A stretch of 64,000 bases of DNA from Marsupella aquatica (GCA_973895155.1 OZ316898.1:14476330-14540329), one strand, 5' to 3'. Positions 1 through 64,000 are shown, numbered from the stretch's first letter. Notes: generated from the sequence alone by a model not told the origin. Program-made: numbers and translations.

Positions 1-455
1 TTAAAAGAATTTATATAATACTGACTTAATGCATATTACCATATGCTTGCCACGGGACCTCGCACGGGACCAGATCTCTCAGCTCAGCTTGCACAAACAT
101 AGAAACATGTCACTTGAAAAGAACCCTTTTAAATAGACACGTAGCAATGTGATCAAGACTGAAGCAACCCAAATATTCTCCTTCTACTTCTGCCAAACAC
201 ACCAACTACATTACAATTGATCCATGTACCCCCAAGTTTGCCACTAACATAAACTCTATGGATATTGATTAGTGACACAAGCATGTGGCACCTTAATCAA
301 ATGAGAGGTGGTAAGTTATGGGGTAAGTTAGCACTGGTTCGCATTGGGAATAAAGGTTGGAACATGGGGCCTATTTAAGTTTTACCCCTAGTCTAAAAAC
401 CCTATCATTTCTTATAATTCTCAAAATCGGATTGAAATGACCATAATGTTCTTAC

Positions 456-760
456 CCCGGGGTCCTCACTTCTTTTCTTCCAACCCATCACGCACGAATA
501 AGTATAGGGTTTTTTATTGGGTTTAATGAAATACTTTTAAATTTTTGTTGAAGAACATTAGGGTTATTTTAATCCAATTTTGAGAATTATAAGAATCATA
601 GGGTTTTTTAAATCAAATATGAGAATATTCTTGGAATATTCTATTAAGTTAGGGGTAAAAAAATTCCTAAAAGAAACTTTATTGACTTAACTTTTAGGGT
701 GTTTATTCCCCCAAAACTTTGAGCGTGATATGGGACACCCCTTGGATTGAGGCCCCCGAG
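456..760. mobile_element. MITE (CTCGGGGG-type TIR family), 305 bp, 8-bp TSD GTTCTTAC
   Basis: Termini CCCGGGGTCCTCA ... TGAGGCCCCCGAG are near-perfect inverted repeats. GTTCTTAC is duplicated at 448-455 and 761-768. The AT-rich interior shares GAGAATATTCTTGGAATATT with the MITE at 32806-33092. Confidence 0.8.
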
Positions 761-2452
761 GTTCTTACACATCATTTAGAACCAATTAAACGACCATATG
801 TTTTGTTGCACATGATGTGCCATGTTTGCTGAAGTGAAACCCTTGAAATTGAGAGTTGAGTGAAGGCTTACTTCAGTTACCAAGACTTCTCAAAGGCCCG
901 CTCAAAGGTACTCTTGGTAACTTATTGGGCTTAGCTGGTCCTTGTAAGGACATATTAGTCTGAGCTGTTAGCTGGGCTTATCTTTGCTTGCGATGGGGTT
1001 GCCTTCTTTGGGTACCCATTTCCTTTTCCGGCCAACCACTAGTGTTTGATGTCTGTAGTCCTTGCTTTGAGGTGTTGGGTTTGGCCTGTGTTGGCCCCTT
1101 GTTCTTTTTGTGGCTTTTGCATTTGGTTTAGTTATTGATGACCCTTTGCCGGATCCAAAATAAAGAAACAAATACTTGGCAAGATTGCTCAGTTACTTAC
1201 CTATTAAACTCAACCTCCTCAGTTGATAATAGTCAAGCCGGGCCTTTAGTTTTAGAAAAAATTACCACATTGTTAAGATTTCAAAATATATGATAGAGCT
1301 ATACGCTTGGACTATATCACTTTTATAAACATATTGCTTGGATAGTATTTCTTAGCTCTAATCCATGAATCCATGGAAACATGTGTTTGAACTGGGATAA
1401 CATACATTTAGAGTAAATTGGTTGATTTTCATGCAACATTTCCATGCAAAGAGCATTTTGGTATCCCGTGAATTTCAGAAATTTGGGTGTGGATCTCATT
1501 ATAACTTATGACTCATACCTATGGTGTTACCATGATCTACACAACGGAAAAGTATCATTTATGATAATATACACAAATTTAGAGTAGTATAGTCTTTTCT
1601 CTTGCCCCTTGGGTTAATGTTTGTCCCTTTCTGCCAGTTTGATTGCAACTTCTCTTTTGAATACATCTGGTGCACCTTCAGTTTTAAACAAAAACACTAA
1701 TAATAGCAAACAAACAAATCCAAACTATCATAAAAAAAGCCAAGAGGAGTTTCAAACCTATTGTTCCCCATTCTGTTTTGCTGCAGGAGGAATATTTGGT
1801 TGCATGACACAAACCCAACTTTCAAACGAACTTTGGTTTTTTGGTGTGAAATGAGTCACAACACTGCCCTAGGGTAACTCAAAATCATCACATTGAAAAG
1901 TTGATCATCTTGTTAAAGCCCCACTGGCCCCCCATGCAAAACCTGGTTGATCCAGGTTACTAAAGTAAGCGCAAAACGTTCTCAAGACAGTTAAAAAAAC
2001 AAGCTCTTTTGTCCTCCCCGAACGTGGTGAACACTAGCGATTTAAGGGCACTCATGCATTATTGTGAACCAATTTTTGGTGAAAATGGAACAGCTGGTTT
2101 AATTAAGATGCCCTGTTTGGGGGCCTTGTTCAAACGGGGGGCCAAGGAAACGGCCTGGCCATGGACATGCTCTCCCGCTTTCAGAGTGGAAGCGTATGAA
2201 ACACGGCTCAGGTCTTTGTTCTGGAGCGGCACCGTCGGTATATATTTGCAGTCGGGAGATGAAAGCTGTTGATGCTCGTTCTCCCATCACGAGGGGGAGG
2301 GAACTCGTAGATTGGGAGAGTTGTTAGGTCAGGAGACGGGGAAAGCTCGAGAGTGTCGAACGGGAAAACAAGGGAATTCCTGGAGTAGTCGATCAGAAGG
2401 GGTGGAATTTCTCATCCAAAGAGCATTCTGCTGACAGAAGCGTCACGCAACG

Positions 2453-14427
<11,975 letters not shown>

Positions 14428-14759
14428 TTTGTGATGGTGGTTTAGTTTCACACTTAAGCTGGCCGGAGACTTGTAAACTTGCCTTTGAACCTAGTTTGCC
14501 ACAAATTTTGGTAGCAGCAGAATCATCCTGTATTGTACAACGCATTGAGTTAAATATCCATTGAGCAAATCTGTACTCGCGGTCGGTCGTCAGTTGTTGG
14601 CGTAAGAATCACATTCAAGATTTTCCATCCCTCGTTGTAGAAGCTCGTTTGATGAGGTTGTGCAAGCTGCGGTTGTTTCTTGTCAGAAAATTCCAGTACT
14701 TTGTTCAGATTAGGTGTTACTTAATGGAGCAGTAAGAAGTGATATTGGAATCTTCTGTA

Positions 14760-15340
14760 CCAGACATCTCAGAGAGGTATATGCTTGATGGGACATCTCG
14801 GAGATATTTGCTTGATGGGACTGTTGCCAAAACAGATTTTCGGGATATACCCCTCACAAAAATGATGTTTAAAATTCGGTCATGTTTTGTATACATGGTT
14901 TTATGCATGATTAATTTTACATTTCCCATTGTATTCCATCACGTCATAATCCACCACGGGTATCTTTAAAGGAGTGTACATTTATGTCTTACCATGATTT
15001 TTATGTCTTTTAATTCACCACGAATATCTGCCACCATGGGTATCTTTAAGGAGTGTACATTTATGTCTTAACATGATTTTTATGTCTTAACATGATTATA
15101 GAGTTTTCATGGGTCCGCCTCTACATGATAGCAGGTTTATACAACTAATGGGTCCGCCTCAATATGATAGCAAGGTTTATACAACTTTCAAGGATTGATT
15201 CCATGTTGTGTTTATTTCACATTTTGTCAAATTTTGAGAGTGCAGCCAAAAGTAAAAGATTGTTAGGATTATTTGTGAGAAAATAACACCCATGTTGTCT
15301 TTGTTTCACACTGGGATTGTCTTTGTTCCACACTGGGATC
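14760..15340. repeat. Cluster of short local tandem duplications between the convergent genes
   Basis: GACATCTC..TGCTTGATGGGA x2 (~14764-14820). CCACCA(C/T)GGGTATCTTTAA(A)GGAGTGTACATTTATGTCTTA.CATGATTTTTATGTCTT x2 (~14951 and ~15031). ATGGGTCCGCCTC..ATGATAGCA(A)GGTTTATACAACT x2 (15109, 15148). TTGTCTTTGTT(T/C)CACACTGGGA x2 (~15295, ~15317). Confidence 0.75.
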
Positions 15341-17185
15341 TACAACATGTGCTTGGATTATTCTTACTCGATTCGAACCAATCCCAATTTAATTATCCAA
15401 AGGTTTGGAAGCAATCCACTACCAGGATTGTTGTCATCAATGCCCTCGTGTAAATACTCCCTAGACTATCGCAACAACTACACTCCTTCACTGTTGCGAG
15501 GAAAAGGTATTGTTGGATTGGCAAGGTAGTGTGTGCTAACAAACTAATGTACAATTTGTTGTTGCCTATCACAATGTGCACAAGGTCTGCTTCCGAGTTA
15601 TTTTCTGTCCAATTTGCAATAAATGAATTTTTTTTCCATATACAACTTTGGTTTTACTACTTGTTAATACCAATGTGAATTTGCATCATTGAATACAAAG
15701 TACAACATGCACTTGGGATTTGAAGTGATGAGCCCATCGTTGCTACAGGGGTTCTGGATGAAATTCTTACATTAGGTTCATATGCATCAAATAAATTTAA
15801 TGTCTCTAAGTAAGACGGCCGGCAGTGATTCCGATCGCAGAAAAGTTACCAAACTGATGTGGCACTTATATGATGGGGTATTGAGAACAAAAGAGTTAAA
15901 GTTTCTCTAGTTTCGGTGCTGTATCGAACGCAATGTTTGGTGGAGCTGCCTCCAAGTCTGACACCCCCGTCCCGCAGCAATCTTTGCTCGGATGGAAGCA
16001 TAACAGTTGTTCCAATATTTGCATCCATGCCACAACAATAGCCCCACTCACCCTGCCTCAATATGCATTGAGTTTTCTAATTTCTACAACCTATCATCAC
16101 ATGCTCTAGATCCGTAATCATAGAATAGCAGGATAATGTCTGCAATGCTGTCATGGGTTTCAGAACGATCATTGAACGGAAGAATTTGACCGATTCATCT
16201 CCCTCATCAACTCATCCTCTCCCGACTACAACTGAGCTTAGTTGTCGAAACCAAGATGGACGATGATACCACCGAATTGTAGAGTAGGTAACCACAAGTT
16301 TGAAAACGAATGCCATTCAAATCAATTGGACTGACGCAGGTAAGACACATCTCTGACAATTGCTTCACTTAGAACGCACAAATTCACCGAGATAATCGGA
16401 ATCACCGAGGAGCCGGGGAAAAGATTTTCAGATTGAACTATTTATCAAAGTTTTTCAAAATTTCAGTAGTTCAAATTCGATGAACAAACCTTCTACTATG
16501 AAAGTGTCCAGCATGACAAAAGCTTTTTCCAGATTGAGATCTTCTCGGAAAATGTTGTATCTCGTCTGTTCCGAAACTACAGAGTCGAGCTTGTCAACAT
16601 CTGTGTTTGGAGACATATCAACACTATCCCATATTTCAAAATTTCTAACCGCAAACATTCAACGCAATTGCCTAACAAAAAATGGTGTTCACACCACGGA
16701 GATCAAGCTTTTCCCGTGACATTTATCTTTTGAGCCGATCCTTGAACCGTTCGCATCGGTCTACACGGCAACCTCCGACCACATAATCCCGGCCATACAT
16801 CTGTGATCTATCATAATGGAGCTTTTGAGTACTCCCGAAGAAAACTGACAAGCCTTGCTCCAGCGAATCACACGTCCAGAGCCCTGCTCAGGCAAAAAGT
16901 TACAGCAGCAGTCGAAAGTCAATACGCTGTTGCTGGAATGTTTTAGAAAACGTCCAGAAGGTCTCAGAACCGAGGTTAGAACATAACTGATCAACGCAAT
17001 CCATCCTTTAAGCTATGCGACACCACTCCCAGAGAAATCTCCCTTGAATGTGTGACGCGTAAAATGTTGGCTCACCTATCAGGCGTAGTTGAAATTACGA
17101 AAACAAAAAACACAACGCGATGACTCTTTCCAGCTGTATACAAAAGAGAACAAGAATGTGCCGTCTCACCTGTAGTGATATCTCT

Positions 17186-20100
17186 TCATAGCAGTGAGGC
17201 AACCTTTGGTCTCAGGCTCTTAGCCAGTCCTTCGAATCTTCGACTAAGTTGGACTTCATCGAGGCTTACTTCAAAGGTACCATCCCCTGCCTTCGCCATA
17301 TCCTCCAGTGTCTTGCGGGAGGGATCGTTCCCGAACATAATGGTATGCAGTTGGAGCTTGGGATCCAAGGCCTTCATCGCACCGATATGAAACAGCGGGT
17401 CGCTACCTCCATTGTTACCACCATCACTAAGAAAAATAATAACAGGGCTCTTACGACTCAAGCGAGCGTCCTGCGCAGCGAGTGACAAGATCTGTTCGGC
17501 ATTCTGCAATCCACTCGAGTAGGTCGTGGATCCGTTGGCATGGTGCTGAAGTAGGTCGTCCACGAGACTCTCCTTCAACTCTTGAAGGCTGATAACAGTA
17601 TGAGCGGTATGATTAAATAAAATTACGGATGCAATGTCTTCCTGCACGGACGATAGACGAGTTCGTATAAACCGCAGTATAGCTTCGTACACGCAGCCCA
17701 ATCTGTTTCCATGATAGGCTGAAAACTTTGTCATAGTTGGTCTGATATCTCCCGACTCCATGGAACTTGACCGGTCGATTATGAAAATAACATTCACGGC
17801 GACATTTGTGGAGTGATCACAGCTGAAGTGATGGCCATCATCGGTGATGTATCCAGTTCCGAACTTCACGAGATCAGTTTTGGGGGACAGGCTGATGCCA
17901 CACAGTCTCTGTGCAGTAAGAGATCTTTTGGGCAACACCTCCACTTGCAGGATTGTGCTCGTCTGATTTGCACTGATGGTTGCAGAGAGCGAACTGCTTT
18001 TGCTCCTCAGCACTGCAAGGATCCTCGAACCTCATATATTCCCAGAATGCAGAGTGCGTCATCTCATCTTTGGGCATATCAAAGTCGGGTCCATATTTCC
18101 GCACCTCGTGCTGTGAACCGTCAAACATCTTTCTACAAGTGCCACCAGCCTTGTTGGCAGGGCAATGAATTAAATGAACGTGACCCCGACCTTGAGCTTT
18201 ACAGTGCATCTGGCACATCTCTGCCACGCCAGATTCTCCCCATGCGTACTTACGGTCAAGAATATCTATCTCCTCTGATTCAGCAACAAAATTCACATCC
18301 CTCATATTCCCATGCGTTGTATTGTGAAGTCCACCGTGTTCAATGGGACGATTACAGAAATACCCACAGCAGGGACATCTTGTTGCGCAAAAGTGGACGG
18401 CATCAGGATTAGAGCTGTGTGAATGGGGTCCGTCATGTCTGTCCTTGTAGGGAGGGATAACGATGCAACAGCCTTTCCTATTTCCGTTCTGCTCCGAAAC
18501 CAGCAAATAATCGAAGGTAGCTCGTTGTCCTGTGAAGGTCTGAGTTTTCTTACTCACCTCTGTCAGAACCTCGCAATTGCCTTTGTATTCACAGTGCTCA
18601 GAGCATGGATGCTCTACTCCGCACAAGTGTTGAGTAACTTCAGGATCTATCCCGTGGAAGTGATCTTCTGCCGCACAGGTTCGGTTGCAGTCTGTCATTG
18701 TGCACCGTCGGGGACAAAACTTTTCGTGGCAAGCATGGATCTCATGATCACCGACATCAATTGGACTGACACAAGGGTTCTTACAAGAAGGCAAGGAGCA
18801 AACTTGATTGCAAATATGCTGTCTAGAGTTGCACTGATGGTCTCCTGAATGTCCTGATTTCTTCGAGCAATTCCCGTTGCAATTGGACGATGTCGCTGCG
18901 TAGGTGCAGCACTTACCACAGGTGTGACTTTTCTCGTAACAATCATGTGGACCGTCATGACCAGCTTGATCATTGCAAGGCCCTGCGCCAAGGGCACTTT
19001 CCTCTTCCAGACAATATGTGCACAACGCCACGCACCTATGATCGCCCATACAAGTATGAACGGAAGGGTGTCCCTTTTCTTGAACGCATCTCAGGAAGCA
19101 CCTTTCACACTTGCAGCTGCAAAGGAGTAATTTCTGCTGAACCTCTGCGAGGAGCGCCACAGCTTCGAATTGTAACTTTTGAATATCTCCATCATTTGGA
19201 AAATCGGAAGTATTCGAAGCAATCCACTCTAAGACTCTACTCTTACGACGACGTACCAACGCGCTCACGAAGTTCTCGAAGAAAGAATGCCATTCCTCGT
19301 CCTTCTCCCCCTTTCGAGAAACAATGGTCTTGAACCTGGCCATCAAGTTGAAGAGAATATCCCCTGTAACTTTCTTTTCCCCAAAAGCAGAGAGCTCGAG
19401 CGCTGTATCACTTACAGGAAAATCGATGTCCTGAACAACAACCGGCTCATCTATTATGTCTACATAATCATCAAACTGAATCAGAGGTTTGCAAATTCCC
19501 TCGGTTACGAAGCAGCCGATGCTGATAGCACTTTTGAGATGTTTTTTGAGCAAGTTGATCCTGAGGGCCACTCGCTTTGAGTCGATTGGTGACCAGTCTT
19601 TGGTAGTGATTTGTGAAATAATCAATTTCAGGTCAAGTAGGAAACTCCTCCCGCTCAGGTAAGTTGCATTGAGTTCCTGTACTGTCCGAGCAATATCTAC
19701 AATGCTCTCATGAAATTCAATTCTGTTGAAGGACGGCATTGCTGAAATCTCAACCGCACCTCCATACATTCTGGTTAAAAAATTGTCCTGAGACTTGCTG
19801 CAGATCTGAGAAATTTTACTGAAGAACTCTTTCTTCAAATCGTCCACATCTGATATATCCACATCCTTAATAGCCATGTAAAATAGTCCTCGAAAGAGCT
19901 TGGCGTCGGTTTTCACCAACGACACGCCGTTCTGGAATCGCTCAAATATGGCTTCCGTTTCTTTATCCAAATGAAAATCCTGAACATTCCGCAACACAGC
20001 CAGATCTCAATTATGAGCCAAAACAAGGGGACTTTTTTTACTGCAACTAAAGCCAGGCAAGAGTACATATACAGTACTTGTAACAAGTGAATGTAAATTG

Positions 20101-23100
20101 CCCTTAAATCAAGTTTTAATGCAGCGTCCATGGCTCCACCTCTGGAGGAGGATCGACTCTCACACATGGAATTCACTGAGGAACAAAGGGGTGGATGCGC
20201 GGACGGCAAAGAAAGGCAGTACGGAATCGACACAGGAACATCAATAAAGGACACCGACCTTCTTATTGAAAATTGGCAAGTTCGAAACAGCCGCGTTCAA
20301 CAGGGAGAGAAGCATATCCTCCTGCTCGCTCCTTTCAAAGCTCCCCAGACCCTCGAAATCAAGGAGAACGTAAAGACAACCGTCCCCTTGACGCAACGTC
20401 ATCCACACACCATCGGTGCATCGTCCACCCGCAACATCCAGCAGGGACCCGCTCAAATGGTTGAGAAGATACGATTTTCCGCTGCTCTGCTTACCCATGG
20501 ATGAAATAACTTTGACGGGCCCCTTCCAACTGTCGTAAATGGCTTCGTACAGACCAAAGCGGATGACATTCGCCAAAGAGATGGCATCAGCATAGTCTAC
20601 ATTACCAGACAACTGAAGACCATCCACAAGTGGTTTCAAAGCATTTTGCTCTGCCCGAGCAATCTGAATCGGAACTAAACATATGAGCCTACTCATCCAA
20701 ATCCCCATCTGCACCTCCAGACCAGCAGGAGATCCCTCATCAACGTCCGACGGCAGATCTTCGGGAATCTGAAACTTGTCAGCATCGTAGACCGAAACAG
20801 CAAGCTGTAGAGCAGAGAAATCCTTACCCTTGTCTCTCTTAAGTCTACCAAGGGAAGTTTGAATATAGTCCCTGCACCTGTCACTCAGAGTTGCACTGAG
20901 ACCCTTTAACACCAACCCCAGATGCAATTCTCTCGAGTGTTCACTCAGAGGCGGACTGGTTGCGTACTTTTCGAAAATTTGGTATATGAAATCCAACACA
21001 GGACCCGACTGCATCGCTGCAGACTTCTTCTCGATATCAGCGACTTCTTCAGGCCGTGTCACCTGCTGCAGCTCACAAACTTCTGATGCCGATGAAATTT
21101 TAATAACCTGGGACCTGAGTCTGGATGGGGACAGGCTGTCAAAAACTACTAGATGCATCTGGGATGAAAACGATACAAGTCCGATTACCAGCTTCGACGA
21201 ATCCTTGACATTCATGTCCAAAGGTATCGAGCTGAAATGCTGTAACGAATCATTAATTTTGTACACATCTAATGTTAAATACTGCTCCTCTGAGGCCAGA
21301 GATGCAGCTATGGAATCTTCCGTGTTCGTCCGATCAGTCGGCGGATGCGACGAGTCTCCGGTGATCTCATTGTCAAGGCCCTCAGTTGCTTCAAGATCAC
21401 ACTCGACTTCATTATCAACTCGCTGTTGCCTTACACTGGCTCCATTGTCGTCCTCTGTGCACTTCACATTGCGCAGCCCCGTGCGCAGCAATAGCAAACA
21501 AGACCCTTGTGTCGTGACGCAAGTTTGGACGATCGGGGCGTGCCCTACATGAACATTACCCGATCTTACCATTCCTGGCTGGTTCACTTCGCACAACCTC
21601 ACTCGATGAAGATCATCCATGAAAACGATCTCACTTTTGCCGGTGACAAAATCCATCCAGATTAAACGAGCAATCGCACTGTACTCACCGAGATTAATGT
21701 CGACTCCTGTCCAGTCCATATGATGGAAAGCCTCGTCGAAGCGAAAAGTTTTAATTGTGGAAATCGAGCCATCATAAAAAGCTACGAAGCGAGATCTTTC
21801 ATCAAATGCAACCAAGTCAAAGCCTCTTCGCATTGTCTTGATAAGGTTTTTATCCGATAGCTTCACACCAAGTTTGGGGCATAGATAAATTAAAAGAGTC
21901 TTCGGCTCACCGTGCCCCTCGATGACGAATACAAGCAACTGGCCTGACTTCAGGAAGACTACTCTCAAAAGTACTTGGGTGCTAGGATCCAGGTCGATAA
22001 TTTCCTTACTTGCAGAGCAAGTCGGGCTGAATGAATATTCGTTATCGAGGACGAGCTGATCCAAATCCTCTTTCATTGGGGCCAATTCGCACCCATACCA
22101 CGTAATGCTCTCCTTCTCAAATGCTTCTCGGACGTAATTAATGGAAATCTTTTGACCATCTGCATTAGACTGGATTAATGATTGAAAAAACCGTCGAGGG
22201 GCCCATCTTCCAGATCTGTCAATAAGATTGCATGATTTAACAGTAAATGTTAACGAACCAGTACTGTCCTTTCTTGAAAGACGATCTTTCTGAGAGCGTA
22301 GGAAAGCTTTCTCCTCTTTCTGTAAGGTAGCTTGAAGCCTTTCGTAGCTTTCCGAACACTGCTTCCTGATTTTCCGATTCAGCAACAAGGTCGTAAACCT
22401 TCGAATGTGTGAGATCCTCGATTGAAAATCGCGCCGAAATGTTTTGTACACGTCGATACAGAGATTATTTAGCCCTGCAGAAATGGAAAACTGAGGTTCT
22501 GCCCTTGAATTTTGAAGCTCATCCCACTTTCCCCGTGCGAATTCGAGGACAGGTGTGGGTAGAAACCGTACCAGTACGCCTAGAGGATTCTCTGAGGCCA
22601 GGGTCTGGCGAGATAATTCCGCAGTCACATTGAATTCGGATTTACCAAGCTTTTCTGAAATAGCTGTCAACAATGCGGCTTGTCTCAAAATATTGGGGAA
22701 CGCCATCTGCTGACCCAGCCATTCTCTCAAATCTCCATTTCTGCGAAGTGGCTGTAGTTTCACCCTTTCCCAAGACCAGTCGTTCAAACTGAAACTCAAA
22801 TCTTCGTCAGAAAGAAGTGGACCATCGTCATCCATGGCTATACATCGATGGACTGTGCCAGTCTTCGGTGCTGCTGATGAACCATCTTTGCACCTCACGG
22901 TGACCCTGTCACCGTAAAATGCTGGCGCTATTTTGCTGGAGGCATTTCCAGAACTGGATCCCGCTGGAGCAATAGTCCAGAGCGTTACTTTGTCACGATT
23001 TGTAACATCCTTCCCAGTCGATGAGTTCAACACTCGGACTACCGAAGTGGGAAATATTATCCTCTGTTCGGAATTCGTACCGAAAAGGAGACCGTAGATC

Positions 23101-24806
23101 TCATCCTCCAGCCGATTTAGCTCATTCAAACCTTCTTGAGGGACCTTCTCAGCGCTCAACCCATTCCACTCAAGTTTCGACCGGTCTTGCGCTTCTCGGG
23201 ACAGACTCTGGCAATCCTTGTTTGTAGCACGTGAATTCTGAATCAAGTTCTCCTCCCATGATGGGTATTTGTACTTCAGGACACCATCGAGCAAAGATTC
23301 AAGGTAACGAGAAAGCTGCTCTTGCTCTTCTTCCACTAGCTGATCAACATTGTATAACATATTTTTCTCGTCCTCTTTTCGCTTCTCATTAGAAGCCAAA
23401 AGCCTGTCATAATCATCAGCCTGGTCGAGCTTCGCATAACGCATGAACAAAACAAAATCCGAGTCGGTGAGACTTTTGAGATCAAGACGATAGTCACAAT
23501 CTACGGTCCATTTGTTGATGAATGCAGGAAAGTCATCCACATTGATTTTGTCCGTAGCTTCCAAGGAGGCCAGCTTCCTAGGGCGCGTAGACGAAGCAAG
23601 CAACGCAATTCGGTTGCGTCCTTCGGACAGCTTGTAATCGTGGCCAAAAGTCAAACTAGAAGGCGCATCATTTTCGTTTGGGCCTTTAGAAGGAAGGTTA
23701 CTCCCAGGAAAAAGTGACAGACCTTGCAACCAAAATCCGGCAGTCATCTTAATACTGTCTTCTGATGCTTTGACCAGAGAAATCTGCAACCTTTGGGTAC
23801 GATGGCGTTTCGAAAACCTTGAAGAATTGTCAAACAGAGCATTTTTCAAGTTTCCGCCCTCCAAGCAGATGTACACTGTATCACAAAGGTCGAAGATATA
23901 TCTTATGAAATTGCACGACATGTCTTTACGGCTGGCCACGGGCAGCGAATGACCTTGATGCCAGTAGAATATGAAGACAGAGTTATCTCGCAACCATGCG
24001 TACAAACCAGGGGCAAGCTTGTCACTCTGAATCTGCGTCCAGACGTCCCCGTCCTCAGTGAGTTTCGTCTTCAGGAAAAATCCTCGCATGATATCTTTGC
24101 TTCCAAAACACCCGACCACTTTCATCGATTTGGAATTTAGACTCCCAAAATCAATTATGATCCTCTTGTCCTCGGACGTCCTCGCTGACCCTCCGGTGAT
24201 ATCGTTGCAAAGACGGAATATCTCATCTCGACACAGTATGACCTTTTCCACGAAAGATAGATCCTGGTTGTCGTTCTCAATCTGCATGAGCTTGAAGATC
24301 CTCTTGCGAACAGGCTGCAAGGATCGTCCAGTGAGTGCTGTGGTTGGTACGAGAGGAGAAACTTCAATTCCGGTGGCTCCTTTCTCCGATTGTCGGATGT
24401 TTTGCTCTGGAGTCACTTCTGCGATTGCATTGACAGCTCTCGGAGCCTGCGTTTGAGAAACACCAAGATTTTCTCTTCCATATCTGCCAAACACATCAAG
24501 GTCTGCACTCTCAAACGCATCGACATAGTCTCTTCTATTCTCTGACTCGACGTTCCGTGAGATATCAGGTCCTCCCGATCCATTGGTGGATCCGATTACG
24601 TCAATAGTCTCGAGGGCGACTTGAACACTTGGTGCGAGCTCTCCTCTGGAAGAAGACTCCGTATTTGCAGTGTTCTCTCCCAGACCTGAAAACAAAGACG
24701 GCCAGGGACTGTCGTTCCCACGACGAAATCCATCCCCGAATCCATCCCCGAATCCATCCCAAGAGTCATCTTCGGCACTGGAATGCGATGGCGATCCGCC
24801 GCCCAT
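17186..24806 (-). CDS. Giant (~2450 aa) GB1/RHD3-class (GBP/VLIG-like) GTPase with Cys/His-rich repeats and C-terminal VWA domain; one +1 frameshift near 17880
   Basis: Exon 1 is 24806-20259 (ATG of MGGGSP, 1516 codons, just after a tgtgcAG acceptor at 24819). A phase-0 intron spans 20258-19980 (AAG|GTCGGT ... ttcAG|GAT). Exon 2 is 19979-17186. GTPase motifs: G1 MGKQSSGKSYLLN (~20472-20498), G2 GGRCTDGVWM, G3 LLDFEGLG, G4-like MAIKDV. Repeated C-x3-C..H-x3-H-x-C modules occupy ~19120-17890. The VWA domain has MIDAS DRSSS..T..LSDG (~17800-17200). The frame is restored by removing one base in CCCCCAAAA (17886-17878). Confidence 0.85.
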
Positions 24807-26097
24807 GTCGACTGGGAGCTGCACAAACATATATGTTCATTTACCATCAGGTCGCCAGATTATTTGCCTCGTCAAACTTGACTGATCGCTACTGCATAGT
24901 GGTGACACAACGGTTGCGTAATTTGCAGAAAAGAACTATGAATGCTATGTTAGCGCGGAAACTTAGTTAGAAATCAATGTGCCAGACACTGAATTTGCAA
25001 TCACAAGCCTCGTTTCCCACCTGTCGATGGCAGCCTGTTGATGCTTCGATGCATAAACAATTTTCTCTGGAAATTGCCCCACGATTTGGCTCTCCGTATG
25101 ATGTTTACAACTCGGATTCAATGAAACGGGAAGAGCTATTTTCAATATCGCTCCTTGCCTGGATGAAACCTCTGCATTAATTGGTAAAATGAAATGGTAA
25201 TCGTCAATATAGAACGGAATTTATTGAACTGATCGTTTGATTCTTCTCTAGCCGAATGACTAGTCAGTTTTACCCTCGTTTCAACGTCTACTAGTATGCC
25301 AGTCGCCATGGAGATGACGCGAGCACCCGGAAGGCCGATCTGCAGACTCTAGATTTCTCAGATTGAGGAAATGGCAAAGAAAAGGAAATGAAAATGAGCT
25401 ACACTGAGACTTGGTAGCACTAGGATTGACGTGCAAGCCAGCATTGGAGAATTTAACGGAGGTACTAACTCGTGTATACCTTTTGCTCTGGTTAACAGAT
25501 GTCAGTATTGTCATTATTTTGAAAACTCGCGAGAGACTAGAAATGCAGTTCGGACTTGAATAGCTGAAGATTTGGGGATTCAGGATTCACCAGTTCCAGC
25601 AAGACGAGGAACGGCCGTGAACCGAAAATTGGGTTCACTGCCCAGGTTGAGAAGTACAGCTTCACTGCGATTGGATGCACTCGATCTGATGGCCCGCTAT
25701 TGATCTGCGGCTCCGTAAACACACATTAGAGACGCGCGAATACGAATATACCGAAGAAACACCTTATTATGCTTTAATCATGCATAAATATACTAGAAGT
25801 TACGATCATACTTGACACTGAAGTTGCAGACTAACCCCACCGTAAGTTGTTGCTAGAGCCAGGTACATGCACTGAGCTGACTACGTACAGTGGAGAACAA
25901 GCCGAAGAAGACTCGATATTACAGAGAACCAGGCGAAAACCATTGCGTCTCGACTCTCGACAACACTCGCACAATCTATCAGCGGGGGCAAACCAAGCAG
26001 CGCACTAAGGAAACGAACAGCACACTCGGGCAAGGGAACAAGATCTCCACCTATAGAGATTGGCCTATTTACTTGATTTCCAGAAATCATTCAAGCG

Positions 26098-26930
26098 AGT
26101 GGCACTCAGTACAGTTAGTAACTTGTAAAACAAGCAGCTCGGCCGGAGTACGAGTGGAGGTCCAAGGACATTGCCGCAAACCTTCACGACCCTCAAATCA
26201 GGAATCAATATTGCAGTACTACTGTCCTGATGGCGGATTCATAGGCGCTAGTCCGAGCAGTAACTTGCATCATTACGCTAAAACATAAAACATTATTGAG
26301 CGTTCACTCCAAGAGGGATTGTGGTGGAGCTCAACATAAAACATTATTGAGCCATCACTCCAAGAGGGATTACAGTGGCACCCTAGTGGCACTCAGTACG
26401 GTTACTAACTTGTAAAATAAGCAGCTCGGCCGGAGTGTGGCCTCCAACGACACTACATCAATCCCTCACGATCTCCATCTCATGATTTCAGATATGAATT
26501 GCAGTAGCCCTGCAGCGAAATCACTCCCATAGTGTTAGAAGTCACTCTCTCAAGCGGCCGCCAAAGCGTGAGGCCCAGGACAGTGCCGCAATCCCTGACC
26601 ATCCCCATCATTGATCTCAGATATGATTTGCATTACTGTCCCCTTCACCTATTTAGAGGCAATTGAAAGCAGCTATATAGTTGCATAATCACGTCTGTCG
26701 TAGAGCCTATACAGGACTGTAGCGATGTAAGTCACCCACTCAATTGCCCGCCAAAGAGTCGATCTCCAAGGACAGTGCCGCAAATACGCAATCCTTCTCC
26801 ATCCCCTTTCTATAACCGACTGTCCTATTGGATTCTTTGAAAGCATTGTGACTTCCGACCAGTTCGTTGCATCATCACGTCTGTCGTGGAGCCGATTAGC
26901 CGAACACCTCAGCCGCCACTCCCAAAGTAA
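26098..26930. repeat. Patchwork of degenerate direct repeats upstream of the GTPase gene
   Basis: AGTGGCACTCAGTAC.GTTA.TAACTTGTAAAA.AAGCAGCTCGGCCGGAGT at ~26098 and ~26385. AACATAAAACATTATTGAGC..TCACTCCAAGAGGGATT at ~26282 and ~26333. AGGACA(G/T)TGCCGCAA at ~26165, ~26577 and ~26769. ATCACGTCTGTCGT.GAGCC at ~26688 and ~26874. Confidence 0.65.
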
Positions 26931-27079
26931 TAGATTCACACTACAGCGCCCGATCTGATAATTATGATTTCGATTGCCGGTCTATAATGTAGACGCCTAG
27001 ACCTTAGTTACTATGCTTCCCGTCAGTGAATCGGTATAAGCATATTAGCCCCAATTTCTAGAATAGATTTGGCACAGCT

Positions 27080-27520
27080 AGCGGCGCTTGGCGTTCTGCT
27101 TGGTCTACTTCTCCTTGTGTATTAGGTTGGCCTTATTATGCTTGCCTCACTTTGTTGACCAGGTTGTTGCTTGGCCTTCGCCTCTCTTCATGGTTTACTT
27201 TGGCCTTCTGCTTCGCTTGCTCTCGTGGCCCTCTGCTTGGCCTAGTGTTTAGCCTGCCTCTCTCTCTCTCTGTTTAAATGTATGTTAGTTGGCCTTCAGC
27301 TTCGCCTTCTGCTTGGCGCCTCTTGTTGAGTAGGTTATTGGTTGGCCTTCCGCTTGGCGGTATGCTTCGCCGCCCTCGCTTCAGTTGTTAAATAGGTTGT
27401 TGGTTGGCTTTCAGCTTGGCCATACGCTTTGTCTGCCACTCCGTCAGTTGTTGCAGAGAATATTGTTGGTTAGCCTTCTGCTTGTCCATTTGTTTCGCTT
27501 GCCCCTTTGTCTGTTTCGGG
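27080..27520. repeat. Degenerate ~55-65-bp minisatellite (core TTGGCCTTCTGCTT)
   Basis: The core recurs at ~27171, 27200, 27289, 27342, 27403 and 27469. The minus strand reads as broken K(Q/R)KANQQ-type repeats with stops. Confidence 0.6.
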
Positions 27521-27905
27521 GCAATCCCTCATCGGGTGTAGTGGAGGAGTTTCTTCTCTAAAATGTCCTGTGGAAATGCAGATTTATTGCACTTTTTAGA
27601 AGTGCAAGCAATCCTCACTGCAGGACAGATTTATAAGTGCAATTTCTTCTATGAGTGATGGAACTCTTCCCCAGTTTGCTCATGCTTTTATGCTGGAGTA
27701 AGTAGAGTAGATTGGTCTCAACCTTGGTGGACTACTCGTCTGTGAAATCTCAGCTGTTAATTAATAGGGTTAAAAGTAGTGTTGGTCTTGAGTGGTTTCA
27801 ACATTGCAATTTCAATCTCGTATACTTCCTGGATGTAGATCATAATTTTGGCTCACTTTTGTGATCTGGTTGACTAGGACTTGTTCCTTGATTGTGGACA
27901 GGGTT

Positions 27906-28670
27906 TATATATATATATCCATTCAAAGAGACAGCATACAACAAGGCGGCCCACAAAAGGGGGACAATACCCAGGGTGGGCGTGAGGTCAAAGTGCTAGA
28001 GGCTGGAGGAGCTGGTACCAAGCTAGAAGAGAGGTTTCAGCAAGGAGACAACTAACAAGACGTTCAACTACTGTAGGGGGACCAACACACTCTGTAAAAC
28101 CAACCAGTGGAGAAGCTCCGACGAGGGGCCATCTATTGGGTCCATGACAAGTATTACCCCATCGATCTATCTACATAACAAACTCCCAAGAAAACTCCTA
28201 CCTTGAAAGCAACCTAAAATTCACGGAGGTCGACTAGGGGGCACCGAGGGAACCTGGAAAATCTCCTTATATATGAACCTCCTAGAGGCTGGCATAAGCT
28301 CCGTAGTCCAGAGACATGTCAGCAAAGATACCATTGGCCGTAGCCTAGCTTCCCAAGACGTATTTTACGTCTATGCCGAGTCCAATCCTTGTGCATACAG
28401 ACTGTGAGCCTGTGCCAGGATTTATGTATGATAGCATGGGGATCCAAGCAAGTGTGTTCAATGAAATGGTAACTCCTATCCTTCCATGTATTCCAACAGG
28501 CAATGGCTCTAAGAATGTCCCGGAGTTTCGAGGGAACATCCCACTCCTTGGGTAGCAGCTCAGCCAAATGTGGGTCAGCCGCAGCACTGAGCGGAATTGC
28601 TTAGTGGGTGAGGCAAGACGCAAAATGCAGTGGACCCAATTCTAAACCTGCTGTGAGATGCCCTGGGCCT
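27906..28670 (-). mobile_element. 5'-truncated LINE 3' end (degenerate)
   Basis: The minus-strand peptide LRAIACWNTWKDRSYHFIEH resembles the W-x-x-W-K-x-R-N C-terminal motif of plant LINE ORF2. The segment ends in a (TA)n tract at ~27906-27918. Confidence 0.5.
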
Positions 28671-28679
28671 GATAATGAT

Positions 28680-28855
28680 TTGCATGTCATGTTGCAAAAT
28701 AGGCATATATTGATAGACATCTATCAATATAGACATCTATCAATATATCAATATATGCCTATTTTGCAAGACATGTTGCAAAATGTTGCAAGACATGCAA
28801 GAAGATTATAAAGATTCTTGTCATGTTGCAAAATAGGCATATATTGATAGATATT
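28680..28855. repeat. AT-rich inverted-repeat/hairpin cluster
   Basis: TGCAAAATAGGCATATATTGATAG (28693-28716) is inverted as ATCAATATATGCCTATTTTGCA (~28747-28768). A third, direct copy lies at ~28827-28850. Confidence 0.7.
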
Positions 28856-29059
28856 CTTCTTTCTCAAAGAGTATGATTAATAAAATTAATGTAGCAAATT
28901 TGGCTCTAAGCATTCTTACTATTTGATGTGATATGTGAATTTTTCTTTGACTTGAAGAAAAATGTAAATAATGAGACAAAATTATAATCCTTCAAATTGT
29001 CATTTTATAATGGTTTAAAGGATCTGAAGTATCATTTTTGAAAGTTTCAAGAGAATGTT

Positions 29060-31740
29060 TTATTGATCAAAAAATAATAACAAGGGGTACTAAGGGGGGT
29101 CCATTCTCAGGGGGTACAAATATATTACTAGGAATGGGGGCCAGGGGAGAGATGAGACAATTCCAAATGCAGGGAACAATGTCTTCCTGAACGGTACCGC
29201 AAAGGGACAGCACGCGCACCAAGTGGTAGGATCCAATGTAGGGAGCATAAGAAAGCGCCAATGTTGGGTAGCCAGAATACAATATTCAGCTGACCATGCG
29301 CCAAAGGAAGCAATTGATTCTCAGAAACAACTCTAAATGGCAGCCAAGTCTGGTGTCATAGTGTCTGGGGCATGGATTGCCAACTAAACCAAATAGACCA
29401 CTTGTGCAGCGCCCTGTGCAAGACACTTCTCTCCTGGCCTTGCATCTTGCAAAGGTGTCTTGTGTTGGTATCAAAAAAGGGTGTACCATCCTTCCAGCTG
29501 TACTGATTGGCAGCCTCTGATCAAATGTGCAGTCTGGCCGCTGCCCTATAAGCTAGGTGCCCTAATCAGAACATGATGGAGGGATACCAATGACAAGGGT
29601 TGAGAGTTTTCACGTACCAGGCAGGAGAATGAACCCTATTACACATTGTGAAGGTGCAAGTAGCAGCATGAGAAGGGACAAAAGTTCGTTCTCCATTGTG
29701 AGGGGAAAAGATTTCTCTGCACCTTGAATTCCCATACAGCATGGGTGAGGTCCGGGAGAACACCCTCCATGTAAAGGACAGTTGTTGTTGCCTGTCCGGG
29801 TCAAAAGCCTTGGTAACATCAAGCTTCATGAGGATAAAGTCCAGTTTACTCTATTTGGCATGGTGCAGCATTCATTGAGCAACAAAAGTGAGTGGTGTAT
29901 ATTTATGTCAGGGAGGAAGGCAAAGTGTTGTGGAGAGGTGAATCTCTGCAAAACAGGGATCAACCCTAGTTGGAAAGCTTTGGCTCCTATCTTATACATA
30001 ACATTAAGCAATGTGATAGGGAGCTTGTTGTTGAGGTACCATTGATGTCCTTTCTTGCACAGAAGTACAATGAATTCCCATGTACATTCAGGGTGAAGGG
30101 TCCCACTCGACAGTCCATGCATGTAGCAATGCCCTGTCTAGAGCTGGTCCCACGACTCTCTAGTTGGCCACAAAGAATTCCACTGGTACACCATCAGGGC
30201 CAGGGCATTTATTGTTGGCAAGAGCTTTGGTAGCTAGGAAGAGTGTGCACCTCAAGGGTTAAAGGTAAATTGAGGGTTGCCTGGTCCACTGCAGAGAGAC
30301 AGTCAAATTACAAACTAAGAGATCACCGTCTCGATCTGCTCCTGGTTGACACCATTTGATGTGGCCAGGATGTCTTAGAAGATCAAACCCGGGCTAAGTT
30401 TGGCCATCTCATCCCACTCAGAAATCTCATGGTCATTCTCATCTATGAGTATGTGGGTCTCCTTATCTGAAGAGAGGCATTTTAAGGTTTTGAAGAAGAG
30501 CCTAGGGCTCTTGAATGTCTCCATCCTCAATCCACCTGGCCTGCAAGATCTGATCCATCCATTGTGTTTTCAGTTACAAATTCCATTCAACATAGCTCTA
30601 TCAGCAAGCAACACTTCAACCTGGGCATTCTCACACTTCAACCTGGGCATTCTCCATCTCTAGTTGCATGTGGGCAAGTGTTAATACCCCCTGAGGTTCC
30701 TCTCCTTCAAACGCCAATCATTGGCTTGACATTTCCCCATGCCCAATCCAACCTCCAGGCCTTCTTAAGACAATGATTCAGAGTCACATTCAGGGGCAGT
30801 CCCCTGTCCCCACATCTAAGTTCTTCCTCCCCCCACAAAGCAGCAAGGTGCTCCTAATACAGCTTGTGGTTTTGATGCCTTGTGTTCATGTGGTGTTGTG
30901 AAAATCGCCTGTTGGAGCTGTTAAGAGTGAGGGTGGCAACCACATGGGCATGGTCAGACAAATTGATTCCAGGAAGGTTGGTGGAAGAAAGAGTGAATCT
31001 AGAGTATCTCATGCGTTGGGCAGTAAATGGTCCGTTAAATACGATGGACAACGTATCTCCCAATTGTCCTCCTTGAAATGACAGTAGATGGCAAAAATCA
31101 CCCTTGCTATCCTAGCTGAAACCCCGGTTGAAACAAAGATGCTTGTGTACCTGCTGGAATGAGTTCTCCAGTTGAAATTTCCTCTTCAAATGTCTCCAGG
31201 CCCATTGCTCATTGCAAGAGACACAAGCCAGCTAAGCCCCTCTGATCAGTTAGCTCCTCAATCATGTTAAAGTCCATCATGAAGATCCAACAGCATTTTG
31301 TGTCCAGACAGTTGAAAAGTTCACACACACAAATGAGTTTGGGGCATAAAGGCCAAGCACACACACCTTACCCAATTGTAATGTCTCAAAACACATCCAA
31401 GGAGCATAATTACTAGGAAGTTTCTGAAGAGGAAGTTCCCCCTTCCCCCTTCAAATGTAATGTGTGGGGTTAAAGATTTCAATTGTTGATCGCCAATGCA
31501 ACACCTCCCAATCCAACGGTCACTCTCTAATTTTGGATGGAGTGCACTCCATCCACGGCAGGAGCAATAATCTAGTGAGCATCCCTCCACACTTTGGCTT
31601 GACATGGGAAGGCCCTGCCCGCCCTTAATTTATGCTCCTGGTGCTAAAGGCCTCCAGAATAAACTGGGTCTGTAAATGGTTTCTCCTTGTTGCAAGTCCT
31701 TTGAGGTTGTAGCTCACCAGTTGAGAGATTTCATGATGCG
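29060..31740 (-). mobile_element. Degenerate LINE (non-LTR retrotransposon) ORF2: APE endonuclease + RT remnants
   Basis: Minus strand shows LVSYNLKGL (APE start, ~31720), LSDHAHV (APE end), IVLLCKKG..PITLLNVMYKIGAKA..QHFAFLP (RT) and KLDVTKAFD. There are many stops and frameshifts, with an internal deletion after KAFD. AATAAA lies near 29060. Confidence 0.8.
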
Positions 31741-32491
31741 TGAGTGATCTCTTGAAAGAGGTTACAGCCAAGGGGTTCATCCACAGTGAACACTGGTTTT
31801 CTCAATCAAACATTTAGTCATTCCAAGAGAGAATCTTTGTTCAATGCACTAGCTCTATTCCATACATGACAGTTATACATTAATTCAGTGTTGGCGTTGG
31901 TCTGCAATTTTTGGTGGACATTTGCCTTCATGTTTCAATTGACAATATTGGCAGGTTGCGTTTGTGAATTGTTGTATCTGATTCTGGTTAGCTTCTTGCT
32001 CTCTTTGTTTGGGCAAATATTTTGGATGGGAGTGGACCAGATGCTCATGGACGGCTGGGCACTCAGATGCCACACAGAACTTGGGGGAGTTAGCACAATG
32101 TTGGACTATGGCTTTCTCAAATGTTTGTTTGCAGACAGTGAACAAAATGTTGTACACAGATCTGAGGCCCTAGGCCCTCAACTTCACTAACTTGGAAGGG
32201 TGAACATCACAACAGTAATTTATATCAATCACAAACTAGCTTTTATCAATTATTATAATTATAATTACTGATCAATAACAAGAAAAGCATTTATGAGGAA
32301 TGGGAAATATTGCAAGATAAAAGGGGAGGGAGAGCTCCCTGGACAATAAGGGCAAGAATAAGGGCCACAGGGCTGAGGTGGATCTCATTCATTTCAAAAT
32401 TTATTTGATGTTTATGTCATTTAGAGAAATTGTTAGGAATTGACTTGAGTTCCCGACTATAGTTAGTTTGGCCTTTGTGATGGGGTCCCCG

Positions 32492-32736
32492 CTCGGGGGG
32501 GTCACTATATGAAGGGTCATACATCACGTGCGACGGTTTGGGTCATTTATGACCCCCCTAAGTCACTTTCTAGAAATTTGTACGACACCAATCATGTGAT
32601 GACACGTATGCATTTTGCAATTAAATAACCCTATATTTCCATAGAAGACTTAATAAGTCTTCCGCCAAAACCATTTAAATGGCCCTATACTTCGTCGCAC
32701 ATGATATGTCACTTCCATGGAAGTGACCCCCCCGAG
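32492..32736. mobile_element. MITE, 245 bp, TIR CTCGGGGGGGTCACT, 8-bp TSD GGTCCCCG
   Basis: Perfect terminal inverted repeats. TSD at 32484-32491 and 32737-32744. Near-identical reverse complement of 36765-37009. Confidence 0.92.
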
Positions 32737-32805
32737 GGTCCCCGGCTCGAAAAGTCAGCATTAGGTGTTATTGGCAAGATGCATGTAAATAAATAAGCCA
32801 ATATA

Positions 32806-33092
32806 CTCGGGGGGTTGACTATAAAAAATCTTAGGAACCACGTGTGATCCAAAATAGGTATTTTTGATAGAAATTAACTAAATTTTTAAAAAGCGTATGA
32901 GGCAAAAGAAGGTATTATAAACTCATGTTTATGGAATATTCTCTAATATATACCTTTTATAAAGTAAAATAGGTTATTAATATTGAAAATAGAGAATATT
33001 CTTGGAATATTTTCTTTATAAAATAGGCCTATTTATATTAGGCTAGGATCGCATGTGGTACCCCAGAATACACACTTAGTTAACCCCCCGAG
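32806..33092. mobile_element. MITE, 287 bp, TIR CTCGGGGGGTT(G/A)ACTA
   Basis: CTCGGGGGGTTGACTA ... TAGTTAACCCCCCGAG, with CAATATA duplicated on both sides. Same subfamily as 51925-52215. Confidence 0.88.
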
Positions 33093-33345
33093 CAATATAC
33101 ACAAGAGTTTTTCAATTTTTTTTAATTTCTTAAAAGTTAATCATCCCGGTGTGTGTTCATGTTTCTCTGGAGGGCCAGAGCTATTTGAACCCGGGAGGAA
33201 CTATTTTTTTAATTGACACTTTGCTCTCTTGGGTCTTGTTGTTGTGGGAGAAGAAAATTAGGCATCTTAAGGGGATACCACCAATTAACATTTGGAGACC
33301 CCGACAGTTTTTCTTGGCCCCGGTGTAATATGGCGGAGTCGCCAC

Positions 33346-33475
33346 GGAGGAGGAGCCCGCGAGCCGTGGGGTGCCAGGTGGAGTCATCCGGGGAGGAGGA
33401 GCCCGCGAGCCGTGGGGCACCAGGTGGAGTCAGCCGGGGAGGAGGAGCCGGTGAGCCATGGGGCGCCAGGTGGAG
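33346..33475. repeat. GC-rich 46-bp tandem repeat x~3 inside the solo-LTR-like insert
   Basis: GGAGGAGGAGCCCGCGAGCCGTGGGG..CCAGGTGGAGTCA.CCG starts at 33346, 33392 and 33438. Confidence 0.85.
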
Positions 33476-33885
33476 GGCCCAATGTAAGGTTGCGTGCCCA
33501 CAAGTTGGGAGGCAGCAGGCGCAAGACGGAGGGCCGCCCCGGGAGTAGCAAGCCCCGGGAGTAGCGAGCCCCGGCAGGAGAAGGCAACCAGGAGTAAAAG
33601 CACGAGTGGGGTAGTAGGCGCAAGGAGGAGGCCGCAAGCCGGGAGTAACTCACCCAAGTGCCGAAAGCAAATGCATTTTCTTTCCCACACCTCATTGCGG
33701 AAAGCTCTCGAGATATCTCCCCATTTTTTTTGAAGTATTCCCTTGGCGCTTGGCTTGGAGAGCTATGATAGCAACAGTGGCAGCATTGGGTGACTTCTGG
33801 GAATTGAGAGTGGTTCTTGATCGAGTGATGGGGGCCGTTCGGGCCAGGGTTTAAATTTTGCTACTGGATTTTGTGACGGGATTTT

Positions 33886-35700
33886 GTGAGATCAAGAGAT
33901 TTTTCCAGAGTATGGATGCTTGATCAGCCTGAGTTCAGTGCAGCTCGCATTCGTCGGTACAAGGCCGCTTACTGGGACTACATTGCGTCGCGAATTGCTA
34001 AAGAGAGAAAAGGAAGACATACAGCCATGAGTACTGGACCAAATACCCGTAGTGCATCCGTTGAGAGGAGGGTTTTCCAAAGAGACTACCCTCGGACTTC
34101 TGCCAAGATGATGGAGGAGTGCAAGGAGATTTTTCAGGCCACGGGTCTCACCAATTTCATGCGGGTAGAGATCAGGATTCCCCAAGATAGGACTTGGAAT
34201 GTGGAGACGGGATTAGAGTTTTGTACGGAGGGGATATACTTTCATTGTACACAGAGGTTGATCCCCAACATGGAGCTGGCCAAGCTATTGTTCCTGGACA
34301 ACCAGGATTTCACTTTTCAGCCAGCGGAGCCACCAGAGACACTTACGTTGGAGAAGCTAGCTGAGGTTGTGAGAGATCCCACCTCCGTAACCACCATTCC
34401 CCTTTCATCATTCAAGGAACCAGCCTTCAAGGGGTTGGTGGCCAAGATACACCAACAGGTGCTTGGCCGGGGGCAATTTGAAGTGGTGAGTGGAGATCAA
34501 TTGGCTATTGCCAATGACATCAAAGCCCACCCAAGTCACACTTACGGATGGTGGTACTTTGGGCTGAAGAAAGCATTGGCCATAGATCCTAAAAGTGTGA
34601 AGTCCGGAGGGAGCGTTCATTTGATGGTGTCCTTCCTCTTGGCCAGGTCAGAAGGGCTCCTCCCCTCTCTGGGAACTGAAGAATCCGTGCCACCCTTCAC
34701 CATGGAAATACGGAGGATTGCAACTACCATCTTAGGGAGTCTCGCGACGGAACCACCGTCTGAACCTATAGCCAAAACCACTACAGAAGAGGAACCAGAT
34801 GAGGATAGCACGGTGGAGTGGATGGAGTCGCTTGTGGGGAATCCGAAGGAGCCCTTTGATTACGATGTGCCCGAGGTGTATTTGGCTGAATTACGTGATT
34901 TCCGCAATGGAGTGCATGAGGGGCTGAAGTTGTGCCAAACTTTGAGAGAGGCCCTCAACCAAGCCAATGCTAGGGTAGAAACCTTGTAGACGAGAAGCCA
35001 GGCCTTGAAAGAGGTGATAAAGCCTAAGGAGGTAGTGATCCAAGAGCAAGGTGGATCACTTACGGAGGCATAGGCTCAAATTTCTCAGTTGCACGGAGCT
35101 AAGGAAGCGTTGGAGGTGGGAGTCTTGAGGGAGGAATTGGCCAAGCTCAAGCAGAGCACTAGTGAGATAGAGAGGCTGAAGCGACAAATTGTGGAGTTAC
35201 GGGGCTAGGTTGAATGGGTGTCCCCGTCATTACGGGCAGAGATCTCACCTAGTCATGGAATAGCGGGGATGTTGGATATGCCACCTAGGACCGCAAACCC
35301 AGGAACCCCTTTGGCTATCGGTCAGGTCTTACCCTTGGAATTGCAGGGAGGGGAGGAGGCCACTCTATGGAAGGACACGATTAGCCATGGTTATGTTAGG
35401 GTCTGGCAAGCTTTGGCGGCATTGAGGAGACGGGGAGCCTCTGGCCAGGCCCGGGAAGGACTCCCCCGGCAAGGAGAATAGTAGGTGTTGCACCCACATC
35501 AGCGGAGGGCGCCGGCAGTTAGGATTCCCGAGGGTGGAGTCCCGGTTCCGTGAGTGAGTCGAGGGAAGACTAGTGAGGCGTACGGACGTTGGTCGTACGG
35601 ATTTTGAATTATGCAACACCTTGGATGAGAGGAATTGCGGGCTTGTTGGAAGGAGCTCGAGGAGCTGATTCCGGCAAGGTGTGGCACGCCCAGAATGGAG
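33886..35700 (+). pseudogene. TE-borne ORF (367 open codons, then a stop-interrupted coiled-coil extension); possibly plant-mobile-domain-like
   Basis: Open frame 33886-34989. The same frame continues through TAG stops into heptad-rich text (EELAKLKQSTSEIERLKRQIVELR). Resemblance to the plant mobile domain (ATGLTNF; YGWW..LKKAL..GGSVHL) is by eye only. Confidence 0.5.
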
Positions 35701-36764
35701 TCAGGATGAAGAAGTTATGAGCTCGGGTGCATTACGGATTCAAACATCCGTAACTTGGTCGTCCGGAGTCCGTTTACGGAGCCGTTTACGGATTCGTGAT
35801 CAGGAAGAGCAGAGCTATCCAGGGCCCCCCTCAGGGGAGTAGTTCAAAATGGTTGAGGGTTTCGACCTTGAGTGGCCCCCTCACTTCCCCGTGACTACCA
35901 AGTGCGGTTGGCATAGTCGAAGGCACCGACGGTCCCATAGTTAGATTAGGGTATTAAGAGCACGTGTGTGCCGCATGTTTTAGCTTAGGGATTCCTCGTG
36001 GAAGGTTTTTTTTGTGGCGCTGCTAGGGTAGCCGCCATCGTTGTGACCCCGTAAGGGATGCTTTGGTGTGTTTTTTTCAGTATTTAGGGGGAGAGCCCCG
36101 GAGTAGTGGGGGGGAACTCAGTCTAGTGTTTGCTTAGGGAAGTTATCTCATAGCCAGAGGAGGGAATCAAGCCAAAGTAGTGAGGTAGAGGTGTAGCACT
36201 TGTCCCAGTGAGGCAGGAGTTGGGCAGACGGCAGGAGGCCAGGTTGTCCTTGCAATGTGTTACAATTTTTTACCAAAAGATATGGATTTGGTTTGATTCC
36301 TGAAGTTTTGGTGTGGCGTTATCTTTTCTGTTTCACGATTGTGTTCTTTCCCCAAGAAGTGTCTAAGGAATCCTTGCACAGATTGGTCAACCATGTGAGT
36401 AGGAAAGGTGGTGACAGCACTCCACCAGCGACCAGCAGAAGGGTGTGTGGCGTAGTCCATGGGACTTGATCAAAAGCAGAGAGGCTAATCGGTAGACTTG
36501 ATCAAAAATTACATTTCCGGGAGCGGAAATAGACATACTCATCCTACATGCAATAGAATACGAATAGCGTCCCTCCACGTTCCCGTCATACGATAACAAA
36601 CAATTTTAGTAGGAGGAAATAGGTATTTGTCGTGTAAATCATTTGATAAGCAGGTGACAACCTTACTAGGGTTAATTGACTCTTGGTTAGTTTAGGATAA
36701 GATCCACTTATTTAGGCCCACACATCTTAGTCCCTCTTGGGGGGTATAGGTTGGAGGGAGAGCA

Positions 36765-37009
36765 CTCGGGGGGGTCACTTCCATGGAAGTGGCATATCAT
36801 GTGCGACGAAGTATAGGGCCATTTAAATGGTTTTGGCGGAAGACTTATTAAGTCTTCTATGGAAATATAGGGTTGTTTAATTGCAAAATGCATACGTGTC
36901 ATCACATGATTGGTGTCGTACAACTTTCTAGAAAGTGACTTAGGGGGGTCATAAATGACCCAAACCGTCGCACGTGATGTATGACCCTTCATATAGTGAC
37001 CCCCTCGAG
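36765..37009. mobile_element. MITE, 245 bp, 8-bp TSD GGAGAGCA, inserted in the outer Copia 5' LTR
   Basis: TIRs CTCGGGGGGGTCACT / AGTGACCCCCTCGAG. The empty site GGAGGGAGAGCATTCTCTCC is present in the 3' LTR (~48465-48485). Confidence 0.93.
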
Positions 37010-37827
37010 GGAGAGCATTCTCTCCCTCATTCTTCACAGTCATGTTCTTTCTTTTGAACTATGGATCCTTCAGGAGTTTCTCCATGATCGTGGTGTCTTA
37101 TCGATGTAGTGTGAGATTGAGTGCTCTCATGTTCCACATTGTTGTCTAGTCTAGAGCTGACGGCTTTCCTACAAGTGGTATCAGAGCTTCATGTTTGACG
37201 TTCGGTTGCCTGGACAGTGGTGAGAGTATTCTTTGTGTTGAATCATGGTGACGGATCAAATTGTTTTCAACAATTTGTGTGATCGTGTCACTGGTCGTTG
37301 TGCGCTAGAGGTTTTGCGTTCAAGAGTGACAGTTTCCCAATTGAAACTTCACATTAGAAGTGTCGGATGTGTCTCTGGTTTTCTGAATGTACTGTCAGGC
37401 GGGCAGTCTTGCGTTTCATTGTGCGTATCGGCAAGCACTTTGTCTCGGTGAAAGTTTCACAGGTCTTTATCTGGCAAGTGCGGAGCAATATTGTTTTATG
37501 TTTTGCTGTTTGTAGCCTAATCTCTTTGGCTATGGAGTCTTTGTGCTCGGCTTGATCTCTTACGGGGTCTTGGGTTGATATTTTCCTCAAGAAAATGTCA
37601 ATTTTTTTTCTTTGTGGTTTTTCTCAATTTTTTCTTCGTTCACCTCTTGGGTCGCGTTGCACAACAATTTGTGGCGACCCCAACAATTTGTGTGGTGGAG
37701 TACAAGTGCAAGTACGTAGCCGCCGGGCATTGTAACAGTGAGGTGTGGTTGTTACTTAGGGCAAACAGAAAATAACAAGTGAATAATGATTTTGTCCAAA
37801 AATCACGTTGTGTTTAGCGCTTGTTCT

Positions 37828-38062
37828 GAGTGGTGGTGAGAAATTTCACCCGCGGGACATTGTTCCATCGCAGCTCAGTGGTGGTGAGATAGTCTCCCAT
37901 GGAACACTGTTCTGTTCCAGCTCAGTGGTGGTGAGACAGTCTCCCACGAAACACTATTCCATCGCGGTTCATTGGTGGGAAAAAATAGTACCCACGGAAC
38001 ACCGTTCCACGACAACTTGGCGGTGGGAAAAAACAATACGTGACCCATGGAACACCGTTCCG
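37828..38062 (+). repeat. ~47-bp tandem repeat x~5 in the outer Copia 5' leader
   Basis: GTGGTGGTGAGA..CCCA(C/T)GGAACAC.GTTCC units at 37830, 37878 and 37925, followed by two more diverged copies. Confidence 0.8.
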
Positions 38063-41000
38063 CGGGTGTTTTGAGGAGAGAAAAATTTCTGGATACATTT
38101 TTTTCCGAAGCAATTTTTTGCCAAATCGTTTTCAGATATTGGTAGTGTACCTTGCAGGCTACGTGGTGGTGCATTACAATTCCACTTTTGCCAACTTTTA
38201 TTTTTTGGTGATTGTGTCTAGAGGTATTTTGGTACTTGTGTTTCCTGTGTGTTTGTGTCAACATTGATGACTTCAAGAAAGCTTGCGGAGCCGAAGTTTG
38301 AGGTGGAAAAGTTTGATGGGAAGGTCAGCTTTAGCCTATGGACTCGGAAGGTGACCAACGTGTTGATCCAGCAAGGTCTTGAGAAGACCATCACTGGAGT
38401 GAAGCCCTCGACTCTTACAGATGAGGAATGGGAAGACATGTCGGTGCAGGCATGTAGTACAATTGAGTTGTTCTTGGTGAACAACATTCTCAAGAATGTG
38501 TTGGGGATGGATCGCAACGATAAGAATATTTGGGATACGCTTACTCAGCGATACCAAAGTACTTCATTGACTACTCGCATTTACCAGTTGGAGTGACTAT
38601 CAAATTCCGGATGTTTGATGGTGTTGTGCGAGCATTGACGGAAGTCAGGCACATACCAGACATCTCTAAGAACTTTATTTCTCTTGGTGCTTTGGAAGTT
38701 GGTGGATATCATTTCACTGCATGTGATGGTGCGCTCTTTGTTGTCAAAGGTGAGGTATCTTTGATTAAGACGCTCCGACAAAACAATTTGTACATCTTGC
38801 AATGAGATGTTATTGCTCCTAGAGTGGAGCATCATGTCGATTATGTGGTGGAATATTTGGATGCAATGGCATCGTCGGTTGCTTCAATTGAGGCACCATC
38901 AACATCTAGTCGCACACAGGCCATAGATTTATGACATGCACGTTTGGGGCACTTGAGTGGTAAAGGATTGGCAGCATTGGCAAATAGAGATTTGCTGCAA
39001 GGCGCACAATCTGGAAAACTTTCTTTCTATGAAGATTGCATCTATAGCAAGCAGAGGAGAGTGAGTTTCAGTTCTAGTTCCTACCAATCTTGCAAGATTC
39101 TTGAGTATATACATTCGGATGTTTGGTGTCCATCGCCAAAACCGTCGTTGGGTGGAGCCAGATATTTTGTGAAGTTTGTAGATGATTATTCTCGAATGTG
39201 TTGGCTGTACTACATGAAGGAGAAGTCTCAAGTATTTGAGATCTTCAAGGAGTGGAAAGCCATGGTGGAGCTACAAACTGGGAAGGAGTTGAAGTGTGTT
39301 CGGTCAGATAACGGTGGCGAGTATAAGTCCAATGAGTTTGACCAATTTGGTCGAGACCTTGGCGTCAATTACACTGTACCGGAGACCCCGCAACAGAATG
39401 GAGTGGCACAATGGTTGAATCAGATATTACTGGAGAAAGCATGCAGCATGCTATGGAGGTCCAAGTTGCCCAATAATTTTTGGGTTGAAGCTGTCAACCA
39501 AGCTGCATACGTTTACAACCTGTCACCACACAGTAGTAAGTTGATGTAGACTCCATTTGAGTTATGATATAAGAGACCTGCTAATTACTCTAGACTCTGA
39601 GTTTTTGGGTGTGCTGCCTATGTTCACATTGAGCAAACACCCAGGTCTAAGTTGGATCCCAAGTCTAAGAAATGTATTTTTCTAGGCTTTAGTCTGGGGC
39701 AGAAGGGCTACAAATTGTGGGATCCTATCGATTGCAAGGCAGTTGTGAGTAGAAATGTTGTTTTTGACAAAGAATGGTTGTCAAGAACCCAGGATAATCA
39801 AGAGGAGCACGTGGAGGAACCCACTATGGTGGAGCTTGATGGTGTTGAGGAAGCTGCTGGTCCCTCTGGTAGAGGTGCAATTCCTCAATTGAGGCGATCC
39901 ACAAGGGCCAATCTTGGCCAACCCCCTGATAGATTTGGTTTTGCAGATCCAATTGTGTTCATGTTGTTGAGCACGACGATGATCCCGATGTTATATTGCT
40001 CACTAAAGATGGAGACCCCTCTAGCTATGAAGAAGCTATGGCCTCTCAAGAGAAGGATAAGTGGATGGAAGCAATGTTCAAGGAACTGAATTCTTTGAAG
40101 AAGAATTCAACTTGGCGCTTAGTGGGCATGCCTCGCGGGAAGATATTGGTTTCGTGTAGATGGTTGTACAAGAAGAAGCAGGATGGTACTTACAAGGCAC
40201 GCCTTGTTGCCAAAGGGTACACCCAGAAGGAGGGCTTGGACTACACGGAGATTTTCTCACCAGTTGTCAAACTCGCTACTATCCGTGTTTTACTTGCAAT
40301 TGTGGCATTCTATGATCTTGAGTTAGATCAAATGGATGTAATTGCTGCTTTCCTACATGGATTGCTTGATGTGGAGATTTATATGGCTCAGCCTCTAGGT
40401 TTTATTGACAAGAAGACCAGACACTAGGTGTGTCAGCTCTTGCGCTTGTTATACGGATTGAAGTAGAGTCCCAGATAATGGAATAAGCGTTTGGATTCCT
40501 TCTTGTTATCACAGACGTTCACCCAGAGTGAACATGATTGTTGTATTTACATGAAGGAGGTGGAGAATTAATCACACTTTGGTTACATTGTCCTAGCACT
40601 GTACGTGGATGACATGTTGATCCTGGCTGAGAATAAGTCTGATGTTGCCCATCTGAAAGCAATGCTAAGTAAGGAGTTTTCAATGAAGGGCTTGGGTCAG
40701 GCCAAGAAGATCATAGGGATGGAGATTCATTGTGATAGGGAGCAGAGGCAATTATGGTTGTCTTAGAGGCAGTATTTAGAGAAAATACTTGCCAAGTAAA
40801 TTAGATGGAGAATGCAAAACCAGTTGGTACTCCATTGGCTTCCCACTTTAAACTCTCAAAGAATTATTGCCCTTCTAGTGAGAGTGATAGATTGGCGATG
40901 AAATAGGTTCCCTATGATAGTGTTGTGGGTAGTTTGATGTATGCAATGTCATGCACTAGACCTGACATTCCCCACGCCATTAGCATTTTGAATAGATTTA

Positions 41001-41106
41001 TGGCAAACCCTGGTAAACTTCATTGGGAAGCAGTGAAGTGGGTTTTGCGATATCTGAAAGGAACCTTAGATTGTGGGATTCTATTTGACGGTACTAAAGC
41101 AGAATC

Positions 41107-44100
41107 TGTTAGATATTGCTCTAGTCTTGTGACTCTTGTGCTAACCACAGTTAGGCTAACTCGGGTTAGGACCTAGCTAAGGTTAGTGGTAGTGCTGTTG
41201 TGCATATAGCCAAGGCTGATGCCAGACCCTGGTGGAACTTAGGCTCATTGTTACGGAGCTAGTTGAGAGATAGGGAGAGCTTGTGCTGTGGATGCTTGGT
41301 ATGGCCGGTCGGCCTAGAGTGCAGTAAAGCTCTTGTGTGTTCCCGTGGACGTAGCCTCATGTGGAGGTGAACCACGTATCTCTCTGTGTCGACTATTGTG
41401 CGTTGGATGGTTCATGGGCTTGCCGTTGCGAATGTCGTCTATGCTCAACAAGTGGTATCAGAGCATGCTTGGGAGGTGACGAGGTTTTTTCGTGACAGGT
41501 TTTTCCAGTGTTCATTGTCGATGGTACATTCAGAGTTTCGTCGCATGAAACTTGATTGTGTGTGGCTGAGTGGATAGGTTAGTGAGAGGGCATTCTAACG
41601 GTGGTTAGAGCTCGCTGATCGGTATGATCCGTGGTGCGGAGGAATTAAAGTTTGCGTCGTTCAGGGTTTATTCGTGTTCGACGGTATTTTGGGGGAGAAA
41701 CCAGAGATCGTTTCTTCAACGGTGTGAGCTGTGCGGTGTGCGGGGCGTCGCATGTGATAGTTCAAGTTGAAGGTTGGAGCGTGCTGGTCATTTTGGTATC
41801 TAGTTTGCTGACGTTTGCAAAACGAGTGCATCGTGACGAGTGAAGGAGGCGTTCTGGTTTTTTGACAAGCTATGGTGCTTGTTTTTCCCTGAACTGGATT
41901 ACTCGTCGTGACGCTTGACTCGGAGGAAGAAACACGAAGTGCTGAGGCTCAACGGAGAGATTGTGGCGAGACGGTTGTTTTGAGTCCGGGATTGGCACTT
42001 GACACGGAGTGAAGGCGACGCAACTGAAGTTCTTTCTCTGGTGGAGCTTCAGACGTGCCGGTGCAATTCGGAAACATTTTCATGTCGGCGGTCATCACTT
42101 TTCTCATTGGAAACCAAAGCGGAGGCGGCTGAGGTTTGTAACACGGCCTTTGTGTCATTTTGGGCACATTTTTAAGGTTAGTTTAGGGCATTTTTTGCCC
42201 CAATATGGCCCCAATACCCGACAAACCAGGTTTGCCATACGCCCCGGCGCGCACACCGGCCTCCCACATCCCTTTAAGTGCAAAAATGTGCTTTTTTGGG
42301 CCCAAATACGGCCAAAAACGCCCATATACGGCCCAAAAACGCGAAAATACGCGCGTTTTGACCCCTTTAAACCCGTTTTTTGCTGTTTATACGCGATTCT
42401 GGCCGCGAATACGCGCGCCTTTGCCAGGGGCTTTAAAGACCCCTTTAGAGTGTGTTTTTCTGAATTTTTTTCTCTCCTCCTCATTGGTTGTGCCTCATCC
42501 CGGGCCCTATGACCCTCCGTTTTAACCGCTCTGACAGGGGGAACGGCCCCCTGTGAGCCCTGTTGGACTGTGCGGGAATATTCCCCAAAAATAGAGAGCT
42601 GGTTTTTGGCCGTCACACAAAGATTTCGTCCGCCGCACGGTAACTTTTTTGGTTCTTTTTTGGTGAGGACGTTGCCACTGGAGTTAGCAACGCGGCGCAC
42701 CCATCACATCGCGATTCCGACGACAGGTTGTACTTGGTATTTCGGTTATTCTCCGAGGTGGTCAAAACGGGGGAGTTTCCCAAGGTTTTACCCACCCTGA
42801 CCAAAATTTGAATAACTTTTCCGTCGAATTTCGATTTTGATTTCGGATTTCAGTATTGGACTCCTAGCTTTGTGGGCTACGCGGCGGTGTTGAGTTTTGA
42901 GTTTTATGAGAAGTTTTGAAAAAAGACGTTTTTTCGTGATTGTTTCATATGAGTGACTCGGAGGATACTAGAAGAATTGGCATCGGTGGAGCTTCAGGAT
43001 CGTGACAGTCAGACGGAGAGTCTTAGGAGGAGCTGCTACCGTTTGAGGAGGAACTTATAACACCGGTACGATCACCGGTGCGGCGTGCAATGGAGGAAGC
43101 TGTGTTACTACCAGAGCTGTCGGTAGTAGGGAAGAAGAGGGAGATGGCTAGATTTGGAGGAGTGAAGTTTGAGGTGGAGAAGTACGATGGTCGTACTGAT
43201 TACTTGCTCTGGGAGAAGCAAGTGAAAGGTGTTCTACGGGTAATGGGCTTAGCTCATCTGCTTTCATCGCGAGAGCAGTATGATGGAGAGGAGGAGATTT
43301 TAGTGAGGCAATGGAGATAGGAGCAGGTGATTGCTGTCAATGCAGTGATGCTATATCTCAAGCCGCACATCATCAAGCAGTTGGATGATTATACGGATTG
43401 CGCGTCACTGTTCAAGGCTCTAAGAGAGAAGTACTACCGGGAAGATGCGTCAGACCGGCTGTACAAGAAGTCTCTCTTGATGAGCCTCAGGCTCAAGGAA
43501 GGGAGCAAGATGCAGGATCACCTGGATGAGTTTGACAGTCTAGCGGTTGATCTGTCAAACCTGGGAAAAGGAGTTGAAGATGAGGATAAGGCCTTGCTTT
43601 TGCTAAGCTCCTTACCGCCGTTATATCAGGGCTTGAAACAGGTGCTCTTGTACAGAGATCTGAAGTCCATTTCGTATAATGAGGTGGTAAGTTCTTTACT
43701 GTCTGATGATGCTCAGAAGAAGCTGGGTCAATCACAGATAGCATCTTCTTCTGGCACTGCGCTCAATGTGAACAGGGGCAGAGCAACGCAGCGCACGAAT
43801 GGGCAGAACAAGTTTAGATCAACATCACGGGGGAGATCTAAATCCAGAGGAAAAACGCAAGAGAGGAAGCCTCTTGCATGTTGGAATTGTGGCAAGCCAG
43901 GCCACATGAAAAGGGATTGTCGAGTAAAGGTCCCTACTGCCTCTGATAACGCAGCATCGAGCTCGCATGAGGTAGATTTACTCGATGATGATGACATATT
44001 GTGATGTCAAGGTTATGCTCTCAACGTAGTGTCAAATCCAGGTAGTGATGACTAGATTCTAGATAGTGCATGTACTTTTCATATTTGCTCTAGAAGAGAT

Positions 44101-47100
44101 TATTTCAGTTCTTACACGGTTTCCAACGGGTCAGTGTTGATGGGAAATGGAATCCCATGTCAAGTTGTTGGACTTGGATCTGTACGATTTCAGATGTTTG
44201 ATGGTGTTGTGAGAACATTGAGGAATGTGAGACATATTCCCAGCATGATGAAAAATCTCATTTCACTTGGAGTTTTAGAGACAAATGGCCATCAGTGGAG
44301 TTCTGCTAATGGTGTCCTTCAGGTTTCAACTGGTACTAAAGTTGTATTGAAGGAAAACAGATATTGCAATCTATACGTTATGGAGGGCAGTGTAGTCTAT
44401 GATGAAGCCAATGTAACCTTATCTCATGAGGAGACGGCCCGGCTATGGCACTTCCGTTTGGGCCACATGAGTGAAAAAGGTTTGGTTATTCTTCAGAAGA
44501 AAGGATTACTTTCTAATTTGCAATCTTGTAAGTTGGAATTTTGTGAGCACTGTGTGCTAGGAAAGCAGCACAGGAAACCCTTCGGAGTTGGAACTCACAC
44601 CAGCAAGGAGGTACTTGAGTATGTACATAGTGATGTGTGGGGTCCCGCCCCTACTCCCTCACATTCTGGACGGTTATACTATGTCACGTTCATTGACGAT
44701 TACTCAAGGTATGTGTGGATATACTTTCTACACAATAAATCTGATGTTTTTGCCACTTTTAAGGAGTGGAAAGCCCAAGTTGAAAATCAGACTGGTAATA
44801 AGGTGAGATATCTTCGATCGGATAACGGCGGTGAATACAGTTCCGGTGAATTTGGAATGTATTGTAAGGAGCAGGGGATTACCCTCCATCTCACAACAAG
44901 CTATACTCCTCAGCAGAATGGTGTTTCTGAGAGACTCAACCGAACACTATTGGACCGCTCGAGGAGTATGTTGAGTCAATCATGCTTACCACATGAGTTT
45001 TGGGCTGAAGCTGTCAACACTGCAGCTTATTTGGTAAATTTTTCTCCATCTAGTTCTATTGGATTCAAGATGCCATTTGAAATGAGGTATGGGCGTCCAG
45101 CAGATTACTCACATCTGAGGATTTTTGGATGTGATGCTTATGTGCTTACACCTTCCCAGCTTCGATCCAAGCTGGACTCCAAGTCGAAGAAGTGCATTTT
45201 CCTTGGTTATCAGAAAGGTGTGAAGGGTTATAGGTTATGGGATCCAGTAACCTATAAGCTAATTGTCAGTAGAGATGTATCCTTTAATGAATCCAGATCA
45301 TCAAAGGAGGGAGAGAGTTCTCAAGACTCCCATACTGACAAGGGGAAATCTCCCATCCCGGACCGGGTTGAGGGGGAGATTAGTCATGATGCAGTTCATG
45401 ACAGGAGAGATGGAGAAGCTCCGGGCTTGGAGCTGGTTCCTGTGATGGAACAAGAGGAGCAAATTGTTGCTGGGGTACCTCAAATTCAACCAACAGCAAC
45501 AACAGATCAGCCTGAGTCATCTACTAGAAGAACTTCTAGTCGTTCTACTAGAGCTCCTACCAGGTATGGTCAATGGGCAGACTCATCTAAGCTAGATGAT
45601 ATTGACATTGCACCTGATGAAGATGATATGGCTTTGATCTTGGAAGAAGGAGAGCCTTCTTCGTATAGTGAGGCTTGTGCTTCAGAGCAGAAGCATGAGT
45701 GGAATGCAGCAATGCAGAGGGAGTTGCAATCTTTGAGTGACAACAAGACATGGGAGCTGGTGGTACTTCCAAGAGGTCAACAAGTGGTGGACAGCAAGTA
45801 GATTTACAAGTTGAAGGACAATCCTTCAGAGGGTGGAGATAAGATCTACAAGGCAAGGCTTGTTGCCAAGGGGTTCACTCAAGAGAAAGGAGTCGATTAC
45901 AATGAGGTCTTTTCACCGGTGGCTAAGTATTCCACAATTTGGATCTTGTGTCAGCTTGTTGTGTTTTTTAATCTGGTGATGGATCAGATGGATGTTGTTA
46001 CTGCTTTTCTCTATGGCAACTTGGAAGAGATGATCTTCACGAGACAGCCACTAGGCTTTATGAAGAAGGGCCAAGAGAACTTAGTTTGCAGATTGCTCAA
46101 ATCCTTGTATGGATTGAAGCAATCTCCCAGACAGTGGAACAAGCGGTTTGATGATTTCATGCTTGCTCAAGGTTTTATAAGGATGGTGTATGATCCTTGT
46201 GTGTATACGAAATCAGTCAAGAATGATGTATTTGGTTTCATCATTCTGGTGATCTATGTGGATGACATGCTAATTGTGGCTAAAGATCAATCTGAGGTTG
46301 ACAGTCTCAAGGCAAAATTGAGCGCTGAATTCAGGATGAAGGATCTTGGTAAGGCCAAGAGGATCTTAGGGATGGAGATTTTTAGGAGGTCTGAGACTGG
46401 ACAGTTGTGCTTGAGTCAAGGCCAGTATGCGAGGAAAGTACTTGCACGATTCAACATGGAGAACTGTAAGCCAGTGAGTATTCCTTTAGCTTCACATTTC
46501 AAGTTATCATCAGCTTTCTCTCCTACGGATGCTGTGGAGAAAGGTCTGATGGCTAAGATTCCTTATGAGAAGGCAGTAGGCAGTCTGATGTATTTGATGA
46601 CTTGTACTAGGCCTGACTTGGCCCTAGCGATGGGCAAGGTTAGCAGATTCATGTCAAATCCAGGGAAGGTACATTGGGAAGCTGTGAAATGGATTCTCAG
46701 GTATGTGAAGGGAACACAGGACTATGGATTACTATTTGATAACAGATCAAATAGAACGTTAGTTGGCTATGTAGATTCTGACTATGGAGGTTGTCTGGAT
46801 ACAAGGAGATCTACAACTAGGTTTGTATACACTCTTGGAGGAGGATGTATCAGTTGGAAATCTACCTTGCAGAAGTGCATATCTCAGTCTACTACAGAAG
46901 CATAGTATGTTGCAGCAGCAGAAGCTGCAAAGGAAGCAATTTGGTTGGATAAGTTGATCGCGGAGATGGGTTTAGAGCATGGAAAAATGACTCTAAACTG
47001 TGATAGTCAGAGTGCTCTTCACTTGGCTGCTAACCAGGTGATGGATAGCAGGGTGAAGCACATTGATATTAGGTACCATTTTATCAGGCAAGCAGTGTCT

Positions 47101-47763
47101 GATAAAACTTTTGAGCTAATCAAGATTGATGGAAAGCTCAATCCCGTTGATGCCTTTACCAAAGTGATTCCTTTGGAGAGTTTCTCAAGACACCGTGCTA
47201 CTTTGCAGGTTTTGCAGTTGTAGTGCAAGTAGAGTTATTTAGCAATGTGTGACTATTTGTATATGGATTACTCATTCATGTTAGGCTACGGCTTAGTTCT
47301 AGTTAACCCTTGTGGTTTTTAGGGGGAGACCTGGTTTGGTGATTGTCTAGAACTTCCCGCTGAGGATTCCATATGGTAGCATTTAGTCCAGTCCCCAAGA
47401 CAAGAGTCAAGGGGGAGTTTGTTAGATATTGCTCTAGTCGTGTGACTCTTGTGCTAACCACAGTTAGGCTAACTCGGGTTAGGACCTAGCTAAGGTTAGC
47501 GGTAGTGTTGTTGTGCATATAGCCAGGGCTGATGCCAGACCCTGGTGGAACTTAGGCTCATTGTTACAGAGCTAGTTGAGAGATAGGGAGAGCTTGTGCT
47601 GTGGATGCTTGGTATGGCTGGTCGGCCTAGAGTGCAGTAAAGCTCTTGTGTGTTCCCGTGGACGTAGCCTCATGTGGAGGTGAACCACGTATCTCTCTGT
47701 GTCGACTATTGTGCGTTGGATGGTTCATGGGCTTGCCGTTACGAATGTCGTCTATGCTCAACA
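41107..47763 (+). mobile_element. Ty1/Copia LTR retrotransposon (inner, younger), TSD GAATC
   Basis: 344-bp LTRs at 41107-41450 and 47420-47763 (TG..CA; 7 substitutions counted). PBS TGGTATCAGAGC at 41453 and PPT CAAGGGGGAGTT at 47408-47419. GAATC at 41102-41106 and 47764-47768. The element splits the outer element between RT and RNaseH. Confidence 0.97.
43144..47223 (+). pseudogene. Inner Copia gag-pol (gag with CCHC knuckle, protease, integrase, RT, RNase H), single frame with 5 internal stops
   Basis: MARFGGVKFEVEKYDG; CWNCGKPGHMKRDC; *ILDSACTFH; HFRLGH..CEHC; RSDNGGEY; YVDD; CDSQSA..VKHIDIRYH. In-frame stops at 43318, 44002, 44053, 45799 and 46903, with no frameshift. Confidence 0.93.
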
Positions 47764-48711
47764 GAATCTACATTAGAGTTGGGAGGTTATGTAGATTTAG
47801 ATTATGCTGGTAACTTGGATAACGGGAAGTCTACTATATGCTATGTGTTTATGTTGGGTGGAGGTTGTCTTAGCTGGAAGTCAGCAACTCAATTGTGTGT
47901 TGCGTTGTCTACTACTAAGGCTGAGTACATGGCTGCTTAATTGCGAGGCAACCAAGTAGCTGATCTAGCTACAGAGATTGGTGAGTGATCTGGGTCTTTC
48001 ACCTGAAAGACCGGTGCTGTTGTGTGATAGTCAAAGTGCTTTGCATTTGGCTAAGAACCATGTGTTCCATGCAAGGACAAAGCACATTGATATTCGTTAT
48101 CACTTCATCCGTGAGGTGATTGAGATGAAGCAGATGTTTCTGGAGAAGGTGGCTTCAGAGGAGAATGCAACAGACATGCTTACCAAAGTTTTACCTACCA
48201 GTAGCTTTAATTAGTCATTGTGTGGATATAATTAATGTAAGGGCCAAACTGGAGACTATGTAGATATATGTTACTTAGTTACATATTGTATATCACCTGA
48301 CTCATTGTGTGAACTGGAGTCAAGGTGGAGATTGTTAGGAATTGACTCAAGTTCCCGACTATAGTTAGTTTGGCCTTACTAGGGTTAATTGATCCTTGGT
48401 TAGTTTAGGATAAGATCCACTTATTTAGGCCCACACATCTTAGTCCCCTTGGGGGGTATAGGTTGGAGGGAGAGCATTCTCTCCCTCATTCTTCACATGT
48501 TCAATCTCATGAGCTATGGATCCTTCAGGATTTTCTCCATGATCGTGGTGTCTTGTTGGTGTAGTGTGAGATTGAATGCTCTCATATTTCGCATTGCTGT
48601 CTAGTCTGGAGCTGACAGTTTTCCTACAGAAATAACATGTAAGGAGTCCTCAATATGTCTAATGTAGTGGTTTAGATATCATACATGTTTTATTCAACAC
48701 TTGTCAAACAA

Positions 48712-49043
48712 CTCGGGGGGATCACTTCCACGAAAATGGCACATCATGTGCGATGAAATATAGGCCCATTTAAATGGGTGTGGCAGGAAACTTCCAAAGT
48801 TTTGTGGAAAAACAAATAGTGCTTGTCTTATTGATTGGTTGGTTCTAAAGAACAAATAGGCCTATTTAATTATAAAAAATATTTCTTTAAAGTTTTAGGG
48901 GTTTTTAAGGTAAAAATGATAAAAATTAAGGAAGAAAGTGTGTTGCAAAAAAAAGTCACTTTAAGTTAGGAGGACAAACCCTGAAACATCGCACACAAGA
49001 TATGGCCCTCCATATAGTGCCCCCCCTCCCCGCGCGCAGCAAG
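48712..49043. mobile_element. MITE related to the 245-bp family, 8-bp TSD TCAAACAA
   Basis: The left end CTCGGGGGGATCACTTCCA..GGCACATCATGTGCGA resembles 36765. The right end ATATAGTGCCCCCCC is degenerate. TCAAACAA at 48704-48711 and 49044-49051. Confidence 0.75.
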
Positions 49044-50849
49044 TCAAACAATCATAATGGCCAAATGAATGGCAATTTACTGTGTTGATTGACCCAAATC
49101 CCAAATCAATCCATGATTATCCAATGGTTACATCAAGGTATGTGTTTCGCCAAGCCACACGCATACTCAATAGATTTCATTTACATATTTTAATCCTGGC
49201 CGTTGGATATAGATGTATGTTCCATATATGTTACCCTCTCATGAGTCCTTTTATGCCCCCAATCTCGTTTATTACGTAGGTAGAATCAACCATTAGATGA
49301 TCACCAGGGGCTACCTCTCTTAGAAACCCAACTCAATTGGGAAAAACTGTAATTAAAGATAAACACACTGGTTCATGTAAGGTTTTTATTGCAGTAAGAA
49401 CACACTATATGATGGGCTTATTTAAGGCCAAAAGAAGTCCGAGAAGCCCAGCAAAGGACCAAAACCAAAGAAATGGAATGCAAATTGAAGCAGAATCAAG
49501 ATGAAACCCAATGTGAACAAGGCAGCAACGCAGGCACCCTACATTGAGACCTTAGCCCACGAAAGTTTTGGGCAAAAGTGAAACAAATGGTAAATTAAGC
49601 CAGGGAAATGAACTGTCCAGCCTTGCTACATGCTTGGGCTAAGTAGATTAGATCCCCAAACTTCTATGTACCTTCAGCTTGAGAGCTTGACCTTATTGGA
49701 AGTTTTAATTTCCTGCTGAAAATCAATGCAACGTAAGCGGGATGCAATCATTTGTTTAATGTAATCTTCAGTTGGCATAAAAAAATTGATTATATCCCAT
49801 ATTTGAATCAGTGGACTCTATTTTCCTCATCTGTACAAGTCGAGTTGGAGACAAAAAAAATATTGACAATTGGAATATACTTTGAGAGTGTTCTTTTTGT
49901 GCTGAATGCAATTTTTACTAACAAGTAACATTTTGAAGAGTTGGAGGTCTACTCTAGAGTATTTATGAGCAGGGATGCAACAGTTTGGACACTTTGTAGT
50001 AATCTGCCATAAAATGCATATGTGGACCACTTGGCCAAAAGCAACAGTATGTGCAATTATCCCAGCCAAGCTATTAAGCTACTATGGTTAGTGACTACTT
50101 TAGTAGTGTAGTTCAATCCTACAGCAAAAGACTTGATGGGGTCCCTCTAGGTAAACATAGTCCCTCATTTTTCAAATGTACTTCTTGGGGCCCCTTGTCC
50201 CTGTAACCCTTCCTTGTCACATGTGTGATTACTTTTTTTTTCCTTGTTTAATTCTAACATAGTAGGTAGATGTATGTACATTCCATAGGAACTATTTTTT
50301 AATGTAAACTTAGTTAGCCCCTCTCACTCCATATTCATTTTATTCTTGCCTTCATTGAAATATTCTGCATACATAGTACCTACTCTCTTTATTCATTCCT
50401 GTTTTTTAAAGTATTCATGCTTGAAAGTAATTCTAAGTAATTCTCCAAGTATTGTCTTCCCTGAACTTTTAGTAAGGTGCAGCAATGGTTTTGAGTGCTA
50501 TCGGGGTGCTATTTTTATTAAATGTGTTTGGTAAATAAATCACATGGGGACTTAAATAATTTTTTGATTCTATTTTTTCCAAAGGTTTTTTGGAAATAAA
50601 TCACATCAGACGTGAGCATTTCTTTTGTGTTATTTTGGTGAAAGGCATTTTTAGATATAAATCACATCTGATGTGAGCTTAGGTAGAGTATTTCAGGCAA
50701 TTTACACAATCATGTCACGTACACATTTAAGCTGCATGCATAATATTTCAAAAAGTATCACAATTCAAGCGGATTCACAAAAATTGACTTGACAATGCCA
50801 TTTGCAATTAGGCGAGAGTATTAGGCGATGGTATTATGCTTCCTGGATT

Positions 50850-51924
50850 CCTGGATGGCGTTATTAAGCTAGTTTCTAAGTCGACAAATAAGTCCAGGCT
50901 TTCTGATTGAAGATCGATGACACTATTGAATATAGCCTATAAAATCATTGTCAAGCTAATTGCAATCAGGCTTTGAAGTGTTGTTCTGCAGATATATGGT
51001 GACTATCCAACAAACCAGTTTTGTTCCAGGGAGGCAAATTCTTGATAATATATCTATGGCCTGGCTGGCTGCTGACTTACTACTAAATAACGCCCCAACT
51101 CTTTTCCTCAAGATGCATGTACTTCTCCAAGGCATTTGACAGGGTTGATCACAGATACATTAGAGAAACATTGGCTACCTCTGGCTTGAGTCCCTTGCTC
51201 ATCGAGAATATCATGGGGCTGATGACCAGTGCGTCTGCAAAAGTCCACATGAATGGGCAATTCACGGAGCCTATTCATCTTTTGCGGTGAGAATGTCAGG
51301 GATTTCTCCTTGCACCTTTGGTTTACGCCTTATCCACCCAACCTCTAATGGATTTCTTTGATGCAAGAGAAGTCCCATGGAATCAAAATAAATAATGAGC
51401 TCACTATTTTCCACAAATTTTTTGTGGATGACCTTGAAATTCTCACCCCTGCTCGGGAGCCTTGCTTCTTGGAAATTAGAGAAAAAATTATATATATGAA
51501 CTTGCTGCAAGGGCAAGACTTAATATGGAAAAGACAAAGGTGTCTTTATTTTGCATAGATCCTCCTCCATATTGGCTGGTCAATTCTAAGTGTGTGATAA
51601 TTCCTCTTGCTACTTGGGGCACCCATTGGTAATAATCTCTCCAGATTATAGTTTCAGGGATTTTGCATGAGAAATTGAATAAAAGGCTAGCTAGCTGCAA
51701 GTTGTTCAAACAAACAATTCTCCTTCACAGGCCAGGTACTATTGATCAAATAGGTATAATTGCTATCTATGAGGATGTTCATATGATATACATCCACTTT
51801 GTAGGAAGTATTACCAATCCCATTTCGCAGACCTGTAAGGACTTTCTTTGGGGCTATACCAAAGACGGAGGACGAAAAACTCTCTTAGTATCTTGGGATT
51901 GTATGTGTCACCATAAGCAAGATG
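50850..51924 (+). mobile_element. Degenerate LINE RT fragment
   Basis: GVIKLVSK..MTLLNIAYKIIVK, QTSFVPGRQILDNI, FSKAFDRVDH, FFVDDL and CKDFLWG..LVSWDCMC, with frameshifts and stops. Confidence 0.85.
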
Positions 51925-52215
51925 CCGGAGGTTGACTATCAAAAATTTTAGGAACCATGTGCAATCTAAAATAGGTATTTTTGATAAAAATTAACTAAAT
52001 TTTTAAAAAGCGTAGGAGACAAAAGAAGGTATTATAAACTCATATTTATATAATATTTTTAAATCTATTAATACCTTTTGTAAAGTTAACTACGTTATTA
52101 ATATTGAAAATGGAGAATATTCTTGAAATATTTGCTTTATAAAATAGGTCTATTTATATATTAGACTAGAATTGCACGTGATACCCCAAAATATACACTT
52201 AGTTAACCCCCCGAG
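51925..52215. mobile_element. MITE (same subfamily as 32806-33092) inserted at the end of the LINE fragment
   Basis: CCGGAGGTTGACTA ... TAGTTAACCCCCCGAG, with an interior colinear with 32806-33092. Flanks GCAAGATG / GCAAGACA form an 8-bp TSD decayed at a CpG. Confidence 0.85.
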
Positions 52216-54119
52216 GCAAGACATGAACTCCCAGTAACCCAAAACACCTCAATTGTGAGGCCATCTAGTCTCAGTGCTTTATTCTTGTGAGTCTTATTTG
52301 CTGCATAGAATAGTTCTTCCATTGTCACGACTGAGTCTAAAAGTAGAGACTGAGTTGCAAAGATGCAAGAGGAGGCTAGGAGAAATGAAGAATTTCGCTT
52401 TGGACCTCAAAATTCAACACCAAATCTGGAGCCTTCAGGATAAGACGTGTGGTATTCACAAACAAAAATGACAATCTCTCCTATCAGGGATAAGACACTC
52501 GCAAACCAGGAAAAAATAGTAAAATGCTGGGATTCACAATTAAACAAAATTGACAATCTGTCCTATCAGAGTTAAGACAATGACAAACCAAGAAACAAAG
52601 GAATGAAACTAGATGCAACAAACAGGAAGACAAATCTAGCAGAACGCATTATACAACTCCATTTAAGAAGAAAGAGAGGCAAGCGAGTCCGGAAGTGAGA
52701 AGTAGTAGTCCATGTCAATTGGGCACACTCACCGGTCAAATGGCAAGGTTAAGTGAAATCTTCAAAGAAAATGGACTATAATGTGCAAGAAGAGATCATC
52801 CATAGCAAAAAGTAGCAGTCAAAGATAGAGATGAATTCCAAATGATTTCAAGACCAAGGAAGGAACCAAGGCATGAGTGGGTTGACGACGTATTTACAAA
52901 CGACAAAAAACAATAAAGAATAACAGGAACAGTTATTGGTAACAGGGACAAAGGTGGTAATTATTTTTGTAATTATTTTTTATGTTAGTTGACATTTTCT
53001 TGCTATCTTCAGGCGCTAGCAAGAAAATGTTCTCTTCTTAAAAAAATTGGAAAATGAGACTTTTCATGAGACATTTTGGATTTAGGGTTCAGGGAATTTT
53101 GGATTGGTTTTTTTTGTGGTAATAGTAACATTTTGTTGGTAACAGGAAAAAAAATGTTGGTAACAGGAAACTGGTTTGTTGTTTCCTGTCATAGTTGCAA
53201 TATCCAGGTTGACAAGCAAGAGAATGATAACATGGCTAGAATCTATCATGTGACAACACCATCAACAGCTGGTCAATACTACAGAGTGCAAATTGGCCAT
53301 ATAATAACTCACTATTGGCAAATAAACTGCAAGAGGATATTCTAAAGGCTAAGTTAGAGATGGATGTGAGTATCAATTTAATCACATCAATTATACTAGC
53401 TATTATCTAAAGCAATATTCTTCTTCTTTGTTAGGAGGGTGCTTACATATCAACAGTTCTTGAAGTGACTGGGCAGAAGTCAAATTTTGCTTTAAAAAGA
53501 AGTGGTTGATAAGTAAAGTTAAATATGTGGGTATGAACTATTCTCTAGTCACATTTAGTTCACCTCTTCTGCCAACCTCTTCTGCCAAAGTTGAAGCGCC
53601 TCTAATCTATCGATAATTTCTTCCTGGCTACACTAGAAGAAAACCTGTGTTTTACTACTACAGGCCTTGCAACTACTTTGCCTAAACAACTCATATATGG
53701 TGTCAACCACTGTTTTTTTAATGGGTTATAATAATCTGCATTTTACGACTATACTTAGAACTATGTTACCTTAATCACTGATTACAACTCTCCTTTTTGC
53801 CACTAAAACTTACATCACTTGAATTAGAGTTGTATATTACACAAATTTGCAAATCACTACAATCAACCGTCCACTACACCGTCGATGTTTACAACTCTAT
53901 TTTCAACTAAGATTTTACCACTGGCGAAAACCACTACAAATACAAGTACCACCAATATTTGAATGGTAAAGGTGCTTTTTCAATAAACTCCCAATCAAGT
54001 GAATCATTTCCAAGTGATCTCAATTACTTGAAATAATATCATTTGTGAACACACCTATTGTTACTATATATATCACCAATAGTGGAGTCACAAATGGATT
54101 TTGTCAAAATAACTTAAAA

Positions 54120-54650
54120 ATATTTTAGTGACAACAACATTTTTACAAACAACTTAAGATTGAGTGGATTGTTTGTCATTGTCCAAAAGTCTTTAAATAA
54201 AGTCATTACTATCACATATTGTACGACTACAAATGTCACTCATATTAGAGTCCAATAAATATTATTTGATGCAACTTTAGACCAAGTGTCACATCCTCCA
54301 TAGTCCAAAATCACTCTAAAGAATGTCATTCTCTTCATACATTTTATTAACTCCAAATGCCACTAAGAGTAGAGTGCCAATGCAAGGCCTTGCAAATGAC
54401 TTGAAATGAAGTGGATCATCTTCCATTCTCAGAAATCACTATAAATAATGTCATTCTTTAAATACATTTTGCAACTACAAATGCCACTAGCATTAGAGTG
54501 TCAAAACAGTTTTGACAATTGACTAAAACCTGGACAGATTATTTTGTGATGTCCAAAACCTCTCCCAATGATGTCATTATCAACAAACATTTTTAGTCAA
54601 GATATGCATGCCACTCGAATTACAATGGCAAACGGATTCTATTTTACAAC
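54120..54650. repeat. Degenerate ~123-bp tandem repeat x~4
   Basis: Anchor GTCATT at 54202, 54325, 54450 and 54573, each followed by a (C)AAATG(C/T)CACT..TAGAGT-like motif. Confidence 0.75.
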
Positions 54651-54654
54651 TTGT

Positions 54655-57600
54655 ACCCAAACCACTACAGAACAGGTAGTTATAGGGTTTTGGGCACCTA
54701 TCACTTGAAATACCACCGTGTTTTTAGTTTAAAAAATTATGTGTTTAATCTTGCCATGAAGTGCATTTATATGTACCAGCCCAAACCACTTCACATAAGG
54801 TCGTTTCGGGCCCTCACCTTTTGGCGACTACAAATTGCACCCGTATTTGAGTCATGCAACATACTTTGGTGCGACCACTTGCCATGAACTAGTGCTAAAA
54901 GGAGTGAATTGTGTGGACGCATCACATAAGCTCCATATTTGTAATTCCGTAGAGGCTTGGAGTGATTTGGGTGGAGTTCATGATGTTCCATAACTTGTGT
55001 GCCTCAAATCTCTTCACCTTGACATTTGATGCGTCACAACCTCATTGTTGTTGCTATAACTAGTTGGCACACGTGATGGGGGTGTCCCACGGCTTCACCA
55101 TGGGGTGGCTAACACAGAGGAATTGTGATGGCGGCAGGCCCAACCATCCTCCTTTAATGGTGGCCCTCCGAGAATTGTCACAAGGTGGATCCACTTCTCA
55201 TTATCCATTACAAGCTTGTCACTCCCCAAATCACTAAAAACTCTGTTCTTCAAAGCCTTCATTTCTAGCGACTAACATTATCACTCAAGCTGGGGTGGTA
55301 CATCACGCATCCCTCTAAACAACTTCTCATAAAGTGGTAGTCCTAGGGTGAGTACGTATTGGTCCCAAACCACTACAAATGAGGTGGTTTTAGGGTTTAG
55401 GGCAAATGCAACTTAAGATACCACCATTGTTTGAGTTGAGAAGCAAATTGGGTGTGAACACTTGCAATCAAGTGTATTTATATGTAACAGCCCAATTGAC
55501 TCGAAAAAGGTCATTTCAGGCCCTCGCCTTTTGGCGTCTACAAATTGCACCCGTATTTGAGTCATGCAACATACTTTGGTGCGACCACTTGCCATGAACT
55601 AGTGCTAAAAGGAGTGAATTGTGTGGACGCATCACATAAGCTCCATATTTGTAATTCCGTAGAGGCTTGGAGTGATTTGGGTGGAGTTCATGATGTTCCA
55701 TAACTTGTGTGCCTCAAATCTCTCCACCTTGGCATTTGATGCGTCACAACCTCATTGTCGTTGCTATAACTAGTTGGCACACTTGATGGGGGCGTCCCAC
55801 TGCTTCACCATGGGGGGGCTAACATGGAGGAATTGTGATGGCGGCGGGCCCAACCCTCCTCCTTTCATGGTGGCCCTTGGAGAATTGCCGCAAGGTGGAT
55901 CCACTTCTCATTATTCATTGTAAGTTTGTCACTCCCCAAATCACTCAAAACTCTGTTCTTCAAAGCCCTCATTTCTAGCGACTAACACTATCACTCAAGC
56001 TGGGGTGATACATCACGCATCCCTTTGAACAACTTATCGTGAAGTGGTAGTCCTAGGGTGATGGTTGTTCACAAACCACTGCAAATGAGGTGGTTTTAGG
56101 GTTTAGGGCAAATGCAACTTAAGATACCACCGTTATTTGAGTTGAGAAGTTAAATTGGATGTGAACACTTGCAATCAAGTGCATTTCAATGTACCAGCCC
56201 AATTGACTGGAAAAAAGGTCCTTTTGAGCCCTCACCTTTTTGCAAATACAAATTGCACCAGTATTTGAGTGATGCAACACATATTGGTGGAACGACTTGC
56301 CATGAACTAGTGCTAAAAGAAGTGAATTGTGTGGATGCATCACATAAGCTCCATATTTGTAATTCCGTAGAGTCTTGGAGTGATTTATGTGGAGTTCATG
56401 ATGTTCCATCACTTGTATGCCTCAAAGTTCTCCACCTTGGCATTTTATGCATCACAACCTCATTGTTGTTGCTATAACTAGTTGGCACATGTGATGGGGG
56501 TGTCCCACGGCTTCACCATGGGGGCGCTAACATGGAGGAATTATGATGGGTGTTGGCCCAACACGCCACCTTTCGTTGTGGTGCTCCAAGAATTGCCGCA
56601 AGATAGATCCCATTCTCGATATGCATTGTAAGTTTGTCACTCCCCAAACCACTCAAAACAATGTTCTTCAAAGCCCTCTTTACCAACGACTCAAACTATC
56701 ACTGAAGCTTGGGTGGTACATCACGGATTCCTCCAAACAACTTCTCATGAAGTGGTAGTTCGAGGATGACCATTGTACCCAAACCATTACAAATGAGGTG
56801 GTATGAGAGTACGTTTAGGGCAAATGCAACTTGAAATACCACCATGTTTTGAGTTGGGAACTAAAGTGTGTGTAAACACTTGCCATAAGTACATTCTTAT
56901 GCACTAGCCCAAACCATTACAAATATGGTCCTTTGGAACCCTCACCTTTTTGGCACTACAAATTGCACCCATATTTTAGTGATGCACAACACAATGGTGC
57001 AACCGCTCGCCATGAACTAGTGGTAAAAGGAGTCAATTGTGTGGATGCACTACATTAGCTCTTATGTTTGTAATTTATAGAGTCTTGGAGTGATGTGTGT
57101 GAAGTTCGTGATGTTCCATCTCTTGTGTGCCTCAAAGCCCTCCACCTTTGCATTTATGCATCATATATAACTCCATTGCCGTTGTTCTAAGTGGTTGGTA
57201 CACGTGATGGGGGTGTCTCCCCGCTTTACCATGGAGGGGCTAATAGGGAGGAATTATTATGGCTGCTGGCCCAACACTCCAGCCCCTTTGGTTGTGACCC
57301 TTCATGAAATGGTACAAGGTACTACATCCATGGCTCTTGGGATTGTCCTCATGAACTACTCAAAACCATTGCAAACAATGTTGTTCCAAACCTTCACATG
57401 TATGCCACTGCTATTATCACCTATCATTGAGTGATTCAATACATGATAAAAATGTTCTAGCTTCCAAATAACTCACAATCATGTAGTGGGTGTAGGCCTA
57501 CTTGGGTGAATACCACTACAAATGACGTAGTACCAGACCGTCACCAAAGTGCAACAAGAATATCACCAATATTTTAGTGATCCATTACACAATATGTGAA
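54655..57600. repeat. ~708-bp tandem repeat (satellite-like) x4 plus partial fifth unit
   Basis: Anchor ACCACTAC/ACCATTAC-like at 54661, 55369, 56075, 56783 and 57512. GCCATGAACTAGTG at 54881, 55591, 56298 and 57009. Duplicated spurious ORFs (MEHHELHPNHSK..) confirm the repeat. Confidence 0.93.
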
Positions 57601-60279
57601 ACAACTTGCAGCCAAGTAGTGAGCCTGTGTTAATCAGGCCAATTTAACCACTTTGAATGTGGTTGTTCCCAACTCCCTTGTTTGTGACACATTACACTTT
57701 CTTTGAAACAACTTACAATCAAGTACACACTAGTCTGGATATTTTTGGGACTGCCCAAAACCACTTTGGGTGTGGTGTTTCCAAACCATCATACCTGCAG
57801 GACTACAAATACCACTGACATTGATGGACTGGCTAAGTGACCAAAGTAGTGCTTTAAGGAGTGATGCAAAGGGTTGAATGTACCCAAATTGGCAATTCAA
57901 GAAAAGTTATTTTTTACTCAAGTACTATATAAATTAAAAGGTGTTTGCATTCTCAAGAAATGTTTGGCATTAGGACTCATATGGATCACGTCATTTCTTG
58001 TGGATTGAAGCTGAATGACTTGCACTTCTGGACCTAGCTTCACTCCATGATTGACAAATTGAGCACTAGATTTAGATAGGATATCTCTTTGCAAATTGAG
58101 CAGAATCTTTATTTTTAGTTGATTCAAATTTAGGTAGGCTATGTCTTTGCACAGAAAACATAAATCTTTGTTTTTACTTGATTCTAGGGAGTGCCCTCGT
58201 TTTCTCTTTTGTCATATTGAGTATAAACTTAAGAATCAATATAAAGTTCCTTGATTTATTTTTCTCTTTTGTTATTTAATGTAGGTTTAATTTGCACTCA
58301 TTGTCTTTTTATTCCTTTACTATATTCATAATTTAATAGATTCTTTCCCCCTTTTCAATTTAAAAAGTCATTTAGTGTTGGTTTCCACTCGTTGCCCTTT
58401 CATTTGCTTACTATTCACTCTTTACTGAAATCATATTTTTCTATTTTTCAATAAAAAAGTTGATGTTTTCATGTTTTCACTCTATCTCCATTTATATATT
58501 TTTCTCTTTGGCTCAGTCCAAGAATAATTAAAATCAGATTCCTTTTTTGGGTGATTTTTTTTAATTGCGCAAAGTCAGATGGCAGGTCTAATTTGCAACA
58601 TATATTTCAAAAGACCACATATGCAATATTGCGTAAACAATCCTAGTGGCCAGGTGAATATATATATGTTAGAACCCTCTTCCCCCAATGATATAGGTCA
58701 AAACTCGCTAGCCAATGATATAATATATCCTTCTAGCATACAATACCTCGGATCATTGAGAAAAAACCAACTCGGGCCAAATGGGGAAACGCAAGAGAGA
58801 AGAGGGGTATGTGGAGCGGCTTGCTCTTGCTCAGCTCGGAACCTTTCCTTGAGCGCATAGATTGAAGCTTGCACCGCAAGCGGGACCGCAAGCTATGGAA
58901 AGGTTTAGGGTTTTGCGGCTTGGCCCTTCAATAGTTGAGTTGTGAGAGGGCGAGAAGCCCGGGCGAGAAGAAGACGAGAGCTCAAAGAGTTGCGATATAC
59001 CAAAGTCTTCTACGTGGTAACTGTCATTCAGCCTATTGGCCGCGATAGTTTGTTCCTGGTTTTCCAGTTTTGTTGTGGTGCGTTATGCTCAATTCATGAT
59101 ACGAGCAGTCAGCGGGCAGCGACAATGCAGAGCCGACAACCACTTTCGTGAGTGCTGCAAGGTGGGATTTCTTTGCTTTCGTCTTCTATTCTTGGCTGTC
59201 AGTCTATTCTTCACCCCATCTCTTAATGCATTTTTCCGCGCGTCTTCTGTCTTTGGAATCCTTGCTGCGATAGGTCTTAGTAAGCGGAAGAGGTGATCAA
59301 TCAGGTCCCGGGTTTATCTCTTCCTTAGGTTTGTGTACGAGCCACGATCTGTATTTTGGGACAGTTTTGTATGGGAGATGCCGGGCAACATTTTAGGTCG
59401 GGAGATTGAGGTCATGATACACAGTGGAATAATGTGGATTTGCCTACTGGGAGCTTTGATTTGCAGAGTTAGGCCTTTGAAAACATATTAAGCTTCTTCA
59501 TTATTTCTTCCCCTGGTGTCACACTGTGCACGAAAAAATCTATGGAGAATCGCTGCCTTCTATAAATTGGTGGCAATATGGGGATAGTTTAGGACATGTT
59601 TGTGAACGCTCGCTAGTGTAGCGATCACTTGGGATGGTGTTTTTACAGCTTGAGTGTCCAATTCTCAAACTTCCTTCCTCAGCCTGCTTCATCTTGCAGA
59701 AGATTTGCTCTTCAACAAGTGAGTATGGCGTTCATCTTCTAGCGTACTAATAAGGCGCTAATCATAGTAGGCGTGACTATTGAATAATATCAGGGCTCCA
59801 AAGAGTCGCCCGGGGCAGAGAAGAATGAAATTAAAGCTTGCAAGACAGTGTTTCAATATCCAAGCAAGACCCTTTGGCTTCGTCGTGGGTGACATCAAGA
59901 ACATGTGTGTTTAGAATTCTCAATTCATTCAATAGTGCGATAGGAAATGCAAGGTTTCTATGTGCACTATGGACCCTCCTATCCGAATAGTTAACTGTTG
60001 AATTCTTCTTGGATAGATTCAATTATTCAGTTCCCCAGTTCCAAAGATTCCGTCCACTGCCAATAAATTTTATCCATCCAGCAGATTGTAGAGTCGTTGG
60101 CAGACAGTCGTATTGTACTAACTAGGTAGCAACGGTGTAGAGGAAATTAGGTAGGTGTTTCCAAGGTGGGTTGTGGTTTGATGAACGTGTCCAGTATCTT
60201 GTCGCTTCCTTTCCGCGTCCTCAATGCCCTTCTCCAATTTCAGCTGAAGCTTCAAGGACTGTGCTTAGAATTGTCCAGG

Positions 60280-61759
60280 ATGGGAACTCGTGTGCAAACT
60301 TACGTTATAGAGGTGAGTCTGAACAGAGAAACTTTTATGCCAATGAGATAAACCGTCCGGAGAATGGTAAAGTTTTTGACCTGAGATTTGACAGAACGCA
60401 AAGTATCATCAACGCCCAATGTTAGAATATAGGTGAACCCCTGATGGTCAGAATGTTCAATGTTTTTGTCCAGGACTATGATTTGCGGTGCACTTCATTT
60501 GGAGTACCTTGCTATACTCATTCAGCACGCAACTTCGGGTCTGAAGGCTGCACTACGTTGTTTGACAAAGATAAACTGAGACCCGAGGTTGAGAACAAGG
60601 AGCCAGATTTGAAGGTCGCGGAGGAGAATTTGGAAATAACTACAAAGAAGTGGAAGGGAGTTGTTGCCAAAGAAGCTGAGACATCAATGTACTCCTCTCC
60701 AGAGATCTTGACAAGGCTCACTACTGCCAATCTCAAAAAGTATTCAAAGCTGAGGTATTTAATACTGTAGACAGTGTCGGCCCTGTAAGTTTTTTCTGAG
60801 CTGTTCACACATTTTTCTGTAACTCGCGCACTCTCTGCCCTGATCTTTCCCAATGTGCGTACATATATAGAGAATTTAATCTGAGGAACTTACAGGTTAG
60901 AAAATTGATCTAATGATGGCGTTGGCTGTGGATCTGGAGATCCAAAAGCGTCTCAAAATAGAACAACCATCTTCTCTTTGCGAGTGCTATTGGCAATTAT
61001 TCTTAGTTGATGATTTGACATAAACCGTGCAGCCAATTTCTTTTGGTTGAGCCGATGGGTCCCATCAACAAATGATAGTGATTGATTTCACGTTGTTCTG
61101 ATCTATAGTGGGTAGAAGGGAGTCATTTAATTTGTCTTAGCAAATCTTGTGTAGGGTAAGCAGGGAGGATGGACTAGAGTAACAATAATCTTTCAACTGT
61201 GCAGTCCACATGCAACATCTAGAACTGTATTGTGGAGCTAGAAGGAGTTTGACGAAACAAAAGTTAGAGATTTTGCTTTTCATCCGGAATTGGATACTAT
61301 AGTTTCAGTGCGAGCGCTTTTAGAAATGCCTCCTAACACAGTCCGTTTCAAAGAGCTCAAGGATCAGGGAAAAAACGTGCCCTTCTTTGGTGAGTGTCAA
61401 ATTTGATGGTGACAGGATTCAGTTCGTTTTTTATTGCCCACCAGTGAATCTGATGACGTCGGTAACACAGCGGGCCTTCCTTGCATCATTGCTTGCTTTT
61501 GCCATCACTAGAAGTGTTGTTTATGTCAATAATGGACTGCATTGTATGATTGGGTGTAGCGATTGACTGTCCTGCTATCAACAAAGTAGCAGATGCTCCA
61601 ACCAAGAAAGGTAATGTACCTGTCCAGCTTAAACCTGATAATCATATCGAGGTTGCTACTGTTGTGCGGTCAGGGCCTTCCGCCCATAGGATGACAATGA
61701 GTCCATCTGAGTATGGCAAAATTGGTTACCTAGCTACTCTGATGGACTCTTCTGGCTAG
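60280..61759 (+). pseudogene. Unidentified spliced gene or pseudogene
   Basis: Phase-compatible junctions: MGTRVQTYVIE (60280-60312)|GTGAGT..tccAG|DYDLRCTSFG (60474-60754), and ..KNVPFF (61155-61389)|GTGAGT..gtAG|AIDCPAINK (61560-61759). An in-frame TAG lies at 61239, and I found no clean join between 60754 and 61155. A putative TSS region with a telo-box (TTTAGGGTTT ~58904) and 5' UTR introns lies upstream. Product not recognised. Confidence 0.4.
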
Positions 61760-64000
61760 ACTCTAACTCAATTAATTAGAGAGGTCCGTGCGGGGGTCCC
61801 TGTTGTATTTATGTTTTGGCGGGCAAAATTGAACTGTATCTAGGCTTGGCTGCAAAGGGTGGGTCGTAGTTCAGAAAGTTAGGAATTAATGCCACAGATA
61901 AGGCTGCATGGAGGATTGCTGGCCCTAGACAAACAAATGTTAGAAAGTGATTGTGTGAGATTTTTTTGGATATTTCAATGAAACCTTGCCTCTCCTTTTC
62001 ATAGCAATAAAGAAATAAAAATTACTGAGGACAGGCGCATAAACCCCAATCCACAATTATCTTGAGCTATAGGTAACAACGTTTTTATGGTGGGATGGAA
62101 TAGGAGAGCCAGAACCTGCAGCAGTGCCGGAAGTTCACATGCAACGGAGTGATATTCAGATTTTGTCAAACTGCCTTCAATCTAATTATGTCCACCATAC
62201 ACATCCCCGCACTGTGGATACAGCCGAAGATACAGCCTATCGCTGAATTCTGTGTCCACAACTAAATTCATGAGGTGAACAGACAAAACAAATTTCTATT
62301 GGTATTTAATAATAATGGCTTGCATCTCTGTTAATTAAAGGCACAAAATGGGATTTTGCAGAACCTTTACTTCAGCCATTCGGTTTTCCAAGATGTGGTA
62401 AATTGTATTTGCATGGCAGGTGATGACACTTGAAGATACAAGATGCCAAGATGGTCCCCACCGAGGTCCCCACAGGGTAAAGCTTAGTTCACTAGGACCA
62501 ACATATATTGACATGCGCTTGCACACTCCTTGCTTTGACTACATCATAGTTGACTAAACAAAGAATAATTTAAACTGTGTTGGAAAATGTGCAATGCAAC
62601 GTGAGTCTGCAGTATCTTTCTCCAATTGTGCTCAGTTGTGAATGTGTGGTGAATGCCAATTCCCATGCCCCTTTTTTGCTACCTTTGTCCTTTTGTATGT
62701 TTTCACCCAGATAGTCAGAGTACAATATTTAAATATTCTTGTGGTATTTTGTTCAGGTCAAACTTGTTTTGTCTCATATACAAACAGTGGAGTTTGGAGC
62801 TTGTATTGTTGGGTACTTCCTATCCTTGTTTACCTCCAGTAATTAGAAGGACATCATATCACTGCCCTTTCTATGATTAATTTTATCTGCCAACCGTTAT
62901 CCAGTTGCGACTGCTAAAGATTCTGAGATTTTCCAATAAGTATTGCACACTTCACCTTATTTCGCATTTGCAGGCAGTAGGGCATATCTTACCTTGGAGT
63001 ACTGGATCTCTCGACAAGATCTTTTTCTAAATAGAAACTCCTTTCTTGGACTTCAGTACTAGGTTGGTAATGTAATTCATTTTCAATTAAACCATTGAAT
63101 ATTTGTCTCTATATTGCAAGGAAGGTGTGCTGGCTTTCTGTTTGGCAGGGATCTGAAACTGCTGTGTGATGAAAGGTGATGCGATGCAAACTACCAAGGG
63201 TGAACATGTCTTTATTTTTTCAGGTGTGCTTTTCATCCTATATCCATTGTTAAAGTAATTCTCTGCAACCTTTGGAAAGATGCTGAGAAGCTTAGTTGCC
63301 ATTTGGCAATCTCTTGTCTTGGCTAAAATTTGTTATAAATCAATTCAAACGCAAGGAAAACATTTGGGGAGTATGTGACATATGCAGTATTAAACAATTT
63401 TGATTTACGACAACTCCAACATTTGAATCAATCATATCCGGCCAATTTTTGTTGTTGGCAATCCGTGTGTGGGATTGGAACCTGGATGGGAATCACTTTA
63501 GACGAGAGGCTTTTGTTCTTGGTCAAACTCAATTAGACTAGATCAGGCTAGAAGCTCTATACCAACTTCATCTTTGAAGCTGTCCCTGTAAATCCAAGAA
63601 GGACACTACTTTTTATGTGGAGTTCTGACAGGGACTCACATGCTTTGTGAACTTTTGTTTAACATTACTTTTTTTAACTCGTTGGCAGTGGTACGTTGGA
63701 AGTGAATTGTGTCAAAGGACGAGAGGATACAATGTACCACTGGTCCCTGTGCCACCCTAGAAAAGGTGTTTTCCTTTCTCCAAAATTATTTGTTGGTCCT
63801 AATCCCTTTGTTGGGTAACTTCTTGCATGCGCTGTTGCACTTCTGATTGATACTAGGTCCTTTGTTGACTAAGACCGGGATGACCATGTTGGCAATATTT
63901 CTGTTCAATGATTCAACTTTGGTGACAGGAGGATATTTTTGAGAGACCAAGCCATTGACCTCAATGGTTGCAAGAAGTAGTTCAGGTACATGAAGCAACA

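What the first reader, a model, noticed from the sequence alone, without database searches (positions are those of the whole stretch)
17186..24806. Giant GBP/VLIG-like GTPase fused to a Cys/His zinc-finger-like array and a VWA domain: candidate plant cell-autonomous immunity or non-self sensor
Seen: a ~2450-aa protein with ~1400 aa of unrecognised N-terminal sequence (helical part plus a beta-rich, propeller-like stretch). It is followed by GB1/RHD3-class motifs (GKQSSGKS / GRCTDG / DFEG / IKD), a helical stalk-like region, ~400 aa of C/H repeats and a MIDAS-type VWA. Established: GB1/RHD3 includes GBPs, atlastin/RHD3 and the very large inducible GTPases (GVIN/URGCP), whose G2 is GRCT-like; GBPs and GVIN act in pathogen-directed immunity in animals, and GBP-like proteins act in plant immunity. 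This protein lacks the C-terminal TM hairpin of RHD3. Inference: the architecture is not that of angiosperm RHD3 or GBPL. From memory it resembles uncharacterised fungal/protist VWA+GTPase proteins, so it could be an undescribed plant defence module.
Basis: partly seen in the sequence, partly recalled or inferred. Interest (0 to 1): 0.85.

Follow-up and report, generated by a model that had tools for sequence, protein, structure and literature searches.

The report
Giant GTPase–zinc array–VWA gene, frameshifted
A liverwort gene encodes a 2,450-residue relative of the animal immune GTPases (GBP/GVIN) fused to a beta-propeller, a large zinc-binding array and a VWA adhesion domain; it belongs to an old, unstudied family found across eukaryotes but not seen in flowering plants, and this copy has a fresh one-base insertion that cuts off the VWA domain.

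Summary
They are not one open frame. A 279-nt GT-AG intron (20258-19980) splits the G domain. A one-base insertion (C5 instead of C4, 17882-17886) puts the VWA domain out of frame. Two runs from the source organism show the insertion. A close relative (organism B) and the Calypogeia fissa orthologue lack it.

The protein belongs to a conserved, uncharacterised eukaryotic family: N-domain, helices, beta-propeller, GBP/atlastin/VLIG-class G domain, helical stalk, about 410 residues of Cys/His array with about 65 near-invariant ligands, then a MIDAS VWA. Members occur in bryophytes, lycophytes, ferns, gymnosperms (tandem expansion in Cryptomeria), algae, fungi, oomycetes, dinoflagellates, amoebae, sponges and acoels. 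No angiosperm appeared in two searches. Relatives carry extra RING/B-box, ankyrin, SAM, C2, kinase or ADP-ribosyltransferase domains.

The core is under strong purifying selection (dN/dS 0.09-0.18), the N-terminal half less so (0.26-0.53).

It is not RHD3, GBPL or GVIN by HMM thresholds or architecture. An immune role is plausible but untested: no RNA data and no paper on the family were found. The scan had not noted this family on other DNA.

The parts
24312..24806 (-). Start codon (ATG at 24806; MGGGS... shared with the Calypogeia orthologue) and about 165 residues of low-complexity tail that is only partly conserved
   Evidence: Family-wide homology to more distant relatives starts at residue ~170, while the Calypogeia orthologue aligns from residue 12. 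dN/dS 0.42.
23430..24302 (-). Conserved alpha/beta N-domain (exon-1 residues 169-459); fold not assigned
   Evidence: AF2 pLDDT is mostly 85-93. It is homologous across the family, including non-plants. The Atlas gave only leads (fungal unnamed clusters 0.95, Smg8_Smg9 0.91, GBP/RHD3 0.87-0.88). hhalign against the protein's own G domain was negative. A PDB profile search gave nothing.
22278..23426 (-). Helical/coiled segments, a small beta domain and a 67-residue helix (exon-1 residues 461-843); the least constrained part
   Evidence: DSSP on the model. dN/dS 0.53.
21063..22250 (-). WD40-like beta-propeller (exon-1 residues 853-1248) with a disordered acidic loop at 21294-21461
   Evidence: Model pLDDT 85-97, about 25 strands. 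Foldseek PDB WD40/propeller hits at E 3.5e-6 to 2e-4, probability 1.0. Prp19 WD40 by profile at E 0.03.
20259..20993 (-). Pre-G alpha/beta elements and the N-terminal half of the large G domain: G1 GKQSSGKS 20495-20472, G2 GRCTDG 20426-20409, G3 DFEG 20360-20349
   Evidence: Pfam URGCP_GTPase 9.3e-8, GBP 1e-4, RHD3 2.3e-4. PDB GBP1/2/5 at E 1e-4, or 6e-8 by profile. The motifs are nearly invariant in 37-88 homologues.
19980..20258 (-). Intron, 279 nt, GT...AG, phase 0, inside the G domain
   Evidence: Donor AAG|GTCGGT and acceptor TTCAG|GAT. Read-through meets a stop. The Calypogeia protein and locus are colinear across it, with an intron at the same place. No RNA evidence.
19605..19979 (-). 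C-terminal half of the G domain with the G4-equivalent IKD (19874-19860)
19131..19586 (-). Helical bundle (stalk) after the G domain
   Evidence: Helices 132-154, 205-217, 227-256 and 264-283, pLDDT >90. The best Foldseek hit of the model is Sey1p at E 0.16, followed by GBP1 and ATL1.
17889..19121 (-). Cys/His array (exon-2 residues 287-697), about 65 near-invariant Cys/His, an HxC-x4-5-HxC-x3-C unit repeated about six times; presumed multi-zinc module
   Evidence: Model pLDDT about 90. No Pfam hit at E 10. No PDB sequence or fold match. dN/dS 0.10.
17882..17886 (-). Frameshift site: C5 on the coding strand, where organism B and Calypogeia have C4; the resulting in-frame stop is TGA at 17876-17874
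   Evidence: read laying shows one letter left out at 17882 in an organism-B contig (depth 47.6). Both organism-A runs match the window.
17189..17884 (-). VWA domain with a complete MIDAS (DRSSS 17776-17762, then T and D), in the +1 frame; Pfam VWA spans 17794-17273; stop codon at 17188-17186
   Evidence: Pfam VWA 6e-12 (46.6 bits against cut-off 23.8) and VWA_2 3e-12. 88% identical to Calypogeia. dN/dS 0.09.

Best explanation
This is a nuclear gene of a leafy-liverwort genome (nearest public relative Calypogeia fissa). It encodes a giant soluble dynamin-superfamily GTPase of the GBP/atlastin/VLIG class.

It belongs to an ancient, eukaryote-wide and so far uncharacterised family with a fixed body plan:
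- disordered tail;
- alpha/beta N-domain;
- helical region;
- WD40-like propeller;
- large G domain with all nucleotide-binding motifs;
- Sey1p/GBP-like helical stalk;
- about 410 residues of multi-zinc Cys/His array;
- MIDAS VWA.

Shown: the architecture, the homology, the conservation and the selection pattern.

Inferred from the class: GTP binding and hydrolysis drive G-domain dimerisation and stalk movement, so the protein self-assembles. The propeller, the zinc array (NFX1-like spacing, possibly nucleic-acid binding) and the MIDAS-VWA (metal-dependent binding of an acidic residue of a partner) then act as the client- or target-binding surfaces of that assembly.

In this individual a very recent one-base insertion truncates the product just before the VWA. 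A close relative keeps the frame.
For: Gene structure and colinearity with the 2,387-aa Calypogeia protein and its locus.

G motifs and HMM or PDB matches to URGCP, GBP, RHD3 and Sey1.

Confident models: exon 2 at pLDDT 88.7 and pTM 0.82, with the stalk nearest Sey1p; the N-part at pLDDT 78.9 with a propeller.

Family size and conservation:
- 983 cluster representatives match exon 2 at E<=1e-3, most over all 701 residues.
- About 65 Cys/His positions, the G motifs and the MIDAS are nearly invariant.

Land-plant members form one clade (SH-aLRT 100) that roughly tracks the species tree.

dN/dS against Calypogeia is 0.09 (VWA), 0.10 (Cys/His array), 0.14-0.18 (G domain and stalk), 0.26 (propeller) and 0.35-0.53 (N-terminal parts). 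Organism A against organism B shows 13 synonymous to 6 non-synonymous differences in one run, and 17 to 10 in another.

The frameshift is supported by a long contig and by Hi-C-like short-read contigs of organism A. It is absent in organism B and in Calypogeia.
Against: - No expression or splicing data exist for this locus. All runs that hold it are DNA contigs, with no joints.
- No biochemical datum exists for any family member, so GTPase activity, zinc binding and oligomerisation are all inferred.
- The one complex prediction (G-domain homodimer of the orthologue) gave no verdict.
- The G domain is below the curated thresholds of URGCP_GTPase and RHD3_GTPase, and only marginal for GBP.
- The N-domain and the Cys/His array have no assigned fold.
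- The Calypogeia assembly has its own one-base insertion elsewhere in the gene. The gene may therefore be decaying in this lineage, or that insertion may be an assembly error.
Confidence: 0.65

Rival explanations
1. The family is a cell-autonomous immunity or conflict module. On this reading it is a GBP/GVIN-like GTPase that coats or marks a pathogen, foreign nucleic acid or damaged compartment. The propeller or zinc array would act as sensor, and the VWA or fused RING, ART and kinase domains as output.
For: - The nearest characterised G domains are the immune GBPs and VLIG/GVIN. GVIN1 forms an antibacterial coat (10.1101/2025.03.24.645074).
- Relatives carry TRIM-like B-box+RING, SAM, ankyrin, C2, kinase and ADP-ribosyltransferase add-ons.
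- Cryptomeria has at least 14 proteins, most on one chromosome with near-consecutive locus tags. Ceratopteris has tandem copies.
- Distribution is patchy, with no angiosperm hit.
- There is a disabling polymorphism here.
- The N-terminal half evolves faster than the core.
Against: - No expression, infection or genetic data exist.
- The core is very slowly evolving, at 30-40% identity between plants and animals or protists over 700 residues, with dN/dS about 0.1. No region shows dN/dS above 1.
- The gene is low-copy in bryophytes.
- Domain shuffling and gene loss also occur in non-immune families.
Confidence: 0.3
2. The family has a dispensable housekeeping role, for example remodelling or tethering of membranes or organelles as atlastin/RHD3/Sey1p do, or assembly or surveillance of an RNA-protein complex through the zinc array. 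It would have no dedicated role in defence.
For: - The best structural match of the G C-half plus stalk is Sey1p.
- Purifying selection is strong and the body plan is invariant across eukaryotes.
- It is one or two copies in most bryophytes and lycophytes.
- Its VWA relatives in the PDB include the intracellular Rpn10 and TFIIH p44.
Against: - No TM hairpin or lipidation motif.
- No angiosperm member appeared in two searches, which argues against an essential function.
- Lineage-specific tandem expansions and effector-like add-ons are unusual for housekeeping genes.
Confidence: 0.3
3. In this genome the locus is simply a nascent pseudogene, and its product has no function.
For: - The frameshift removes a domain that is under the strongest constraint in the family.
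- The Calypogeia assembly also shows an independent one-base insertion, which the public model bridges with an intron that drops 77 residues.
- Other GTPase gene families in this genome were noted by the scan as decaying (not tested here).
Against: - There is only one lesion. The 2,217-codon upstream frame and the 232-codon VWA frame are otherwise intact.
- dN/dS of 0.09-0.5 shows that function was retained until very recently.
- A truncated protein without the VWA could still act.
- The lesion is absent in organism B.
Confidence: 0.3
4. The frameshift is an assembly or consensus error, and the gene is intact in the source organism.
For: It lies in a homopolymer (C5 followed by A4). The best holder, run X1, may be the very data from which the window was assembled.
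Against: A second run of organism A (X2) supports it. Its short-read contigs end at GATC sites, which is Hi-C-like. One contig spans 17463-18665 at depth 46 with no difference from the window. A 5-base run is not error-prone for short reads.
Confidence: 0.08

Closest known systems
VLIG/GVIN1/URGCP very large inducible GTPases (animals)
   Same: URGCP_GTPase is the best-scoring Pfam G-domain model in the window and in three of the four orthologues re-scanned. One relative is named 'VLIG-type G domain-containing protein' by UniProt. The switch-I motif is GRCT-like (from memory). The protein is giant, soluble, and has a long N-terminal extension.
   Different: Scores (24-35 bits) are below the model's 55-bit cut-off, and only about 75 of 396 profile positions align. 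By its authors' AlphaFold description, GVIN1 has two large G domains and neither a zinc array nor a VWA. This family has one recognisable G domain, a propeller, a Cys/His array and a VWA.
Guanylate-binding proteins (GBP1-5; plant GBPL)
   Same: They are the only PDB sequence relatives of the G domain (E 1e-4 for the single sequence, 6e-8 by profile). G4 is of the RD/KD type. A helical domain follows the G domain. The GBP Pfam model is marginally passed (22.0 bits against 21.1).
   Different: There is no GBP_C hit and no CaaX box. About 1,430 residues precede the G domain, and the zinc array and VWA follow the stalk. The protein is not in the GBPL architecture.
RHD3 / Sey1p / atlastin
   Different: RHD3_GTPase scores 21-25 bits against a cut-off of 42.4. 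There is no C-terminal transmembrane hairpin.
NFX1-type zinc-finger arrays (NFX1, ZNFX1)
   Same: HxC...HxC...C units are repeated in tandem. One stretch fits the published NFX1-type pattern, which I recalled from memory and tested as a regular expression. An NTPase followed by such an array also occurs in ZNFX1 (from memory).
   Different: Pfam finds no family at all in the exon-2 piece, so no zf-NF-X1, and no zinc-finger family in three full-length relatives, even at E 10. There is no PDB sequence or fold match. The array also holds a long beta-hairpin and non-repeat Cys/His clusters.
Intracellular and extracellular MIDAS VWA domains (Rpn10, TFIIH p44, ITIH, CLCA1)
   Same: Pfam VWA is passed and the MIDAS DxSxS...T...D is complete. 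Profile hits fall on these VWA structures.
   Different: None of them is fused to a GTPase. The partner of this VWA is unknown.

Membership tests
GB1/RHD3-type (GBP/atlastin/VLIG class) large GTPases | G1 GxxxxGK[ST], a switch-I threonine, G3 DxxG, and an RD/KD-type G4 instead of NKxD | tested here: met
   GKQSSGKS, GRCTDG, DFEG and IKD are at the expected spacing. They are nearly invariant in 37-88 homologues.
GB1/RHD3-type (GBP/atlastin/VLIG class) large GTPases | Helical bundle directly after the G domain | tested here: inconclusive
VLIG/URGCP | Passes the Pfam URGCP_GTPase (PF25683) gathering score | tested here: not met
   31.6 bits against 55 for the window. Relatives score 24-35 bits.
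RHD3/atlastin | Passes the Pfam RHD3_GTPase gathering score | tested here: not met
   21.1 bits against 42.4. The orthologue scores 24.4.
RHD3/atlastin | C-terminal transmembrane hairpin | tested here: not met
   No 19-residue window exceeds Kyte-Doolittle 1.6 except one propeller strand.
GBP / plant GBPL | GBP N-terminal domain plus the GBP_C helical domain | tested here: not met
   GBP (PF02263) scores 22.0 bits against 21.1, which is marginal. GBP_C is not hit in the window or in orthologues.
VWA (MIDAS type) | Pfam VWA threshold and the MIDAS DxSxS...T...D | tested here: met
   VWA scores 46.6 bits against 23.8, and VWA_2 47.5 against 27. DRSSS, the Thr of GSTTY and the Asp of LSDGG are present. 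The domain is out of frame in this genome.
NFX1-type zinc finger | Match to Pfam zf-NF-X1, or the pattern C-x(1-6)-H-x-C-x3-C(H/C)-x(3-4)-(H/C)-x(1-10)-C in tandem | tested here: inconclusive
   No Pfam hit at E 10. The strict pattern (from memory) is found once. A looser HxC...HxC...C unit occurs about six times.
WD40-like beta-propeller | Toroidal arrangement of 4-stranded blades | tested here: met
   About 25 strands at pLDDT 85-97. There are 286 PDB matches at E<=0.001, and those listed are WD40/propeller proteins. No Pfam WD40 hit.
Zinc-binding module | Bound zinc with tetrahedral Cys/His sites | not testable with these tools
   Only inferred, from about 65 near-invariant Cys/His positions.

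The most novel reading that the evidence does not exclude
The GTPase-zinc array-VWA family is an ancient eukaryotic cell-autonomous defence machine, a sister of GBP and VLIG that predates the split of plants, fungi and animals. Its zinc array or propeller would sense foreign nucleic acid or a pathogen surface. GTP-driven assembly, the MIDAS-VWA and (in some lineages) fused RING, ART or kinase domains would execute the response. Non-flowering plants would then keep an immune arm that angiosperms lost.
Probability: 0.22. Interest if true: 0.85.

Novelty: new variant of a known kind. Interest (0 to 1): 0.6.

Why it matters
Large GBP/VLIG-class GTPases are central to animal cell-autonomous immunity, and GBP-like proteins act in Arabidopsis defence. 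Here the same class of G domain sits in a quite different, strictly conserved 2,200-2,600-residue architecture: propeller, about 16 presumed zinc sites, and a MIDAS VWA.

That architecture is spread over most eukaryotic supergroups. It is present in every non-flowering land-plant lineage sampled and has no published description that I could find.

Defining its function would:
- add a new branch to the dynamin superfamily;
- show what a GTPase-coupled multi-zinc array does;
- test whether bryophytes, ferns and conifers keep a defence or assembly system that flowering plants lack.

The natural pair of alleles, truncated before the VWA in organism A and intact in organism B, gives a ready-made comparison.

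Tried and rejected
- All searches used the three pieces by reference.
- N-domain (exon-1 residues 165-460): no fold or family assigned.
  - phmmer and profile searches of the PDB gave nothing.
  - hhalign against the family's own G domain gave probability 0.15%.
  - The Atlas gave only leads: unnamed fungal clusters, Smg8_Smg9, GBP/RHD3.
  - Foldseek searches of PDB and BFVD with the 1,191-residue model were filled by propeller hits.
  - The model's second half is a beta-meander, so a degenerate G fold is doubtful.
- Cys/His array: no Pfam hit at E 10, no PDB sequence hit at E 10, no fold match by Foldseek or VIA. The Atlas returned only short fungal fragments at or below 0.87.
- NCBIfam: nothing beyond weak VWA hits.
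- G-domain homodimer of the orthologue with GDP (complex prediction): no verdict. This is not evidence either way.
Both were re-sent smaller.
- Literature: eight searches for the family (VLIG or very large inducible GTPase with von Willebrand/VWA terms, VLIG-type and URGCP-like names, NFX1 with vWA and dynamin, GBP in non-flowering plants, GVIN with atlastin phylogeny, conflict systems, six gene identifiers) found no description. PMC8195603 mentions GBP fusions only to TRADD-N.
- A mini-intron that could bypass the frameshift was considered and rejected. Any GT...AG removal would delete conserved residues that are colinear with Calypogeia.
- An N-myristoylation signal at MGGGS was considered and rejected. 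Position 6 is Pro or Gln, which does not fit the PROSITE pattern as I remember it.
- A G-domain tree with GBP, RHD3 and GVIN outgroups could not be built, because no reference sequences were obtainable by id.


Full report
**1. What is in the sequence**

On the minus strand three long ORF pieces follow one another: 24830/24806-20241, 19997-17874 and 18013-17186.

The first piece ends in FNKK followed by GTCGGT. The second resumes after TTCAG with DFHLDKE. This is a 279-nt GT-AG, phase-0 intron (20258-19980) that lies inside the G domain.

The second and third pieces overlap in different frames. The 2,387-aa protein P0001 of the liverwort Calypogeia fissa is colinear with all three pieces. Identity is 55% over the first 816 residues, 73% up to the intron, 86% in piece 2 and 88% in piece 3. 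P0001 reads ...WHQPVPKTDL... straight across the frame change.

The window has GTCCCCCAAAAC where Calypogeia has GTCCCCAAAAC. One extra C therefore makes the encoded frame stop at TGA 17876-17874 and leaves the VWA domain untranslated.

I searched and folded the three pieces separately by reference. The joined, frame-corrected protein was not built.

**2. Is the frameshift real?**

Reads were laid on 17100-22600, which is 5,501 letters and so under the 6,000 limit.

- Both runs of organism A agree with the window. One is a 28-kb contig that may be the assembly's own data. The other is short-read contigs ending at GATC sites, hence Hi-C-like, with one contig spanning 17463-18665 at depth 46 and no difference.
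- A contig of organism B, from another study, spans 17718-19996 at depth 47.6 and has one letter left out at 17882. That restores the frame.
- B's only other indels in the stretch lie in the 3' flank (17115) and in the intron (20245).

The insertion is therefore most likely a true, very recent lesion of the source individual or lineage (about 0.9), not an assembly error (about 0.08).

No contig skips the intron and no holder is on record as RNA. Splicing and expression rest on homology and splice consensus only.

**3. Domains**

G domain:
- Pfam finds URGCP_GTPase (9.3e-8, 31.6 bits, cut-off 55), GBP (22.0 bits against 21.1) and RHD3_GTPase (21.1 bits against 42.4) at the P-loop.
- The intact orthologues score the same way.
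- PDB sequence relatives are GBP1/2/5 and Sey1p only.
- G1 GKQSSGKS, G2 GRCTDG, G3 DFEG and the G4-equivalent IKD are present and nearly invariant in the family.

Exon-2 model (pLDDT 88.7, pTM 0.82):
- From residue 287 to 697 it shows a confidently modelled, loop-rich Cys/His array.
- The array holds 45 Cys and 33 His in 421 residues and about 65 near-invariant Cys/His positions, enough for about 16 zinc sites (inference).
- An HxC-x4-5-HxC-x3-C unit is repeated about six times.
- The array resembles NFX1-type fingers in spacing only. Pfam gives no hit at E 10, and no PDB sequence or fold match was found.

Exon-3 piece: a VWA (Pfam 6e-12) with a complete MIDAS.

Exon-1 model, residues 160-1350 (pLDDT 78.9):
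- an alpha/beta N-domain (169-459);
- coiled helices, a small beta domain and a 67-residue helix;
- a WD40-like propeller (853-1248; Foldseek E 3.5e-6, probability 1.0) with a disordered acidic loop.

There is no TM-like segment. The N-domain's fold could not be assigned.

**4. The family**

Exon 2 matches 983 cluster representatives at E<=1e-3 among 1.84 billion (291 at E<=1e-30). Most of the proteins in hand cover all 701 residues.

Homology to exon 1 starts at residue ~170 in plants and non-plants alike. The whole body plan is therefore ancestral.

Named members come from:
- liverworts, a moss, Selaginella and ferns;
- Ginkgo, Taxus and Cryptomeria;
- Klebsormidium, Mesostigma and Botryococcus;
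- Galdieria and dinoflagellates;
- oomycetes and amoebozoans;
- sponges and an acoel;
- many Basidiomycota.

No angiosperm appeared, although a Ginkgo core query should have found one at about 50% identity. I infer loss in flowering plants.

In a maximum-likelihood tree of the core, land-plant proteins form one clade (SH-aLRT 100). The window is sister to Calypogeia, and gymnosperms split into two old paralogue lines, one expanded in Cryptomeria. Inheritance is therefore vertical, not a recent transfer.

Cryptomeria has at least 14 proteins, most on one 863-Mb chromosome with near-consecutive locus tags. Ceratopteris has neighbouring copies.

Other lineages add two B-boxes plus a RING, ankyrin repeats, SAM plus C2, SAM plus RING, a C-terminal kinase or a C-terminal ADP-ribosyltransferase.

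**5. Selection**

Nei-Gojobori dN/dS between the window and the Calypogeia locus:

| Region | dN/dS |
|---|---|
| VWA | 0.09 |
| Cys/His array | 0.10 |
| G C-half plus stalk | 0.14 |
| G N-half | 0.18 |
| Propeller | 0.26 |
| N-domain | 0.35 |
| Tail | 0.42 |
| Helical / small-beta region | 0.53 |

Differences between organisms A and B are mostly synonymous: 13 synonymous to 6 non-synonymous in one run, and 17 to 10 in another.

The gene, including the VWA, was therefore functional until very recently. No region shows an excess of replacements.

The Calypogeia assembly carries its own extra G near L001:12737. The public model hides it with an intron that drops 77 conserved residues. I could not tell whether that is a real lesion or an assembly error.

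**6. Mechanism**

Shown: the architecture, the motif integrity and the conservation.

Inferred from the dynamin/GBP/atlastin class: nucleotide-dependent G-domain dimerisation and stalk movement produce self-assembly. The propeller, the zinc array and the MIDAS-VWA then provide binding surfaces. The one complex prediction gave no verdict.

Whether the assembly serves defence or a dispensable housekeeping task is open.
- For defence: the closest G-domain relatives are immune GTPases (GVIN1 coats Burkholderia; 10.1101/2025.03.24.645074). Add-on domains are shuffled, there are tandem expansions and patchy loss, and a disabling allele occurs here.
- Against: the core is very slowly evolving, the gene is low-copy in bryophytes, and there is no expression or genetic evidence.

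I put defence at about 0.3.

**7. Comparison and novelty**

The protein is not a member of RHD3/atlastin (HMM threshold and TM hairpin not met). It is not GBP/GBPL (no GBP_C, different architecture). It is not VLIG/URGCP (HMM threshold not met; GVIN1 has two G domains and no zinc array or VWA).

It works like them in having a GBP-class G domain followed by a helical stalk. It is best filed as a distinct, undescribed branch of that class.

Databases hold its members only as 'VWFA domain-containing' or 'VLIG-type G domain-containing' proteins. Eight literature searches found no study of the family. The scan's own notes list no other copy of this family.

**8. Verdict**

I rate it a new variant of a known kind, interest 0.6.

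Noticed in passing
window 4356-14106 (+): A multi-exon PRP8 spliceosome gene (PROCN, RRM_4, U6-snRNA_bdg, PRP8_domainIV, JAB/MPN and PROCT hits in successive ORFs). It is convergent with the GTPase gene.
   Followed up: partly
window 43327-46905 (+): A Ty1/copia retrotransposon: gag, zinc knuckle, integrase and RVT_2 in three consecutive ORFs. The surrounding 32-48 kb shows strong positive GC skew.
   Followed up: partly
L001:12670-12790 (Calypogeia fissa, GCA_965154635.1): The Calypogeia orthologue has an extra G relative to the window, which shifts the frame. The public gene model bridges it with an intron that removes 77 residues. Those residues are coding-like and 67% identical to the window's. 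This is either a second, independent lesion or an assembly error.
   Followed up: partly
L001:20693-25362 (-): Downstream of the Calypogeia orthologue lies an aspartic protease gene with saposin-like domains, not PRP8. Synteny on that side is therefore not shared with the window. About 400 bases just past the 3' end are still alignable.
   Followed up: no
window 33886-34989 (+): A 367-aa ORF without any Pfam hit, in the GC-skewed region upstream of the copia element.
   Followed up: no
window 17100-22600, runs X6-X9: Four air-metagenome runs hold 5-12% of the sampled words of this stretch. This may reflect airborne liverwort material or a relative's conserved parts.
   Followed up: no
P0032, P0037, P0040, P0047 (relatives): In several protist or metagenome relatives a RING finger is inserted between the N-domain and the propeller. 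This is roughly where the window's protein has a small, Cys-free beta domain. B-boxes or a SAM domain sit at the N-terminus of those relatives.
   Followed up: partly
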